Shown piece after piece: positions 1 to 64,000 of a DNA stretch of 64,000 bases. A model generated the notes under the pieces. That model was not told the DNA's origin. It did no database searches and worked only from the letters and a program-made list of their open reading frames with translations. Source of the DNA: an uncultured Bacteroidales bacterium (GTDB taxonomy: Bacteria > Bacteroidota > Bacteroidia > Bacteroidales > UBA3663); contig CACXTQ010000004.1 of NCBI GenBank assembly GCA_902770595.1, positions 3,445 to 67,444 of the forward strand, written 5' to 3'. The translations under genes and the position numbers were made by a program. Every line of letters begins with the position of its first letter. The stretch's first letter is position 1.

Positions 1-24
1 CTGATTGACGCAAATCTGTAAGAT

Positions 25-156
25 AAGGTTCTGAAAGGTTCTGAATTGTTAAGAAAGGTTCGAAAGGTTGTTAATCCCTAAATCCTCTTCGAACCTTTCG
101 AACCCCTCAGAACCTTTCAGAACCTTTCGAACCCCTCAGAACCTTTCAGAACCCTT
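25..156. repeat. Composite word-repeat hairpin: a GAAAGGTTC-type arm (25-69) faces a GAACCTTTC-type arm (91-156). The right arm holds a 29-bp unit (91-119) repeated at 120-148.
   Basis: Read directly. GAAAGGTTCTGA on the left is the reverse complement of TCAGAACCTTTC on the right, and gaacctttcgaacccctcagaacctttca occurs twice in tandem. Confidence 0.8.
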
Positions 157-163
157 AACCATT

Positions 164-877
164 ATGCAAATCGAAATCTGTTTCTCTCCCAGCCTAATCC
201 AACTCTATGAGCACCGCGACAGCGTCGTGGTGGTGACCGACGTGTTCCGTGCCACCACAACCATCTGCACAGCCTTTGCCAACGGTGCATCCTATATCAT
301 TCCTGTTGCCACCGAGCAGGAAGCACTTGCCTATAAGTCCTTGGGACACCTTGTGGGTGCTGAGCAGGCTACTGAACGCTGTTCGTTCGCTGATTTCGGT
401 AACTCTCCTTCCGAATATTCCGTCGATAAGGTCAACGGCAAGTCCATCGTCTTTATGACTACCAATGGTACAAAGGCCATCAAGGGCGCTGCCGACTGCT
501 ATCAGCTGCTCATTGGTGCCTTCGTCAACCTGCGCGCCCTCACTGAACGCATTCTCTCCCTGGGTAAGGACGTGCTCATCGTCTGCTCGGGTGCCAATGG
601 CCGCATCTGTCTGGAGGACTCGCTCTTCGCCGGAGCCCTCACCAGCACGCTGCTTGCCGAAGATGGTGTGGAAGCAGCCAGCGATGGCGCACGCATGGCC
701 GTCGCCCTCTGGCATCAGGCGAACCGCGACTTCTCGAACATCCTCCTCCAGAGCGAGCATGCCCGCCGCCTCATCCAGCATGGCTTCCGCTCCGACATCA
801 ACTACTGCCTGCGTCGCAGCATCTTCGGTGTCGTCCCCGAACTCCAAGGCGACAAACTCATCGTCCGCAAAGAATAA
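164..877 (+). CDS. 2-phosphosulfolactate phosphatase (ComB) family protein
   Basis: ORF 68-877 (TTG start) trimmed to the first ATG at 164. The VVVTDVFRATTTI... N-terminus and length (~237 aa) fit the ComB family as I remember it. Confidence 0.7.
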   Translation: MQIEICFSPSLIQLYEHRDSVVVVTDVFRATTTICTAFANGASYIIPVATEQEALAYKSLGHLVGAEQATERCSFADFGNSPSEYSVDKVNGKSIVFMTTNGTKAIKGAADCYQLLIGAFVNLRALTERILSLGKDVLIVCSGANGRICLEDSLFAGALTSTLLAEDGVEAASDGARMAVALWHQANRDFSNILLQSEHARRLIQHGFRSDINYCLRRSIFGVVPELQGDKLIVRKE

Positions 878-884
878 GAAAACC

Positions 885-1727
885 ATGGCACAATTAGGAC
901 AATACAATACGCTGAAAGTGGCGAAGATCGTTGACTTCGGCCTGTACCTCGATGGAGGCGAAGGGGTCGAGATACTCATGCCCAAACGCTACATGCCGCA
1001 GGACGTCAAGGTGGGCGACGAATTGAAGGTCTTCGTCTATCAGGATGCCGAGGCACGCCTCATCGCCACCAACGAGCATCCCTACGCCACCGTGGGGCAG
1101 TTCGCCTATCTGAAAATCAACAGCGTGAACGCCGTCGGCGCTTTTGCCGACTGGGGCACGTCGAAGGAACTGCTCATCCCCCATCGCGAACAGGCTCAGA
1201 AGATGGAGGAAGGCCGCCGATACATTATTTATATATATATCGACCAACTGTCGGGCCGCATCGTAGGCACTGGCAAAATCGACAAGCATTTGGGCAACGT
1301 GCCACCCGCCTACGAGGAAGGTCAGGAAGTCGAAGCTCTCGTCTGGAAGCAAACGAACCTCGGCTACAAGGTCATCATCAACCACCAGCATGCCGGCCTG
1401 CTCTATCATAACCAGATCTTCCAGGAGATACGCATCGGTGAACGTCTGCGTGCCTGGGTCAAAGGCGTGCGCGAGGACGACAAGATCGACCTCAGCCTCC
1501 AGCCCATCGGCTATCGCCAGATGATTGACCCTGCCGAGGCTTCCATCCTCAAGGCACTGCATCGCCGCAACGGTTTCCTGCCGCTCACTGACCACTCCAC
1601 GCCCGAACTCATCGCCTCCGAGCTTCAGATGTCGAAGAAGACCTTCAAGAAGGCCATCGGTGCCCTCTACAAGCAGCAGCGCATCTCCCTGCTCGCCGAT
1701 GGCATCCAGCTGCTGGATGGAGAATAA
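885..1727 (+). CDS. S1-like RNA-binding protein, CvfB/YitL family
   Basis: In-frame ATG at 885 inside ORF 465-1727. MAQLGQYNTLKVAKIVDFGLYLDGG...ILMPKRYMP is the typical N-terminus of this family. The upstream part of the ORF is antisense-like low-complexity sequence. Confidence 0.75.
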   Translation: MAQLGQYNTLKVAKIVDFGLYLDGGEGVEILMPKRYMPQDVKVGDELKVFVYQDAEARLIATNEHPYATVGQFAYLKINSVNAVGAFADWGTSKELLIPHREQAQKMEEGRRYIIYIYIDQLSGRIVGTGKIDKHLGNVPPAYEEGQEVEALVWKQTNLGYKVIINHQHAGLLYHNQIFQEIRIGERLRAWVKGVREDDKIDLSLQPIGYRQMIDPAEASILKALHRRNGFLPLTDHSTPELIASELQMSKKTFKKAIGALYKQQRISLLADGIQLLDGE

Positions 1728-1732
1728 TTTAG

Positions 1733-1820
1733 TAGGTCACACAGATTTCACAGATGAACACAGATTATTGTATGTTGTATATAGAATAAAATCTGTATAA
1801 ATCTGTGAAATCTGTGTGAC
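1733..1820. repeat. CACAGATTT-word hairpin (left arm GGTCACACAGATTTCACAGAT, right arm ATCTGTGAAATCTGTGTGAC)
   Basis: The arms are reverse complements. The 25-mer TAGGTCACACAGATTTCACAGATGA at 1733-1757 recurs identically at 2222-2246. Confidence 0.85.
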
Positions 1821-1852
1821 AAATATATTGATAATGAATAACACAGATATTT

Positions 1853-2224
1853 ATGACTGACAACGAGATTACTTATCAAGTAAGAGGAGCCATTTTCGAT
1901 GTTTACAATGAGTTAGGACCTGGCTTATTGGAAAGCGTTTATGAAGAAGCGCTTGTATTTGAAATTCAGAAGAGAGGCATGAAAGTTGAGCGTCAGTTGG
2001 ATGTACCCATCATCTACAAGGGGAATGTACTCAAATCGCCTTTAAGAATAGATCTTCTTGTAGAAGATAGGATTGTTGTTGAATTGAAATCCGTGGAAGA
2101 AATGAGACCTTTGTTCTGGAAGCAAACACTCACGTATTTGAGACTCAAGAAACTCCATGTGGGTCTTTTGGTTAATTTCTCCTCGTCATGTATCAATGAA
2201 GTCATTTATCGCATAGTTAATTAG
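1853..2224 (+). CDS. GxxExxY family protein (small PD-(D/E)XK-like protein)
   Basis: 123 aa, contains GLLESVY (GxxExxY), with overall length and pattern typical of this multi-copy family. Confidence 0.85.
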   Translation: MTDNEITYQVRGAIFDVYNELGPGLLESVYEEALVFEIQKRGMKVERQLDVPIIYKGNVLKSPLRIDLLVEDRIVVELKSVEEMRPLFWKQTLTYLRLKKLHVGLLVNFSSSCINEVIYRIVN

Positions 2225-2306
2225 GTCACACAGATTTCACAGATGAGAGCAGATCATTGTATGTCGTAAAGTAAAAATCTGTGTAAATCTGTGAAATCTG
2301 TGTGAC
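2222..2306. repeat. Second copy of the CACAGATTT-word hairpin
   Basis: Near-identical to 1733-1820. It begins with the TAG stop codon of the GxxExxY ORF. Confidence 0.85.
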
Positions 2307-2339
2307 AATCAAAATACCCCAAAACACAGTTTATTTCAA

Positions 2340-2381
2340 GTCACAAAAAAAATCTGTGTAAATCTGTGGAATCTGTGTGAC
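2340..2381. repeat. Truncated third copy (right arm only) of the CACAGATTT-word hairpin
   Basis: aaaatctgtgtaaatctgtggaatctgtgtgac matches the right arms at 1788-1820 and 2274-2306. Only GTCACA is left of the left arm. Confidence 0.7.
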
Positions 2382-2440
2382 TTAAATATTCTCTGTGCGA
2401 AAAAAGCAGATGCAGAATCTGTGAGACAAAAGACCTGCCA

Positions 2441-3883
2441 TCAGTGAGGATATGCAAGGAAAGGCAAAGTGATATCGACAAGGTGCTTGTACCCTTCGAC
2501 ATTCGGATGCAGCTTGTCCTTTTGGTAGTAGGGGCCATAGTTGCTGTGCGTGAAGCCCGAGCGACGGAAGAGGTCGAGGTAAGGGATATCGTGCGCCTTG
2601 GCCCACTCGATCTGGGCATCGACGTAGTGGCGCAGGCCGATGCTGTCGGCGTAGAGCGTATCGTAGCCCGCTGCTCCCTTGTTGAAGATAGGGAGCGTGG
2701 TGAACAGAAGAATCTCGGCATCGGGGTTCTTCTGTTTCAGTTTCTGATAGCTGTAGTTCATTCCGCCCAGCATAGTCGTGAGCTTCGCGGTGTCGAAGCC
2801 GTCGGCCTCGGTGTAGTCGCTGAGCGTGCCGATGGTGGCGCGACCCTTCGAGAAGTCGTTGCTGGGCGACCAGAGCAGGTAGATGTCGTGCGGCTCATCG
2901 CGTCGGCAGCAGCGATCCACAGCATACTGCACGCCCCTCTCATGCGTCGCCACGCTGTAACCAGCCCCATTGATGCCGTGGCCGAATAACGTGAGCTGCA
3001 GCTTCTCCTGCCAATAGAACTTGCAGCTGTCCGACTCCTCAATGTTGCTGAACGAACCTCCGAAGATACCAAGGCTCTTGCCAAAGTTGGGCGAGAGGGT
3101 GTAGTACAGATCCGAATTGATGTCAATCAAATAACCTGAATATCGACTGATTGTACCCTGTTGTACGACAACATCGGTCACTGTCTTGGTAGCCAAAGCT
3201 TCATACTCTGCGTTATTTGCCCTCAAAAACAGGTTACCCACATTACCCGAAGACGGAACAAACGTAAGCAAATCGAAGTTTTGTGTCTTATGTTCCTCCG
3301 AAGTGATCTGTTGTGAAAGTTGTAACGTATTCCCTGTGCAGATTCCAGTCATCGTCGCAAGATCAAATCCATGACAAAGCCCTGAAGCCTGCAACTCGAT
3401 CGTAGCCACCTGCGGTGGCCATTTGTCGAGGACTTCGACCTTCACATCAGCCACAACCAAGGGGAGTATGATATTTTCTTCCAAAGAGGTTTTGCCCACA
3501 TCGATACTCATGCGGCAGGCCCAAACGCGACCAAGTCCTGTAGAATCATCATGCCATGTCAACTGTAGGTGCTCGGCATCAAATGATGACCATTTGTTCT
3601 CAGCGGCCACGAAATAGAATTCATGCACTCCAAAGGCCAACATCATCACGAAAGGATCAAACGAGGACTTCTCCACGCATTTTACTTCATTGCCGAATTT
3701 ATCAATAATCAATAGATGAGCAGGTTCTGAAAGTCCACGAGTGAACGGAATCTGCTCAAATTCATTCACAGACAACTGGAATCTCAGTTCAACCTCTGAT
3801 TCAATCATTTCATCAGTATGCTGTTGGCACGCTGAAAACAAAAACAAGAGCCCTAACAATGCAGTAGAATAACTTTTCACCAT
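2441..3883 (-). CDS. Lipoprotein with a fimbrillin-like N-terminal region fused to a C-terminal SGNH/GDSL-type hydrolase domain
   Basis: Lipobox LFLFSAC at the N-terminus. The C-terminal third (LWSPSNDF...LFTTLP...DKLHPN) resembles SGNH hydrolases. The N-terminal assignment is weak. Confidence 0.6.
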   Translation of the reverse strand: MVKSYSTALLGLLFLFSACQQHTDEMIESEVELRFQLSVNEFEQIPFTRGLSEPAHLLIIDKFGNEVKCVEKSSFDPFVMMLAFGVHEFYFVAAENKWSSFDAEHLQLTWHDDSTGLGRVWACRMSIDVGKTSLEENIILPLVVADVKVEVLDKWPPQVATIELQASGLCHGFDLATMTGICTGNTLQLSQQITSEEHKTQNFDLLTFVPSSGNVGNLFLRANNAEYEALATKTVTDVVVQQGTISRYSGYLIDINSDLYYTLSPNFGKSLGIFGGSFSNIEESDSCKFYWQEKLQLTLFGHGINGAGYSVATHERGVQYAVDRCCRRDEPHDIYLLWSPSNDFSKGRATIGTLSDYTEADGFDTAKLTTMLGGMNYSYQKLKQKNPDAEILLFTTLPIFNKGAAGYDTLYADSIGLRHYVDAQIEWAKAHDIPYLDLFRRSGFTHSNYGPYYQKDKLHPNVEGYKHLVDITLPFLAYPH

Positions 3884-3927
3884 CTTGTTTTGTGGTTTCA
3901 GAACTGCTCATCTAAATTATATAGTAC

Positions 3928-5409
3928 TTACAAAGTCTGCCATGCCGACCCATTCCATATTTCAGCATTTCCCGTAGAAATGTTGAAATAAACAAAACCA
4001 GCACCGACATAGTTACCCAAGCCCGAAGGCCGATTGGCTGTTGTTCCTCGTTTAATCCAATCGTATTCAACCAATATATCAGTAAAACAACCAGTTGCAT
4101 TGTAAGCTGTAATCAACTGATCAGAAAGAATCTGTTTGACTTCGGTGTGGCCCGAAATAGTTTTGTCTCTATCATAGCCTCTGTAATACACATTATGTAA
4201 ACGGACAGTATTCTTAGACCCATTTGAACAATTAATCTTTATCAGATTGCTCTCATTAAACCATCCGTTATTAGTAGTCCAACCTGTACAAACCCAATTT
4301 GAGATGTATAAACCATCGATTTCGACTTTATCACAGTTTAAGAAGAACAGAATTCTCTTATCATTAACCGAAGTCGTCATAAAAGGCATATTAAACCAAC
4401 AATTTTTAACAGTCATATTTGTACCGCCATCAAAATATATACCTTTTGCGGCCTCTTCTCCTGCACAATTAATCAATGAAAGGGAATTACACCACTTGAT
4501 ATAATAGATGTACCAATTACTACCACCATCAGTAACAGAACTATCTGGTTTCCAAGTGTCAGCACAACAATTCATTAAAGTGGAATAGGTCAAAGTTTCA
4601 AGGTAATAAGCATTCTGCTTGTAACTCTTTACGAAACAGTTAGCCATCGTAACCGAAGTTCCACCTTTGATCGAAAAACCTGTAAAAACGCCAGTCGCAG
4701 TACAACGCTCAATCTTAGACAGGAATGTATCCAAATAATAGCCAATGGAGCAACCTGTTGAAGCCAATCCCTCCAACACAAGTCTATAATGCTGCCCGTT
4801 TGTTGAGAATCCATAATCCATTACATTCTCTGTTCCATTCTTTACAGAAAAATTCCTAATAGTGACGAAATCACTCGCAATACTAACAATAGTATTCATT
4901 GTGGTATTTGTCGGACTTGCCAACAATTGAGGTTTGCCTGAATGATCATTAGATTGACGCGTTCCTTCGAACACCTTTCTGCTTGAGATAGAAAGAGTTG
5001 ATTTAATCAGGTACGTTTTATTCAACAAGATGACTCTCTCAATAGGAGAAGACAAAGCTTTTTGAATAGCAGTAGTATCATTCGTAGAACCATTGCCTAC
5101 TGCACCCCACCATTCAGCATAGCAACTGTCCACATTCCATGTGCCTGCTAAAGTAACGCCACTAAAGATTTGCCTTGGTGGTGATACTATAGTAGATCTA
5201 TTTCCTGTCAAAGTGTAGTTGCCAATGATTTTTCCCCCTTCGAAGATTATCATTGTGTTGGATGCCATAGTGACATTAGCGGTGAGCGTAATGTCAGAGT
5301 CAAGGTGATAGACACCACCCGATTGCTGAACTGCAGACAAAAAGTCTGCCAAAGTGCTTCTAACCTGTTCACTAACAAGCTGAGCAACCTCATTTGTGTT
5401 TTGTTCCAT
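3928..5409 (-). CDS. Right-handed beta-helix protein, pectate-lyase-3/tailspike-like, no signal peptide
   Basis: AEWWGAVGNGSTNDTTAIQKAL is the typical opening of the pectate_lyase_3 / phage tailspike fold. The C-terminus GTTANRP...YFNISTGNAEIWNGSAWQ resembles phage tail-fibre tips. The region is AT-rich. Confidence 0.6.
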   Translation of the reverse strand: MEQNTNEVAQLVSEQVRSTLADFLSAVQQSGGVYHLDSDITLTANVTMASNTMIIFEGGKIIGNYTLTGNRSTIVSPPRQIFSGVTLAGTWNVDSCYAEWWGAVGNGSTNDTTAIQKALSSPIERVILLNKTYLIKSTLSISSRKVFEGTRQSNDHSGKPQLLASPTNTTMNTIVSIASDFVTIRNFSVKNGTENVMDYGFSTNGQHYRLVLEGLASTGCSIGYYLDTFLSKIERCTATGVFTGFSIKGGTSVTMANCFVKSYKQNAYYLETLTYSTLMNCCADTWKPDSSVTDGGSNWYIYYIKWCNSLSLINCAGEEAAKGIYFDGGTNMTVKNCWFNMPFMTTSVNDKRILFFLNCDKVEIDGLYISNWVCTGWTTNNGWFNESNLIKINCSNGSKNTVRLHNVYYRGYDRDKTISGHTEVKQILSDQLITAYNATGCFTDILVEYDWIKRGTTANRPSGLGNYVGAGFVYFNISTGNAEIWNGSAWQTL

Positions 5410-5440
5410 AGTTATATATTTTTTGTTAAAAGTATTCAGT

Positions 5441-7840
5441 TCACCAAGGAACTGTAAGAATTTTCTTGCCTTTGTGAATCATTACCTGTCCCTCAGCAGG
5501 ATGCTGGAGTCGATGACCGAACAAGTCATAGAAGGAAGCATCATCGCAATCCTCAACAACGGCCTCCTCTATGCCAGCTCCAGGAGCAACTACAGGCAAA
5601 AGGGTCAGCGAGACGATATTGTTGCCCAGCAGATCCGGTCGTAAGGACATTTCGGGCTGATGAAAGGTGCGAGTCTCAAAGCCTCCATTGGAGTAACCGA
5701 CTACCAGCTGCCAATGGAAATTACTGCTGCCACTATTCACACGGAAAGCCCTTCCACTGAAACAATATCCATCGAAATTGCCCTCTGTCAAACCGATGTC
5801 GTTCACTCTTACCGGCACATTGTAAACCGAGCCATCATGATATGCCATCGTAGAGACCGTAAGCGGGATAACATTCCCCAAATTGAATCGCGAAGCAAGC
5901 TGCTGGCTCTGGATCAGCGGGCGCTGCCGACAGAATGGGATAAGCCGATTCTCGATACGATTGGCAAAATCCTGATAGGTGGCACCTTCGTTCATGAAGG
6001 CGAATGTCGCTTCGATCTCACCATCAATCGCTGCACGCATTTTGTTAATCATTGCAACTGTGACCGAGGGTTTGCAGAAATCCCCCAGATAGACCATCAT
6101 GCGGTCGATGAACGGGTTGCGGAACTCCGGCATATCGAACAGCCGCGCAAAAATGCGTCGGTGTTCGGGCTTTTCATCGTAATTGCTCTCACTTCCCGTC
6201 ATTGTGATGAAATTAAGCCAGTTCCAGTTGTCTCCTCCTCCGGCAAGATCGTCAAGGTCCTTCAGCAGAGGACGGAAAACCTTCTGGGTTTCGCTTCTGT
6301 CGTACCACAGATAGACGTTGGTATGAGCAAAGGTGCGATTGGAGGAATATGCCTCGCAGCAAAGATAATTGAGAAGCAGCGACATGTCGAAGTATCGGGC
6401 GAAGTCTTCATATCTGGAATACGGGTCATCTATCAGCTGACGAACATCGTCGTAGTCTGCCACACTGCTATAAAAAGCTTCGACTTCCGAAATGGAATCT
6501 TCCTCCAGACCCAGATTGTTCGATGCCCAAGTATTGTTGGCACGCTCACGAATGTCCATGATTCCATTGTACTTGCCGTCGATATAGACAATGCACGGCC
6601 GATAGTCGAGATACTGCAAGCTGTCGATATGATTGGCAAAAAGCAACTGTACAAAGGCGTCGTCAATACGTGAGTCGAGGCAGCGCGTGCCACTATTGCG
6701 AAGACAGAAAGTCTTGGTCTTCTTGACGAATGGCTTATGCGGGAAGAATGTCGAAGATTTGAAGCGTTTCTTCTGCCAACGCTTGTTGGTATAAAGGTTC
6801 ATCGCCTTCTGATTTCTTCGCAACGACCCTGCACCATGCATGCCCGCCTCGCCTATCTGATTGATGAGTGCCGTGTCAGGCTCCGATTGTTCGAAGAACT
6901 CGATGTTGAACGGGCGGCGCCAACCCTTGAAGCAATTGCCATCAAAATCATCGCCCACCATCATGCCTATCTCCTCGTCGTAAAGGTATCTGCTGTCGGT
7001 CGATAGCGAGAACACCGGCAGTTGCGTCGTGCGTGGATGGAAGATGTAGGAATGCGTAACAGGCAGGGAAGTCAGTGCGAAGTCAGAAATCAACCGGGCA
7101 CGGACCACCGTTGTTTTCGTTATCTGTATCCTACACGGTTCATCCTTGGCATAGCTTGCTGACACTTTGGTAGGAGCCGAGCCATCGAGGGTGACATACA
7201 GGCGCGTGTCGGAAGGAAGAGCGGCATCAGGAAACGCAATCGATAGTAAGAATGACTCGCCCACCGTGAGCAGTCGCCCTGCATGACTGAATATCGGATT
7301 AGGCAAGAGAAAGTCTGAGCCACGGCTTTCGTTCGGTTCGCCAGGCGTTGGCGTGACTTCAAATTGCCATTCGTCAGCCCCATCAGCCACTCGGCCCCAA
7401 GCGATATTGGGGGCAGGCATCTCTTCGTATGCCACACTATCGATCAATACGCCGTCCGCATTCCAAAGATAGAGGGCTCCCGCCTTGGTAGATTCTAACC
7501 GGAAGTCAGTGTGTTCCCATCCGTCATCCTTCTTGTCGCAATAGAAGAGGATATGCCCACCTGCAGGGAGTTCGCGAGTATGGTACAGTTTGTAAGCTTT
7601 GGCATAGTCGCTACTGGTGCCAATGCTCCAGCCTTTCATGTTGATTTTCTTTCCTGTAGTGTTATAGACTTCGAACCAGGAGTCGGGGAAATCCTTTCGA
7701 TAGAATAAGGCATCGATGTTGCTCTGCATCAGTTCGTTGATAATCACTTGATGCGTCTGGGCGACAAGAGATCCACCTGAACTGACGAGTAGCATCAGAC
7801 ATGCGACAATCAGACTTCTTTGAAATAATGCTCTTTCCAT
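5441..7840 (-). CDS. Secreted CotH kinase family protein with N-terminal lamin-tail domain (LTD) and T9SS CTD-like tail
   Basis: Signal peptide, then VIINELMQSN...WFEVYN (LTD), then a central CotH-like region (CLRNSGTRCLDSRIDDAF...). The C-terminus is FYDLFGHRL...GKKILTVPW. Confidence 0.75.
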   Translation of the reverse strand: MERALFQRSLIVACLMLLVSSGGSLVAQTHQVIINELMQSNIDALFYRKDFPDSWFEVYNTTGKKINMKGWSIGTSSDYAKAYKLYHTRELPAGGHILFYCDKKDDGWEHTDFRLESTKAGALYLWNADGVLIDSVAYEEMPAPNIAWGRVADGADEWQFEVTPTPGEPNESRGSDFLLPNPIFSHAGRLLTVGESFLLSIAFPDAALPSDTRLYVTLDGSAPTKVSASYAKDEPCRIQITKTTVVRARLISDFALTSLPVTHSYIFHPRTTQLPVFSLSTDSRYLYDEEIGMMVGDDFDGNCFKGWRRPFNIEFFEQSEPDTALINQIGEAGMHGAGSLRRNQKAMNLYTNKRWQKKRFKSSTFFPHKPFVKKTKTFCLRNSGTRCLDSRIDDAFVQLLFANHIDSLQYLDYRPCIVYIDGKYNGIMDIRERANNTWASNNLGLEEDSISEVEAFYSSVADYDDVRQLIDDPYSRYEDFARYFDMSLLLNYLCCEAYSSNRTFAHTNVYLWYDRSETQKVFRPLLKDLDDLAGGGDNWNWLNFITMTGSESNYDEKPEHRRIFARLFDMPEFRNPFIDRMMVYLGDFCKPSVTVAMINKMRAAIDGEIEATFAFMNEGATYQDFANRIENRLIPFCRQRPLIQSQQLASRFNLGNVIPLTVSTMAYHDGSVYNVPVRVNDIGLTEGNFDGYCFSGRAFRVNSGSSNFHWQLVVGYSNGGFETRTFHQPEMSLRPDLLGNNIVSLTLLPVVAPGAGIEEAVVEDCDDASFYDLFGHRLQHPAEGQVMIHKGKKILTVPW

Positions 7841-7846
7841 ATTCCC

Positions 7847-10219
7847 TTATTTTCTGATAATCTTCCGGAATGTTCCATCGGGATCACGCACCAGTCGTAT
7901 GTTCCCCACCCCTGCATTGCTGCAAGGCGTACCATAGATGGTATAGTAGAGGGCAGGAGTTTTGTTCTCATCATTCGCTACACACTCTATGCCTTCGCCC
8001 GGGTCGATCGAAATGGTCGTGAAGACGACAGACTCGCAAGTGCCCACAGTTTGGGCCAAACGCATGCTGACTGATGGCTGCTCATATCGGAAGGTCTTCG
8101 TGTTGCCATTCAAATAGGTCACAGTCATTGCCCAGCCCGCTGCAGGGTTTCGGCTGTCGAGCCTCAGCTTGCGCCCCATCCAAGTGTAGCCGTCAAATCG
8201 GCTTTGGGTGAGCCCGACATTGTTGACCAGAATCGGATTCCCCTGCGGATAGATGGTCATCGGAACAACATCGCCCAACGAGAAATATTGTGCAAATTGA
8301 TTGTAAGCACGCAGGGGGCGCTGTTCGCAATAGGGTATCAGCCGTTCGTTGATAGTTTTGTCAAAGTCTGCATAGCTTACATCTTCGGTCATAGCAGCAA
8401 AGGTTGCTGCCACTTCGCTGTCGATTTCATCGCGCATTTGGCGGATGAGCGGCAACGTCACATCGGGGCGAAGGAAATCGCCGAGATAGGTACCCATGCG
8501 GTCGATGAAGGCCTCGCAGAACTCATCCATCATCAGCAATTTCTGTATCAGCCGATGTTTGATAGGCTGCAATGCCCATTTCCCTTCATTCCCCGTCACC
8601 ATAAGCCAATTGAGATAGTCGAAACCCAATTGGGAATTGGAGAAATAATCAAGGTCTTTCAGCACGAAATGCCACTTGCCCTGCTTCTTTCTCCACATAT
8701 ATACATTATTATGGGGGAAATCCTCATTCGTTGCAAAAGTCTCGCAGCAGAGATAGTCGATAAACTGGCTCATCTCCATGATGGTTTCGAAATCGGCAAA
8801 TGTCGAAGATTCGTCATCGATGAGCTGGAGCATATCGGCGTATGCTGGCGCATCGCTGTAGAAACTTTCCACAACATCCACCTCCTCCGTGATTCCATAA
8901 TTAGATTCCAGATAGTCCTCGTCAATCTTCTCTCTTAGTCCAAAGACGCCCTTGTATTCTCCATTGATATAACCGATGACGGGCGAATAGGCTATCCATT
9001 CGAGCGAATCCTTCCATCGGGCGAAGAGCCTTTGCGCCAGTGCATCCTCAAACCGTGTGTCGATACACCGATTGCCGCCATTGCGCAGACGAAATGACTT
9101 GACCCGGGTGACTTCCGGTTTGTCTGCGGGCCACAGTTGTGCCTTGAAGCGCTTCTTGCCAAAACGCTTGTTGGCATACAGCTTGAGTGACTTCTGCGAA
9201 TAGATACGCGATCCCAAACCACCCACAGCCGTTTCGCCAAGCTGATTGATAATGGCATCATCGCCCTGCTTTTCGAAATATTCGATGTTGACGGGACGAC
9301 GCCAATCCTTGTAGCAATTGCCCGTGCCCAAGGGCTGGCCGCCCAGCAGGATGCCGTGCTCTTCACTATAGAAATAAGCGCTGTCAGTCACCAGACTCAC
9401 GATGGGCAGCTGTAGCTCGCGGGGATGGAAGATGTAGGAGTGGGTGACAGCGCGCGAAGGCAAGGCATGAGTCGACAGGAGTTTGGCGCGGACGGTGATC
9501 GTCCGGTCGATCGGCAGACGGAACTCAGTCGCAGAAGGGGATTCGAGTATAGGTTCCTCTCCATTCGTGGTCATATAGATGCGGGTGTCGGATGGTAATT
9601 CATATCCCTCCGGCATCGTTATCTGTAGCTCCGCAGGTCCCGTCATGATACGCCCTGACAGACTGAACACGGGCGAAGGCAGTAACGTAGCCGAACCGCC
9701 GCCTTCGTTGGCAGCTCCGGGTGTCGGCTTCAGCTCATATTGCCATTCCGATTCGTCTTCGGTACAGCGACCGTATGCAATGTTCGGCGCAGGCATCTCG
9801 GGATGTCTAAGGCTGTCGATAATCTCCCCGTCCGGACTGAACAAGTAAATGCTTCCTCCTGAAGTAGATTCCAAACGAAAGTCAGTGTGAGTATCCTGCC
9901 CTTTCTTGTCGCAATAAATCAGTCGGTAGCCGTGGGCAGCCACATGATGGCTTTTGGGGAAAAGATACGAGGACTCGAAATCGGGTGCCAATCCTATCCT
10001 ATAGCCCTGGATGTTGATCGCCTTTCCTGTCGGATTGTAAAGCTCCACCCAAGAATCGGGGAAGTCGTGCTCCACCATCAGCTGGTCGATGTTCGACTGC
10101 ATAATCTCGTTGATGACGAGGTGTCCCGATTCATTCGAACCGAGAACGTCAGCCGAGGCAGTCGCTGGCAGCACACCAAGCGCAAGGCTTGCCGACAGGA
10201 GAGAAAGACGTTTCAACAT
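7847..10219 (-). CDS. Secreted CotH kinase family protein with LTD and T9SS CTD-like tail (paralog 2)
   Basis: Same architecture as 5441-7840: LVINEIMQSN...WVELYN, RLRNGGNRCIDTRFEDAL, KWHFVLKDLDYF. It starts 6 nt after the downstream paralog. Confidence 0.75.
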   Translation of the reverse strand: MLKRLSLLSASLALGVLPATASADVLGSNESGHLVINEIMQSNIDQLMVEHDFPDSWVELYNPTGKAINIQGYRIGLAPDFESSYLFPKSHHVAAHGYRLIYCDKKGQDTHTDFRLESTSGGSIYLFSPDGEIIDSLRHPEMPAPNIAYGRCTEDESEWQYELKPTPGAANEGGGSATLLPSPVFSLSGRIMTGPAELQITMPEGYELPSDTRIYMTTNGEEPILESPSATEFRLPIDRTITVRAKLLSTHALPSRAVTHSYIFHPRELQLPIVSLVTDSAYFYSEEHGILLGGQPLGTGNCYKDWRRPVNIEYFEKQGDDAIINQLGETAVGGLGSRIYSQKSLKLYANKRFGKKRFKAQLWPADKPEVTRVKSFRLRNGGNRCIDTRFEDALAQRLFARWKDSLEWIAYSPVIGYINGEYKGVFGLREKIDEDYLESNYGITEEVDVVESFYSDAPAYADMLQLIDDESSTFADFETIMEMSQFIDYLCCETFATNEDFPHNNVYMWRKKQGKWHFVLKDLDYFSNSQLGFDYLNWLMVTGNEGKWALQPIKHRLIQKLLMMDEFCEAFIDRMGTYLGDFLRPDVTLPLIRQMRDEIDSEVAATFAAMTEDVSYADFDKTINERLIPYCEQRPLRAYNQFAQYFSLGDVVPMTIYPQGNPILVNNVGLTQSRFDGYTWMGRKLRLDSRNPAAGWAMTVTYLNGNTKTFRYEQPSVSMRLAQTVGTCESVVFTTISIDPGEGIECVANDENKTPALYYTIYGTPCSNAGVGNIRLVRDPDGTFRKIIRK

Positions 10220-10223
10220 ATCA

Positions 10224-10272
10224 TTGTCCGTTTTTCCAATGCAAAAATAGGCGGTTTTGTCCGTTTTTCCAA
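10224..10272. repeat. Two copies of a 16-bp direct repeat TTGTCCGTTTTTCCAA (10224-10239 and 10257-10272)
   Basis: Read directly. The copies are spaced 33 bp start-to-start and bracket the -7 box at 10242-10249. Confidence 0.85.
10242..10249 (-). promoter_or_regulatory. Bacteroidota -7 promoter box (TATTTTTG on minus strand)
   Basis: Matches the TAnnTTTG consensus, 22 nt upstream of the ATG at 10219. This is the only sizeable gap (97 nt) inside the CotH gene train. Confidence 0.45.
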
Positions 10273-10316
10273 CATTTGCAGTGCAATCGCACCTGATTTT
10301 TAAAAATAATTAACGA

Positions 10317-11879
10317 CTAATAGAGGAAGAATCTTTCGGCCACGCTTTCCGAAAAGCCCACAGGAGGTTCGGGCGATTCGGTGATACTCCAGCTGGCGGG
10401 GTCGAAATCGGGGGAAGACAGGAGCGACTGCGTGCTCGGGAAGTCGTGGTCGAAGCGGAAGGTGCAGATCGGGATGCCCTGCGGGCCGATGAGCGAATAG
10501 TAGCTTCCGCTGCGACAATCGTCGAGGGCGGGTCCCAGATAATAGGGCTGCTGGCTGGAGCCGAGGGTGCGCTGCTCGGGGTGCTGTGCACCGCCGAAGG
10601 TGACAACAGTGCCGCTGCGGAGCAGAATACGACGGGTGTCATCGCAGTCAAGCGCTTCCTCCGAAGGGCCTTGTGTCGTGTAGGCGAACAGATTGCCTCC
10701 ATCGATGACGATGGCACCCGACTGGGCGTAATCGCTGTCGATAGCATCATCGCCCGTGCTGAAGCAGACTGTGGTTCCGCCTGCAAAAGTGATGGGCCCG
10801 GCGCTGTTCAGGCAGTCATCGTAACATTGCATAAAGATACGTCCGCCACTGATGTCGATGCACTCATCAGCCTTAATGCCCTGCGATGCATTGTCGGCAG
10901 TCTCAATGCTGATGTTACCGCCCTGGATGCAGACTGAGCTCTGCGTTCGTATGGCGGGACAGCCTTCCGTCAGTGTATGTCCGTCGGAGCTGGGGGTGTA
11001 GAGCGTCTTGCCCGTGCAGTGAATGTCAAGTTCAAGGGGGGTATCTTGATTTGAGCCAATAGTGACAGGTCCCTCGCACACGATTCCCTTGCCCGCCTCG
11101 CGTGTGGCATGAATCGACAATCGCCCCCCTCTCATTTCGAATGCCTCTTCTGCCATAATTGCGATGGGCGAGCAGATGACACCTATTTCCTTAATGCCTC
11201 GACTACTGTTGTCAATCGTAAGGGTGCCGCCTTCAATGTCAAGTGCACCGGCATGAATCGAATGCCCGACCTTTCCTTCAGTTAGGACGGTGAGGGTACC
11301 TGAACCCGAGAGCGTGAGTTGACCAGTGGCATAAATAGCAGCTTCGGGCGAATCACGATCCAGTTCGCTTGCTGTATGCCTGAGCGAGTTTTCGCCTTCG
11401 ATGAGGATGGTGTCAGCCGATGCCTTCGCCAGCCTGATGATTGATGGTCGGCTGCTGGAGAGCTCCAGTCCATTGAGATGAAGGCGAATGGGCTGGTCGG
11501 CTTCGACGAGAATCGACGCTTCGGATGCTTGTCCTTCAATTTCGATGTCCGTCACGAAGTTGCAGTGGCTCACCACCTTGACATGATTCCCGCTGCACTC
11601 GATCGTCAGTCCGTCGAAATAATAGGGATTGACCGTTGATACAAGGTCAGGGTCGAAACGTATGGATGCTCGCGACTGGAGTTGGGGAAAAGAGATGCTA
11701 TCAATGGTGGAAATAGGCACATAATACCCAGAAGTCTCAGCACGATGAACGACGAGCTGCTGTTCGGTTGCATCGAAGGTAATACTATCGATGCTGCTGA
11801 TGTCCGTCTGGATGCACTGCGCACCCAAATGGAGCTGAAAGGCTGTAGCCGCAAGAGGGAGGAGCAGAGGGAGGGTCAT
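10317..11879 (-). CDS. Secreted carbohydrate-binding beta-helix protein, Cthe_2159-like
   Basis: Signal peptide, then repetitive G-x-I/L beta-helix-like segments (ITFAGGTTVCFSTGDDAIDSDY..GAIVIDGGNLFAYT). It has a 4-nt ATGA overlap with the upstream CotH gene. The family call is from memory. Confidence 0.55.
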   Translation of the reverse strand: MTLPLLLPLAATAFQLHLGAQCIQTDISSIDSITFDATEQQLVVHRAETSGYYVPISTIDSISFPQLQSRASIRFDPDLVSTVNPYYFDGLTIECSGNHVKVVSHCNFVTDIEIEGQASEASILVEADQPIRLHLNGLELSSSRPSIIRLAKASADTILIEGENSLRHTASELDRDSPEAAIYATGQLTLSGSGTLTVLTEGKVGHSIHAGALDIEGGTLTIDNSSRGIKEIGVICSPIAIMAEEAFEMRGGRLSIHATREAGKGIVCEGPVTIGSNQDTPLELDIHCTGKTLYTPSSDGHTLTEGCPAIRTQSSVCIQGGNISIETADNASQGIKADECIDISGGRIFMQCYDDCLNSAGPITFAGGTTVCFSTGDDAIDSDYAQSGAIVIDGGNLFAYTTQGPSEEALDCDDTRRILLRSGTVVTFGGAQHPEQRTLGSSQQPYYLGPALDDCRSGSYYSLIGPQGIPICTFRFDHDFPSTQSLLSSPDFDPASWSITESPEPPVGFSESVAERFFLY

Positions 11880-14275
11880 GGGCAGAATGTTTTGCGTGTA
11901 TTTCCATTCGAATCACGTATGATGCTGAGGCCTCTTGATGTGGACTGGATTGGGCGACCAACGAGGTCAAAGCATTGTTGCGGAGCCGCATGACCGATCG
12001 TGATGTTTTCAATGCCCAATTGGTCAATAGGCGTGGGATCGAAGCGAATGCTTGAGAAACCTGTGCCGTAGTCGGCGAGGCAGAACGAGAGCGAAGAGCG
12101 ACGTCGTTCGAGGGTCTGCGTACGGCCCAATGCATCGGTGAGTGTGATGCGCCACCCCAGCTCGTCATTGCCGGTGTCGAGGCGAACGGAACGACTTGAA
12201 AACAGAGCGCCGTCGAAGTCTCCTTCGGTAAGGCGGATGCCATTGACCTTAATGCAGAGTGACTCCCAGTTCAACCCATCGTCATCACTATAAAGCGTGC
12301 TGATGCGCATTGGCACGACTTCGCCCAGTCCGTAATAGGCCGCCAGATGCCGATAGTGTATCATCGGGCGCTGCTCCAGATAAGGGATGAGCATACGGTC
12401 GATGCGATCGGCAAAATCAGCGTAGGTTACACCCTCGTCGAGCACTTCGAAGGTAGCCGGAATCTCGTCTTCAATCTCGGCACGCATTTGCTGAACCATG
12501 GGTACGGTAACAGAGGGTTTGCAGAAGTCGCCCAAATAGGTCTGCATGCGGTCGAGAAAAGCATCCTGGAACTCCTTCATACCGAACAGGACAGCGTAGA
12601 GGCGACGACAATTGTAGTTCGAACCCCATGTGCCCTCTGAACCTTGCAGGGTGATGAAGTTGTACCAGTTGGTAGTAGGAGCTGTGGAGGCCAATTCATC
12701 AAGGTCCTTCAAAACAGGATGAATGCGGCAGTCGGGATCGTCGGGACGAAGTGTGTCGCCATGCACCCACATGAAGACGTTGGCTGATGGGAAGAGCGTA
12801 TTGGTGGCAAAGGCCTGGCAGCACGTGTAGTCGAGCAGCAAGGGCATGTCGAAGTAACGGCAAAGTGCCTCGTAGGTTGGGTTGTCGCTCCATATCAGGT
12901 CGCGGATAGGCTGGTAAATAGGGTCGGCACTGTCCATATCCTCGATTTCAGTTACTTCGTCCTCATCGATACCATAGTTATTGTCTGCAAAAGTGTTGTT
13001 GGCGCGTTCGCGCAGGTCGTACAGGCCACGGTAACGTCCATTTATATAGACAATGACGGGGCGATAGTCGAGGTATTCGAGTGTGTCGATGTGTTCTGCA
13101 AAGAGGAGCTGCACGAAAGCATCTTCAAACCGCGAGTCAGCACAGCGGCTACCGCCATTACGCAGGCAGAAGGTCTTGGTTTGAGTAATGTGCGGCTTAT
13201 GGGGCCAGAAACGCGATGAGTCGAAGCGTTTGCGCTGCCATCGTTTGCCGGTGTAGAGGTTCATGGCCTTCTGATTGTGGAGCATGGACCCTGCGCCGTG
13301 CATGCCAGCTTCGCCCAACTGATTGAGGATGGCTCGGTCTGGTTGCTCCTGCTCGTACATCTCGAAGTGGATGGGGCGACGCCAGCCCTTGTAGCAGTTG
13401 GCGTGATAGTCCGAGCCAATCAGCATGCCGAGGCTGTCGCCCCAGAGCAGCAGGCTGTCGCACGTGAGCGAGAAGACGGGCAGCCGGGTGGCACGCGGAT
13501 GGAGGATGTAGCTGTGAGTGGCCGGCACATTGGTGAGGCCCTGTGCGGAAAGGAGCCGTGCACGTACGACCGTAGTGCGATTGAGGGTGATGCGGAAGGG
13601 ATTGTCGCGCGTGTAGCCGGGCGAATCGGTGGTAGGGAACGAACCATCGGTAGTGACGTAGAGCCGCGTGTCGGCAGGCAGGTCGGACAAATCAGGGATG
13701 GATACGGTGAGTTCCTGCCCCGCATGGTCGAGCAAACGGCCCGTGAGGCTGAATGTGGGGGCGGGCATCAGATAATGGGTGAAGACACCCTGGTTGGGCG
13801 TGCCCGGCGTAGGGGTCACTTCGTAGTCCCACTCTTCGCCACCATCAACAGTCCGCCCATAGGCCACGCCGGGAGCAGGCTGCTGGCGATGGCGCAGCGA
13901 ATCGACTATCGTGCCGCTCGCGTCCCACAGATAGATGGTGCATTCGTGGGCATCGAGGTGGAAGTCGGTGTGCTGGTAGCCGTTATCGACCTTGTCGCAA
14001 TAGACCAGCAGGTGACTGGAAGCGCCAATGTGCATCGAGTGGCTGAACTCCCAGGCGGTGTCGAAATTGCGCTCCAGACCTATGCGCCAGCTCTGGATGT
14101 TGGTAGCCTTCCTGCTGTCATTATAAAGCTCGACCCACGAGTCGGGGAAATCGCCCTTATACATGATGCAATTGACGTTGCTCTGCATGATCTCGTTGAT
14201 CACGACGTTTTGCGCCCCGACTTGCAGAGAGGAGGCGGAGAGAAGAGCAACGAGGATTGTGAGAAGGCGTTTCAT
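11876..14275 (-). CDS. Secreted CotH kinase family protein with LTD and T9SS CTD-like tail (paralog 3)
   Basis: VVINEIMQSN...WVELYN. Long stretches are near-identical in protein to 5441-7840 (YKGWRRP..., KTFCLRNGGSRCADSRFEDAFVQLLFA). The tail is CFDLVGRPI...NTRKTFCP. Confidence 0.75.
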   Translation of the reverse strand: MKRLLTILVALLSASSLQVGAQNVVINEIMQSNVNCIMYKGDFPDSWVELYNDSRKATNIQSWRIGLERNFDTAWEFSHSMHIGASSHLLVYCDKVDNGYQHTDFHLDAHECTIYLWDASGTIVDSLRHRQQPAPGVAYGRTVDGGEEWDYEVTPTPGTPNQGVFTHYLMPAPTFSLTGRLLDHAGQELTVSIPDLSDLPADTRLYVTTDGSFPTTDSPGYTRDNPFRITLNRTTVVRARLLSAQGLTNVPATHSYILHPRATRLPVFSLTCDSLLLWGDSLGMLIGSDYHANCYKGWRRPIHFEMYEQEQPDRAILNQLGEAGMHGAGSMLHNQKAMNLYTGKRWQRKRFDSSRFWPHKPHITQTKTFCLRNGGSRCADSRFEDAFVQLLFAEHIDTLEYLDYRPVIVYINGRYRGLYDLRERANNTFADNNYGIDEDEVTEIEDMDSADPIYQPIRDLIWSDNPTYEALCRYFDMPLLLDYTCCQAFATNTLFPSANVFMWVHGDTLRPDDPDCRIHPVLKDLDELASTAPTTNWYNFITLQGSEGTWGSNYNCRRLYAVLFGMKEFQDAFLDRMQTYLGDFCKPSVTVPMVQQMRAEIEDEIPATFEVLDEGVTYADFADRIDRMLIPYLEQRPMIHYRHLAAYYGLGEVVPMRISTLYSDDDGLNWESLCIKVNGIRLTEGDFDGALFSSRSVRLDTGNDELGWRITLTDALGRTQTLERRRSSLSFCLADYGTGFSSIRFDPTPIDQLGIENITIGHAAPQQCFDLVGRPIQSTSRGLSIIRDSNGNTRKTFCP

Positions 14276-14334
14276 AAGAAATTATTTACTACTCAAGTTT
14301 CACATTAGTTCAACTTGCCGGATTTGAACGGGAG

Positions 14335-16158
14335 TCATCTGATCATGACGACACGCGAGGTGCCGTCGTCGTAGCGCACGATGTTGATGCCACGAGCAAG
14401 GCTGGTGCGCGGCGTGCCATCGGGAGCAAGCACGGCAATGGCACGAGCCGAGGCAGGGGCTGCTACCTCGTCGAGACCCTCGGGTGGAGTGTAGCCGAAG
14501 TAGGAGTCTTCGAGCGCGATACGTTCGTCGATCCATGCGTCCAGACGCTCGAGGCTGTCGGTGTAGCCGAGCTGCTGATAAGGACGGACGCCCTGGGTGA
14601 CAGAGGAGGCAATCCAGACTCGGCGAGCCAGACGACAGATGTCGCCCGGCTGATAGGTGACATCCTCTTTCCATTCGGGCAGGTGGTTGAAGTGGTCGGT
14701 CCAGTCGTCGGAGGCTTCCCATCCGGGGTTGGTGATAGTCTGACTGATGCACAGGGCGTTGGGCCAGCGTGCCCACTCCATGTCGTAGAGGTCGCCGCCG
14801 ATGCGGTCATGCCAGTCGTGGATGAGTACTGAGATGTTCTTTGGGCTGAAGACACCGCAGTCGCGCAGCTCGGCGTAGCGCGCCCGTATTTCATCCTTAT
14901 AGTAGTCCCAGAACCACGTGGCGATACCACGCCTCGAGATCTTGAAGCGATAGTCGCTGTCGCTATACGAGAATCGCGCCGGAAAGACAAGCGTGCCTTC
15001 ATGATAGTTGCCGAAAGTACAGTCAAGGTCATAGGGGGCTACGTGCCACGTTTCTCCACCATCGTAGGTAAGCCATTGCCAGTTTTTGGCAAAGCCGTCG
15101 TAGTTGCTTATCACCGTGCTGAACACGAGATAATTGACCATCGACGTGACATCGAAGTGGCGGGCAATGGCCGCACGAATCTCCTCGGCCGAGGCTCCGC
15201 TTTGCTTCAGGTTGGCCACTTCACCTACCCTTCGTGTCAGGGCGATAACGGCCTGTTTGACATAGGCCGAACGTTGCTTGGCCTGGCGCACCTCCTGCGA
15301 ATCGCCGGGCCTCGAATAGTAGGGCGAACTGCTGTCGATGAGTTCGTCGCCTTCGTCATAGGCATTGCCCTCCATGTCGTAAAGCCCCTTGGGATTACGC
15401 ACCTCGAACGCACTCCACTTCAGGTTATCGAACCAGAAGTTCGTCTCGTTCATGTTGCCGTCGAGGTGGATGTGGAGGGCATTGTGCTTCTCCTGAGCCA
15501 TGTTGCGGCGATGCTTGGCGAGCTGCCAGGTGCAGATGCCCCAGAACTCGCCGTTGAGGAACATCATGCAGGGGAAGCCGTCGGGATAGCAGCGTGCATT
15601 CTTGTGTCCCTCCACGCCTGCACGCTTCCAGATGCGGTTGCTCGAAGCAGGCATCTGCTGCTCCATCTGGTCGAAGAGCTGGTAGCCTACGATACCGACA
15701 CCACGCAGCCAGTCGGTGTAGAAAGCCTTGAGGTGGAAATGGTCCTGTTTTACCCATCCGTCAAAATCCACAGTGGGCACCGTTTCGCCCTGCCAGTCAT
15801 CGTCGATGAGCTGCAGCTTGACATTGCGTTTGGGGAAAGAGGTGGAGGTGGCACCCTGCACATTGACGATGGCCCGCTTCATGAAGTAATTGCCCATAGA
15901 ATCGAAATATTCGATGGTATCACGGAAGTTGGAGGTGTTGGTGTAAGGGATTCCGTACTTTGAGCGAAGGTTGATGTAGGCCAAGCGGGGCTGAGGCAGA
16001 TTGATGTCCGACTCATGGCTCCAGTCGTGGGTCTGACCGAGAACGAATCCATACAAGCGGATGGTCTGCTCATAGTTGCTGGTCTGTGCGTGGCTCGGAA
16101 AGAGAAGACTGAGAAGCAGTGAGGAGAGTAAGAGGAATTTCAGCATCGTTAGTTGCAA
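14335..16158 (-). CDS. Secreted CotH kinase family protein (shorter form without LTD) with T9SS CTD-like tail
   Basis: Signal peptide. The canonical CotH-like motif WHVAPYDLDCTFGN is present. The C-terminus is VLAPDGTPR...GINIVRYDDGTSRVVMIR. Confidence 0.75.
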   Translation of the reverse strand: MQLTMLKFLLLSSLLLSLLFPSHAQTSNYEQTIRLYGFVLGQTHDWSHESDINLPQPRLAYINLRSKYGIPYTNTSNFRDTIEYFDSMGNYFMKRAIVNVQGATSTSFPKRNVKLQLIDDDWQGETVPTVDFDGWVKQDHFHLKAFYTDWLRGVGIVGYQLFDQMEQQMPASSNRIWKRAGVEGHKNARCYPDGFPCMMFLNGEFWGICTWQLAKHRRNMAQEKHNALHIHLDGNMNETNFWFDNLKWSAFEVRNPKGLYDMEGNAYDEGDELIDSSSPYYSRPGDSQEVRQAKQRSAYVKQAVIALTRRVGEVANLKQSGASAEEIRAAIARHFDVTSMVNYLVFSTVISNYDGFAKNWQWLTYDGGETWHVAPYDLDCTFGNYHEGTLVFPARFSYSDSDYRFKISRRGIATWFWDYYKDEIRARYAELRDCGVFSPKNISVLIHDWHDRIGGDLYDMEWARWPNALCISQTITNPGWEASDDWTDHFNHLPEWKEDVTYQPGDICRLARRVWIASSVTQGVRPYQQLGYTDSLERLDAWIDERIALEDSYFGYTPPEGLDEVAAPASARAIAVLAPDGTPRTSLARGINIVRYDDGTSRVVMIR

Positions 16159-16268
16159 TGAGTTCGAATAAAACAGACGTTTTCTCTCCTAAAACCATAA
16201 AGCCAAACACCCGGAGCTCGGCTCCAGGCATCTGGCTTTATAGGGTTGACGAAACGCAGAGCGCTTGC

Positions 16269-16760
16269 TTAATAGGCAGGGATGAGCAGCCAGGCAGCAG
16301 GGCAGGTGCCGGGATCGTCGTTGGCGTAGGTCGAACGGATGTTGTCACGCACGCTCACAGCCTGTGCACGGGTGTCATAGCCGCCAGCTACTACACGATA
16401 GAGACCAGCCTCATTCTGTACGAGGAAGGCATTGTAGCCACGGCTCACCATCTTGGCCTTGAAGTTGTCGGCGTTGGTCTTGTTGCTGAATGCGCCTACC
16501 ACAACATTGTAGTCCTTCAGGAGTCCGGCATCGCCGCTATTCACCACCGAAACCTTCTCCTGGCGGTCACCGGCCTGGGCCACTGGTGTGGTACGGGTCG
16601 TGGTGCGGGTAGGAGTAGTGTAGGTGATTGGCTCCACCTCCTTCACTTCCTCGGTAGGAGATGCTACGGTAGCAGCGTCGGAAAGGGTTTTAGAACTTTT
16701 GCAGCCAGTCATTGCGACAGCTGCAACAATGGCAAAGGCCATCAAGAGTGTCTTCTTCAT
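16269..16760 (-). CDS. SPOR domain lipoprotein
   Basis: ATG at 16760 gives MKKTLLMAFAIVAAVAMTGC (lipobox). The C-terminus VVVGAFSNKTNADNFKAKM...YRVVAGGYDTRAQA is SPOR-like. Confidence 0.75.
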   Translation of the reverse strand: MKKTLLMAFAIVAAVAMTGCKSSKTLSDAATVASPTEEVKEVEPITYTTPTRTTTRTTPVAQAGDRQEKVSVVNSGDAGLLKDYNVVVGAFSNKTNADNFKAKMVSRGYNAFLVQNEAGLYRVVAGGYDTRAQAVSVRDNIRSTYANDDPGTCPAAWLLIPAY

Positions 16761-16804
16761 ATTTATTTGGGTTAAGTAATAGATATTTTTATCAAATTTG
16801 GGGG

Positions 16805-16812
16805 CAAATTTA
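16805..16812 (-). promoter_or_regulatory. -7 promoter box (TAAATTTG on minus strand)
   Basis: TAnnTTTG match 44 nt upstream of the SPOR gene ATG. Confidence 0.45.
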
Positions 16813-16886
16813 CGCAACAAATCCGTAGAAAGCAAATTTTTCGTCTAAAAAAAACTGAAATACTTGGAAAAATGCCAAAAAAGCCG

Positions 16887-16894
16887 TAATTTTG
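16887..16894 (+). promoter_or_regulatory. -7 promoter box (TAATTTTG)
   Basis: TAnnTTTG match 28 nt upstream of the queC ATG. Confidence 0.5.
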
Positions 16895-16922
16895 CAGCGA
16901 TATATGGATTAAAAGCGTCAAT

Positions 16923-17570
16923 ATGAAAGACAGTATCATTATCCTCAGCGGTGGCATGGACAGCGTGACACTGCTCCATGAATTCCAGGAGCGCATCGCC
17001 CTGGCCGTCACCTTCGACTATCATTCACGCCACGCCGAGCACGAGATAGCCTGCGCGCGCTGGCAGTGTCACAAACTCGGCATACCCCATCTCGTCATCA
17101 ATATTGACTTCATGGAGCAGTACTTCCGCTCCAGTCTCCTCAAGAATGGCTACGAAGAGATACCCGACGGACAATACGACGAAACGACGATGAAATCGAC
17201 CGTCGTTCCCTTCCGCAATGGTGTCATGCTCAGCATCGCCGCCGGCATCGCCGAAAGCCAGGGCTTGCAGCACGTGCTCATGGCCAACCACTCGGGCGAC
17301 CATTTCGTCTATCCCGACTGCCGCCCCGACTTTGTCGTTGCCATGAGCCACGCCATCGAAGAAGGCACCACCAACGGCGTTACGCTCTTCGCCCCCTACA
17401 CTCCCCTCTCGAAGCGCGAAATCGCGCTGCGTGGCCGCGAGTTAGGCGTCGATTATTCGCACACCTACTCCTGCTACAAGGGTCACGACCGCCACTGCGG
17501 AACCTGCGGCACCTGCATCGAGCGCAAGGAAGCTCTCGAAGGTTTCGACCCCACAGAGTATGAAGCGTAA
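16923..17570 (+). CDS. queC: 7-cyano-7-deazaguanine synthase QueC
   Basis: MKDSIIILSGGMDSVTLL (PP-loop SGGxDS) and a C-terminal CGTCGTCIERK zinc-cysteine cluster. Length is 215 aa. Confidence 0.9.
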   Translation: MKDSIIILSGGMDSVTLLHEFQERIALAVTFDYHSRHAEHEIACARWQCHKLGIPHLVINIDFMEQYFRSSLLKNGYEEIPDGQYDETTMKSTVVPFRNGVMLSIAAGIAESQGLQHVLMANHSGDHFVYPDCRPDFVVAMSHAIEEGTTNGVTLFAPYTPLSKREIALRGRELGVDYSHTYSCYKGHDRHCGTCGTCIERKEALEGFDPTEYEA

Positions 17571-17576
17571 GCAGAA

Positions 17577-17754
17577 TTAAGGGATTCTAAGGGATTTTAA
17601 GGGAATCTAAGGGATTTTAAGGGACGTATGTTTCTTGGGTCCCAATCTCTACAGGCTAAGGTATCGTCCCTTAATATCCCTTAATATCCCTTAATATCCC
17701 TAATATCCCCTAATATCCCCTAATATCCCCAAAAAGAGATATCCCTTATTATCC
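17577..17754. repeat. Word-repeat hairpin: a (TAAGGGATT)n arm faces (CCCTTAATAT)3 (CCCTAATATC)3 arms, between convergent genes
   Basis: Read directly. The left arm has 4-5 tandem TAAGGGA words and the right arm has 6+ tandem TCCCTTA/TCCCCTA words, so the arms are partly complementary. Confidence 0.8.
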
Positions 17755-17791
17755 ATCAAGTTGAGCAAATGCGAAACTTGAGTCAATTATT

Positions 17792-18262
17792 TTATTCTTC
17801 GACATCACAGCCGGTGAAGCCTATGGTTTCAGCGGCTTTTTCTTTCGAGGCACAGAAATAGACAAGGGTGGAGCGGGTGCAGACTTCACTAGAGGAATCA
17901 AGGATCTCCGTCTCGATGAAAGCGACATTACGCATCTGACGAACGATATGACCACGGATAGTAAGCACGGGCTCGTTGGTCGAGATAGGCTTGAGATACT
18001 GCACCTCCATCTTGCTGGTGACACCGGTGGTTTGCAGTTTGCGTGTGACAACCCAACCGCCCACTTCGTCCATCAGCATAGCTTGCACCCCGCCGTGCAG
18101 GGTGTCGAGCCAACCTTGAAAGTCACGATCGGGATGCCATTGGGTGACGATATCGTCGCCATCCTCCCAGAAGTCAAGATGGAGACCACGTGGATTACCT
18201 GGGCTACAACAGATGCAGTTGTAGCCTTTGATGCCAAGCCAGGGGTTGATGATCTTTTTCAA
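17792..18262 (-). CDS. PaaI-family (hotdog fold) thioesterase, TTG start
   Basis: 156 aa; LHGGVQAMLMDEVGG is the hotdog thioesterase core motif. The only start giving a full-length protein is a TTG at 18262-18260. Confidence 0.7.
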   Translation of the reverse strand: MKKIINPWLGIKGYNCICCSPGNPRGLHLDFWEDGDDIVTQWHPDRDFQGWLDTLHGGVQAMLMDEVGGWVVTRKLQTTGVTSKMEVQYLKPISTNEPVLTIRGHIVRQMRNVAFIETEILDSSSEVCTRSTLVYFCASKEKAAETIGFTGCDVEE

Positions 18263-18321
18263 TTAACAATTAACAATTAACAATGGTCAATTAACAATAA
18301 ATAATTAACAATTAACAATTG
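18260..18321 (-). repeat. (AATTGTT)n leader array immediately 5' of the thioesterase start (coding-strand reading)
   Basis: The reverse complement reads AATTGTTAATTGTTAATTATTTATTGTTAATTGACCATTGTTAATTGTTAATTGTTAATTG. The last TTG is the start codon. Confidence 0.85.
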
Positions 18322-18341
18322 TGGTGGGTTACGGAGGATAA

Positions 18342-20402
18342 TTATTTTTCGATACGGATTCTGGCATCGACGGCGACAACTTCCTTCTCGTCGGCGATGA
18401 GCGGGTTGATGTCCATTTCCTTAATCTCAGTAGCGAAACGCAGGAGGGTGGAGAGACGCACAATGATCTCCATATACTTGTGTTCATTGATTCCCTTCTG
18501 CCCTCGCGTTCCCTTGATGATCTTATACCCACGAAGGCTGTGGATCATCGATTCGGCTTCGGACACCGACAAGGGAGCCAAACCGCTGGAGACATCCTTG
18601 AGTACTTCGACAAAAATGCCTCCCAAACCACAAAGCACAACGTGACCGAAACGCGGTTCATACTTTGCACCAATGAAGAGCTCGGTACCACGCAGCATCT
18701 TCTGCACCATCACGCCCTTGGCACCTTCGATCTTCATCTTGTGGTCAAACTCCCAGGCAAGATGTTCGGCATCGCGGATATTGAGCGTCACGCCACCCAC
18801 ATCACTCTTGTGAATGGGACCAACAACCTTGGCAACAACAGGATATCCAATTCGGTCGGCGAAGGCCAGCAGTTCTTCCTTTTGCTCCGAAACCATTTCG
18901 GGCACCATCGGAATGCCGGCACAACTGAAAATCTGTCGCACCAGATCGGGCGAGATGTAGCCGCTCTCCTTCAGGCCGCTCATGATGTCGCGAATCTTCG
19001 GCACATCAACGCCGAAGAGCGTTATCTCGGCAGGCGCTGGCTTGGGGGTGTTCATCACGCGGACGAGACAGTTGGCCACGGTTACTTCGTCGGAGAAGTT
19101 GACGTGTCCCTTGGCTAAGAACTCGGCCACCTCGGGACCAGCCGTATTCATCGAAGGTAGGATGGGGAAGATGGGCTTGCGACACTCGAGAATCTTCTTG
19201 TGAAGCACGTCATAGGCCTCATAGAGTTGCACAAGTCCTGGCGAGCCGAAGATGACAAAGATGGCATCAATCTCATCGAAACGCTTCTCGCAATAGTCGA
19301 TAGCGATACCCAACTGTTCGGGGGTTCCCGTGGCAAGGATGTCGATGGGATTGCTCACGGCAGCGCCCTGGAAGAGTTTCGTCTTCAGTTCCTCGGTAGC
19401 AGGACCCGTGAGATGGGGCACCTGTAAGCCGCCCTTTGAAAGCGCATCGGTCAGCATCACACCAGGGCCGCCGGCATGGGTGACGATGGCGAAGTTCCTT
19501 CCGCCCAAGGCGGGAAGAGTGAAGATACAGCCAACGGTGGTCAGTTCCTCTCGTGAGAAACATCGGACGATGCCAGCTTTGCGGAAGAGCGCCTCGACAG
19601 CTGAATCGCTGCTGGCGATAGCGCCTGTGTGGGAACTGGCAGCACGCGAACCACTCTCGCTGCTGCCTGCCTTGATGGCAGCGATGCGACAACCCTTGCG
19701 AATCAACGAACCAGCATGATAGAGCAGTTTATCAGGATCGGAAATGTTCTCGATATAGAGCAGTTTGATGTGCGAGTCACGCTCAGGATCGAAGTTCTCG
19801 TCCATATACTGCAATGCATCCTCGATACCAATCTGCTTGCCGTTGCCAATGCTCCAGACGGAATTGAAAGGCAAGCCCTTGATGACTGCCGATTCGAGGA
19901 TGAACACCGCCGTGGCTCCACTGCCCGAGATAAAGTCCGCGCCCTTGGCATTGAGCTGGGGAATAGGCTTGGTAAACACACCGTGATACCATGCGTTCAT
20001 CATACCGATGCAGTTCGGTCCGATGAGCGCACAACCATACTTCTCGCATGTGTCGAGGATGTGTTGTTCACGCTTAGCTCCTTCAGCAGTCTCTTCGCCG
20101 AAACCTGCCGAAATGATGATGAAGGCGCGCACCTGCTTTTCGGCAGCAAGGTAATCGACATAGTCGGGACAATACTTGGCAGCCACCACTAGGATAGCCA
20201 ACTCAGTGGGCGGTATCTCCTTGGCATCGTGGAAAGCCTTGATGCCCTGAATCTCGTCCTCCTTGGGATTGACAATACGGAGCGTGCCCTGGTAACCTCC
20301 TTGAATAAGATTGCGGACGATGGCGCCTCCTGGCTTATGCACGTTGTTCGAGCCGCCTATCACTACTATGCTCTCGGGATGTAAAAGCTGTCGGTTGATC
20401 AT
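18342..20402 (-). CDS. ADP-forming acetate--CoA ligase family protein (CoA-binding + succinyl-CoA-ligase-like + ATP-grasp)
   Basis: MINRQLLHPESIVVIGGSNN...GPNCIGMMN, with an ATP-grasp-like C-terminus. I prefer the ATG at 20402 over the TTG at 20411 in the ORF track. Confidence 0.8.
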   Translation of the reverse strand: MINRQLLHPESIVVIGGSNNVHKPGGAIVRNLIQGGYQGTLRIVNPKEDEIQGIKAFHDAKEIPPTELAILVVAAKYCPDYVDYLAAEKQVRAFIIISAGFGEETAEGAKREQHILDTCEKYGCALIGPNCIGMMNAWYHGVFTKPIPQLNAKGADFISGSGATAVFILESAVIKGLPFNSVWSIGNGKQIGIEDALQYMDENFDPERDSHIKLLYIENISDPDKLLYHAGSLIRKGCRIAAIKAGSSESGSRAASSHTGAIASSDSAVEALFRKAGIVRCFSREELTTVGCIFTLPALGGRNFAIVTHAGGPGVMLTDALSKGGLQVPHLTGPATEELKTKLFQGAAVSNPIDILATGTPEQLGIAIDYCEKRFDEIDAIFVIFGSPGLVQLYEAYDVLHKKILECRKPIFPILPSMNTAGPEVAEFLAKGHVNFSDEVTVANCLVRVMNTPKPAPAEITLFGVDVPKIRDIMSGLKESGYISPDLVRQIFSCAGIPMVPEMVSEQKEELLAFADRIGYPVVAKVVGPIHKSDVGGVTLNIRDAEHLAWEFDHKMKIEGAKGVMVQKMLRGTELFIGAKYEPRFGHVVLCGLGGIFVEVLKDVSSGLAPLSVSEAESMIHSLRGYKIIKGTRGQKGINEHKYMEIIVRLSTLLRFATEIKEMDINPLIADEKEVVAVDARIRIEK

Positions 20403-20409
20403 GATAGTC

Positions 20410-20469
20410 AATTAACAATTAATAATTAACAATTAACAATTAATTATTTACAAATAATGATTAACAATT
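20410..20469 (-). repeat. (AATTGTT)n leader array 5' of the acetate--CoA ligase start
   Basis: The reverse complement of 20410-20441 is AATTGTTAATTGTTAATTATTAATTGTTAATT, identical to 38756-38787. It lies between the -7 box (20475-20482) and the ATG. Confidence 0.85.
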
Positions 20470-20474
20470 TTGTG

Positions 20475-20482
20475 CAAAGATA
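20475..20482 (-). promoter_or_regulatory. -7 promoter box (TATCTTTG on minus strand)
   Basis: TAnnTTTG match 72 nt upstream of the ATG at 20402. Confidence 0.5.
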
Positions 20483-20565
20483 AAAGAAATCGGGGAAGAA
20501 TCCAAAAAAAAGGGAGACTTTTTTGGTTTTTCATTCCAAAAATTGGAAGAATGCAGAATAATACG

Positions 20566-20573
20566 TATTTTTG
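20566..20573 (+). promoter_or_regulatory. -7 promoter box (TATTTTTG)
   Basis: TAnnTTTG match 35 nt upstream of the ATG at 20609. Confidence 0.5.
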
Positions 20574-20608
20574 CAACGTGCTTTTCGATGTTACAATAAT
20601 AAAAAAGA

Positions 20609-21589
20609 ATGAATCAGAAACTGACGGTAGAGGTGACGGAATTCGACAACCTCCGCAACGAATACATGCAATACGAAGCAGCAGGTGAAGACTACATCAA
20701 CATGCTCGATGCCCGACTCATGTCGGAGTACCGAAGCTATGTGGAAGAGGACCCTGTGGCTGCAGAAGATTACCTGGCAGCAGGAAAGGCGCTCATCCGT
20801 GAACTTTCCGATTGGGCAGCGTCGGAGCGCCATCAGGCCGACACCGACTTTGTTGCCAACGCGCTGCACAAGCTGGAAGAAGAAGTCCAACGACAACACT
20901 TCACTCCACAACCCGACGACCGTGCATGGGTTTATCTGGCAGGCGAACACAACGTCTGCCTGCATTACGGCAACGACACCGACAACGTGCGACTGGTCTA
21001 TACACGTGACGGTGTCGAGGAATGCATCAAGGAGTCGGTGCGACTACTGCGCACAAAACGTGAAGCGAGGGAGGCAGAACTGCAACGCACGCTTCAGCAG
21101 ATGCGGGATGCCCTGCAACAATCGCAGCACAACACTCGGAAGCTGGACCGAAGCCGTCTGCTGCGCAGTTTCCATTGCCCGATGATTGCCTACAAGGTCG
21201 CCTTCCTCGAAGGAATAATCAAGGATGTGGCAACGAAGAAAACGGAAGAAATCGAGGCAAAGCAGCACAACGACAACAAACATAATAAGCCACAGGATAA
21301 ACGAGGGAAAGGTTTCGATCCGGAGTTGAACCAATGCTACAGACAATTTGTCGAAGACCTGGCAGAAGTGACTGCTCCACTCGTTATGGCTGGCGATGGC
21401 AAGACTGTGCTGTTCCGCTTTGCCCTGTCCATCCCAAAGAAGGGAGAAATCTCAGTGAGTTGGGATGCGTTCAACTGCCGAAATTATCTTTATGGCCACA
21501 CCTTTGCAGTGCAGCAGGATTATCTGGACGCCCTGCGTTCGTGGTGGGCCACCAGCTGCATGATGGAGATGAAACGATTGAAAATATAA
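20609..21589 (+). CDS. Hypothetical cytoplasmic protein (326 aa), no family recognised
   Basis: A long ORF with normal composition and its own promoter box. It has no signal peptide or TM segment and no motif I recognise. Confidence 0.55.
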   Translation: MNQKLTVEVTEFDNLRNEYMQYEAAGEDYINMLDARLMSEYRSYVEEDPVAAEDYLAAGKALIRELSDWAASERHQADTDFVANALHKLEEEVQRQHFTPQPDDRAWVYLAGEHNVCLHYGNDTDNVRLVYTRDGVEECIKESVRLLRTKREAREAELQRTLQQMRDALQQSQHNTRKLDRSRLLRSFHCPMIAYKVAFLEGIIKDVATKKTEEIEAKQHNDNKHNKPQDKRGKGFDPELNQCYRQFVEDLAEVTAPLVMAGDGKTVLFRFALSIPKKGEISVSWDAFNCRNYLYGHTFAVQQDYLDALRSWWATSCMMEMKRLKI

Positions 21590-21601
21590 TATTGCAGAAT
21601 C

Positions 21602-22630
21602 CTATTCTTTTTTCCAAACCAGATAACTGATATTTTTCGCCTTGGCAAATTTGGATTCTCCCCATTCGTGAAGTTTGCTGTTGATGTCACGAAGGAATCC
21701 AAGGGCATACTGACTGCCCACGAGATAAACGGCGTTGTCGATATTCAGATCCTGCAGAGCTTGGGCGAAATCGTGGAAGGATTCAGGAGTCAATGATTCT
21801 GCCACAAAGAAGTTGCTTCCGCGCTGACAAATTGCGCGACGCACAGCCTTTCCCTTGGGCTGATTTTCGATCATGACACCATCGGCCACAAGCGGATACT
21901 GGCGGAAGAAATCGCCTCCTTCCTGAATAGCCGCTTCGAACAACGGACTATGATCAGTTACTCCTATTCTCATTTTTCCTTGTATAATCGATACATATCC
22001 TTTCTTTGCCAATCCTTTTCCAACAACCTCTCCATTATATACACAAGCGCCCACTATCTCTCCATTATCCTTTCGAATATCCGCAGCCTGAAGGGCCAAG
22101 ACGATATTTGCATCATTAGGATCAATCTTTCCGACTACGAATTTTGGCACCGCGTCCATCGGAATCATCAATTTCAATTCTATTCCATTTATTTCAACCA
22201 TCTTTTCCTGACAATGTGGGACTGCCGATGTCGACGACGTAACCGGAATGTCATCAAGAATCATCGTGTTGGCGGCACTAACTTCCGACTCGAATTGTCC
22301 TTCGGGCACTTCGGGATCGAACATTGCATTTTCCAATTCCTCTACCCCATTCATACGAGCTTCAACAGGCGGTTGACTCATACTACCTTTGAAGATGTAG
22401 AAGAGCACATTGGCAACGATGACAAACAGCACAAACAAGATGAGCAACTTGCGTATGCTCCATCCGTCTTTGGGTTTATTGTATCGTCCCTCTTCCCTAT
22501 CGAAACTCTTTTTCTCGGGCACGGAATCATCTTTTGAACTCTCTGCCGACGGATTAACTGGCACAGTGTTCTTGTCGAAGGTTTCGTCCTTACCGATGAT
22601 ACGAATTTCAGAATCTTTTATGTCTTCCAT
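21602..22630 (-). CDS. Single-pass membrane protein with a large extracytoplasmic domain (possibly DUF2233/phosphodiester-glycosidase-like)
   Basis: An acidic/lysine-rich ~60-aa N-terminus, then a TM segment LLILFVLFVIVANVLFYIF, then a ~260-aa C-terminal domain. It starts 18 nt after the LytTR gene. The family assignment is tentative. Confidence 0.6.
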   Translation of the reverse strand: MEDIKDSEIRIIGKDETFDKNTVPVNPSAESSKDDSVPEKKSFDREEGRYNKPKDGWSIRKLLILFVLFVIVANVLFYIFKGSMSQPPVEARMNGVEELENAMFDPEVPEGQFESEVSAANTMILDDIPVTSSTSAVPHCQEKMVEINGIELKLMIPMDAVPKFVVGKIDPNDANIVLALQAADIRKDNGEIVGACVYNGEVVGKGLAKKGYVSIIQGKMRIGVTDHSPLFEAAIQEGGDFFRQYPLVADGVMIENQPKGKAVRRAICQRGSNFFVAESLTPESFHDFAQALQDLNIDNAVYLVGSQYALGFLRDINSKLHEWGESKFAKAKNISYLVWKKE

Positions 22631-22648
22631 TGTTCCGACAAAAATACA

Positions 22649-23014
22649 TTATTTGATAACACCATTGTCGTATGCATTTTTCAACGCCGTGAGGGCATCC
22701 TTCGAAGCAGTGATTGGGTATCTCACACCACAACCATTGCTTAGAATGAGTTGGCCCTTGGACGGAATGATGACATAGACATAGTCAAGATTGATAATCA
22801 AGCTGCGGCCCACACGCAGGAACCGGTTGTCTTCCTTATTAAGCTGTTCGCGCATGATTTCTTCAAGTTGTCCCAACTGGCATACCAGCACCTGTTCGTC
22901 ATCATCGGCCATCTTGAAACGGGAATAGTTCCCCTCGGCAGCAATATAGACGATGCTGTCGATCGGGAACCTGTAGAGGCCAATGGTGTTGGAGATTGTT
23001 AGATGCGGGGTCAT
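22649..23014 (-). CDS. Stand-alone LytTR-family DNA-binding protein (no receiver domain)
   Basis: 121 aa; IVYIAAEGNYSRF...FLRVGRSLIINLDYV is the LytTR signature pattern. Confidence 0.8.
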   Translation of the reverse strand: MTPHLTISNTIGLYRFPIDSIVYIAAEGNYSRFKMADDDEQVLVCQLGQLEEIMREQLNKEDNRFLRVGRSLIINLDYVYVIIPSKGQLILSNGCGVRYPITASKDALTALKNAYDNGVIK

Positions 23015-23055
23015 CCTTGAATTGTTTCCAATAAAACGCTTTTAATTATTTGCTG

Positions 23056-23063
23056 CAAAGATA
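23056..23063 (-). promoter_or_regulatory. -7 promoter box (TATCTTTG on minus strand)
   Basis: TAnnTTTG match 41 nt upstream of the LytTR ATG. Confidence 0.5.
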
Positions 23064-23151
23064 AGGGTATTTTTTGTATTCTCCAAACCAAAAATCATCA
23101 ACCAAGTCCGCCGGCACCCCAATTTTGTTTAATTTAACACTTTTGATGGTG

Positions 23152-23159
23152 CAAAGATA
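23152..23159 (-). promoter_or_regulatory. Second, distal -7 promoter box (TATCTTTG on minus strand)
   Basis: TAnnTTTG match. The direct-repeat site at 23197-23228 lies 38 bp upstream of it in the minus-strand sense. Confidence 0.4.
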
Positions 23160-23196
23160 GGGCTTATCAAACATATTTCCAAGAAAAATGGGACAA

Positions 23197-23228
23197 ATTG
23201 TACGAAACCCATATCCTATTGTACGAAA
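23197..23228. promoter_or_regulatory. Candidate operator: ATTGTACGAAA direct repeat, two copies 21 bp apart
   Basis: attgtacgaaa occurs at 23197-23207 and 23218-23228. The same GTACGAAA-N13-GTACGAAA arrangement occurs at 55432-55460. Confidence 0.5.
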
Positions 23229-23461
23229 TGTCTCGTGTCACTTTTACGCATTATGAATAATTCGTCGATTAATCCAAAGAAATGGGATATATGACGAATT
23301 ATCACACATTTATTTGAAAGTTTACTTATATTTGCATATATCTATGTAAAAATGACGCAATAAACAAGGGTGTAAGATAGCAAAATTGAAGATTTATGGG
23401 GAAAAGAAACATTTTTTTGAAAAAAGTTACGATATAGTTTGGAGGATGAAGATATTTTTCC

Positions 23462-23469
23462 TATCTTTG
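23462..23469 (+). promoter_or_regulatory. -7 promoter box (TATCTTTG)
   Basis: TAnnTTTG match 27 nt upstream of the ATG at 23497. Confidence 0.55.
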
Positions 23470-23496
23470 CAGTGCAATTCGACAAACTTTAGCGAT

Positions 23497-24300
23497 ATGA
23501 AGAGAGAGTATTTTGAAATCATGAACACGGAAGAGGAGAAATTGACTCGTTCGAAAATGTTGGAACTTTTGACGAAGCGTTACGGAATTCCGGAATTCGA
23601 CGCCAAAGACATTCTGCAAGACGCCTGGCTTGTCCTTCTGGAAAAGCTGATGGTTGGAACACTTTCCGAGAAGCCGAAGAATCTGCTGGCTTACATGACG
23701 AGCATTTGCATCAACAAAGCTCACGAGTACCTCCGCAAGCGGACGTACGAGAACCTGGAGACTTCGCTCGACGACGAAAGTATCCTGCCCGAAAGGCTTG
23801 ACTTGATTCAAAAGGAGATTCAATCGTGGATTGACTTCATCGAAGAGAGCGAAAAGGCACAGCAACGCAAGATGGAAGCCATCGAACAAGCCATCCGAAC
23901 GCTCAACCCTCGTCAACGAGCCTTGCTCGAAGGGTACTACTACGACAAAAGAACGATGAGGGAGCTGGCACAACAACTGGGCTACAGCAACGAGGACGTA
24001 GCCAAGAGCACCAAGAACCGAATCATCAAAACGATTCGCGAAACAATCAAAAAGCAGGAGAGAGCCAATCAAAGCAGGCTCTCCCCTGCTGCCTTTTTAA
24101 AGGTCATAGTTCGTGATGCCCAGGATCTGCCAGAAGTCGGCAGGAAGGGTCACATTCTCGAGCATAATGCAGTCGCGGAACAGCGGGGCAATCGTCGAAG
24201 GTGTATAGCCAGCAATGCCACAACCGATACGCGTCACGAGGAAGCGCATTTCGGGATGTTCGGCAGCGAACTTCGCAAACCGCTCCACAGCGCCAGTTAA
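23497..24300 (+). CDS. Sigma-70 family (ECF-like) RNA polymerase sigma factor with an unusual C-terminal read-on
   Basis: Region-2-like DILQDAWLVLLEKL and region-4-like LNPRQRALLEGYYYDKRTMRELAQQLGYSNEDVAKSTKNRI. The first in-frame stop is at 24300, 204 bp inside the convergent gene. Confidence 0.65.
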   Translation: MKREYFEIMNTEEEKLTRSKMLELLTKRYGIPEFDAKDILQDAWLVLLEKLMVGTLSEKPKNLLAYMTSICINKAHEYLRKRTYENLETSLDDESILPERLDLIQKEIQSWIDFIEESEKAQQRKMEAIEQAIRTLNPRQRALLEGYYYDKRTMRELAQQLGYSNEDVAKSTKNRIIKTIRETIKKQERANQSRLSPAAFLKVIVRDAQDLPEVGRKGHILEHNAVAEQRGNRRRCIASNATTDTRHEEAHFGMFGSELRKPLHSAS

Positions 24301-25170
24301 GCTCGCTATGCCTTCCATCGTCGGGATGGCATAGCTCTGGCCCTGCAGACCTTCTCCCTGTCCCCAGATGGCGCCGAAATGATGCATTGCCGCTGCAGCC
24401 GCACCACCTGCGTGATATCCTCGGATGTTGCTGCCGAAGACAAAGATCTCACCGGCATTAAGTGTACAGATGTTGTCGGGAGTCACCCTTGGACCATAGT
24501 ATTCGCGTGCAAACTGACGCTTTTGCTCCCTCATCTCCATTGCTGAAAGTGATGCCTCGTGACCATACATATCGTTCATCTTACGATAATAGGCTCTCTT
24601 CGAAGAACGCTCACGAAGCCAAGTGTTATGCGTACCACGTTCATCGTGAGCGAATTCCACCACATTGTCGATAGCCAGCAAGTCGGTCACTTCCTTCACG
24701 TCGTGTGCCGAACCCATGTAGGAGAATGTCCAGCCTTCGACCTTCAGCTTTTCGATCAGACTGCGAAGGGCTGAGGCAGTCCATTCACTGGATGAATTCT
24801 CCAAACCATCGGTCAGTATTGTTACCACGGCAGCTGCATCGGGATCATCCTTGATGCGGTCGTGCAGGCGTGTCAGCGACTGGCCCATCGCATCGTAGAG
24901 AGGCGTGCCTCCACAAGGCATGTAGTCAGTGAACTCCTTGACCTCTGCGATAGGCTTGTTGTCGATCATCGTTCGTACATAGGGCGTGTTACCCGTGTCG
25001 AAAGTGACGAGCGTCAGCGTATGATCCTGCGTCTCCTTAAATTCCTCCTGCGCACTGCGGATGGTTCCAATCGTTTCGTTGATTCCCGAAAGGGTTGCTT
25101 CCCTCAGGTGTCCCATTGATCCACTCTCATCAACGATAATCAAGTTGTAAATATGTGCTTTTTTCTCCAT
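24097..25170 (-). CDS. vWA (MIDAS) domain fused to a C-terminal macro-like / A1S_2505-like domain
   Basis: N-terminal VDESGSM...GGTPLYDA...ILTDGLEN (MIDAS DxSxS/T/D). C-terminal FVFGSNIRGYHAGGAAAAA...GQSYAIPT...VTRIGCGIAGY, which I recognise from phage non-structural A1S_2505-like proteins and which mimics macro-domain motifs. Confidence 0.65.
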   Translation of the reverse strand: MEKKAHIYNLIIVDESGSMGHLREATLSGINETIGTIRSAQEEFKETQDHTLTLVTFDTGNTPYVRTMIDNKPIAEVKEFTDYMPCGGTPLYDAMGQSLTRLHDRIKDDPDAAAVVTILTDGLENSSSEWTASALRSLIEKLKVEGWTFSYMGSAHDVKEVTDLLAIDNVVEFAHDERGTHNTWLRERSSKRAYYRKMNDMYGHEASLSAMEMREQKRQFAREYYGPRVTPDNICTLNAGEIFVFGSNIRGYHAGGAAAAAMHHFGAIWGQGEGLQGQSYAIPTMEGIASLTGAVERFAKFAAEHPEMRFLVTRIGCGIAGYTPSTIAPLFRDCIMLENVTLPADFWQILGITNYDL

Positions 25171-25245
25171 AACAATTGTTTTTTAAGTTTGACTGTTAAT
25201 AATATATTTAAAAGGTGTATTATTCAAATAAGACAGCTTCTCCAA

Positions 25246-26088
25246 TCAGAATGTCTTGATGTAATGTCCTTTCTCCTGCAGCCGTCCGATGACCTCAACA
25301 AAACGAGGCGGCAGCTTGTCGAGCGCATCACCGGCAAGGTCAGAGGGGATTTCCTTATAGAAGGCTTCGGCTATGCCGCCCGTGATGCAGGCAAGGGTGT
25401 CGCTGTCGCCACCCAGAGTGACAGCCAGTCGAATGGCATCCTCGTAGTCTCGACTGTCGAGGAAAGCGACGATTGCTTCGGGTACCGTGCCCTGGCAACT
25501 GCCATTGAAATGGTAAGTCGGACGAATCTCATCACAGGTACGATGCAGGTCGTAGCCATATTTCTCTTCGATGTACTTGCGAATTTCCTCCTTCGTGCTG
25601 CCTGTCCGTGCCATAAAGATGGCTGCCGCCGTGGCTTGTGCTCCCTTGATGCCTTCGGGGTGATTGTGGGTAATGGATGCCGAGATTTCGGCAGCATTCT
25701 CAGTCTGCCAAAGTGTATCGAACATCCAACCTACTGCCGAAACACGCATAGCCGAGCCATTGCCCCAGGAGTTGTAGGGGACTCGTTCGCCGCCTATATA
25801 GAAACCACGATAGTCCTTGAGTTGCTCGGGATAGAAGAGCCAGGTGCGGAAGCCACCACCATATCCTCCCATCGGGCATGGAAATTCGTTGGCAAACTCC
25901 ACCAGTTTCTGTTCCAGAACCGCGTGCGAGAGGTTGGGGTCATCGAGAAGCCACTCGGCAACTGCCACAGTGCAGATGCTGTCGTCAGTGAAATTGCTAA
26001 ACAGGTCGAAGAGCGGGAAGTTGTAGTCATGCGTGTTGCAGAACTCAAATGTTGATCCAGCGATATCGCCTATGATTGCTCCTAACAT
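25246..26088 (-). CDS. ADP-ribosylglycohydrolase family protein
   Basis: The ATG at 26088 gives MLGAIIGDIAGSTFEF. The C-terminus has GGDSDTLACITGGIAEAFY. Both are signature ARH/DraG-family motifs. Confidence 0.8.
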   Translation of the reverse strand: MLGAIIGDIAGSTFEFCNTHDYNFPLFDLFSNFTDDSICTVAVAEWLLDDPNLSHAVLEQKLVEFANEFPCPMGGYGGGFRTWLFYPEQLKDYRGFYIGGERVPYNSWGNGSAMRVSAVGWMFDTLWQTENAAEISASITHNHPEGIKGAQATAAAIFMARTGSTKEEIRKYIEEKYGYDLHRTCDEIRPTYHFNGSCQGTVPEAIVAFLDSRDYEDAIRLAVTLGGDSDTLACITGGIAEAFYKEIPSDLAGDALDKLPPRFVEVIGRLQEKGHYIKTF

Positions 26089-26167
26089 AAGTGTAAGTTT
26101 TAGAATTTGGTTATTATTGTTGTTGGTAGTTCCCGGCAGCGATGCCACCGGAAACAAGTGAATGGAA

Positions 26168-26791
26168 TTACTCCTCAATAGCCTTGACGTAAAAATATTT
26201 CGGATATCGACCGACGACGAAGAGCGTCACTGGGCAAAGCCAAAGGGTGCGAGGCATCGATTCTCCAGTCAGTGGGTGTTTGCGCATGAACTGTTCAGCC
26301 TTGTTTCCTCGAACCGTATAAGTGGCACCTCCTGTCAACGAAGACTGAGTCTGAGACAATTCGTGCCAACCGTCCTGCATAAGCTGCTGGAATTCCACCT
26401 CGTCAAGTTTTTCGGAAGTAGCCTTAGCGATAATCGAGACACGATCCTTACCTTCGCTCAAGAGGTCCAGGAACTTGTCCGCGCCACAAACCATCTCAAG
26501 GTTTCCCTTCTTCCAAGGCCAATTCGGGAAATCAACATACCATCGATATTCCTCTTCGCGATTGAAGGAGAGCTTGTATTCCTCCTTACGACCAGTAATG
26601 GCACTGCCCAAAAGCCTTACCAGCTTCATTACGCTCATTCCGTCCACATCACCATAACCGGACAACTGTTCGGTCACGACATTGCGAATCTCGGAAATCG
26701 AGAGGCTATCGGCTGTCATCTGATCATTGTCACGAACTGTCTTCTTCAAATTTTCAATGTTGCTCATTGTGCTTGCTGTTTGGTTAAACAT
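26168..26791 (-). CDS. Hypothetical protein (207 aa), family not recognised
   Basis: A clean ORF co-directional with the ARH and vWA genes; contains WYVDFPNWPWKKGNLEMVCGADKFLDLL. The start could alternatively be the second Met (26767). Confidence 0.55.
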   Translation of the reverse strand: MFNQTASTMSNIENLKKTVRDNDQMTADSLSISEIRNVVTEQLSGYGDVDGMSVMKLVRLLGSAITGRKEEYKLSFNREEEYRWYVDFPNWPWKKGNLEMVCGADKFLDLLSEGKDRVSIIAKATSEKLDEVEFQQLMQDGWHELSQTQSSLTGGATYTVRGNKAEQFMRKHPLTGESMPRTLWLCPVTLFVVGRYPKYFYVKAIEE

Positions 26792-26851
26792 TCGGAGATT
26801 TGTAATATCACATTATTATGTGTCAAAAAGACCAAAAGGTAAACATATTTC

Positions 26852-26859
26852 CAAAAATA
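26852..26859 (-). promoter_or_regulatory. -7 promoter box (TATTTTTG on minus strand)
   Basis: TAnnTTTG match 60 nt upstream of the ATG at 26791. Confidence 0.4.
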
Positions 26860-26955
26860 GGAAGAATTTTGTACAAAAGAATGTAAATCTTCAGCCATAT
26901 AAGGGAAATAAGACCTTCTGCCACCTAATAGAGCAAAGCGTATGCCAAAAAGAAA

Positions 26956-26974
26956 GTGCGTCAAATTGACACAC
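26956..26974. promoter_or_regulatory. 19-bp near-perfect palindrome GTGCGTCAA-A-TTGACACAC (candidate operator)
   Basis: 8 of 9 arm positions pair. It lies between the NrtR-like gene and the downstream three-gene unit. Confidence 0.35.
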
Positions 26975-27007
26975 TTTAATATAACAACTAAAGAAGGGAT
27001 TGTTGCT

Positions 27008-27040
27008 AAAAAGAAAAATACTGACAATCTGTCACAGATT
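27008..27040 (-). terminator. Weak hairpin (AATCTGT-C-ACAGATT) plus U-rich tract after the NrtR-like gene
   Basis: Palindrome at 27026-27040, followed on the minus strand by GTCAGTATTTTTCTTTTT. The stem is short and AT-rich. Confidence 0.35.
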
Positions 27041-27049
27041 CGTGAGAGA

Positions 27050-27820
27050 TCAGAAAATCAAGTTCGAGAGTCTGCCGGTGCGCTTGAATTCCTCGTACTT
27101 CTCGAGATTGAGCTGATAGTTGATGTTCCTCGATTCAGTGGGGAATACATCAAGAATGCCACTGTCGAGCATCTTACGAGCAAAATTGCGACGGTCGAAA
27201 TTCTTTTCGAGGATGGCCTCATAGAGTTTCTGGAGCGTCGTCATCGAGAATCGCTTGGGCAGCAGCTTGAAGGCCAAAGGCTCGAAGCACAACTGCTGCT
27301 GGAGGCGAATATGGGCTGCAGTAATGATTTCGTCGTGGTCGAAAGCCAGAAAACGCATACCATCAGGCAGATTCTTGATGGTATTGAGCACCTGATAAAG
27401 TGGAACCCACTTGGCATCGGCCGCATCGTCTCCACCCCGAACAGGTTGGATGGTCACCAAGGCATAATAGGCATCGGTGATGGTAATGCATCGAGGATCT
27501 CGACCTGGAGTACTCCAGGTACCAAGTTCATAGATGTTCTGAACATCAAAACCCGTCTCCTCCTTCAGCTCTCGTTTAGCACATTCAAGGAGACTCTCGT
27601 TCTTCTCCTCGACCACCAGACCATATTGATTGGTCTTGGCCTCAATTTTGATGAAACCACCCGGCAGAGCATAACGACCCTTGAAAGGTTCGATACCTCG
27701 TTCGATGAGCAAAACCTTTAGGAGTTCATCGGTCATATCGAAACCGAAAATGACACAATCGGTGGTGACTGCGGGTCGTGGATAGATATATCCGAAATTA
27801 GGTTTTTCGTGATTCTCCAT
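27050..27820 (-). CDS. nrtR: NrtR-family Nudix-related transcriptional regulator
   Basis: A Nudix core ...ECAKRELKEETGF plus a C-terminal winged-helix segment FSMTTLQKLYEAILEKNFDRRNFARKMLDSGIL, which matches the NrtR C-terminal domain pattern. Confidence 0.75.
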   Translation of the reverse strand: MENHEKPNFGYIYPRPAVTTDCVIFGFDMTDELLKVLLIERGIEPFKGRYALPGGFIKIEAKTNQYGLVVEEKNESLLECAKRELKEETGFDVQNIYELGTWSTPGRDPRCITITDAYYALVTIQPVRGGDDAADAKWVPLYQVLNTIKNLPDGMRFLAFDHDEIITAAHIRLQQQLCFEPLAFKLLPKRFSMTTLQKLYEAILEKNFDRRNFARKMLDSGILDVFPTESRNINYQLNLEKYEEFKRTGRLSNLIF

Positions 27821-27840
27821 AATTATTGCGTTTGTTTGTG

Positions 27841-27848
27841 CAAAGATA
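27841..27848 (-). promoter_or_regulatory. -7 promoter box (TATCTTTG on minus strand)
   Basis: TAnnTTTG match 20 nt upstream of the ATG at 27820. Confidence 0.5.
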
Positions 27849-27924
27849 CGGGATTTCTACGACAAAAACAAGTCTTTGAAGATTTTTCTTACAAAAAATG
27901 CGTAAATTTTACACAAAGGCACTT

Positions 27925-29136
27925 TTATGCAGTCTCTTTCTTCATCTTTGGCAGATAGACGGCGATGATGCCAAGCAAAGGAAGCAGGGCGCTGACCTTG
28001 AAGATGAAGAGGATGCTGGTCTGATCGGCCAACCATCCGAAGAAACTGCTGCCAAGTCCTCCCAGTCCGAACGAAAGTCCATAGAAGATGCCAGCCACCG
28101 TGCCTGTATGATGCGGCATGAGATCGGTGGCATAAACGAGAATGGCCGAGAATGCGGACGCCATGACCATACCAATCACGATGGAGAGACCAATAGTAGC
28201 GACAAAGCCATCGAGATAAGGAAGAAGCAATGTGAATGGTGCTGCCCCAAATATCGAGAACCATATCACATACTTTCGACCATACTTGTCACCAATCCAT
28301 CCTCCCACGATGGTTCCAACGACCTGAGAGGCAAGGAAGGCGAAGAGACAGACTTGTGCATTGGCCACCGTAATGTGGAACTTGTCGATGAGGAAAAATG
28401 TGAAATAATTGGTCATACTCGAAGTATAGAAATTCTTCGAGAACATCAGCATGAATAGGATGAAGATGAAGAAATAGATTCTTCGCCGGCTATATTGTTT
28501 CACCGTAGCCCAATGCTCGACGGCTTTCTTTCGTGCTTCTTTCATCTCCTTCACAAGCCATCGACCAATGTAGCCTAAGATGATGGCAAGAAAGATGGCT
28601 ACGAAGGCGAGCAGGCGAACACCGGCAAGCCCTCTTGGCAATACGATGAGTGCGGCAAGTAATGGACCAATGGAATAACCTCCATTGCCGCCTACCTGGA
28701 AGATGCTTTGCGCCAATCCCTTCCTTCCTCCCGATGCTACCTGTGCCACTTGCGAAGCCTGCGGATGGAAAATGGATGAACCGCATCCCATCAAAACTAC
28801 TGCCATCAGGATCATCTCATAGCTCGTGGCATAAGACAACAGCAGGATGCCTGACAGTGTAAAGAGCATGCTCACCGACAACTGCCAGGAATGGTGGTGT
28901 TTGTCGGCATAAAACCCAACAAACGGTTGCAGGATGGACGATGTGACCTGAAGCACCAAAGTGATGGCTCCAATCTGAGCAAAACTCAGACTGAAGTCCT
29001 CCTTCAGAACAGGAAAGAGTGCAGGAATCATCGACTGCATCGTGTCATTGAGCAAATGACAGAAACTGACGATGAAGAGTATTGTAAAGGCGGTTTGGCC
29101 TGTCCTTCTTGGCTTGGACAATTCCTTTTCGTTCAT
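27925..29136 (-). CDS. MFS transporter, Fsr (fosmidomycin-resistance)-like
   Basis: 403 aa with ~12 TM segments. The N-terminus FCHLLNDTMQSMIPALFPVLKEDFSLSFAQIG is typical of the Fsr subgroup. Confidence 0.75.
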   Translation of the reverse strand: MNEKELSKPRRTGQTAFTILFIVSFCHLLNDTMQSMIPALFPVLKEDFSLSFAQIGAITLVLQVTSSILQPFVGFYADKHHHSWQLSVSMLFTLSGILLLSYATSYEMILMAVVLMGCGSSIFHPQASQVAQVASGGRKGLAQSIFQVGGNGGYSIGPLLAALIVLPRGLAGVRLLAFVAIFLAIILGYIGRWLVKEMKEARKKAVEHWATVKQYSRRRIYFFIFILFMLMFSKNFYTSSMTNYFTFFLIDKFHITVANAQVCLFAFLASQVVGTIVGGWIGDKYGRKYVIWFSIFGAAPFTLLLPYLDGFVATIGLSIVIGMVMASAFSAILVYATDLMPHHTGTVAGIFYGLSFGLGGLGSSFFGWLADQTSILFIFKVSALLPLLGIIAVYLPKMKKETA

Positions 29137-29195
29137 TTATAATATATATAATGTGTAGATTGGGCTACAAAGACAAGCGATGGCAACAATCGAAA

Positions 29196-29225
29196 CTGGC
29201 CAGCAGATGAAGTTCTGCCGGCCAG
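29196..29225 (-). terminator. Hairpin CTGGCCAGCAG...CTGCCGGCCAG downstream of the C10 peptidase gene
   Basis: A GC-rich imperfect inverted repeat 28 nt after the stop at 29253. A modest T-rich run follows on the minus strand. Confidence 0.45.
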
Positions 29226-29252
29226 CGTAAACGGAGAGCTCATCCAGCGATG

Positions 29253-32200
29253 CTATCGAAGGATCTTCTTTCCATTCAAGATATAGAAGCCCGACTGGGG
29301 AACTGATACCCTACGGCCCTGCAGGTCATAGAGGACAGCCTCGGGTTCGTCAACACGAATCGTACTGATGCCGCCAGGTTCATTTTCGAAATTAACAGGA
29401 ATCGAAAGGGCCGTAGCGCCTTCGAGCACAAGATAGGCATCGCCTGCCAAAACGATATCCGAAGAGTTGGCCACAAACGAACCATCCTGATAGATGTAGG
29501 CATCCTTGATTTCGGAAAGGTCGGTATCAGCAAGGGCTGCAACGAGCAGGTTGCCGGTAACGTCGGTCGTAGCTTCTGCGTCGTTGGTTGGGAATACCAG
29601 GATTGACTGTCCTCCGACGAGCAGGCCACTGCCGGCAGGAAGCACACCCTGCACAGCCGAAGCAAGAATCTTGCCAGATTCGCTGTCATAACCCACCTTG
29701 TAGGCCGTAGTTGAAACCTCATCGGCCAATGCCTCGAAGTCATTATCAACAACGATGATTCCATCGAGGTCGATATTCTTCGACGAAGAGAAGCCCTGGA
29801 CACCAGCTTTGCCGAAAGCCTTGAAGAGACTAACGTTCGAGAACAATTTCCATCCATCAGCCACGCAATAGGAAACCTCGGTGCCAACTGGGATGATGAC
29901 CTGAACCTTGTCGCAATCCAAACCTGCAAAGGTACCCGAACTATTACCCGTGAGACAAGAAGGAGCCTTACGGCGTTGCGGCACGATCATCGTAAGCTCT
30001 TCGCATCCATTGAAGCAGGCCGAGCCGAACCTCATTACACTCTCAGGAAGGATAAGGCGAGTGATGGCCGTACCCGCGAAACTACCATCTCCGATGATGG
30101 TCAAGGAATCGGGCAGATTGTTCACCACTCCCTTCGCAGATGGATAGCAGTTCAAGGTCTTGCCTTCGCTTGAGAACAACATGCCATCGTGAGCCGAATA
30201 TTTTTCATTTTTCTCGTCCACTTGAATATCGGCAATACTTCTGCACCCTGCAAAGGCACCGGGACCAATGCTCTTGACCGGTGCGGGAATCGTGAGACTC
30301 GTCAGGCTCGAGCAATCCTCGAAGCAATATTCGCCTATTGTGGTGAGCTGAGCGGGAAGCACAACGCTCAACAACTCTGTACAACCATAGAACGCATTCT
30401 TATCGAGGGCGGTTACCACATATTTCTTGTTGTTCGAAACAACGGTGTCGGGTATAACAATATGCCCAACATATGCATCGCGGCCAGCTACGACCTTGGC
30501 TTCCTGCGTATCGGGAGTCAACTTGTAGCGAATGCCATCGATAGTCTGGTCGCCACCATTGATGCTGACGGTACAACTGCCGAAGACACACTTTCCATTC
30601 GGGTCAGATGCGAAACTAACGGTCCACGCTCCACTTGCCGAGGGCTTGAACGTGAACGACGCCCGAAGACTGTCATGTGCCTGAACGGAGAAGCCTTCGA
30701 ACGAAGAATACCGCCCACTCAGCGACTTGCCTTCACCACGATTGGAGAAAAGATAAATCGGGCCATAGTAATCCTGATCAGTATCGTTGCGGAAAGTGAC
30801 TTTGAAAGTCTGCGGCTGGCTGACGAACAGATCGCCCTCAAACGTGTAATTCTCGGTCTGTATCTTGTTCCAAATAGTGTTGAATTCCAACGAACCATCC
30901 TCCCCTACCATCACATCGGCATAAGGATAAACATTGTACGACCAAACACTATCACCTTCCATGCGGAAAATAGGAACCAGACGATGAGTGCCTGCATCAA
31001 GTTCCGACACGCGGAATTCCACGTCTTCCTCGCCCCACAAACTACGGATAGTCTCTTTGTGCATGGTACTGGCGACAGGAGTAGCTACACCATCAACCAA
31101 GTCTCCCAGACCAAACTCGAAGACATGGGTCGCATATGTGATGTTGTAATATTCCAAGAGGACGCCTCGATCAGTTACACCCACGATATTCATTGAAAAG
31201 GATGGAACCTCGGTCTTGGTCTGAAGTCCTGGTTTAAGGAAGATGACATCCTGGTCGAAACTGAAACCGTCGCTCGAACTGCTCGAGCCAAGGCTGGTGT
31301 TGTTGTAAGGATTGAGCACCGAGAGGAGGAAATAGTCGTCGCTCACTCCACCCCATCCCCAGTTGATATGGAAATAGTGGTTGCTATCGTAGCCATCGAC
31401 CACGAAACTATGCCCACCACCTGTCGACATGCCATTAAAGATCACAGGATAGCCTGTTGCAAGTTGCTGATAAATGGAATCCTCGAAAGCCACGAGCGGA
31501 TAGTTCTTGCGATAGAGTTGGGTGGCCTGATAGTCGAAACAAGTGCTGATTCCAGGGACCATATCCTGGCTGAAGACACCCGAACCCATGTAGTCGTAAT
31601 CCATCTTGATGCTTCGACCCACATAGCTCATCAGTTCGGCAACAGCCTGTCGTGATGCGCTGCTCGAATTAGACTTATAAGTGTCAATCATTGAATCCCA
31701 GTCGATTACAGTACCTTCAGGGACGGCATCCATATGGTAATGACGCGATGATGTGTAATAAGAAGGTATCTCGGCTATGGTGGCAGCAGGCCATTTGTGA
31801 TAATACATGACCTGAGCCGTCGATGTGGCAGCACAACCAGTAGGACTTCCACCAGGACAGAGGGCGTTGTAAGGCGTGCCCTGGTCCCAACGGCTGCTCA
31901 TCAATGGCTCGATGGGATCATAATCCTGTTCTTCGGCACGACGCGGTGCACGTTGAACCTCGGAGATTTTAGCATCGTCGAGGTATTGGATTTCGTCGGC
32001 GTAAGTTTGAAGAAACGACTTGAAATGCATCGGCAATTGCGACTCATCGAATGTTCCCTTATAGGCATAGCCAAAAACTTCGGCAGTACGGTCATCACCC
32101 GACACAATCACATATCCCCGGTTCTGCGGAGCATTGAACACATAATAGTAAGCATTTTCATCGGCAACCTGTCCACAGCGGGGTGCCTTGAAAGCCATCT

Positions 32201-32342
32201 CGGCATTTTCGGTTGTCATGCCCTTTTCAATCATAAACTGACGGGCAATCTCCTGAGCCTGTTGACGGGTAACAGGGGCAGCGCTAGCCAACACAGGAAT
32301 CACAACCAACAAAGTGGATAAAACAAGAGTCCTATTATACAT
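29253..32342 (-). CDS. C10-family cysteine peptidase (streptopain-like) with BspA-type leucine-rich repeats and a T9SS C-terminal domain
   Basis: Signal peptide and propeptide (PVTRQQAQEIARQFM); C10 core (SSRWDQGTPYNALCP...GCAATSTAQVMYYHKWP...GGHSFVVDGY); LRRs (FYGCTELLSVVLP...IGEYCFEDCSSLTSLTIP); tail VLYDLQGRRVSVPQSGFYILNGKKILR. Confidence 0.85.
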   Translation of the reverse strand: MYNRTLVLSTLLVVIPVLASAAPVTRQQAQEIARQFMIEKGMTTENAEMAFKAPRCGQVADENAYYYVFNAPQNRGYVIVSGDDRTAEVFGYAYKGTFDESQLPMHFKSFLQTYADEIQYLDDAKISEVQRAPRRAEEQDYDPIEPLMSSRWDQGTPYNALCPGGSPTGCAATSTAQVMYYHKWPAATIAEIPSYYTSSRHYHMDAVPEGTVIDWDSMIDTYKSNSSSASRQAVAELMSYVGRSIKMDYDYMGSGVFSQDMVPGISTCFDYQATQLYRKNYPLVAFEDSIYQQLATGYPVIFNGMSTGGGHSFVVDGYDSNHYFHINWGWGGVSDDYFLLSVLNPYNNTSLGSSSSSDGFSFDQDVIFLKPGLQTKTEVPSFSMNIVGVTDRGVLLEYYNITYATHVFEFGLGDLVDGVATPVASTMHKETIRSLWGEEDVEFRVSELDAGTHRLVPIFRMEGDSVWSYNVYPYADVMVGEDGSLEFNTIWNKIQTENYTFEGDLFVSQPQTFKVTFRNDTDQDYYGPIYLFSNRGEGKSLSGRYSSFEGFSVQAHDSLRASFTFKPSASGAWTVSFASDPNGKCVFGSCTVSINGGDQTIDGIRYKLTPDTQEAKVVAGRDAYVGHIVIPDTVVSNNKKYVVTALDKNAFYGCTELLSVVLPAQLTTIGEYCFEDCSSLTSLTIPAPVKSIGPGAFAGCRSIADIQVDEKNEKYSAHDGMLFSSEGKTLNCYPSAKGVVNNLPDSLTIIGDGSFAGTAITRLILPESVMRFGSACFNGCEELTMIVPQRRKAPSCLTGNSSGTFAGLDCDKVQVIIPVGTEVSYCVADGWKLFSNVSLFKAFGKAGVQGFSSSKNIDLDGIIVVDNDFEALADEVSTTAYKVGYDSESGKILASAVQGVLPAGSGLLVGGQSILVFPTNDAEATTDVTGNLLVAALADTDLSEIKDAYIYQDGSFVANSSDIVLAGDAYLVLEGATALSIPVNFENEPGGISTIRVDEPEAVLYDLQGRRVSVPQSGFYILNGKKILR

Positions 32343-32371
32343 TATAAATATATATTAAATAAAAACGGGCG

Positions 32372-32379
32372 CAAAAATA
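32372..32379 (-). promoter_or_regulatory. -7 promoter box (TATTTTTG on minus strand)
   Basis: TAnnTTTG match 29 nt upstream of the ATG at 32342. Confidence 0.5.
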
Positions 32380-32488
32380 CTGATAATTTCAACAAAATGC
32401 AAGTTTTGAGAAAAAAATGATATAAAATAACCGTATTTTTGTAAATAATTTCCCCAAATGCTTTCATTTGTCCACGAAAAAAGAGTTG

Positions 32489-33424
32489 TCATTCTTCATT
32501 TACTTCGAACAGTGGACCTACAAGTATATCTTCCAAAGGGACCTTGTTCCACGAAAATTCCGATACAAGTTCCTGTGCTGATACGGGTTCCGTATGGTCA
32601 ATGATTCCTGCATAGAAGGCTAGTTTCCCAATCACCGCCTCAGGCAAGTGTCCAGCCTTGCGTATCTCTCCCAGGTCAAGGCTCTTATCGCGCTTGCAGA
32701 GACGTTGCCCGGCGAGGTTGCAAAGCAGTGGCAAATGACAGAAAGTGGGAGTCGCAAAGCCGAGCAGACGATACAGGTAGATTTGTTGGGGTGCCGAGAG
32801 CAGCAGGTCTCGCCCTCGCACCACCTCAGTGATGCCCATCAAGGCATCATCAACCACCACCGCCAACTGATAAGCCCACGCTCCATCGGCACGCCGCAAG
32901 ACGAAATCACCGCAATGACGGGCCAGATTGACCGATTGCTCGCCATAATGTGCATCGACGAAGCAAATATCTTCATCGGGTACTATGATTCGTGTAGCAG
33001 GTTTTCGGCCCGAAGGATGCTCATCGACGTTGAGCCAAGCCTCTTCCAAATGATTCGGACGGCATGTGCCTGCATACACAATCCGTCCATCCGACTCATG
33101 GGGAGCCTGTGTGGCCATGATATCGGCACGAGTGCAATAGCAGGGATAGGTTAGGCTCTTCTGACCTAACACTTCCAAATAATGTGTATAGATCTCCCCT
33201 CGTTCGCTTTGGACAAAGTATTCGTCCCAATCCAAGCCCAACCACCGCAGGTCATCTTCGATCTGCTGGGCAAATTCTCGACGCGAACGCTGGGGGTCCA
33301 GATCTTCGATGCGCAACACCCACGAACCACCCTGGCTCCTGACCGAAAGCCAGGAGAGAAGTGCCGAATAAACGTTGCCAAGATGCATTCTTCCCGTCGG
33401 TGAGGGGGCAAATCTTCCTTTCAT
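32489..33424 (-). CDS. gluQ: Glutamyl-Q tRNA(Asp) synthetase
   Basis: The ATG at 33424 gives MKGRFAPSPTGRMHLGN (class I HIGH region). At ~311 aa it is a truncated GluRS paralog without an anticodon-binding domain. Confidence 0.8.
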   Translation of the reverse strand: MKGRFAPSPTGRMHLGNVYSALLSWLSVRSQGGSWVLRIEDLDPQRSRREFAQQIEDDLRWLGLDWDEYFVQSERGEIYTHYLEVLGQKSLTYPCYCTRADIMATQAPHESDGRIVYAGTCRPNHLEEAWLNVDEHPSGRKPATRIIVPDEDICFVDAHYGEQSVNLARHCGDFVLRRADGAWAYQLAVVVDDALMGITEVVRGRDLLLSAPQQIYLYRLLGFATPTFCHLPLLCNLAGQRLCKRDKSLDLGEIRKAGHLPEAVIGKLAFYAGIIDHTEPVSAQELVSEFSWNKVPLEDILVGPLFEVNEE

Positions 33425-33429
33425 GGGCA

Positions 33430-33437
33430 CAAAGATA
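33430..33437 (-). promoter_or_regulatory. -7 promoter box (TATCTTTG on minus strand) only 5 nt from the gluQ ATG
   Basis: TAnnTTTG match. The spacing implies a leaderless or near-leaderless mRNA. Confidence 0.45.
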
Positions 33438-33531
33438 CTACTTTTTTTGTTCCATTGGACAATTTTATACAATAAAATGCGGAAAACTACGTTTATTGGT
33501 TAGCGTTCATTTCGAAAAACGACAAAAGGAC

Positions 33532-34512
33532 ATGCAGAAAGCAGTACATAGTACATATATATGGCAGAAGACAATGGGCACGTTGAGTACCATCGTCATG
33601 CTCTTCTCTGCATCTGTCCTCTTTGCCCAGCAGGACACCAACGAGAGTATGTATTGGGCTACTCCCACGCTCTACAACCCTGCTACTGCAGGCAGCGACT
33701 CGGCACTCCACATCACGGCGTTCGATCGTATGCAGTGGGTGGGCGTAAAGGATGCTCCACAGACGTTCTTCGTCTCGGCCGACCTTCCCATCATGCTCGG
33801 ACGCAAGCGCACAGGACTTGGGGCCACCATTCTAAACGATAAGGCTGGTCTCTTCACCACGACCTTTGTCAGCCTGCAGGCCAACTACAGTTTCAAACTG
33901 TGGGGCGGACGATTTGCGGTGGGTCTTCAACCCGGTTTTGTCAATCAGACCTTTGCAGGTGGCGATGTCTATATCCCCTCGGGCGAGGCCTGGGATGCTG
34001 CCGACGATGCCATCCCCACAGGCGACGTCTCGGGCATGACATTCGACCCTTCGGCTGGTGTCTATTATGAACGAGGCTGGTTTTACGGTGGATTCAGCGG
34101 CTTACACCTGATGGGAAGTGAGATAGAATTGGCTGATTACGCCTATTTTGAACTATCTCCGACGTTTTATTTTCATGCGGGAGGCAATATTCCTTTAAAA
34201 CATACGTTATTTATATTGCAGCCTTCGCTGCTGGTGAAATCCACCTTTCAGTTCACCCAATACGATTTCTCGTTCAGAACCACCTACAACGAGAAATTCT
34301 GGGGAGGTCTCTCCTACCGTCCTGGCGATGCCGTTGTGGTCATGGTGGGTGCCGACATCAACCATGTGCGTTTGGGATATGCCTACGACATCCCTATCTC
34401 GCAGATAGGCATTGCAGGTGGCGGTTCGCACGAGATACTGGCAACCTACACGATGCACATCGACCTCGACAAGGTTAAGTCCAGGGGAACGAAGTCAATC
34501 AGAATACTATAA
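33532..34512 (+). CDS. porP: PorP/SprF-family type IX secretion system membrane protein
   Basis: Signal peptide, then ...YNPATAGSDSALHITAFDRMQWVG...ILNDKAGLF..., typical of PorP/SprF. The start is either ATG 33532 or ATG 33574. Confidence 0.8.
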   Translation: MQKAVHSTYIWQKTMGTLSTIVMLFSASVLFAQQDTNESMYWATPTLYNPATAGSDSALHITAFDRMQWVGVKDAPQTFFVSADLPIMLGRKRTGLGATILNDKAGLFTTTFVSLQANYSFKLWGGRFAVGLQPGFVNQTFAGGDVYIPSGEAWDAADDAIPTGDVSGMTFDPSAGVYYERGWFYGGFSGLHLMGSEIELADYAYFELSPTFYFHAGGNIPLKHTLFILQPSLLVKSTFQFTQYDFSFRTTYNEKFWGGLSYRPGDAVVVMVGADINHVRLGYAYDIPISQIGIAGGGSHEILATYTMHIDLDKVKSRGTKSIRIL

Positions 34513-34564
34513 ACATCGGCCTCTCAGGTCGGGCAACTAAACGCAAAACAATAAATACAAAGAT

Positions 34565-36085
34565 ATGAAAAGAATCTTTCTGGCAATCATCGTGGCAGTC
34601 ATAGGCTGCACAATGCTGACCAGCTGCATGAAGTCAATGGGCGGACAGGGCGGCGAAGTCACGGGTGTGCGCGGACGTTCATGGAATGAACCACAGCCCT
34701 ACGGCATGGTGCTCGTCAAGCGTGGTTCGATGGAAGTGGGCGCACAAAGTCAGGACTCGCTGTGGGGCGATCTACTGGATGCCAAAGGCATTTCGGTCGA
34801 TGCCTTCTGGATGGACGAGAAGGAAGTCTCGAACGCCATGTACCGCCAATTTGTCCACTACGTGCGCGACTCCATCATCCGCGAACGCTTGGCCGACCCT
34901 GCCTACGGTGGCAACGAAGATTTCAAGATCGAGGAAGACAAGTACGGCGAGCCCGTCACTCCGCACCTCAACTGGTCGAAGCCCATCCCCTGGCGCAAGC
35001 CCAATGAGGACGAGCAACGTGCCATCGAAAGCGTCTATCGCACCGACCCCATCACGGGCAAGAAGATGCTCGATGCGCATCAGATGAACTATCGCTATGA
35101 GGTGTTCGACTATAACTCTTACGCTCAGCGTCGCTATCGTCTCAACCCAGAACTGCGTGACCTCAACACCGATCATGCAGTTGACTACGATGCCGAGGTC
35201 ATCATCTCGAAGGATACCGCCTTCATCGACGATGATGGCAATATCGTACGTTCCACCATCGTCCGTCCGCTGTCATCAGAATGGGACTTCCTCAACACCT
35301 ACATCGTCAACATCTACCCCGACACTACCGTCTGGGTCAACGATTTTGCCAATGCATTCACCGACCAGTATGCACGCTACTACTTCTCGTCGCCCATCTA
35401 CGACGACTATCCCGTAGTGGGTGTAAGTTGGGAACAAGCCAATGCTTTCTGCCGTTGGCGCACCGATTTTCTGGTGGCAAGCCATGGTATGCGCGGCATT
35501 CAGGTCGAGCCATATCGTTTGCCCACTGAGGCAGAATGGGAATATGCAGCGCGTGCCGGCAACAACGACCAGACCTTCTCGTGGAAGACCGACATTCCTC
35601 ACACTGACAAAGGCTGCTACAACGGCAACTTCAAGCCTGGCAATGGTGACTACAGCCGCGATGGTTACATCATCACCTCGCCCGTCGGAGCCTATCCGAG
35701 CAATGATTTCGGTCTCTACGACATGTCGGGCAACGTGGCTGAATGGACTTCTACTGCCTGGACTGAGTCGGGCGTCCATAGTGCCAGCGACATCAACCCC
35801 GACTATCAGTACAATGCTGCGAAGGAAGACCCCTACCGCATGAAGCGAAAGGTGATTCGCGGCGGTTCGTGGAAAGATGCCGAGCATTACGTCCGTGGTG
35901 ACGTCCGCTCGTGGGAATACCAGAACGAACATCGTTCATTCATCGGATTCCGCTGCGTCCGCACCTATCTCGGCAACAACAAGGCCAATGTCAAGACCAG
36001 CAAAGCCAAAGCCGCGAAGCAACCCAAACAGAAGAAAGAACGTAGTGGCGGTGGCGGCGGCAGCCGCTCCGTTAGAAGAAGATAA
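34565..36085 (+). CDS. porK: T9SS lipoprotein PorK/GldK (FGE-sulfatase/SUMF1 fold)
   Basis: Lipobox MLTSC; GMVLVKRGSMEVG...DAFWMDEKEVSNAMY...RGGSW; position just upstream of porL/M/N. Confidence 0.9.
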   Translation: MKRIFLAIIVAVIGCTMLTSCMKSMGGQGGEVTGVRGRSWNEPQPYGMVLVKRGSMEVGAQSQDSLWGDLLDAKGISVDAFWMDEKEVSNAMYRQFVHYVRDSIIRERLADPAYGGNEDFKIEEDKYGEPVTPHLNWSKPIPWRKPNEDEQRAIESVYRTDPITGKKMLDAHQMNYRYEVFDYNSYAQRRYRLNPELRDLNTDHAVDYDAEVIISKDTAFIDDDGNIVRSTIVRPLSSEWDFLNTYIVNIYPDTTVWVNDFANAFTDQYARYYFSSPIYDDYPVVGVSWEQANAFCRWRTDFLVASHGMRGIQVEPYRLPTEAEWEYAARAGNNDQTFSWKTDIPHTDKGCYNGNFKPGNGDYSRDGYIITSPVGAYPSNDFGLYDMSGNVAEWTSTAWTESGVHSASDINPDYQYNAAKEDPYRMKRKVIRGGSWKDAEHYVRGDVRSWEYQNEHRSFIGFRCVRTYLGNNKANVKTSKAKAAKQPKQKKERSGGGGGSRSVRRR

Positions 36086-36097
36086 ACAATCAGCCAA

Positions 36098-36146
36098 CTA
36101 TCTAAAACATCTAGAACATCTAGAGAATCTAGAATATCTAGAAAGA
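36098..36146. repeat. Tandem ATCTAGAA-type words (five to six copies) in the porK-porL spacer
   Basis: ctatctaaaacatctagaacatctagagaatctagaatatctagaaag. Each word contains the palindrome TCTAGA. Confidence 0.75.
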
Positions 36147-36175
36147 CTCGAAAAACAAAATAACAACAAAACAAT

Positions 36176-37159
36176 ATGAACTTCCGTAATATCCTTCATA
36201 TTCTCCAGGTCTTCAAAGGCGAGAAGGGACAGAAACGATTCAACTATCTCTACTCCATCGGTGCCTCCATCGTTATCCTTGGTGCACTCTTCAAGTTGAC
36301 TCACGTACCTGGCGCCGACATCATGCTCATCATTGGTATGGGCACCGAGGCCGTCATCTTCTTCCTCTCTGCTTTCGACACGCCAGCACGCGACTATAAG
36401 TGGGAGAAGGTCTATCCAGAACTCGACATCCCCAATAAGGAGGAGGCAGCACGCAACCGTCTCGACCGCATGAAAGATGGTGTTCCTGAGCCTCGTCGTC
36501 GTGGCACTGAAACCGGAACAGGCAATGTTGCCGGCAACGTCACCATCATCGGCGGTGGCATGCCAACGGGTGGAACCATCGTCGTTGGAGGAGGCTCTCC
36601 TGCAACGGGCACTGCTGCACCCGTAGGTGGGGCAGCACCTCTCGTTGCTTCGGGCAATGTAGGTGTAACTCCCGAACAGGCCGACCAGGTGACCGAAGCT
36701 ACCGAGAAGTATGTGAAGCAACTCAACGAGATCAGCACTGCCCTCAGCAAACTGCAGGAGACCATGGCTGCTCTCGAAACCACGACAACCTACGCCGAGC
36801 AGATGGCTACGCTCAACCGCAACGTGCAAGGTCTCAACACCATCTACGAGATACAACTCAAGAGTGTCAGCGCACAACTCGGCACCATCGAGCAGGTTAA
36901 CCAGGGCCTCAACAACATCCGTGCGCTCTATGAAAGCGGTCAGAACGATTCGTTCCGCATCCGTCAGGAGACCGACCAGATGACCCGCAACCTGCAGCAA
37001 CTCAACGAGGTTTATGCACGCATGCTCCAGGCCATGACTGCGGGTTACGGCATGCAGATGCCTCAGCAGCCCATCGGTCAGCCCAACATGGCCTTCAATC
37101 CCCAGCAAACCCTGTACGGCCAGCAGCCCCAGCAACCAGGGTTCAATCAGCAGCGTTAA
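36176..37159 (+). CDS. porL: T9SS motor component PorL/GldL
   Basis: The N-terminus has two TM helices (IGASIVILGALFKLTH, IGMGTEAVIFFLSAF), then a coiled region and a Q-rich tail. Position is between porK and porM. Confidence 0.85.
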   Translation: MNFRNILHILQVFKGEKGQKRFNYLYSIGASIVILGALFKLTHVPGADIMLIIGMGTEAVIFFLSAFDTPARDYKWEKVYPELDIPNKEEAARNRLDRMKDGVPEPRRRGTETGTGNVAGNVTIIGGGMPTGGTIVVGGGSPATGTAAPVGGAAPLVASGNVGVTPEQADQVTEATEKYVKQLNEISTALSKLQETMAALETTTTYAEQMATLNRNVQGLNTIYEIQLKSVSAQLGTIEQVNQGLNNIRALYESGQNDSFRIRQETDQMTRNLQQLNEVYARMLQAMTAGYGMQMPQQPIGQPNMAFNPQQTLYGQQPQQPGFNQQR

Positions 37160-37179
37160 CCTCTCTTACCCCCCAATAA

Positions 37180-38733
37180 ATGAGTGCCAATAACAGCAGA
37201 CTGTCGCCCCGTCAGAAGATGATCAACCTGATGTACATCGTCTTCCTGGCTATGGTGGCCATGAACGTATCAGGCGATGTCCTCGAAGGCTTCAAGCACG
37301 TCGAGGATGCCCTCGATGCCAGTAATGCCGGTGCGCAGTCACGCAATCAGAAACTATACCAGGAGTTCGACCTCGCCCGCGAGAAGAACCCCGAGAAGGT
37401 ATCCCGCTGGTACAATCACGCACAGGAAGTGCGGACGAGCGCCGAACAGTTGGTAGCCTTCATCGATTCGCTCAAACTCGAAATCGTGCGCTATGCCGAT
37501 GGTAAGGATGGTGACCCCAACGATATCGAGAACCGCGAGAACCTTGAGGCCGTCAACCAGGTCATGCTCTCTCCCATCAAAGGCGAGGGTGCGATACTGC
37601 GCAAGCGTCTTGAAGCCTACAAGGAACAACTTGTGGCATTCCTTCCCGAAGCCGATGCACGAGTGGTAGCCAACTACCTCAACACGGCAAAGACCGGCTC
37701 GACGTTTGCCACCTGGGAAGACCAGATGTTCGAAAACATCCCCGTCGCTGCTGCCGTCACCATTCTTGCCAAGTTGCAGGGCGACGTCCGTAATGCCGAG
37801 GGACAGGCCGTTGAAAGCCTCATGCAGAGCGTCGATCGTGGCGATGTGCGCGTCAATCAGGTGAGTGCCTTTGTGATTCCCAATTCGCGTAACGTGATGC
37901 GCGGTTCGGTCTATGAGGCACAGATTGTCATGGCTGCCGTCGATACCACCCAGACGCCAACCATCTACATCGGCGACAAGGTTTACAATCCCGCCAAGCA
38001 GGGGTACTACAGCGTGACAGCCGGTCGCGAAGGCATCCAGACCCTGCAAGGCTATCTCGAAGTCGATAAACCCGACGGCACCGTTGAGAAACTGCCTTTC
38101 GAGTCAACCTACTTCGTCAGCGAACCCATTGCCACCGTTTCGAACACGATGATGAATGTGATGTACGCCGGCATTGACAACCCACTTTCAATCTCCGTGC
38201 CAGGCGTGGCTGCAGGTCAAGTCAGCGCATCGATGACCAACGGCACGCTCACCCGCACAGCTACGGGTTGGGTGGCAAAGCCAAAGACAGTCGATCAGGA
38301 TGCTGTCATCACCGTCACAGCCAACCAAAACGGTCGCACTATGACCGTGAGCCAAACTTCCTTCCGTGTGCGTCGTCTGCCCGACCCCACTCCTTATCTA
38401 TTATGTAAGGATGCTGCCGGCAACTCTGTGCGCTACAAGGGCGGTTCGCCCATCTCCAAGCAGGCATTGCTGGCTGCCGGAGGCATACGTGCCGCCATCG
38501 ACGATGGTCTGCTCAACGTTGAGTTCACCGTCAAGTCGTTCCGTATCGACATCTTCGACTCGATGGGCAACGACATTCCCGAGGACAGCCAGACATCTGC
38601 CTACTCCGATCGTCAGCGCACAGCCATCAGTCGTCTGCAGCGTGGCAAGAAGTTCTTTATCACCCGCGTCAAGGCTGTGGGTCCCGATGGCATCGAGCGC
38701 ACCCTTTCGCCTATCGAAGTCATAGTTAATTGA
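37180..38733 (+). CDS. porM: T9SS motor/periplasmic shaft component PorM/GldM
   Basis: SPRQKMINLMYIVFLAMVAMNVS is the conserved GldM N-terminal TM segment. Length is 517 aa. Confidence 0.9.
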   Translation: MSANNSRLSPRQKMINLMYIVFLAMVAMNVSGDVLEGFKHVEDALDASNAGAQSRNQKLYQEFDLAREKNPEKVSRWYNHAQEVRTSAEQLVAFIDSLKLEIVRYADGKDGDPNDIENRENLEAVNQVMLSPIKGEGAILRKRLEAYKEQLVAFLPEADARVVANYLNTAKTGSTFATWEDQMFENIPVAAAVTILAKLQGDVRNAEGQAVESLMQSVDRGDVRVNQVSAFVIPNSRNVMRGSVYEAQIVMAAVDTTQTPTIYIGDKVYNPAKQGYYSVTAGREGIQTLQGYLEVDKPDGTVEKLPFESTYFVSEPIATVSNTMMNVMYAGIDNPLSISVPGVAAGQVSASMTNGTLTRTATGWVAKPKTVDQDAVITVTANQNGRTMTVSQTSFRVRRLPDPTPYLLCKDAAGNSVRYKGGSPISKQALLAAGGIRAAIDDGLLNVEFTVKSFRIDIFDSMGNDIPEDSQTSAYSDRQRTAISRLQRGKKFFITRVKAVGPDGIERTLSPIEVIVN

Positions 38734-38755
38734 TGGTCATTTCTCGACAAACACG

Positions 38756-38790
38756 AATTGTTAATTGTTAATTATTAATTGTTAATTAAT
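38756..38790 (+). repeat. (AATTGTT)n leader array immediately 5' of porN
   Basis: AATTGTTAATTGTTAATTATTAATTGTTAATT (38756-38787) is identical to the reverse complement of 20410-20441. It ends 5 nt before the ATG at 38793. Confidence 0.85.
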
Positions 38791-38792
38791 CA

Positions 38793-40151
38793 ATGAAACA
38801 TATCCTCCGTCTGATCATGCTCACGCTCATGTTGGGCATCGTCATACCTGAAGCCACTGCACAGGTCAGCGTACGTCGATCCAGCAGTTCCCGCAGCTCG
38901 TCTTCCTCTTCGTCTAAGAAGAAGAGCGACGACAAGAAGAAAAGCGATGACAAGAAGAAGAGCAAGGAAGCGACTTCCAAGCCTGTTGAGGTCAAGGCGA
39001 CTCCAGTTTCTTCCACCCCAGCGTCATCTGGCGATGGTCAGGTAGCAAGGCCGACACGCCGTCCCGAAGGCACAATGCAGGATGGTGCATCACCTGCTGC
39101 CCGCGTGACGCCTACCCGCAGGGTGCAGAAGAAGGAAAATCAGCCCATTGTCGATGGCAATAGCCAGCGTCAGCAGTCGTTTGCCGAATACCAGCGCAAG
39201 GAAGACGGATTCATGCCCTGGCAGCATGTCGTCTATCGCGAACTCGATATGGAGAACCCCGTCAACGCTTCGCTCTACTATCCCGAAGAACCCATGGACG
39301 GACTGACCAACCTCTTCCGTGTCATCCTCGATGGCATCTGCACAGGTAGACTAAAAGGCTACGAATACCTCGATGGCCGCGAGATCTTTGACGAGAAATA
39401 TGTGGTCAATCCTCGCGATATCCTCGACAAGTTCCAGATTCTCTATCAGGAGAAACCCGCTGTCGGACAAAACGGCAAACCCACCTATGTAGTCGAAGAG
39501 ATGGACGTACCCTGCAACGAAGTGCTGAGTTATTTCATCAAGGAACGTTGGGAATTCAACCAGAAAACTTCGAAATATGGTCCCCGCATTCTTGCCATCT
39601 GCCCTGTGCTTCATCGTTCAGGCGACTTTGGAGGTGACCTGGTCAAGTACCCCATGTTCTGGCTCAATTACGAAGACCTTCGTCCCCTGCTGCGCGAACA
39701 CCTCATTATGAGCGATGGTATGAACAACACTCCTCGTTTTACGATGGAGGAGTTCTTCACTCTCGAGCAGTATAAGGGCGACATCTATAAGGTGCAGAAT
39801 ACCCGCGGCCTTTCGCTGATGCAGCAGTATCCCAATCCTGATACCCTCAAGATGATGCGTGCCAAGATAGAAGCCGAACTGCGTGGTTTCGGCGACAGCA
39901 TCTGGGTCTATGAAGAGACCGAAGCCGACCTCGCCGTACAGGACAGCATCCGCGCTGCCCGCCGCGCCGAACGTCGTGCCCGTCGCGGCGAACCCGCAAC
40001 TGCCTCAACAGGCGATGGCAAGAAGAACCGTCGCACCAAGGCCGAAGTTGATATGGCTGCCGTCGAGGAAGCTAAGGAAGCCAAGGAAGATGCCATCGAC
40101 AGCCGCATCGAATCGACCGGCAAGGCCCATTCCGCCCGCCGAAGAAGGTAA
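38793..40151 (+). CDS. porN: T9SS ring component PorN/GldN with low-complexity N- and C-terminal extensions
   Basis: The core (YRELDMENPVNASLYYP...LFRVILDGI...ERWEFNQKTS) matches GldN. The N-terminal S/K/D-rich and C-terminal R/A/E-rich tracts are extra. Confidence 0.85.
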   Translation: MKHILRLIMLTLMLGIVIPEATAQVSVRRSSSSRSSSSSSSKKKSDDKKKSDDKKKSKEATSKPVEVKATPVSSTPASSGDGQVARPTRRPEGTMQDGASPAARVTPTRRVQKKENQPIVDGNSQRQQSFAEYQRKEDGFMPWQHVVYRELDMENPVNASLYYPEEPMDGLTNLFRVILDGICTGRLKGYEYLDGREIFDEKYVVNPRDILDKFQILYQEKPAVGQNGKPTYVVEEMDVPCNEVLSYFIKERWEFNQKTSKYGPRILAICPVLHRSGDFGGDLVKYPMFWLNYEDLRPLLREHLIMSDGMNNTPRFTMEEFFTLEQYKGDIYKVQNTRGLSLMQQYPNPDTLKMMRAKIEAELRGFGDSIWVYEETEADLAVQDSIRAARRAERRARRGEPATASTGDGKKNRRTKAEVDMAAVEEAKEAKEDAIDSRIESTGKAHSARRRR

Positions 40152-40160
40152 TAGTCCTCG

Positions 40161-40190
40161 TCGCGGCCGTTTTTGGCCGCGCCCCTTTTT
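40161..40190 (+). terminator. Rho-independent terminator after porN
   Basis: CGCGGCC-GTTTTT-GGCCGCG stem-loop followed by CCCCTTTTTG. Confidence 0.7.
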
Positions 40191-40215
40191 GCTCCTAACA
40201 TTTCAAAAATAATCT

Positions 40216-41832
40216 ATGACTCAACTCAAGACCCTTCGCGACTCAGCCGCCCTGCGTTGGACGGCGCTACTCCTGTTGGCACTGGCAATGTTCTGTGCCT
40301 ACATCTTCATGGACATCCTTTCGCCAATCAAGGACCTCATGCTTTCCGAGCGTGGTTGGGACTCCACGGCGTTCGGTACCATGCAAGGTTCTGAAACCTT
40401 CCTCAACGTCTTTGTCTTCTTCCTCATCTTCGCAGGCATCATCCTCGATAAGATGGGCGTTCGCTTCACGGCCGTACTATCTGGTGCCGTAATGCTGGCA
40501 GGTGCTCTTATCAAGTACTATGCCATCAGCGAAAGTTTCATGGGCAGTGGACTTGAGACATGGTTCACCAACAATCTCAACCACATTCCCATCTTCGAAC
40601 AACTCGGCGTATCACCCTTCTACGAGGGGATGCCCGCTTCGGCCAAGGTTGCTGCCTGCGGCTTTATGATCTTCGGCTGCGGTGCCGAAATGGGCGGCAT
40701 TACCGTTTCGCGTGGTATCGTCAAGTGGTTCAAAGGTCGCGAAATGGCGCTTGCCATGGGTTCTGAGATGGCACTTGCCCGCTTGGGTGTTGCCACCTGT
40801 ATGATCTTCTCGCCCTTCTTCGCCAAGTTGGGTGGGCACATCGACGTATCACGTTCTGTAGCTTTTGGCGTAGTACTCCTCTGTATCGCCCTCATCATGT
40901 TCGTCGTCTATTTCTTCATGGACAAGAAGCTCGACGCACAGACCGGCGAAGCCGAAGAGAAGGACGATCCGTTCAAGGTGAGCGACATCGGCAAGATCCT
41001 CAGCAGCATGGGCTTCTGGCTTGTCTCGCTGCTCTGCGTGCTCTACTATTCGGCCATCTTCCCCTTCCAGAAGTATGCGGTCAATATGCTGCAGTGCAAT
41101 CTGACTTTCTCCGAGGTTCCCGCCGATTCGTTCTGGGCTTCCACCTCAATCACCATCGTACAGTACGTCGTGATGCTCATCGTGGCAGCCACCGCCTTTA
41201 TGTTCAACTTCATGAAGAACAAGAATATCAAGTACGGTGTGCTCTGCATCTCCATTATCGCCCTCATCAGTTATTGCTATATGGGCTATATGCGACAGTC
41301 GGCCGAATCCATCTTTGCCGTGTTCCCGCTCCTTGCTGTGGGCATCACCCCCATCCTGGGCAAATACGTTGATTACAAGGGCAAGGCAGCCTCGATGCTC
41401 GTGCTGGGCTCACTGCTCCTCATCGCCTGCCACCTCACTTTCGCCTTTATTCTGCCGATGTTCAAGGGCAACCAGGTGGGCGGCGTCATCGTGGCCTACC
41501 TCACCATCCTCGTGCTCGGCTCTTCATTCTCGCTGGTTCCCGCATCGCTCTGGCCATCCGTTCCAAAGCTTGTTGAACCTAAGATCATCGGTTCGGCCTA
41601 CGCCCTCATCTTCTGGATCCAGAACATCGGCCTTTGGCTTTTCCCGCTCCTTATCGGCAAGGTGCTCGATATGACCAACGAAGGGGTCACCGACCCGACC
41701 AAGTACGACTACACCTGGCCTCTCATTATGCTCGCCTGCCTCGGTGTTGCTGCACTCGTCATCGGACTCATCCTCAAGGCTGTGGACAAGAAGAAGGGCC
41801 TTGGTCTCGAATTGCCCAATGTGAAGGCATGA
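40216..41832 (+). CDS. MFS transporter (538 aa)
   Basis: Roughly 12-14 hydrophobic segments with an MFS-like N-terminal half. The substrate is unknown. Confidence 0.7.
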   Translation: MTQLKTLRDSAALRWTALLLLALAMFCAYIFMDILSPIKDLMLSERGWDSTAFGTMQGSETFLNVFVFFLIFAGIILDKMGVRFTAVLSGAVMLAGALIKYYAISESFMGSGLETWFTNNLNHIPIFEQLGVSPFYEGMPASAKVAACGFMIFGCGAEMGGITVSRGIVKWFKGREMALAMGSEMALARLGVATCMIFSPFFAKLGGHIDVSRSVAFGVVLLCIALIMFVVYFFMDKKLDAQTGEAEEKDDPFKVSDIGKILSSMGFWLVSLLCVLYYSAIFPFQKYAVNMLQCNLTFSEVPADSFWASTSITIVQYVVMLIVAATAFMFNFMKNKNIKYGVLCISIIALISYCYMGYMRQSAESIFAVFPLLAVGITPILGKYVDYKGKAASMLVLGSLLLIACHLTFAFILPMFKGNQVGGVIVAYLTILVLGSSFSLVPASLWPSVPKLVEPKIIGSAYALIFWIQNIGLWLFPLLIGKVLDMTNEGVTDPTKYDYTWPLIMLACLGVAALVIGLILKAVDKKKGLGLELPNVKA

Positions 41833-43532
41833 CGCGCCCCCGTTCCGTTCATAATACCATCGCAACGCTACTATGGCTACTGGCCATAGTAGCGCTGTCT
41901 GCGTCTTCAGCAGTGGCTTCTGACAGTTTGCAGACGTCCTGTCCTCTCCTACCGTTGCATGCCCAGCGCCTGCCGGACATGAACCTGCCGCGTGCGGGTT
42001 ATAGTGTCTTCTGTATTAACGGAGAAATCACTGTTGTAGGAGGTCACACCGATGGTTTTGTTCCAACAGCCACGGCTGAATATTACAAGGATGGAGCCTG
42101 GCACCTCCTGTCGACTGCCTACGAACACGACAATGGCTTTGCAGTCGTTCTCTCGTCGGGCAAGGCACTCATCGCTGGTGGCCACGAGAAGCATCTGGGC
42201 ATTGGTCAGACCTTTGTGGCCGAAATGTACGATCCCACAACGCATAGCTTCGAAGGCTTCGGATGCCTAGACACCAAACGCAGTCTCGCCAGTGCCATCG
42301 AGATGGACAGTGGACACGTGGTGATAGCAGGTAATCATTATACCGACGATGCCATCGAATGCTTCGATGGGCAAAAGAACTTTACTTATTTAAAGGATGT
42401 TTCAGCAGGACGATGCCGTCCCTACATTCTCCGAATTGCCAATAACGATGCCCTCGTCTTCGGAGCCTTCGACACAAAGGACAAGCCTCTTCCTGAACCC
42501 TCTTTGATTGACCGTATTAAGGGCGAACCTTTCCGTGAGCCTTTGCTCGACACCTGGCATCCGCTCGGCTTTGAAGGGTTGGACCCCAACGCCATTAGTT
42601 TCATTGGTGACGAACAGGCTTGCGATTATCGCCATCTGCTGGCTGCATGCAACGACGAAGGGCAAATGGCCATCATTCAGGTTTGCGACACAATCTTCTC
42701 CATCCTCCCCACCGATGTACCCATTCCTATGGAAAGCTCGTGGGGCAAGATTCTTTATTTCAGCCCACTCATTGTCGACAGGATGGAGCAAAAGGGTTAC
42801 ATCCTGGGCGTTGACAACGACAAGCGTTTCTATGCGCTTTGCATCAATTACAGCACAGTTTCCGACAGTACTCCAGCCTCTCTTACACTCTATTACACCG
42901 ACCCGTTGACCGATGCCGGAACTGCTTCCCCTATCCTGACTCCCGAGGGCAACATCTTGCTAGCGGGTGGCATCACTGATTCCAACTTCTATCCCTATCG
43001 AACAGTGTACCTGCTGCCCTTAGGGCGACAAGTGGAGGGGGCATCCTCTCCTGGTGGACTCAAGCCCTACGACGTGGCAGGATACGTCTGCCTGGTGATT
43101 TTCATGCTGCTCTTTCTCAATTGGTTGCGAGTGCGACGCAAACAAGGCCACACTTCACCCGATACTCCTCAGGGTGGCAACGCTGCACCAGCTCCAAACG
43201 CCTCACGACTGATGGAGCAGATTCATCAGGCGATGGTCGAACAAAAGCTCTATTTGAACAATGACCTGAAGCTAACCGACGTCGCCGCCCTCCTCGACAC
43301 CACGCCCCGCAACATCGCCGAATACATCAGGGAATGCGAGAATTGCTCGTTCACCCAACTGGTCAACAATTACCGCATCGAGCACGCTAAACGTCTCCTC
43401 GTCGAGCAGCCCGACAAGAAACTGATGAACGTCGCCATCGAATCAGGGTTTGCCAACGAGACCTCCTTCTTCCGCACCTTCAAGTCGGTCACTGGTATGA
43501 CACCACGCGAATGGACGGCCCAAAAGAAGTAA
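41829..43532 (+). CDS. Transmembrane one-component regulator: periplasmic Kelch/beta-propeller domain, TM segment, cytoplasmic AraC-type HTH
   Basis: The ATG at 41829 overlaps the MFS stop (ATGA). Signal peptide; repeated GGH...G motifs (VVGGHTDGF, LIAGGHEKHLG, VIAGNHY); TM segment YVCLVIFMLLFLNWL; C-terminus AIESGFANETSFFRTFKSVTGMTPREW (AraC HTH). Confidence 0.75.
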   Translation: MTRPRSVHNTIATLLWLLAIVALSASSAVASDSLQTSCPLLPLHAQRLPDMNLPRAGYSVFCINGEITVVGGHTDGFVPTATAEYYKDGAWHLLSTAYEHDNGFAVVLSSGKALIAGGHEKHLGIGQTFVAEMYDPTTHSFEGFGCLDTKRSLASAIEMDSGHVVIAGNHYTDDAIECFDGQKNFTYLKDVSAGRCRPYILRIANNDALVFGAFDTKDKPLPEPSLIDRIKGEPFREPLLDTWHPLGFEGLDPNAISFIGDEQACDYRHLLAACNDEGQMAIIQVCDTIFSILPTDVPIPMESSWGKILYFSPLIVDRMEQKGYILGVDNDKRFYALCINYSTVSDSTPASLTLYYTDPLTDAGTASPILTPEGNILLAGGITDSNFYPYRTVYLLPLGRQVEGASSPGGLKPYDVAGYVCLVIFMLLFLNWLRVRRKQGHTSPDTPQGGNAAPAPNASRLMEQIHQAMVEQKLYLNNDLKLTDVAALLDTTPRNIAEYIRECENCSFTQLVNNYRIEHAKRLLVEQPDKKLMNVAIESGFANETSFFRTFKSVTGMTPREWTAQKK

Positions 43533-43566
43533 CTGCGTCCCTCCTTTTTTGTACGAATATACCACC

Positions 43567-43605
43567 AAAAGACTAACAATTTCTGCATTGTTAGTCTTTT
43601 TTCAT
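43567..43605 (+). terminator. Rho-independent terminator after the AraC-type gene
   Basis: AAAAGACTAACAAT-TTCTGC-ATTGTTAGTCTTTT (perfect 14-bp stem), then a T-run. Confidence 0.8.
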
Positions 43606-43636
43606 TTTTTGTAAGTCCATTTTGTCCGTTATTGGC

Positions 43637-43644
43637 TATATTTG
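43637..43644 (+). promoter_or_regulatory. -7 promoter box (TATATTTG)
   Basis: TAnnTTTG match 53 nt upstream of the ATG at 43698. Confidence 0.5.
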
Positions 43645-43697
43645 CACCATATTTCACATCAATTAGCTCACTTACTTCACCCCCAAAACACTATTGT

Positions 43698-46600
43698 ATG
43701 AAAAACATCTATCTCTATTTGCTTGCGCTTCTGTCGCTCGCAGGTCCCGGCATCGCCACGGCACAGACTCTGGAGAACGGCGATGTGAAGACGGGACGCT
43801 TCACCGAAACACAACACGAAGCATGGTACACCCTCACTCTCCAGACCGAAGGTGATGCCTCCATCGCCGTCAATTCGGTCAGCAACGTCCGTATCGATGG
43901 ACTCGACCTCTATGCAGAGTACAATGGCGAAAATCATTGGCGCACCGGCTCTGTGTGGATCGAAGGTGGACGCATTCTCACCTGCGCCGATATGGGCATT
44001 GGCACCTACAAGGTGAAGGTGACCGGCCGACCCACCAACAACGCCACAAGCGGTACCTTCCAAATCACCTGCTTGCTGAGCCAGCCTTCTTACAAAAGCG
44101 ACCCGGAACCCAACGGCACCTGGCAACAGGCAGCCTTCCTGACTCAAGGCGTAACAATGCCCGGTCGAATGGGCTATCAATTCTATAACGACCGCGACAA
44201 CACCGATTGGTTCCGTCTCGAGGTGCCCGAGGACGGCAAACTCACTTTCGAGACCAAGAGCGACCAATCCCTGCGTTTGGGCAGCCTCAATCTCTACACA
44301 CTCAATGCCGATGGGGCCGACGTTTCGTGGCGCACTTCGAAGGATATGGATGGCTATGGCCGCGACACCACCATCGTATTCGAAATCCCCAATGTATCGG
44401 CAGGCACCTACTACGTCCGGCAGGATCGCTACACGGGCGTCGGCAGCTACCAGTTGATCTATTACTTTACCTCGCACAGCCTCAACGCCGATCCCGAACC
44501 AAATGGCACTTGGAAAGAGGCCATCGAACTGAATGCCGGACCTTCGGTCAGCGGACAGTTAGGCTACGACTACCAGAACTCGACCGATGGTGTCGATTGG
44601 TACAAGATCGAAGTTCCCGACGAAGGAACTGTCATTCTCAACACCTCTTCCGAGACTACCTTGCGTCTGGGCAGCCTGAATCTCTATACCTACAATGCTG
44701 ACCAGAGCGACGTTTCGTGGCGCACTTCGAAGGATATGGACGGCTATGCCAAGGACACCACCGTCTTCTTCACCATCGTCGATTGTGCTGCTGGTACCTA
44801 TTTCCTGCGTCTCGACCGCTACACAGGCTATGGCACCTACACGCTCAAATACACCTTCAATGCCAACAGCCATCAGAAGGACCCCGAGCCCAACAACGAT
44901 TGGACAAAGGTTTCCGAAATCAAACTTGGAACCACCCAGCAGGGACGTTTGGGATACTTCTACTACAACGACCGCGACGGTGTGGATTGGTACAAAGTCG
45001 AAATTCCCGACGAGGGAACTCTGGCACTTACCACCACCTCCGAAACTACCCTACGTCTCGGCAGTCTCAACCTTTACACCTACAATGCTGAACGAACCGA
45101 CGTCTCGTGGCGCACCTCGAAAGATATGGATGGATATTCCAAGGATACCACCGTCGTCTTCACCATTTCCGATCTTGCTCCAGGTACTTACTTCCTCCGT
45201 CAAGACCGTTACACCGGACAAGGAGGCTACAAGCTGAAGGTTGAGTTCACGCCTAATCCCTATGGCCCCGATTCGTTCGACAACAACGCATGGGACAAGG
45301 CCACAGAAATTACTTCGGGCATCACTCAGCAAGGTCGTTTGGGATACTTCTACTACAATGACCGCGACGGTGTGGATTGGTACCGATTCGAGATATCAGC
45401 CGATGGCGAGGCTGTTTTTACCACCACTTCCGAGACCACGTTGCGTCTGGGCAGCCTCAATCTCTATACCTACAACGGCGAACGCACCGACGTATCGTGG
45501 CGCACCTCCAAGGATATGGACGGATACTCCAAGGACACCACCGTAATCTTCATCATCTCCGACCTCGCTCCAGGCACCTACTTCCTCCGCCAGGACCGTT
45601 ACACTGGTCAAGGTGGCTATGCCCTCACCTATCGCTTCAACCCGAACCCCTATTGGCGCGAAAGAATCGACAACAACAAGTTCGATGGCCGTCTGGAGCT
45701 GAAGAAGGGGAAGACCGTCTATACGACGCTGGGCTTCTTCTATTACAACGACCGCAATACCGAAGACTGGTATGATCTGGGCACCTTTAACCGTGACATC
45801 ATCGACATCACCATCTGTCCCGACACTACCCATTCGCTCAATATGAGCAATGTCGATTGGTATCGTTGGGATGGAACCTACAACGACAACGGCTCGCCAC
45901 GCCTCTCGTGGATCAAGGGCGACCGTATCGAACGCAGCCGCATCACCTCTTCCTATTATAACAATACCGACGAGGAAACCCACCTCATCCTGAAAGTGAG
46001 TCGCTACACCGGTCAGGGTGGTTACTCCATTGTGATGGGCGAAGACGAGGAGGAAGTGGCAGCACGCGGTCCCGTCTATGCCAACTATCTGGGTCTGCAT
46101 ATCATTGTCGGTGGACGCAATACAGTGCGCAAGGGCGTGGCCTGTTACAACCCCATCACCATCTGCAACACGAGCAATGTGCGCACAATGCCAGCTGCAC
46201 TGGTCATCTCCGCTTCGAGCGACATCAACATCCTCGGCTTCGAGATGCCAGGCGATCTGGGCACCACCTATCTGCCTGCCGACAGCGTCCTCGTCGAGGG
46301 CGAAGACTGCGAGGGAACAGCCGTCTTCATCGTGCCTGGTCTTGATCCATGGCAGTTCTACACCTTCAACCTCATCAGCGAAGGTGTGGGCGACATCAAC
46401 TTCATTCCCGTTCGTCCTGGCGAAGATGTTGCTGAGAGGATTCGTGCCTTCGAACCCTTCACCACCGCCATTGTCGTGGGCTTCGTAGTCGATTGCGCTT
46501 GGGACATTGTCCAGGACCAGCTCGGCATCGACCATTTCGTCTCACGTACCGCTGGAGAAGTGCTTGCCCTCAACGAGCAGGAGGAACGGCAGTACTGCAA

Positions 46601-47738
46601 GTTCCTCAACCTCACCTACGAGCAGTATCACGGCGAACAGCCTGGCGTGGCAGCCTACACCGCCAAGTCGGTCATCAAGACCGCCTGTGTCAAGGGCATC
46701 GAAAAGATACCCGTCATCGGCACAACCATAAAGGCTGTAGGAAGCGCAATCGAAATCATGCAGAACATCGTGCCTAACCTCCGTCGCCGTCTGTGGTACT
46801 GGATCTACAAGGATCTGGGCTACATCAAGGACGACCTCGAAGTGAGGGATGGCAAGCAGCCCATCAACGGCGTCGTAACCTCGTGGGATCCCAACGAGAT
46901 GTGTGGTCCGCAGGGTGTGGGCGAACAGCACTACATCGCTGGCGAACAAACCATTGGCTACACCATTATGTTCGAAAACAAGGCCGAAGCTGGCGATGCC
47001 GCCTATCGTGTGCGCATCAGCGACGTCCTCGACGAGGAAGTCTTCGACGTAAGCACAGTTAAGTTCGGAGGCACCAGTCACGATGGCGTGGGCTACAACT
47101 GGAAGATGACACGCGAGGGCAACAAGCTGTCGTGGGACATCGAGGGCATCGAGTTGCCACCCAATGTCAACGCTCCTGAGGGCGAAGGCTTCGTCACCTT
47201 CACCGTGGGCCTCAAGCCGGGTCTGCCCGATGGCACTGTCATCAGCAACAAGGCCGAAATCATCTTCGACAAGAACTTCCCGATCGAGACCAACGTGTAC
47301 ACCAACACGCTCGACCTCACGGCTCCTGTCACCACCATGTCTGAGGCCAACTACGACACCGCCAACCAGCTCATCGCCATCAATTGCAGTTCCTACGATG
47401 CTGCTTCGGGTGTCGATAGTTACCAGCTCTTCGTCTCGAAGGATGGCGGCAACTACACCTGCGCTGGTCAGTTCCCCGACCAGGTATTCTACAGCGTACC
47501 TGCAGGCGATGGCGCAACCTATAGCTTCTATGTGCTTGCCATCGACCGTGTGGGCAATGCCGAGGTCATCATCCCCGATGCCATCCCGTTCACCAACGGC
47601 ATCCGCATCATTCGCGCCGACGATCCCTCACTCATCCGTCGCATCTACACCCTCGACGGCAAGTATCTGGGCGACGACGTCAGCACCCTCCCCTCCGGCA
47701 TCTACATTCAAGGTGGCAAGAAACTGATTGTGAAATAA
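43698..47738 (+). CDS. Large T9SS cargo protein: six tandem pre-peptidase C-terminal (PPC)-like domains, an unassigned central module, Ig-like/DUF region, and a T9SS CTD
   Basis: The ATG at 43698 gives the signal peptide MKNIYLYLLALLSLAGPGIATAQ. Repeated DPEPNG.W..A..L......G.LGY..YND.D.VDWY...VP.EG... units; SWDPNEMCGPQG motif; tail IYTLDGKYLGDDVSTLPSGIYIQGGKKLIVK. Confidence 0.75.
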   Translation: MKNIYLYLLALLSLAGPGIATAQTLENGDVKTGRFTETQHEAWYTLTLQTEGDASIAVNSVSNVRIDGLDLYAEYNGENHWRTGSVWIEGGRILTCADMGIGTYKVKVTGRPTNNATSGTFQITCLLSQPSYKSDPEPNGTWQQAAFLTQGVTMPGRMGYQFYNDRDNTDWFRLEVPEDGKLTFETKSDQSLRLGSLNLYTLNADGADVSWRTSKDMDGYGRDTTIVFEIPNVSAGTYYVRQDRYTGVGSYQLIYYFTSHSLNADPEPNGTWKEAIELNAGPSVSGQLGYDYQNSTDGVDWYKIEVPDEGTVILNTSSETTLRLGSLNLYTYNADQSDVSWRTSKDMDGYAKDTTVFFTIVDCAAGTYFLRLDRYTGYGTYTLKYTFNANSHQKDPEPNNDWTKVSEIKLGTTQQGRLGYFYYNDRDGVDWYKVEIPDEGTLALTTTSETTLRLGSLNLYTYNAERTDVSWRTSKDMDGYSKDTTVVFTISDLAPGTYFLRQDRYTGQGGYKLKVEFTPNPYGPDSFDNNAWDKATEITSGITQQGRLGYFYYNDRDGVDWYRFEISADGEAVFTTTSETTLRLGSLNLYTYNGERTDVSWRTSKDMDGYSKDTTVIFIISDLAPGTYFLRQDRYTGQGGYALTYRFNPNPYWRERIDNNKFDGRLELKKGKTVYTTLGFFYYNDRNTEDWYDLGTFNRDIIDITICPDTTHSLNMSNVDWYRWDGTYNDNGSPRLSWIKGDRIERSRITSSYYNNTDEETHLILKVSRYTGQGGYSIVMGEDEEEVAARGPVYANYLGLHIIVGGRNTVRKGVACYNPITICNTSNVRTMPAALVISASSDINILGFEMPGDLGTTYLPADSVLVEGEDCEGTAVFIVPGLDPWQFYTFNLISEGVGDINFIPVRPGEDVAERIRAFEPFTTAIVVGFVVDCAWDIVQDQLGIDHFVSRTAGEVLALNEQEERQYCKFLNLTYEQYHGEQPGVAAYTAKSVIKTACVKGIEKIPVIGTTIKAVGSAIEIMQNIVPNLRRRLWYWIYKDLGYIKDDLEVRDGKQPINGVVTSWDPNEMCGPQGVGEQHYIAGEQTIGYTIMFENKAEAGDAAYRVRISDVLDEEVFDVSTVKFGGTSHDGVGYNWKMTREGNKLSWDIEGIELPPNVNAPEGEGFVTFTVGLKPGLPDGTVISNKAEIIFDKNFPIETNVYTNTLDLTAPVTTMSEANYDTANQLIAINCSSYDAASGVDSYQLFVSKDGGNYTCAGQFPDQVFYSVPAGDGATYSFYVLAIDRVGNAEVIIPDAIPFTNGIRIIRADDPSLIRRIYTLDGKYLGDDVSTLPSGIYIQGGKKLIVK
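44100..46049 (+). repeat. In-frame tandem repeat with an exact 390-bp period (units start at 44100, 44490, 44880, 45270, 45660; the last is divergent)
   Basis: The unit starts were located by the recurring GAYCCNGARCCNAAY / GAT TCG TTC GAC AAC AAC codons. Each unit is one PPC-like domain of 130 aa. Confidence 0.85.
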
Positions 47739-47910
47739 ACCTATCATCATACCATAAAAACATGGGGGATGTGCCTTGCGAGGCATATCCTCCTTTTTAT
47801 CATCCTTATCTATCATCAATTTTTATCACCTCCATCTGCCATCTCAACCCTTTTCTTCCCTCTTTCCAAGGAAACGTTGTCAAAATATACTCCTTTTCGC
47901 AAATTTTGCG

Positions 47911-47918
47911 TATATTTG
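47911..47918 (+). promoter_or_regulatory. -7 promoter box (TATATTTG)
   Basis: TAnnTTTG match 52 nt upstream of the ATG at 47971. Confidence 0.5.
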
Positions 47919-47932
47919 CACCGAACCAAACA

Positions 47933-47964
47933 AATTGTTATTTGTTAATTGTTAATTATTATTT
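47933..47964 (+). repeat. (AATTGTT)n leader array 5' of the DjlA-like gene
   Basis: AATTGTTATTTGTTAATTGTTAATTATTATTTG lies between the -7 box and the ATG, in the same orientation relative to the gene as the other three copies. Confidence 0.8.
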
Positions 47965-47970
47965 GAATAT

Positions 47971-48792
47971 ATGGCATTCGCAAAATGGATAGGAGCCTTC
48001 CTCGGCCTGCTCTCAGGAGGCGCCTTTGGAGCAATCGCAGGCTACGCCCTCGGCTACATCGTCGACGACTTCATCAGCAACGGAAACCAACTCACCTCTG
48101 GCGAACAGGAACCCTTTTCGCAGCAGAGGCGCACCACCTACACCCGTCGCACCACCCAGTCTCAGCGTGGCACCCAGCAGGAAGGCGAGCGCAACAGTTA
48201 CCTCTTCTCCCTGCTTCTCCTCTCGTCTCACATCATCATAGCCGACCAGAAGATCATGCATTCCGAGATGGAATATGTGCGCCGCACCCTGCGCAACAAC
48301 TTCGGCACTGCGGCAGAAAGCCAGGGAAACGAGATCCTGCTTCGTCTCTTCGAACGTCACAAGCAACTTGGCACAGCATTGTGGACCGAGCAGATACGCC
48401 AATGCTGCTACCAGATGGTAGGTGCCATGAGCGTCGAAGAGCGCCTCCAGCTCCTTGCCTTCCTCTGCGAAATCGCCAAGGCCGATGGCTCGGTGGTACA
48501 GGTCGAGGTCGATCGAATCCGCTCGATAGCCAATTGGCTCAGCATCAATGTTGACGAAGTGGACAAGCTTCTCCATCTCGGCTCCAACAAGATTGAAGAT
48601 GCCTACAAGGTGCTTGGCGTCTCTCCCGATGCCACCGACGACGAAGTGAAGAAGGCCTATCGCAAGATGGCCCTCCAGTATCATCCCGACAAGGTTTCCA
48701 CCCTCGGTGATGACGTCAAGGCTGCCGCCGAAAAGAAGTTCAAGGAAATCAACGCCGCCAAGGAACTCATCTGGGCTGCTCGTGGCCTATAA
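47971..48792 (+). CDS. DjlA-like co-chaperone: N-terminal TM segment, TerB-like domain, C-terminal J domain
   Basis: [31 protein letters not shown] (TM segment); central TerB-like repeats; C-terminus [31 protein letters not shown] (J domain with HPD). Confidence 0.75.
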
Positions 48793-48818
48793 CCTGCCCC
48801 TTCCCTTTTGTTTCCGTC

Positions 48819-48836
48819 GCGGCCATGTTTGGCCGC
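48819..48836. other. Small GC hairpin GCGGCC-ATGTTT-GGCCGC between the djlA-like gene and cutC
   Basis: Read directly. It is related to the hairpins at 40161-40181 and 49589-49608. Confidence 0.6.
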
Positions 48837-48846
48837 AAATCACGCC

Positions 48847-49527
48847 ATGCGAACCCTCGAAATATGCGCCGGCGACCTCGCCAGCGCGCTTGCAGCCGCT
48901 CAAGGCGGTGCCCAACGTATCGAACTCTGTTCTGCCCTCCAACTTGACGGGCTTACTCCCTCGGCCGAAACGATCGAGGGCGCTCGTCGTATCGAGGGCC
49001 TGAAACTCCACGTCCTCATCCGTCCGCGCGAAGGCGATTTTGTCTATGACGAAGCTGAGGCCAAAACGATGCTCCGCGACATCCACCTTGCCCACCGACT
49101 CGGTGCCGATGGCGTAGTTATCGGTGCATTGACCTCCGATGGCGACATCGACAACCCTCTTTGCCGCCGTCTCGTTGATGCCGCCCAAGGTATGCAGGTC
49201 ACCTTCCACCGCGCCTTCGACCATACCCGCGACCCTTATCAAGCCCTCGAAAACATCATCGCCCTGGGCTGCACGCGTATCCTCACCTCCGGACAAGCCC
49301 CCACGGCCGAAGCCGGCATCCCCCTGCTTCGCCAACTCGTCCTTCAGGCCAATGGCCGCATCATCATCATGCCCGGTGCTGGCGTCACACCCACTAATGC
49401 TCGCTGCATCCTTGACGCCACTGGTGCCACCGAGATCCACGGCTCCCTCCGTTCCCTACACAACGGACTCCTCATCACCGACCCCAGCCTCGTCCACCAA
49501 ACCGTTCTCGCCATCAACCAGTCTTAG
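48847..49527 (+). CDS. cutC: Copper homeostasis protein CutC family
   Basis: The ATG at 48847 gives MRTLEICAGDLASALAAAQGGAQRIELCSALQLDGLTPS, the conserved CutC N-terminus. Confidence 0.8.
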   Translation: MRTLEICAGDLASALAAAQGGAQRIELCSALQLDGLTPSAETIEGARRIEGLKLHVLIRPREGDFVYDEAEAKTMLRDIHLAHRLGADGVVIGALTSDGDIDNPLCRRLVDAAQGMQVTFHRAFDHTRDPYQALENIIALGCTRILTSGQAPTAEAGIPLLRQLVLQANGRIIIMPGAGVTPTNARCILDATGATEIHGSLRSLHNGLLITDPSLVHQTVLAINQS

Positions 49528-49588
49528 CCCCCTCTAATCCCAAGACCCCGTGTCCCAAGCCTCCCTCGTCTCCCCATTTGTCCTTGTC

Positions 49589-49608
49589 AGCAGCCATGTT
49601 TGGCTGCT
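49589..49608. other. Small hairpin AGCAGCC-ATGTTT-GGCTGCT downstream of cutC
   Basis: Read directly. It has the same ATGTTT loop as 48819-48836. Confidence 0.55.
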
Positions 49609-49660
49609 CCCATCTCCCCCCTTTTCAGCAAGCAGCGGTTGAACCGCTGCCCCCATTAAC

Positions 49661-52252
49661 ATGAAGCCCCTCCTCCCTCTCCTCGCCCTCCTCTCCCTCG
49701 CCTCCTGCACAACCACGCCCGAGACCACCCGTGACGAAGCCCTCGCCTTCCTCTACGCCTCCATGCCCCTCCCCGACAGCGTGGACTATAGTCGTGACTT
49801 CTGGCTCCAGAATATCGACTGCGCCCTTCAGGCACGCCGCGAGATGCCATGGGGCAGCACCATCCCCGAACGCGAATGGCGCCACTTCGTCCTCCCCGTG
49901 CGTGTCAACAACGAGAACCTCGACACCTGCCGAATTGTGTTCTATCCGCAGCTCAAGGACCGCGTCAAGGGCCTCTCGATGGCCGAAGCCATCCTCGAGG
50001 TCAACCATTGGTGCCACGAACGCGTCACCTATCAGCCCAGCGACGAACGCACCTCATCTCCCCTCGCCACCATCCGTACAGCCTATGGTCGTTGCGGTGA
50101 GGAATCCACCTTCCTCGTAGCAGCCTTGCGCAGCGTCGGCATACCCGCCCGCCAGGTCTATACCCCACGCTGGGCCCACACCGACGACAATCACGCCTGG
50201 GTCGAAGCATGGGCTGACGGCGAGTGGCATTTCCTCGGTGCCTGCGAACCTGAACCCGTTCTCGACCTCGGTTGGTTCAATCAGCCCGCTTCGCGTGCCA
50301 TGCTCATGCACACCAAGGTCTTCGGCCAATACGATGGACCCGAAGAAGTGATGCAGCGCAACGCCTGCTTCACCGAAATCGACGTCACCAGTCGCTATGC
50401 TCCCGTGGCTCGCAATTATGTCCAAGTGCTAGATGCCGAGGGGCATCCCGTGCCCGATGCCACGGTGGAATTCAAGATCTACAACTATGCTGAGTTCTAC
50501 ACCGTCCTGCGTCGTCAGACCAATGCTGAGGGCATTACGTCTATGCAGGCAGGCTTGGGCGACCTCATCTGCTGGGCTCACAAAGGCGATGCCTACGGCT
50601 TCCGCAAGATTCACATCGGCGATACCGACACGCTACGCCTCACGCTCAATCATCATCCAGGCGAACGCTACAGCATCGACCTCGACATCGTGCCTCCTGA
50701 CGAACGAAACACGTTGCCCGAAGTCTCCCCCGAACAACGTGCGCTCAACACCCGGCGTTTAGTCTATGAGGATTCGCTCCGCAATGCCTACGTCGCCACC
50801 TTCCCCACGTCCAACGACCCGCTCATCCTTGCCTCACATGGCAATTATGAGGTAATCAATCAATTCCTGAACCAAAATACCATCGTCGGTGAGGCAATCA
50901 GCCCCAATCTTCGTCGTTCATTGCTCAAGGCGCTTTCTGCCAAGGACCTCCGCGATGTCACGCCCGACGTACTGCGCGATGCCTTCTTTGGCTTCGAGCT
51001 TGCCGAACTTGATGCGATGGATGACTTCAAGATGCAGTACGTCGTCAATCCACGCGTTGCCAACGAAGGACTCCGTCCCTACAAGGCCTTCTTTGCCCAG
51101 CACATCAGCGACGAGCAGGCCAACGCCTGGCGTGCCGACCCGCAGCAGCTTGCAGTATGGATTGGCCAGAACATCGCGCTCGACACCACGCGCAATCCCC
51201 AGAACCTGCGCATGACACCCGTCGGAGCCTGGCTCAACCGATGCTGCGATGCCACCTCGCGCGACATCCTCTTCGTCGCCATCGCCCGCAGTTGCCACAT
51301 CCCCGCCCGCATCGACCCCGTGACCCGCAAACTGCAGTTTGCTCAAATGGGAACCACGCCCCTTTGGACCGATGTTAACATCGAGGGCCCAGCTCCTGCC
51401 CCTTCTATCAACCCCGCTTCGTCCATCAATCCCGCTCCTTCCGTTTCAGTAGCGACCAAGCTTGGTCGCCCATCGCTTCAAGGCGCCCTCTCCCTCACCT
51501 ACACCCCCACGCGCTTCAACCCCGATCCGAAATACTACACCCACTTCACCCTCTCGCAAATCAAGGATGGCTCGCCCGTCCTTCTCAACTACGGCGAAGG
51601 CGACACCCATCAAAGCCTTTTCGGCAACAATGCCACGTCGTTCGATTGTGGCGACTACATGCTCGTCACGGGCACACGTTTGGCCACAGGTTCCGTGCTC
51701 ACCCATATCGAGGTCTTTCCCATAGTGAAGGACCAGAAGGTCAAGGTGCCGCTGATGCTACGACAGGCCGAAACGGGATTGCAGGTCATCGGTAACTTCA
51801 ACAGCGAGAACCTCTACAACGACCTCAAGCAGGGCACGAAATCCCTGCTCTCCACCACGGGTCGCGGCTATTACATTCTCGGCATCATCGCTCCCAACAA
51901 CGAACCCTCTAACCATACGCTGCGCGACATCGCCCAGTGCAAGCAGGCTTTCGATCAATGGGGCATTCCCTTCGTCCTCCTCTTCCGCAACCAGCAGGAT
52001 GCTGCCCGTTTCTCCGACACTCCCTCCTTCCCCGACAAAACCTTCTTCGGCACCGACATCGACGGCAAAATCCTCGGCGAACTATGCACCGAGATGCACA
52101 TCAATAACCCCACCCTCCCCATCTTCATCATCGCCGACACCTTCAATCGCGTCGTCTTCCTCTCCGAAGGCTACACCATCGGCCTCGGCGAACAGTTAAT
52201 CAAGGCAGAAAGCACTCTGACGGGCGACAGAGTACTTGCTCTTACAGTATAA
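49661..52252 (+). CDS. Transglutaminase-like domain lipoprotein (863 aa)
   Basis: Lipobox LSLASC. YGRCGEESTFLVAALRSVGIPARQVYTPRWAHTDDNHAWVEAW carries a transglutaminase-core Cys/His/Asp pattern. Confidence 0.75.
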   Translation: MKPLLPLLALLSLASCTTTPETTRDEALAFLYASMPLPDSVDYSRDFWLQNIDCALQARREMPWGSTIPEREWRHFVLPVRVNNENLDTCRIVFYPQLKDRVKGLSMAEAILEVNHWCHERVTYQPSDERTSSPLATIRTAYGRCGEESTFLVAALRSVGIPARQVYTPRWAHTDDNHAWVEAWADGEWHFLGACEPEPVLDLGWFNQPASRAMLMHTKVFGQYDGPEEVMQRNACFTEIDVTSRYAPVARNYVQVLDAEGHPVPDATVEFKIYNYAEFYTVLRRQTNAEGITSMQAGLGDLICWAHKGDAYGFRKIHIGDTDTLRLTLNHHPGERYSIDLDIVPPDERNTLPEVSPEQRALNTRRLVYEDSLRNAYVATFPTSNDPLILASHGNYEVINQFLNQNTIVGEAISPNLRRSLLKALSAKDLRDVTPDVLRDAFFGFELAELDAMDDFKMQYVVNPRVANEGLRPYKAFFAQHISDEQANAWRADPQQLAVWIGQNIALDTTRNPQNLRMTPVGAWLNRCCDATSRDILFVAIARSCHIPARIDPVTRKLQFAQMGTTPLWTDVNIEGPAPAPSINPASSINPAPSVSVATKLGRPSLQGALSLTYTPTRFNPDPKYYTHFTLSQIKDGSPVLLNYGEGDTHQSLFGNNATSFDCGDYMLVTGTRLATGSVLTHIEVFPIVKDQKVKVPLMLRQAETGLQVIGNFNSENLYNDLKQGTKSLLSTTGRGYYILGIIAPNNEPSNHTLRDIAQCKQAFDQWGIPFVLLFRNQQDAARFSDTPSFPDKTFFGTDIDGKILGELCTEMHINNPTLPIFIIADTFNRVVFLSEGYTIGLGEQLIKAESTLTGDRVLALTV

Positions 52253-52612
52253 AGCATCGTGACGGCCGTCAGAGTACTTCCGCAATCGGAAAAAACACTC
52301 TGACGGCCGACAGAGTACTCGCTCCTATCGAATAGAGCATTATGACGCGCGACAGAGTACTTCCGCGATTTGAGCAAGCATCACGACGTGCGACAGAGTA
52401 CTTGCTTCTACAAGAAGAAGCATTATGACGGCCGTCAAAGTATTTGCGCAAATGGATAGAGTACTCTGTCGGCCGACAGAGTACTTGCTATTACAGAATA
52501 AAGCATCATAACGGCCGTCAGAATACTTACTCCTACGAAATAAAGCATCGTGACGGCCGACAGAGTGTTTGCGCAAATGGATAAAGTACTCTGACGCGCG
52601 TCAGAGTATTTG
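52213..52612. repeat. Array of ten 41-42-bp units, each centred on a CTGACGGCCGTCAG-type palindrome (REP/BIME-like)
   Basis: The cores start at 52217, 52259, 52300, 52342, 52383, 52425, 52466, 52508, 52550 and 52591. A perfect 26-bp palindrome AGTACTCTGTCGGCCGACAGAGTACT lies at 52460-52485. The array sits between convergent genes. Confidence 0.85.
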
Positions 52613-52640
52613 CTCCCCTATTCTAGAAAAAAGAAATTTA

Positions 52641-53393
52641 TCAAATCAGCATCAGGATAACAGAAATCCAGGTGACTATGGTGATGAAGCGACGGAAGAT
52701 CTTTTCGGGCAGCCAACGGACCAAACGCAAGCCCAACAGACCACCCAGGACGATGAAGGGCAGACAGCAGAGATCGGCCGCGAACGTGTGAAGCGTGATG
52801 TTGTGCCACGCGAAGATCTGGAGTGGCACTTTCAGCAGGTTCACCACCATGAAGAACCACGCATTAGTTCCCACGAAGTTCATCTTCGGCATCTCGGTCG
52901 ATAGCAGATAGATGGCCATCACGGGTCCTGCCGCATTGCCTATCATCGTGGTGAAACCGCCCAGCAAGCCGAACAACGGCCCATACCACCACTTGTCGAT
53001 GAGCATGTTCTGTTTGCCACGAAACTCGGTCACCATCATCAGGATAAGCACGAAGAGCAGGCAGGCGCCCATGAGTTTCTTGAACTCGGAGGCGGGCACG
53101 AAGTGATCGACGGCAAGTGCCACAAAAAAGCCGGCGATGGCCGAGGGCAGCAGCCGAACGATGTAGGTCCAGTTGGCTACGCGACGATAATGCATCACCG
53201 CGAAGATGTCGGCCATACAGAGCAGAGGCAGTATGAGGCCTGTGGAAGGCTTTGCCCCGAAACTCAGTGCCATAAGGGGAATCACGAGCAGCGTCACCCC
53301 TTGTATTCCCGACTTCGACATACCCACAAGCAACGCGGTGAGTGCCAGTAGCACCCACTGCGATGTTTGATATGTCAAAAAGAATTCGCTCAT
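52641..53393 (-). CDS. TauE/SafE family sulfite/anion exporter
   Basis: 250 aa with ~7-8 TM segments. LLVGMSKSGIQGVTLLVIPLMAL and the GNAAGPVM repeat are typical of TauE. Confidence 0.75.
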   Translation of the reverse strand: MSEFFLTYQTSQWVLLALTALLVGMSKSGIQGVTLLVIPLMALSFGAKPSTGLILPLLCMADIFAVMHYRRVANWTYIVRLLPSAIAGFFVALAVDHFVPASEFKKLMGACLLFVLILMMVTEFRGKQNMLIDKWWYGPLFGLLGGFTTMIGNAAGPVMAIYLLSTEMPKMNFVGTNAWFFMVVNLLKVPLQIFAWHNITLHTFAADLCCLPFIVLGGLLGLRLVRWLPEKIFRRFITIVTWISVILMLI

Positions 53394-54521
53394 TTACTCT
53401 ATCTTTCCTGCCATGCGGAGACGGACGGGAGCAGGAGTAGAGGGAGCCGTGATTGCAGCTGTGTTGACAGGCTGCTGGTTGCCCACTATGTCGAACTGGA
53501 GGGTTGCACCATCACCGCGTACGTCGATGGTGACAGGAGCGCCCATCACGAGGGGCAGATTCACGTCGCCGTGACCAGCGGGGAAGCCGCAGAGCACGGG
53601 GATTCGATAGTCCTTCAGCATCTCGTGGAGCATGGCCTCGACACTGATAGTCGTGCCATCGGGCTGCTTGAACTCGGTGCCGCAATCGGTGAACTCACCA
53701 AGGATGATGCCATTGCAGCGGTCGAGCACACCGTTCATCTGCAGGATACGCATCTGACGATCGATGTTGTGCATCGACTCCTCGACTTCCTCGATGAAGA
53801 GTATCAGGTTCTTGCCCTTGGTGGCATCGGCCTGTGAGCCAAGGTTGGGCACGAAGGTGCAGATGTTTCCTCCAACGAGCACACCACTAGCCTTACCCTC
53901 GATGTTCTGCTCGTGGGCGGGCAGTTCGTAGCGCGGAACGTTGCCGAGCAACAGGTCACGCAAGAGGATGCTGGAGGCATCGGTGCCACCCTTGGCGAGG
54001 AATGAACTCATGGTGCCGTGGATGCTCATCACCCCTGCACAGCTCCACAAGCCATGGAGTGTGGAGATGTCGCTGAAGCCGATGATCCACTTGGGCGAAG
54101 CCTTGATTACGGAGAGCGACAGGCGGTCGATTAGCTGGATGGATCCATAGCCGCCACGGTTACAGAGGATAGCCTTGATGGAAGGGTCGCTGAGCGCCCA
54201 ACGGAGGTCGCTGACGCGTTCGGCTACGGTTCCGGCATATTTTCCATCGACAATCTTACCTACGTTGGGACCGATGACGGGTTCGAATCCCCAGGCCCGC
54301 AGGAGGTCGGCCGTCTTCTCGACATTCTCCATCGGAGTGAAGTAAGAGGGCGAGACAAGTGCCACCTTGTCGCCTGCCTTGAGGTAGTCGGGCTTGACGC
54401 ATCTTTGCACATTTTGGTCAGGATTGACGAAATCGGGGTCATCGCCTTCGCACGAAGACAACATAAACATACTTATGGCAGCCATCAGGGTAGCTACTGC
54501 CATCGAAATAATCTTTTTCAT
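53394..54521 (-). CDS. LD-carboxypeptidase (peptidase S66) lipoprotein
   Basis: Lipobox MLSSC; VALVSPSY...; nucleophile motif IGFSDISTLHG; C-terminus GFPAGHG. Confidence 0.8.
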   Translation of the reverse strand: MKKIISMAVATLMAAISMFMLSSCEGDDPDFVNPDQNVQRCVKPDYLKAGDKVALVSPSYFTPMENVEKTADLLRAWGFEPVIGPNVGKIVDGKYAGTVAERVSDLRWALSDPSIKAILCNRGGYGSIQLIDRLSLSVIKASPKWIIGFSDISTLHGLWSCAGVMSIHGTMSSFLAKGGTDASSILLRDLLLGNVPRYELPAHEQNIEGKASGVLVGGNICTFVPNLGSQADATKGKNLILFIEEVEESMHNIDRQMRILQMNGVLDRCNGIILGEFTDCGTEFKQPDGTTISVEAMLHEMLKDYRIPVLCGFPAGHGDVNLPLVMGAPVTIDVRGDGATLQFDIVGNQQPVNTAAITAPSTPAPVRLRMAGKIE

Positions 54522-54547
54522 TTGTTTTTAAATATATAAATCGGACG

Positions 54548-54555
54548 CAAAGATA
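54548..54555 (-). promoter_or_regulatory. -7 promoter box (TATCTTTG on minus strand)
   Basis: TAnnTTTG match 26 nt upstream of the ATG at 54521. Confidence 0.5.
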
Positions 54556-54657
54556 CTGCTTTTTCGCGACATATCCAAACTTTTTTAAAAGAATCGCAAG
54601 CGAAGGCAATTGGAGCCTTTCACTTGCGACTGAATTGTTTCTGAAGGAATGGAAGAG

Positions 54658-55344
54658 TTACTTCAGATAGTACTCGATAGTGGTGACGACGCGGACCTTA
54701 CGCTTGTGGGGCATAACCTCGTCGCTCTCGATCTCGAACTGACCCTGGCGTGCAGTGCAGATGCTGCCGAGCTTTGCTCCGGCATCTTCGGCAAACTTCT
54801 GTGCCACGATGCGTGCGTTCTTGGTGGCTTCCTCCACCATCTCGGGCTTCAGGTCGTTCAAGCCAGTGTATTCGTAACTGCAGTAACTGTTGTCGAGGAG
54901 AACACCCTGCTTGAGCAGGTCGAGTTGCTTCATACGCAGCGTCATGATTTTCTCAACGTCGGACGAAACGATGGTGAGACGACCGGTCACAACGAAACGT
55001 GCCATAACGTCCTTCTTCTCGTTCCAGTTGTACCATGAGGAACGGTCCTCAGCCGAAGGAACATCGAGGAAGATCTCGTCCTCCTTCACGCCATTTGACT
55101 TGAGGAACTTGATGAGTTTGTCCTGCTTTGGCTCGAGGCTCTCGTAGAGGAACTCAAGTGCATTGCCGGCCACGTTGTACGACAGCGACCAGGTCACCTT
55201 GTCTGCCATAACTTCGCGCTCAGAAAGGCCCTTGACGGTAACATGACGATCCTTGTTGGCAATCTTTTCGATGCCACAATAGATGAAGTAACCCGACAGG
55301 GCTACTCCGATACCCAGGATCAATGCCCAAACATAATTTTTCAT
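54658..55344 (-). CDS. SIMPL (DUF541) domain protein, membrane-anchored
   Basis: 228 aa with an N-terminal TM segment. RHVTVKGLSEREVMADKVTWSLSY and the overall pattern fit the SIMPL family. Confidence 0.7.
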   Translation of the reverse strand: MKNYVWALILGIGVALSGYFIYCGIEKIANKDRHVTVKGLSEREVMADKVTWSLSYNVAGNALEFLYESLEPKQDKLIKFLKSNGVKEDEIFLDVPSAEDRSSWYNWNEKKDVMARFVVTGRLTIVSSDVEKIMTLRMKQLDLLKQGVLLDNSYCSYEYTGLNDLKPEMVEEATKNARIVAQKFAEDAGAKLGSICTARQGQFEIESDEVMPHKRKVRVVTTIEYYLK

Positions 55345-55382
55345 TGTTGTAAATTTTAGAGTAAAATGGTTTTATTACGTCG

Positions 55383-55390
55383 CAAAGATA
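55383..55390 (-). promoter_or_regulatory. -7 promoter box (TATCTTTG on minus strand)
   Basis: TAnnTTTG match 38 nt upstream of the ATG at 55344. Confidence 0.5.
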
Positions 55391-55431
55391 GCGGTTTCTG
55401 CCGAAATATGCAAGAAAAAGGATGGAAAAAA

Positions 55432-55460
55432 GTACGAAACATATTCACCTTTGTACGAAA
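55432..55460. promoter_or_regulatory. Candidate operator: GTACGAAA direct repeat, two copies 21 bp apart (second occurrence in the window)
   Basis: gtacgaaa occurs at 55432-55439 and 55453-55460, in the divergent SIMPL/GH2 promoter region, 42 bp upstream of the minus-strand -7 box. Confidence 0.5.
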
Positions 55461-55506
55461 ACCGTTTTTGAACGGCAAATTATATGGCAAAATAAAAAGA
55501 AAAACG

Positions 55507-55514
55507 TATCTTTG
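55507..55514 (+). promoter_or_regulatory. -7 promoter box (TATCTTTG)
   Basis: TAnnTTTG match 19 nt upstream of the ATG at 55534. Confidence 0.55.
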
Positions 55515-55533
55515 CAGCACAATTTTGATCCAT

Positions 55534-58500
55534 ATGAAACGCTTGCTCATCACACTCATCGCGCTCTGCTCACTAGTCACAGCTGGGGCGCAGCGCCAAC
55601 GCTACAACTTCAACTCCGATTGGAACATCACTTTCGTCGACCCCGACACGAATCCATCGTCCGAGGCGAAGAAGGTCACCTTGCCCCACGCATGGAACGA
55701 GGACTATGCCTTCATGGTCGAGATACGGCAACATCCCGATGCCGAAGTATGGTACCGGAAGACATTCTCACTGCCTGCTTCTGATGAAGGCAAGCACGTC
55801 CTGCTGGAATTCGAAGGTGCACGCCAAGCAGCGGAAGTGTGGATCAACGGACATCGCCTCGGCCTGCACGAGAACGGCGTCATGGCATTCGGCTTCGACC
55901 TGACACCTTATATAAATTATGCGGGCGTGAACGTCCTAAAGGTGCGCACTGACAACAACTGGAGTTATCAGGAGCAGGCCACAGGTACGCGTTTCCAATG
56001 GAACAATTCGAACTTCAACGCAAACTTCGGAGGTCTGCCCAAGAACGTCTGGTTGCACGTTGCAGGCGATATCTATCAGACACTGCCCCTCTATTCAGGC
56101 CTTGGCACAACGGGTACCTACATCTACGGCACGGACTACGACATCAAGGGCCGCAAGGTGACGGTGAATGCCGAATCGCAGGTCATCAACGCTTCGGACA
56201 AGCCGCAGCGCGTGGCCTTGCAGGTGGAGGTGCTCGACATCGACGGCAAACTTGTCGGCAAGTACAAGGGACGTTCGCAAGTGATTGCTGCGGGCGATAC
56301 GTCAGTAATCGGAGCTTCGCACAGACTCAGTGGCATGCACTTCTGGTCGTGGGGCTACGGATACCTATATAACGTCAAGACCAGCCTCGTCGTGGGCGGC
56401 AAGACCTTCGACACGGTGGAGACACGCACAGGCTTCCGTAAGACACGTTTCGCCGAAGGTAAGATCTGGCTCAACGACCGCGTGCTGATGATGCACGGCT
56501 ACGCCCAACGCACTTCGAACGAATGGCCTGGCGTGGGCATGAGTGTGCCTGCCTGGCTGAGTGACTACTCCAATGACCTGATGGTGCGTTCGGGAGGCAA
56601 TCTGGTGCGCTGGATGCACGTCACTCCCTGGAAGCAGGATGTTGAATCGTGCGACCGCGTGGGCCTTATCCAGGCAATGCCTGCGGGTGATGCCGAGAAG
56701 GACTGCAAGGGACGACAGTGGGAGCAGCGCTGCGAACTGATGCGAGATGCCATTATCTACAACCGCAACAACCCGTCCATCCTCTTCTACGAGGGTGGCA
56801 ACGAGAGCATCAGCCGTGAGCATATGGTGGAACTGAAGGAGATTCGCGACCGCTTTGACCCCTATGGCGGACGTGCCACCGGCAGCCGAGAGATGCTCGA
56901 CATCAACGAGGCAGAATACGGTGGCGAAATGCTCTACATCAACAAGAGCGGCAAGCACCCTATGTGGGCTATGGAATATTGCCGCGACGAGGGCTATCGC
57001 CAGTATTGGGACAACTATTCGTACCCCTTCCACCAAGAGGGTGCAGGCCCCTGGTACCGCAAGGCTCCTGCCGACATCTACAACCACAATTCGGATGAAC
57101 TTGCCATCGAGCACATCCGTCGTTGGTACGACTATTACGAGCAGCGACCTGGACAAGGCCGACGTGTGAGTGCAGGCGGTGTGAAGATCATCTTTTCGGA
57201 CACCAACACCCACGGACGATCGGAGTTCAGTTATCGTGTGTCGGGCGTGGTCGATCCCATGCGCATCGAGAAGGAAGGATTCTATGCGGCTCAGGTGATG
57301 TGGAACAGTTGGGTCGATATCGATTATAGCCGCACCCACATCATGGGCCACTGGAACTATCCGGAAGGAGTCAAGAAGAACATCTACGTGGTTTCGACCG
57401 ACCCTGTGGTTGACCTGCTGATCAACGATAGCCTCGTGGCACGTAGCACACAGGCCGAATACCGTTTCCTGCATACGTTCAAGAACGTCACATACGTACC
57501 AGGCACAATTCGTGCCGTGGGCTACAGCGACGCTTCTGGAAGCACTGCGAGCAGTTGTGACAGCATCGAGACTGCCGGTCCTGCCGACCACCTCAAACTC
57601 ACACTTATCCAAAGTCCCAATGGAATGGTGGCCGATGGTGCCGACATGGCGCTCGTGCAAGTGGAGGTAGTGGATAGCGAAGGTCGACGTTGCCCCACCG
57701 ACAATCATCTCATCACCTGGAAGGTGGAAGGCCCAGCCGAATACCGAGGAGGCATTGCCAAGAGTCCCGATTTCGACAACTACATTCTCGCGGAGACATT
57801 GCCCGTGGAATGTGGCGTGAACCGCGTACTGGTTCGTTCGACCACAACACCGGGCACTATCCGCGTCACTGCCTCGGCTCGTGGACTGGGCAATGCGGGC
57901 GCTAGCAGTGGCGAAGCTGCCGCTTCGACCATCGTTGGTCCTAATCCTTCGGGATGGAGCGGTAATGGCGCATCGACCAACCGCGAATGGACCACGGCCG
58001 AGGTAAGCTGGCAGACACGCCCCGTGCCCGGCGAGGTGAATGCTGGCCTCAGCACCTATATCGCGGGTGCTGCCCTACCTTGCATCCTTGACCGTGGCGA
58101 GACTCCTTTGACGCCCTCCTACGTCAATCGTTTCGAGACCATCGGCATCACTTCGGCCGAAGCAGGGGCCAACACAAATGAGGCAAAGAGCAGTTTCGAT
58201 GACAACGAACTCAGCGAATGGCGCAACGACGGACGCCTCTCGACAGCGTGGATCACCTACACGCTGGATCGTCCTGCTGCCATTGACCATATCAGCCTCA
58301 AGCTGACGGGATGGCGCCAGCGCAGTTATCCGATTGAGATCTATGCAGATGAGACGCTCGTCTGGAAGGGCGACACTCCCAAGTCGCTTGGCTACGTGGA
58401 ACTCGACATCGAGCAGCCCGTCGAGGCAAAGACCTACACCATCCGACAGGTGGGTTCGGCTACCGACAAGGAAGCCTTCGGACAAATCGTCGAACTGGCT

Positions 58501-58602
58501 GCCCCCAACGCAGGAGAACTCGACCTCTACAAGAGCGCTGATGGCGACAAAGTGAAAGGCGAGCTCCGTATTGTGGAGATTGATTTCCTGAAACGTTATT
58601 AA
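55534..58602 (+). CDS. Glycoside hydrolase family 2 protein with a C-terminal F5/8 type C (discoidin) domain
   Basis: The ATG at 55534 gives a signal peptide. FNSDWNITF...VTLPHAWNED...LEFEGARQAAEVWINGHRLG is the GH2 sugar-binding N-domain. The C-terminus NELSEWRNDGRLSTAWITYTL is discoidin-like. Confidence 0.75.
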   Translation: MKRLLITLIALCSLVTAGAQRQRYNFNSDWNITFVDPDTNPSSEAKKVTLPHAWNEDYAFMVEIRQHPDAEVWYRKTFSLPASDEGKHVLLEFEGARQAAEVWINGHRLGLHENGVMAFGFDLTPYINYAGVNVLKVRTDNNWSYQEQATGTRFQWNNSNFNANFGGLPKNVWLHVAGDIYQTLPLYSGLGTTGTYIYGTDYDIKGRKVTVNAESQVINASDKPQRVALQVEVLDIDGKLVGKYKGRSQVIAAGDTSVIGASHRLSGMHFWSWGYGYLYNVKTSLVVGGKTFDTVETRTGFRKTRFAEGKIWLNDRVLMMHGYAQRTSNEWPGVGMSVPAWLSDYSNDLMVRSGGNLVRWMHVTPWKQDVESCDRVGLIQAMPAGDAEKDCKGRQWEQRCELMRDAIIYNRNNPSILFYEGGNESISREHMVELKEIRDRFDPYGGRATGSREMLDINEAEYGGEMLYINKSGKHPMWAMEYCRDEGYRQYWDNYSYPFHQEGAGPWYRKAPADIYNHNSDELAIEHIRRWYDYYEQRPGQGRRVSAGGVKIIFSDTNTHGRSEFSYRVSGVVDPMRIEKEGFYAAQVMWNSWVDIDYSRTHIMGHWNYPEGVKKNIYVVSTDPVVDLLINDSLVARSTQAEYRFLHTFKNVTYVPGTIRAVGYSDASGSTASSCDSIETAGPADHLKLTLIQSPNGMVADGADMALVQVEVVDSEGRRCPTDNHLITWKVEGPAEYRGGIAKSPDFDNYILAETLPVECGVNRVLVRSTTTPGTIRVTASARGLGNAGASSGEAAASTIVGPNPSGWSGNGASTNREWTTAEVSWQTRPVPGEVNAGLSTYIAGAALPCILDRGETPLTPSYVNRFETIGITSAEAGANTNEAKSSFDDNELSEWRNDGRLSTAWITYTLDRPAAIDHISLKLTGWRQRSYPIEIYADETLVWKGDTPKSLGYVELDIEQPVEAKTYTIRQVGSATDKEAFGQIVELAAPNAGELDLYKSADGDKVKGELRIVEIDFLKRY

Positions 58603-58901
58603 AGGATTTCGCAAACAAAAGCGACAATGCAGCAGACTGCTGCCACGGGGAAAAGACCCCATCCGAACCAGGCGGCAACGATGCCGAAAAGCAAGGCAAT
58701 GAATCCGCCCCAAGGCGAGGAGGTCGCCTGCATGATGGCGGGAAAGGTCATCACGGCAAGCGTGACGTAAGGCACGTAATAGAGGAAACTACGCAAGAAA
58801 GGATGAGTAATCTTCTTGCGAATCAACGTCATCGGCAGGACACGTATCAGATTGGTCACGAGGACCATGATGAAGAGGTAGATCAACAGGCTATGCTTCA
58901 T
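58599..58901 (-). CDS. azlD: AzlD-family branched-chain amino acid transport protein
   Basis: 100 aa, three TM segments, directly downstream of and overlapping azlC. Confidence 0.75.
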   Translation of the reverse strand: MKHSLLIYLFIMVLVTNLIRVLPMTLIRKKITHPFLRSFLYYVPYVTLAVMTFPAIMQATSSPWGGFIALLFGIVAAWFGWGLFPVAAVCCIVAFVCEIL

Positions 58902-59613
58902 CGTGGTCCTCTATTTTAACGGGTTTTACATATGCTGCTATTGCTGCAATTACGATGGTGAGCACAATGGTACGTGTGCCGGCACTCATTTCACGGACTG
59001 TCGGCAACACGGAGCAAAGCCAGCTCAAGAGGAAACTGGCGATGGCGGAAATACCTACCGCATTGTCGCGCTTCGAAGGTGGTATGATGATGGCGATGAA
59101 CATGCCATAGAGTGCCACACTGAGCGCAGCGACGACGTGCGGAGGAAGGATCTCACCTGCCACGATGCCCACGGCCGTTCCCGATGCCCACATCGTAGTC
59201 GAAATGAGCATCGCTCCAAAGGGATAGGCAGGCGGCAGATTGCCGGGATAGGCGATGGAGATGCCAAAGATCTCGTCGGTCACGCAACAGGCAACAAGTA
59301 TGCGCTTCAAGAGCGAAACATTCGACGCGAACTTCTGTGTCAAGGCAGTGCTCATCAGCAGATAGCGAAGATTGGTGACCAAGCACATGGCCACGACTTC
59401 GACGTATGATGCGCCGATGGCAATGAGCGAATAGACGCCATATTCTCCCGCCGAAGCACGCGTCAGGAAACTGCCCACGAAGCCCATCCATGCAGTCAAC
59501 CCTGCCTTGGCAGCTATGATGCCCAACGAAAAGGACACGGCGAAATACCCCATACCGATGGGGAATCCGTCGCGCATACCATGCAAAAAGATACTTCGGG
59601 TCTCAGTACGCAT
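58891..59613 (-). CDS. azlC: AzlC-family branched-chain amino acid transporter permease
   Basis: 240 aa, polytopic. GMRDGFPIGMGYFAVSFSLGI is a typical AzlC N-terminus. Confidence 0.8.
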   Translation of the reverse strand: MRTETRSIFLHGMRDGFPIGMGYFAVSFSLGIIAAKAGLTAWMGFVGSFLTRASAGEYGVYSLIAIGASYVEVVAMCLVTNLRYLLMSTALTQKFASNVSLLKRILVACCVTDEIFGISIAYPGNLPPAYPFGAMLISTTMWASGTAVGIVAGEILPPHVVAALSVALYGMFIAIIIPPSKRDNAVGISAIASFLLSWLCSVLPTVREMSAGTRTIVLTIVIAAIAAYVKPVKIEDHDEA

Positions 59614-59616
59614 TGC

Positions 59617-60330
59617 CTAGAAGATTGACTTGATCTTCGTGTCGTCGAGCACGCGGTTGAAGAAGTCGTTAACAGGCTTGCCGATGCGGAAGCCTTCGAC
59701 CACACGCTCCACGAGATTGGGGGCCAGCGCCTCTTCTTCGCTCAAATCGCGGAAGAGGTCCCAGTCCTTCATACGAATCAGGTCGTCGAAGGGACTGTCC
59801 CTCCATTGCTTGGGCAGGACTTTGAGTTTTTCCTCCGACCAGAAAACATAACCATAGCGGCGCACCTCGTCATTGTCCACGGCATCGCGCAGTTCCTGGC
59901 CTTCGTCGAAGATGGCCTGACGAATCACTTTGGCTGCTGCCGAGGGTGGACAATGCACACCAACATCGATCATTGAATTGGCCGAATATTCGCCATCCTC
60001 GTTCTTCGGCTGCAAGTGGAAATAATAGCCTCCACCTACGCACTTCTTGCCTCCGGGCACGAGATAGAGTCCGAAATGCGTTTTGTAGGGGCTCTTGTCC
60101 CAAGAGAAACGCGTGTCGCGGGCAAAACGGAAGATGCACTGCTTGGGATCGAGCCCACGCAGCAAAGGGTCGATCTGCGCCATCTGTCCCATGATATCGA
60201 CGCTGAGGGCATAGAACGTGTCGCGCGCCTGCTCGTATTTCTTTCGATTGGCGTGCATCCACTCTACTGTGTTGTTATACTTGATTTCGCGAAGGAAATC
60301 GAAAATCTGCTGAATGTTGTATTGGGTCAT
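59617..60330 (-). CDS. DUF2461 (TIGR02453) family protein
   Basis: FLREIKYNNTVEWMHANRKKYEQAR...FRFARDTRFSWDKSPYKTHFG matches the family pattern. Confidence 0.75.
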   Translation of the reverse strand: MTQYNIQQIFDFLREIKYNNTVEWMHANRKKYEQARDTFYALSVDIMGQMAQIDPLLRGLDPKQCIFRFARDTRFSWDKSPYKTHFGLYLVPGGKKCVGGGYYFHLQPKNEDGEYSANSMIDVGVHCPPSAAAKVIRQAIFDEGQELRDAVDNDEVRRYGYVFWSEEKLKVLPKQWRDSPFDDLIRMKDWDLFRDLSEEEALAPNLVERVVEGFRIGKPVNDFFNRVLDDTKIKSIF

Positions 60331-60334
60331 AGGG

Positions 60335-61051
60335 TTACAATATTTTCATAATCTGACGCAACGAATGCACCTCGTAGTTGACGGGCTCAGTGGGATGGAA
60401 GGTGCGGGGATTGCGGTTGAAGAACATCACATCGAGCCCATAGGCTTTGGCACCGAGGATGTCGGTATCGAACGTGTCTCCAATCATTAACGTGGTTTCC
60501 ACCTTGGCACCCGTCTTTGCCATCGCATAGTCGAAGTAGGCACGAAGGGGCTTATTGGCTCCAGCGTCTTCGCTTAGGATGATGTTGTCGAAAAACTCCT
60601 CCATCCCCGAGGCTCGCAGTTTGCGATACTGCACCTCATGGAAACCGTTGCTACAAAGATGCAGGCCATATCCCTGTGCGCGAAGATAACGCATCAAGTC
60701 GTGCGCCCCTTCGACCACTCCGGGCTTATTGGCACAAAGGTCGAGGAAGTGGTCGCTCACTTCCAGACAATATTCCTTCGTAGGTTCAAAATGCACCCCA
60801 GGACTTACGAAGCCACAGGCCAATGGTCGGCGAAAGCGCTCGACGATGAGATAAGGACGATCAATCTCGCCTCGTGCATACTGGCCCCACAATTCGACAT
60901 TGGTCTGCCAATAGGGGACGGTAAAGTCTTCAAGGCGCTGGAAATAGCGGCCCAACTGCAAATCGTCGAACAATTCGGCCAGCGCTAGTTTGGCGTTGCC
61001 GTGGGTGTCGTAGAGCGTATCGTCAAAATCTATGAACAGGTCGTGGTACAT
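60335..61051 (-). CDS. HAD-IA hydrolase, YjjG-like noncanonical pyrimidine nucleotidase
   Basis: Motif I is [10 protein letters not shown]. The C-terminus has [13 protein letters not shown] (motif IV). Confidence 0.7.
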
Positions 61052-61105
61052 GAGGGAGGGGGTCGAAGCGTTATGAAAAGTTTGAAAGGGGTTGCTTTAT
61101 CGCCG

Positions 61106-61113
61106 CAAAGATA
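61106..61113 (-). promoter_or_regulatory. -7 promoter box (TATCTTTG on minus strand)
   Basis: TAnnTTTG match 54 nt upstream of the ATG at 61051. Confidence 0.5.
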
Positions 61114-61219
61114 CGAACAAACTGCCACATCTCCAAATAATTTGCCCATTTATTGTAACAAAATCCAACCCATAATGTTCTTTTTCGAATGATTTTTTTG
61201 TTTCTTTCGAAAAATACCT

Positions 61220-61227
61220 TATCTTTG
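61220..61227 (+). promoter_or_regulatory. -7 promoter box (TATCTTTG)
   Basis: TAnnTTTG match 55 nt upstream of the ATG at 61283. Confidence 0.5.
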
Positions 61228-61282
61228 TCGGCAAATTACAGATATTTCGAACCAAGTTATTTCTTAATTTCATTACCTCATC

Positions 61283-63814
61283 ATGAAAAGAACCACCCTT
61301 CTACTCTCCTCACTCCTCCTGCTCACCGCTTGTGGCAGCAAACAACTGCAGCAAGCGAAGCAGGACCTTGCTCTCAACGACCTTGAGTATTTCGAATGCC
61401 AAGGTGTCAATGTTTTGGTCTATAGCAACAACTTCAACGGAGGCTTCAACGATGAGAAGAACTCCGGCATCGAAATTATTCACCACGGCGTGCGCACCGT
61501 GCAAGGAGGTGCTGTGCGTCTTAATAAGACTCCCGAGCAATGGGACCTTGTGCCCAAGACCACAAGTCGCACCGTGAACCGCGATGCAGGTCAGATCGAA
61601 GTGGGTCTGCGCTATGACGACTACGATTTCGACAGCCGCATCGTTGTGACGTCCCTTCCTCCCACCGAAGGGAAAGAGGGAGCCGTAGAAATTGCTGTTT
61701 GGCTCGACAAACCCGTGCCCGAGTCTTTAGCAGGTGAAGCGGGACTGAATATCGAATTCCTGCCTTCGCAATACTGGAACAAGACCTACCTTATGGATGG
61801 TCGCTTGAACCGTTTCCCTCGTTATGCTGCCAGTCAAACCGTGACACGCCCCAACAGTGAGAAACCCCGTCAGTTCAAGGGATTCAAGACCTACGATGAC
61901 CGCGGCACCGACCGCTTTGTCGATCCCACTCCACTTGAAACTGGACACGAAATCATCCTGGCACCCGATGCTCCCGAAAGGATGATCAAGGTAACAAGCA
62001 AGGATGCCGAACTCAACCTTTACGACGGACGTATGTTGGCACAAAATGGTTGGTACGTGCTCCAAAGTGTGCTCCCTGCCGGCAAGACAGGCAAGGTGGT
62101 GAGTTGGCGCGTCGAACCTCATGCCATCCCGGGATGGATACGCGAACCGAATATCGGTTTCAGCCAAGTGGGCTATCTGCCCAATCAACCGAAAGTGGCC
62201 GTGATAGAGCTCGACAAACGCGACAAGATACATGACGAAGCCTCAATCTGCCGCATCAAGCCCGATGGTACCATCGAGACAGCATTCAGCGGAAAAACAA
62301 CCGTTTGGGGCGACTATTTCAAATATAAATATGTGAAGTTCGACTTCTCGGAAGTTAGCGAACCCGGCATCTACTTCATCAAATATGGTGACACCCAGAC
62401 GGGCAACTTCCTCATTGACCAGAGCGTCTATGACAAGATTACCGATGCCACTACCGACGTGTGGATTCCCATTCACATGAACCACATCACCGTGAATGAA
62501 GGCTATCGCGTCTGGCATGGCGAGCCTTTCAAGGAAGGCTATCTGCAGGCTCCACCGAGCGACCATTTCGACCTCCACTCGCAAGGACCGACCACCGATA
62601 CGAAGTACAAGCCACTGCAACTCATTCCAGGACTCAACGTGGGCGGATACTTTGATGCAGGTGACTTCGACATCGAGACTGGTTCGAACATCAACGTGGT
62701 GCAAAACCTCGTGCGCATCTGGGAACAATTCCCCAGTGAGCGCGACGAGACTTTCGTAAGCGAAGAGCAGCGCTACGTGGATCTGCATCGACCCGATGGT
62801 GTGCCCGACATCTTGCAGTATATTGAGCATGGCACGCTGAACCTCGTGGCACAAGCCGAAAAGATTGGACATATGTCGCAATGCCTCTCCAATTCGGTGC
62901 TCGACAACTACCATCACCTCGGCGACGCCGCTTCGCTCACCGATGGCCTGCACTACGACCCGAAACTCAAACCCTACCAGATTTCAATGGACGGCAAGCG
63001 TAGTGGCACGCCCGACGATATGTGGGCGTTCACGACACGCGACCCACGCCTTGACTTCCGTGCAGCCGCGATGTTTGCTGCTGCCAGCCGTGTCCTCCAG
63101 GGCTATAACGATGCCCTGGCAAAACGCGCCCTTATCCAATCGAAGCGACTGATGACCGAAGCCACCGAATTGCTCCACGAAGCCGACCTCAGCACCAACC
63201 TTCAACTCTATGGAGCAACTGGCGACAAGCAGTATCTCGAAAAGTTCAATTCGGGCATCTGGAACGCACTCGACAAGCAGTACAATGCAGCCCTCCAAAT
63301 AGCTCTCGACGCCATACCTTTTATGGACGATACCTATCGTGAGCAATTACGTCCTTATGTCGAAAAGTATCGTGCTTACGTCGACAGCCTCGATACCCAG
63401 AATCCCTACGGCGTGCCCATCGGCCTTGGCAACTGGGCAGCAGGTGGAGGCGTCGTGCAGTTTGGCGCCACCCTTTGCACAGCAAACAAGTATTTTCCCG
63501 ACATCATCGAAAAGAACCTGCTCTATCGCACCGCCAATTTCATCTACGGCTGCCATCCATACCACAACTACTCATTGGTGGCTGCCGTGGGCGCCGCTCG
63601 TCCGAAAGCTGTGTTCTATGGAAACAACCGTGCTGACTTCTCGTTCATTCCTGGTAATATGGCCCCAGGTGTGCTCTTCCGCAAGCCCGATCATTTCGAA
63701 AATTTTGACGACTGGCCGTTCCTGTGGGGACAGAACGAGGGCACCATTGCCGGAAATACGCAATACGTGATTTTCGGCCTGGCGTTCAAGGATAGAATGA
63801 AGGAAGGGAAATAA
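61283..63814 (+). CDS. Glycoside hydrolase family 9-like lipoprotein with an N-terminal Ig-like domain
   Basis: Lipobox LLLTAC. GFSQVGYLPNQPKVAVIELD (CelD_N-like) and GGYFDAGDFDIETG (resembles the GH9 DAGD motif). The family call is tentative. Confidence 0.55.
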   Translation: MKRTTLLLSSLLLLTACGSKQLQQAKQDLALNDLEYFECQGVNVLVYSNNFNGGFNDEKNSGIEIIHHGVRTVQGGAVRLNKTPEQWDLVPKTTSRTVNRDAGQIEVGLRYDDYDFDSRIVVTSLPPTEGKEGAVEIAVWLDKPVPESLAGEAGLNIEFLPSQYWNKTYLMDGRLNRFPRYAASQTVTRPNSEKPRQFKGFKTYDDRGTDRFVDPTPLETGHEIILAPDAPERMIKVTSKDAELNLYDGRMLAQNGWYVLQSVLPAGKTGKVVSWRVEPHAIPGWIREPNIGFSQVGYLPNQPKVAVIELDKRDKIHDEASICRIKPDGTIETAFSGKTTVWGDYFKYKYVKFDFSEVSEPGIYFIKYGDTQTGNFLIDQSVYDKITDATTDVWIPIHMNHITVNEGYRVWHGEPFKEGYLQAPPSDHFDLHSQGPTTDTKYKPLQLIPGLNVGGYFDAGDFDIETGSNINVVQNLVRIWEQFPSERDETFVSEEQRYVDLHRPDGVPDILQYIEHGTLNLVAQAEKIGHMSQCLSNSVLDNYHHLGDAASLTDGLHYDPKLKPYQISMDGKRSGTPDDMWAFTTRDPRLDFRAAAMFAAASRVLQGYNDALAKRALIQSKRLMTEATELLHEADLSTNLQLYGATGDKQYLEKFNSGIWNALDKQYNAALQIALDAIPFMDDTYREQLRPYVEKYRAYVDSLDTQNPYGVPIGLGNWAAGGGVVQFGATLCTANKYFPDIIEKNLLYRTANFIYGCHPYHNYSLVAAVGAARPKAVFYGNNRADFSFIPGNMAPGVLFRKPDHFENFDDWPFLWGQNEGTIAGNTQYVIFGLAFKDRMKEGK

Positions 63815-63824
63815 AGATTTTCTC

Positions 63825-64000
63825 TTAAAAGGATACGAATCTATTACCTAAGAAATCCTGGTGTTCTCCATGATGGATATAGCCCAACTGGTCGCAGACG
63901 AGTTGGGTTTTTCCTATCTGGGTGCCAATGTTATAATGAGAGTGTCCAAAGATCCAATAATCAATGGGGCTTTGCTCGATATATGATTCCAATTCGACGG
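63825..64000 (-). CDS. Metallophosphoesterase, C-terminal fragment (gene runs off the window)
   Basis: The reverse-strand translation is ...YWIFGHSHYNIGTQIGKTQLVCDQLGY...FVSF*, with the GHSH motif of calcineurin-like phosphoesterases. The stop is at 63825-63827. Confidence 0.6.
   Translation of the reverse strand, partial: VELESYIEQSPIDYWIFGHSHYNIGTQIGKTQLVCDQLGYIHHGEHQDFLGNRFVSF

Follow-up and report, generated by a model that had tools for sequence, protein, structure and literature searches.

The locus described here raises the question of what a protein composed of a vWA domain and a macro-like domain does in a Bacteroidales bacterium, and together with which genes it acts. The gene lies in the window, by which we mean the whole stretch of 64,000 nucleotides analyzed, and a first-pass annotation had read it as a cytoplasmic MIDAS vWA domain joined to an A1S_2505-like or macro-like domain. 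The coordinates given there correspond to a single ORF; the strand, which had been left out, is listed in Table 1 with the other features. The fusion gene is genuine, as thousands of homologues show: the 120 top homologues cover 98–100% of the query with at least 72% identity. The protein starts with a vWA domain that has a MIDAS and ends in a domain of the A1S_2505 family, with a connector of two helices between them. It has no name in the databases, and neither the fusion nor the products of the neighbouring ARH (ADP-ribosylglycohydrolase, also ARG) and DUF6717 genes matched the PADLOC defence library. In the literature searched we found no experimental study on the A1S_2505 family, the vWA-A1S fusion, DUF6717, or NrtR and ARH together with phage, in line with the earlier impression that the fusion is uncharacterized.

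Table 1. Positions of the fusion gene, its parts and the genes and candidate operators of the cluster, numbered along the window.
Feature	Position	Strand	Evidence
vWA::A1S_2505 (macro-like) fusion gene, whole	24097..25170	minus	single ORF, 357 aa + stop; homologues full-length; AF2 pLDDT 95.9, pTM 0.91
A1S_2505-family domain, aa 225-357, predicted compact macro fold	24100..24498	minus	NF049995; AF2 pLDDT 93.4 for the domain alone; VIA-align; Foldseek; hhalign
Basic two-helix connector, aa 177-224	24499..24642	minus	DSSP helices 177-203 and 210-222; alignment with stand-alone vWA proteins
vWA domain core, aa 1-176, MIDAS D14, S16, S18, T89, D121	24643..25170	minus	Foldseek E ~1e-6; PHROG 7371 E 1.4e-36; MIDAS conservation
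Codons 14-18, DxSxS part of the MIDAS	25117..25131	minus	read from the sequence; invariant columns
ADP-ribosylglycohydrolase (ARH/ARG) gene	25246..26088	minus	PF03747 E 1.2e-33; PHROG 6572
DUF6717 gene, first of the predicted DUF6717-ARH-fusion unit	26168..26791	minus	PF20475 E 1.4e-20
17-bp palindrome, candidate NrtR operator	26957..26973	.	upstream of DUF6717-ARH-fusion
NrtR-family Nudix + winged-helix regulator	27050..27820	minus	NrtR_WHD + NUDIX; NF050029 113.8 bits, far below the cut-off of 400 bits
17-bp palindrome, second copy, candidate autoregulation	27899..27915	.	upstream of the NrtR gene

The motifs expected of a vWA domain are in place in the N-terminal half: DESGSM (aa 13–19), TPLYDA (aa 89–94) and TDGLEN (aa 120–125). 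The MIDAS residues are invariant in 27 of 27 full-length fused homologues, with identities down to 38%, and are also kept in the stand-alone vWA relatives, so the complete DxSxS...T...D motif first read from the sequence holds throughout the fused proteins compared. The accompanying claim that the protein lacks a signal peptide agrees with the sequence, whose N terminus has no hydrophobic segment, and with the AF2 model, where strand beta-1 begins at residue 5. This half does not reach the Pfam gathering score (VWA_2 gives 19.7 bits where 27 are required). By fold it has 295 Foldseek matches at E<=1e-3 (best E 1e-6, probability 1.00), and the matches listed are vWA/I domains, namely TFIIH p44, TRAP, ANTXR, integrins and complement C2a. 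Its identity as a vWA domain is therefore weak by Pfam but firm by predicted fold. Cytoplasmic MIDAS vWA domains such as those of TFIIH p44/Ssl1, archaeal ArnB and the phage proteins of PHROG 7371 share with it the fold, the complete DxSxS...T...D MIDAS and the lack of a signal peptide; unlike them, it falls under the VWA_2 cut-off and has a conserved C-terminal two-helix tail leading to the macro domain. In the alignment, the same helices form the C-terminal tail of the stand-alone vWA homologues, and they account for the stretch (aa ~177–224) that had been described as a basic linker.

The C-terminal domain belongs to the A1S_2505 family of phage non-structural proteins, a likeness that had been noted from the sequence alone: the NCBIfam model NF049995 matches aa 242–346 with 138.3 bits (cut-off 45, E 1.1e-40) over profile positions 1–109 of 109, and PHROG 2072 matches at E 7e-34. 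The motifs FVFGSN, GYHAGGAA, QSYAIPT and RIGCGIAGY, all quoted before, are found within aa 243–322. Identity to proteins of the type of Bbp37 (Bordetella phage BPP-1) is 49–51%; those are small stand-alone phage proteins, whereas the domain described here is chromosomal, fused to a vWA domain and under an NrtR-type regulator.

The first-pass annotation had further proposed that this domain is macro-like, to be checked with AlphaFold and a fold search. When the predicted model was compared with 48,161 solved chains using VIA-align, the best 27 matches were all macro domains (Z 12.1–8.3), superposing with an rmsd of 2.7–3.4 A over 116–132 of its 133 residues. They include alphavirus nsP3 (Z 12.1), CHIKV (11.7), M. 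tuberculosis DarG (10.8) and TARG1 (8.9), as well as PARP9/14, Af1521 and Poa1p. Macro domains were also the top Foldseek matches, with probabilities of 0.96–1.00 and E values of just 5e-3 to 0.1. The SLOG/LOG fold, named earlier as an alternative, was absent among the top fold matches. Sequence profiles gave a fainter signal. Pfam returned no match at E<0.01 for aa 225–357, including Macro (PF01661), and the A1S profile found chance matches and no macro domain among the PDB sequences; since this is so, the homology of A1S and macro domains is drawn from the predicted fold and a weak profile match. The latter is an hhalign comparison with 11 PF01661 proteins, co-linear over 109 columns (P 0.0019, probability 14%), which pairs GSN with AAN, HAGGAA with GGGGVD and IGCGIAGY with ISTGVYRF, that is, the columns whose parallel had been suggested by eye (GSN...GG with N...GGG, and IGCG.AGY with ISTG.YG). 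The equivalents of the macro-type Asn at the end of the core's first strand, of the Gly-rich loop and of the second G-x-G loop, which in macro domains clasps the diphosphate, are invariant or nearly so in the 26–45 family members compared. As modelled, the domain is a compact, divergent macro fold with three alpha/beta/alpha layers.

Two groups of known macro domains invite comparison. The MacroD-type hydrolases (Af1521, YmdB, MacroD1/2, alphavirus nsP3 macro) give the best fold scores (Z 11.7–12.1) and the co-linear profile alignment, in which the Asn and Gly-rich loop correspond; in contrast to them, the A1S domain has no Pfam Macro match, is about 25–50 residues shorter and has Ala and Met at the columns that hhalign pairs with the catalytic Asp and His of the GGG-V-D-G-A-I-H segment. 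The ALC1-like macro domains (TARG1/C6orf130, DarG, SCO6735; PDB 4j5s, 5m3i, 5e3b) are likewise small (Z 8.9–10.8) and share the RIGCG-type second loop, on which the only direct sequence match was obtained, a weak phmmer hit (E 0.13) to Streptomyces SCO6735 (5e3b). Measured against these, identity is 9–17%; the A1S domain spans fewer residues (about 130) and conserves an S-N, His, Tyr and Cys set of its own. As erasers, DarG and TARG1 act on ADP-ribose linked to DNA or protein. Their catalytic Lys (K84 in TARG1, K80 in DarG) follows the central strand, and D125 of TARG1 comes after the RIGCG loop; the K84/D125 dyad would fall on Thr284 and Ala320 of the A1S domain, and presumably is not kept. 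Because the MacroD columns are lost, and if this TARG1 mapping is right, the A1S domain would lack any known catalytic constellation. Eight polar residues (S247, N248, H253, Y280, T284, T313, C317 and N339) are conserved across all architectures of the family, and this conservation hints at catalysis.

The fusion gene is the last of a cluster that runs from NrtR through DUF6717 and ARH to vWA::A1S. The ARH gene precedes the fusion gene at a distance of 75 bp and starts at the ATG at 26088 (the mechanical ORF opens at a TTG at 26178). For comparison we collected 16 fused loci from other genomes, gathered with an alignment of the fused proteins only. In 13 of them NrtR directly precedes the fusion gene on the same strand; ARH directly adjoins the fusion gene, downstream of it, in five, and 11 have no ARH gene within 6 kb. 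Beyond NrtR and ARH the flanks are not conserved and differ between genomes. DUF6717 was seen directly upstream of vWA in four loci (L020, L054, L066 and L082). The ESM Atlas gave nothing for it, and a complex prediction of the fusion with Mg (27-row alignment) and DUF6717 (32-row alignment) scored 0.01 (mark 0.32), which carries no conclusion on binding. No phosphatase domain (rhodanese-phosphatase, calcineurin-like, HD or HAD) was found among the cluster proteins in the window, nor a recurrent phosphatase in the 16 fused loci as judged by clustering and annotation of the conserved clusters. WYL-WCX regulators adjoin stand-alone vWA genes in six loci, and in one case an RtcB fragment lies beside a split A1S/ARH/vWA cluster. 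The genome also has a second vWA paralogue, whose 374-aa neighbour proved unrelated to the 375-aa vWA neighbour that recurs in other genomes. The chromosomal neighbours of the cluster are an acyl-CoA synthetase-like gene, LytTR, a sigma factor, an MFS transporter (just upstream of the cluster) and a surface protease-like protein.

The candidate NrtR operator is the palindrome TGYGTNAANTTNACRCA, for which 0.04 sites are expected in the window and two were found, one upstream of DUF6717-ARH-fusion and one upstream of NrtR. Across the whole 3.6-Mb genome the perfect palindrome occurs only twice, both times in the cluster, and one further site has one mismatch. Similar palindromes precede NrtR or the fusion gene in nine other loci. 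The imperfect third site (C58), upstream of an exported repeat protein, is probably due to chance, because a control pattern likewise matches once.

The architecture had been called unusual. That label is not supported, since clustering at 50% identity gives more than 30 groups of the vWA::A1S fusion, which is present in 16 species-level genomes and, within the genus, in six of the 38 other species. The first-pass annotation had stated that its proposal would lose ground if the architecture were common and annotated with a known function; it is common, in rumen and gut Bacteroidales, but unnamed in the databases. In other proteins the A1S domain is fused to ARH (seven representative clusters), microbial PARG (two), NUDIX/NrtR-like domains (two), DUF1810 (two), DUF6717, HIRAN, OGFr_N (one) and sigma-r4, so that every operon partner is found fused to it elsewhere; tandem A1S-A1S proteins also occur, and DUF6717 is fused to vWA::A1S in one protein (P0121) and to A1S in another (P0161). 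The sigma factor adjoining the cluster is unrelated to those of the sigma-r4::A1S fusions (E 1.9). A1S and vWA are joined in both orders, the reverse order being found in three clusters, which by itself suggests that the fusion arose more than once. A maximum-likelihood tree of 102 A1S domains (132 columns), made with a quick search only, left 57 of 99 forks open and does not show how many times the vWA-to-A1S order originated.

Systems of this kind have been described before. Section 3.8 of a computational study (Iyer, Burroughs, Anantharaman, Aravind 2022, Viruses 14:1977, PMC9503650) predicts ARG-centric systems that reverse viral or foreign ADP-ribosylation, and describes a class of neighbourhoods with a Nudix-TF, ARG, vWA and Macro. 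These systems share with our cluster an ARH that has no transferase linked to it, a repressor of the Nudix-HTH (NrtR) type, whose place a WYL regulator takes at some vWA loci, a vWA "chaperone" with an accessory Macro domain, and a composition that varies between close genomes. The cluster described here differs from that account in having vWA and Macro on a single polypeptide, with a Macro of the compact, unannotated A1S_2505 type, and in its conserved core of NrtR and the fusion, ARH being variable. DUF6717 is an extra component, and no phosphatase was seen beside the cluster; the same paper reports a coupled phosphatase in about 55% of the systems, not as an obligatory part. The hosts are rumen and gut Bacteroidales, a lineage that the text of the paper does not name, and the systems are predictions on both sides. 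We found no statement of vWA and Macro in one protein in the literature searched, nor in the main text of PMC9503650. What is new is the Bacteroidales variant with both domains in one protein, the class itself having been predicted in 2022.

Since the operon pairs a repressor that would sense ADP-ribose with an enzyme that removes it, the fusion most likely helps to remove ADP-ribose tags. We give a probability of about 0.55 to the reading that fusion and NrtR/ARH module together strip foreign ADP-ribose marks, as the vWA/Macro component of a Bacteroidales variant of the ARG-centric systems. NrtR would keep the module repressed until free ADP-ribose induces it. The vWA domain would then recognize the target, holding a partner or substrate protein through its Mg2+-loaded MIDAS, and the two helices probably link it rigidly to the macro domain, which would bind the ADP-ribose moiety and probably hydrolyze the conjugate. 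Acting side by side, ARH and the macro domain could clear marks of different linkage from host macromolecules, the marks coming from a foreign transferase of a phage or an interbacterial toxin. A link to phages is given by A1S-like folds inside polyvalent proteins of crAss-like phages, one of them named ART-PolyVal-like. The earlier suggestion that the vWA domain tethers an ADP-ribose reader or eraser gains strength in this way from the NrtR operon, the ARH neighbour and the other A1S fusions. Against the reading stand the presence of ARH in just five of 16 fused loci and the missing phosphatase. In keeping with it, no ART or sirtuin gene was seen near the cluster, and models for DarT, SIR2, ART and ADPrib_exo_Tox found nothing in the 84%-complete genome, in a search whose control worked for SIR2 only.

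Many macro domains are pure readers, such as macroH2A1.1, PARP14 macro 2/3 and PARP9, and several readers are among the fold matches. It is possible, though we think unlikely, that the A1S domain is one as well: a non-catalytic module binding ADP-ribosylated proteins or free ADP-ribose, so that the fusion recruits ARH or another enzyme, or sequesters what it binds. The loss of the MacroD-type catalytic residues, the tandem A1S-A1S proteins and the frequent fusion of A1S to true hydrolases (ARH, PARG), as befits a targeting module, all suit this explanation. However, the polar residues listed above, T313 apart, vary little or not at all between very different architectures, beyond what binding usually demands, and because most fused loci have no ARH within 6 kb, the fusion protein must often act without an adjacent hydrolase.

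Stripping of foreign marks can also be put in a bolder form, which we regard as doubtful: A1S_2505 would be a new catalytic class of macro-hydrolases (Ser-Asn/His/Tyr/Cys), docked by the vWA MIDAS on a host target, and the module an inducible "eraser" immunity against interbacterial toxins or the ADP-ribosyltransferases (ART-PolyVal) of crAss-like phages.

A role apart from conflict seems improbable. Some macro domains are ADP-ribose-1''-phosphatases, and with Poa1p among the fold matches the cluster could be part of an NrtR regulon for recycling or detoxifying O-acetyl-ADP-ribose, free ADP-ribose or the ADP-ribose-1''-phosphate that RNA repair yields. The RtcB fragment and the OGFr_N fusion are links of an RNA-repair type, the MFS transporter gene lies just upstream, and NrtR regulators are classically described as controlling NAD salvage (Rodionov et al. 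2008). Yet the cluster has no NAD salvage or synthesis gene, the candidate operator precedes NAD genes nowhere else in the genome, and the spread within the genus is patchy, the flanks changing from genome to genome. It is not obvious what a protein-binding vWA domain would do with small metabolites, and all four proteins have phage-family relatives, both fusion halves, ARH and DUF6717 matching PHROG families. Very improbable is a phage-derived or phage-serving cassette (for instance a moron or counter-defence unit reversing ADP-ribosylating or NAD-based host immunity) left in the chromosome, to which the PHROG matches, the crAss-like polyvalent proteins and the stand-alone halves in 540 phage records could point, as none of the 540 covers at least 80% of the fused query, the neighbours are ordinary chromosomal genes with no integrase, structural or replication gene around the cluster, and a repressor of its own, with operators, suits a unit regulated by the host.

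ADP-ribosylation is a main currency of conflict between phages and hosts and among bacteria, and host erasers of foreign marks have so far been predictions. With its repressor, two candidate operators and three genes the module is small; it is also widespread in abundant gut and rumen Bacteroidales, and it offers testable roles to three orphan families: A1S_2505, unannotated in Pfam, DUF6717 and a subfamily of cytoplasmic vWA domains. An active macro-like domain would mean a further class of ADP-ribosyl hydrolases, one with a new set of active-site residues; if the domain only reads, the vWA-macro fusion would still suggest a route by which such systems find their targets. Should eraser immunity be the true function, this would be the first experimentally tractable host counter-ADP-ribosylation system of those predicted in 2022.

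The fusion of a vWA domain to an A1S_2505-like domain is encoded by a single minus-strand ORF of 357 codons, in which all motifs quoted in the first-pass annotation were found: three MIDAS elements in the N-terminal half (see table), and FVFGSN, GYHAGGAA, QSYAIPT and RIGCGIAGY in the C-terminal third. The MIDAS residues D14, S16, S18, T89 and D121 did not vary among 27 full-length homologues, the most distant of which share 38% identity. Pfam gave a sub-threshold VWA_2 hit (19.7 bits, cut-off 27) and no match for the C-terminal part. The A1S_2505 likeness noted in that annotation proved correct, as residues 242–346 match NCBIfam NF049995 (“A1S_2505 family phage non-structural protein”, E = 1.1e-40). 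PHROGs placed two separate phage families in the protein, phrog_7371 (residues 4–202) and phrog_2072 (residues 234–351). Convergent with the fusion gene is an ECF-like sigma-factor ORF, which overlaps it at 24097–24300; since this ORF has no stop until 24300, about 68 of its codons are antisense to the fusion gene at its conserved 3’ end. In L017, a locus of the same genus, a long opposite-strand ORF, unannotated here, likewise overlaps this 3’ end.

The proposal that the C-terminal domain is macro-like is backed by the predicted fold, by a motif alignment and by gene context. AlphaFold2 modelled the whole fusion from a 61-row alignment (pLDDT 95.9, pTM 0.91), with two long helices (residues 177–203 and 210–222) connecting the domains; the high pTM suggests that the modelled vWA and macro-like domains are held in a fixed arrangement. 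Among solved vWA/I domains, the N-terminal domain resembled those of TFIIH p44, Plasmodium TRAP, anthrax-toxin receptors, integrin I and complement C2a (Foldseek E ~1e-6). For the C-terminal domain modelled alone (pLDDT 93.4), an all-against-representatives structural search ranked 27 macro domains first, superposed at 2.7–3.4 Å rmsd over 116–132 of 133 residues. These were led by alphavirus nsP3 (Z 12.1 and 11.7), DarG (10.8) and Oceanobacillus MacroD (10.6), and included PARP9/PARP14, Af1521, coronavirus X domains, MACROD2, TARG1 and Poa1p; PARG, ThsA-type and aminopeptidase N-domains ranked below. Foldseek agreed, with weaker statistics.

At the sequence level, the relationship to macro domains appears to lie at the edge of detection: the A1S family profile found no macro domain among PDB sequences, and phmmer reached a single one, the Streptomyces macrodomain 5e3b, on the RIGCG loop (E = 0.13). 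An hhalign comparison of the A1S family with 11 Pfam-Macro proteins from related genomes was co-linear over 109 columns (P = 0.0019), and paired the Asn, the Gly-rich loop and the second glycine loop as the first-pass annotation had proposed. The columns of the MacroD catalytic Asp and His hold Ala and Met in the A1S family, whose own polar set (S247, N248, H253, Y280, T284, T313, C317, N339) is kept across very different architectures. We conclude that the A1S domain is probably a compact, divergent macro domain, which may be an enzyme or a reader; a scaffold that only reads is, overall, a rather unlikely account of the system. The window’s own genome (84% complete) yielded no canonical Pfam Macro (PF01661) gene, and only two of 18 sampled genomes of the genus had one; the window’s genome may have no macro-like domain besides the A1S type. 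Four transferase or sirtuin models also had no match there, which is weak evidence because of the 84% completeness and because the SIR2 control alone worked.

Upstream of the fusion gene, on the same strand, lie genes for an ADP-ribosylglycohydrolase (ARH; PF03747, E = 1e-33), a DUF6717 protein and an NrtR-type Nudix and winged-helix regulator. Across 16 fused loci in other species-representative genomes, NrtR was immediately upstream and co-directional in 13, ARH immediately downstream in five, and DUF6717 adjacent in two, with no further conserved neighbours; these counts define a conserved core of NrtR and the fusion, at differing chromosomal sites. A 17-bp palindrome, TGYGTNAANTTNACRCA, occurs twice in the window (0.04 expected). 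The whole 3.6-Mb assembly has only those two perfect copies and one site with one mismatch, which precedes an unrelated exported protein, and nine other loci carry closely similar palindromes upstream of NrtR or the fusion gene. This comparative evidence points to a putative operator of a dedicated regulon confined to this locus, not of a global NAD regulon; a housekeeping role in the handling of ADP-ribose metabolites seems improbable. Our best reading, to which we give a probability of roughly 55%, is an eraser module induced by ADP-ribose, in which the vWA MIDAS would hold a target or partner and the macro domain would bind an ADP-ribose linkage and probably cleave it, complementing ARH.

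The DUF6717 protein has strikingly conserved residues, among them WPW, MV.GAD, SLTGG and R..WLCPVTLF, the last with an invariant Cys, which suggests a putative enzyme or ligand pocket. Just upstream is an MFS transporter gene, whose end is separated by 10 bp from the NrtR-proximal palindrome and by 104 bp from the NrtR start. This gene is syntenic in at least one genome of the same genus (L017), and the 80 loci examined from other genomes showed no homologue.

Coordinates of features in the window, the fusion protein and comparison loci
Feature	Location	Coordinates	Strand	Description
Fusion gene	window	24097–25170	−	vWA::A1S_2505
DESGSM	fusion protein	aa 13–19		MIDAS element
TPLYDA	fusion protein	aa 89–94		MIDAS element
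TDGLEN	fusion protein	aa 120–125		MIDAS element
Sigma-factor ORF	window	23386–24300	+	ECF-like
DUF6717	window	26168–26791	−	
Palindrome	window	26957–26973		upstream of DUF6717
Palindrome	window	27899–27915		upstream of NrtR
MFS transporter	window	27925–29136	−	
Split module	L015 (G006:C3:97000-108000)	4754–7388	−	stand-alone A1S (131 aa), ARH C-terminal fragment (147 aa), vWA (267 aa)
WYL-WCX regulator	L070	820–1731	+	directly downstream of vWA gene
Sigma-70 region-4-like HTH::A1S	L079	5320–6444	+	374 aa
Protein without Pfam match	L051	6788–7915	+	directly downstream of stand-alone vWA gene
vWA paralogue	own genome, C78 (L019)	9859–10446 (4764–5447)	−	stand-alone

The fusion had been described as unusual, a label that its distribution does not support because the architecture is common. 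A word-indexed search returned 5,621 significant proteins, each matching at least one half; the best 120 were full-length matches of at least 72% identity, without an informative name. Exhaustive searching of 50%-identity representatives found the vWA-to-A1S order in about 30 clusters, down to 39% identity. Rumen or gut Bacteroidales MAGs (Prevotella, Sodaliphilus, unclassified) accounted for 15 of the 16 fused loci, and a genome labelled Dialister for the other. Within the window’s genus, six of 38 other species carry the fusion; in others, vWA and A1S are encoded separately, and one genome (L015) groups both in one cluster around an ARH fragment. This split module additionally holds a C-terminal fragment of RtcB and a BspA-LRR gene; its fragments could be pseudogenes or the result of misassembly.

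Both halves are frequent in phage genomes, and none of 540 phage records covered 80% or more of the fusion query; a phage-derived cassette is very improbable. The nearest viral models of the A1S fold in BFVD include segments of crAss-like phage giant proteins (A0A7M1RUN7 of cr50_1 and A0A7M1RZQ7 of cr116_1; E = 2e-11 and 7.5e-9, 27–34% identity), one of them named ART-PolyVal-like, i.e., with an ADP-ribosyltransferase domain. That an A1S-like fold sits beside such a transferase in phages of the same host order is a lead.

Pfam and phmmer scans of 45 multi-domain A1S-bearing representatives identified as partners ARH (7), microbial-type PARG (2), NUDIX/NrtR-like (2), DUF1810 (2), BspA-type LRR (2), ECF-sigma-like regions (2–3), DUF6717, HIRAN, OGFr_N and tandem A1S copies, and P0121 is a triple DUF6717-vWA-A1S fusion. 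Thus, each operon gene is joined to the A1S domain somewhere. The order is reversed, A1S first, in three representatives (P0139, P0148, P0157), and therefore the two domains fused at least twice. Stand-alone vWA relatives have NrtR alongside in about 10 loci. In six loci a WYL-WCX regulator adjoins the vWA gene (L070, L027, L053, L069, L097, L098), with NrtR detected only in L027. In five loci (L079, L058, L071, L087, L093) the stand-alone vWA gene, divergent or separately encoded, adjoins a sigma-region-4::A1S fusion, through which the macro domain may be targeted to RNA polymerase or DNA. The window’s ECF-like sigma factor was considered as a relative of these fusions and rejected as unrelated. 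Near stand-alone vWA genes, 14 genomes encode a ~375-aa protein without Pfam match. A second vWA paralogue in the window’s genome stands alone (41% identity to residues 3–202) and adjoins genes for a dynamin-family GTPase (680 aa) and an unannotated 374-aa protein.

The eraser reading has a precedent in the “ARG-centric” neighbourhoods described by Iyer, Burroughs, Anantharaman and Aravind (2022; PMC9503650, section 3.8): an ARG (i.e., ARH) without linked transferase is accompanied by a Nudix-HTH or WYL repressor, in many cases by a phosphatase, by peptide-binding “chaperones”, vWA among them, and by accessory Macro/NADAR domains, with a proposed role in ADP-ribose sensing and removal of virus-made ADP-ribose marks. 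As far as that section describes it, our cluster fits this template, and the WYL-WCX loci, mostly without NrtR, match its Nudix/WYL alternation. Unlike in that description, vWA and Macro are here in one protein, the Macro is of the unannotated A1S_2505 type, the constant part is NrtR plus the fusion rather than ARG, no phosphatase was seen in the cluster, DUF6717 is additional, and the hosts are Bacteroidales, a group not listed in the text of that paper. Our literature search found no mention of A1S_2505 in the present sense or of DUF6717, and no experimental work on the vWA::A1S fusion. Relative to that part of the published survey, the system represents a new Bacteroidales form of a computationally predicted system type.
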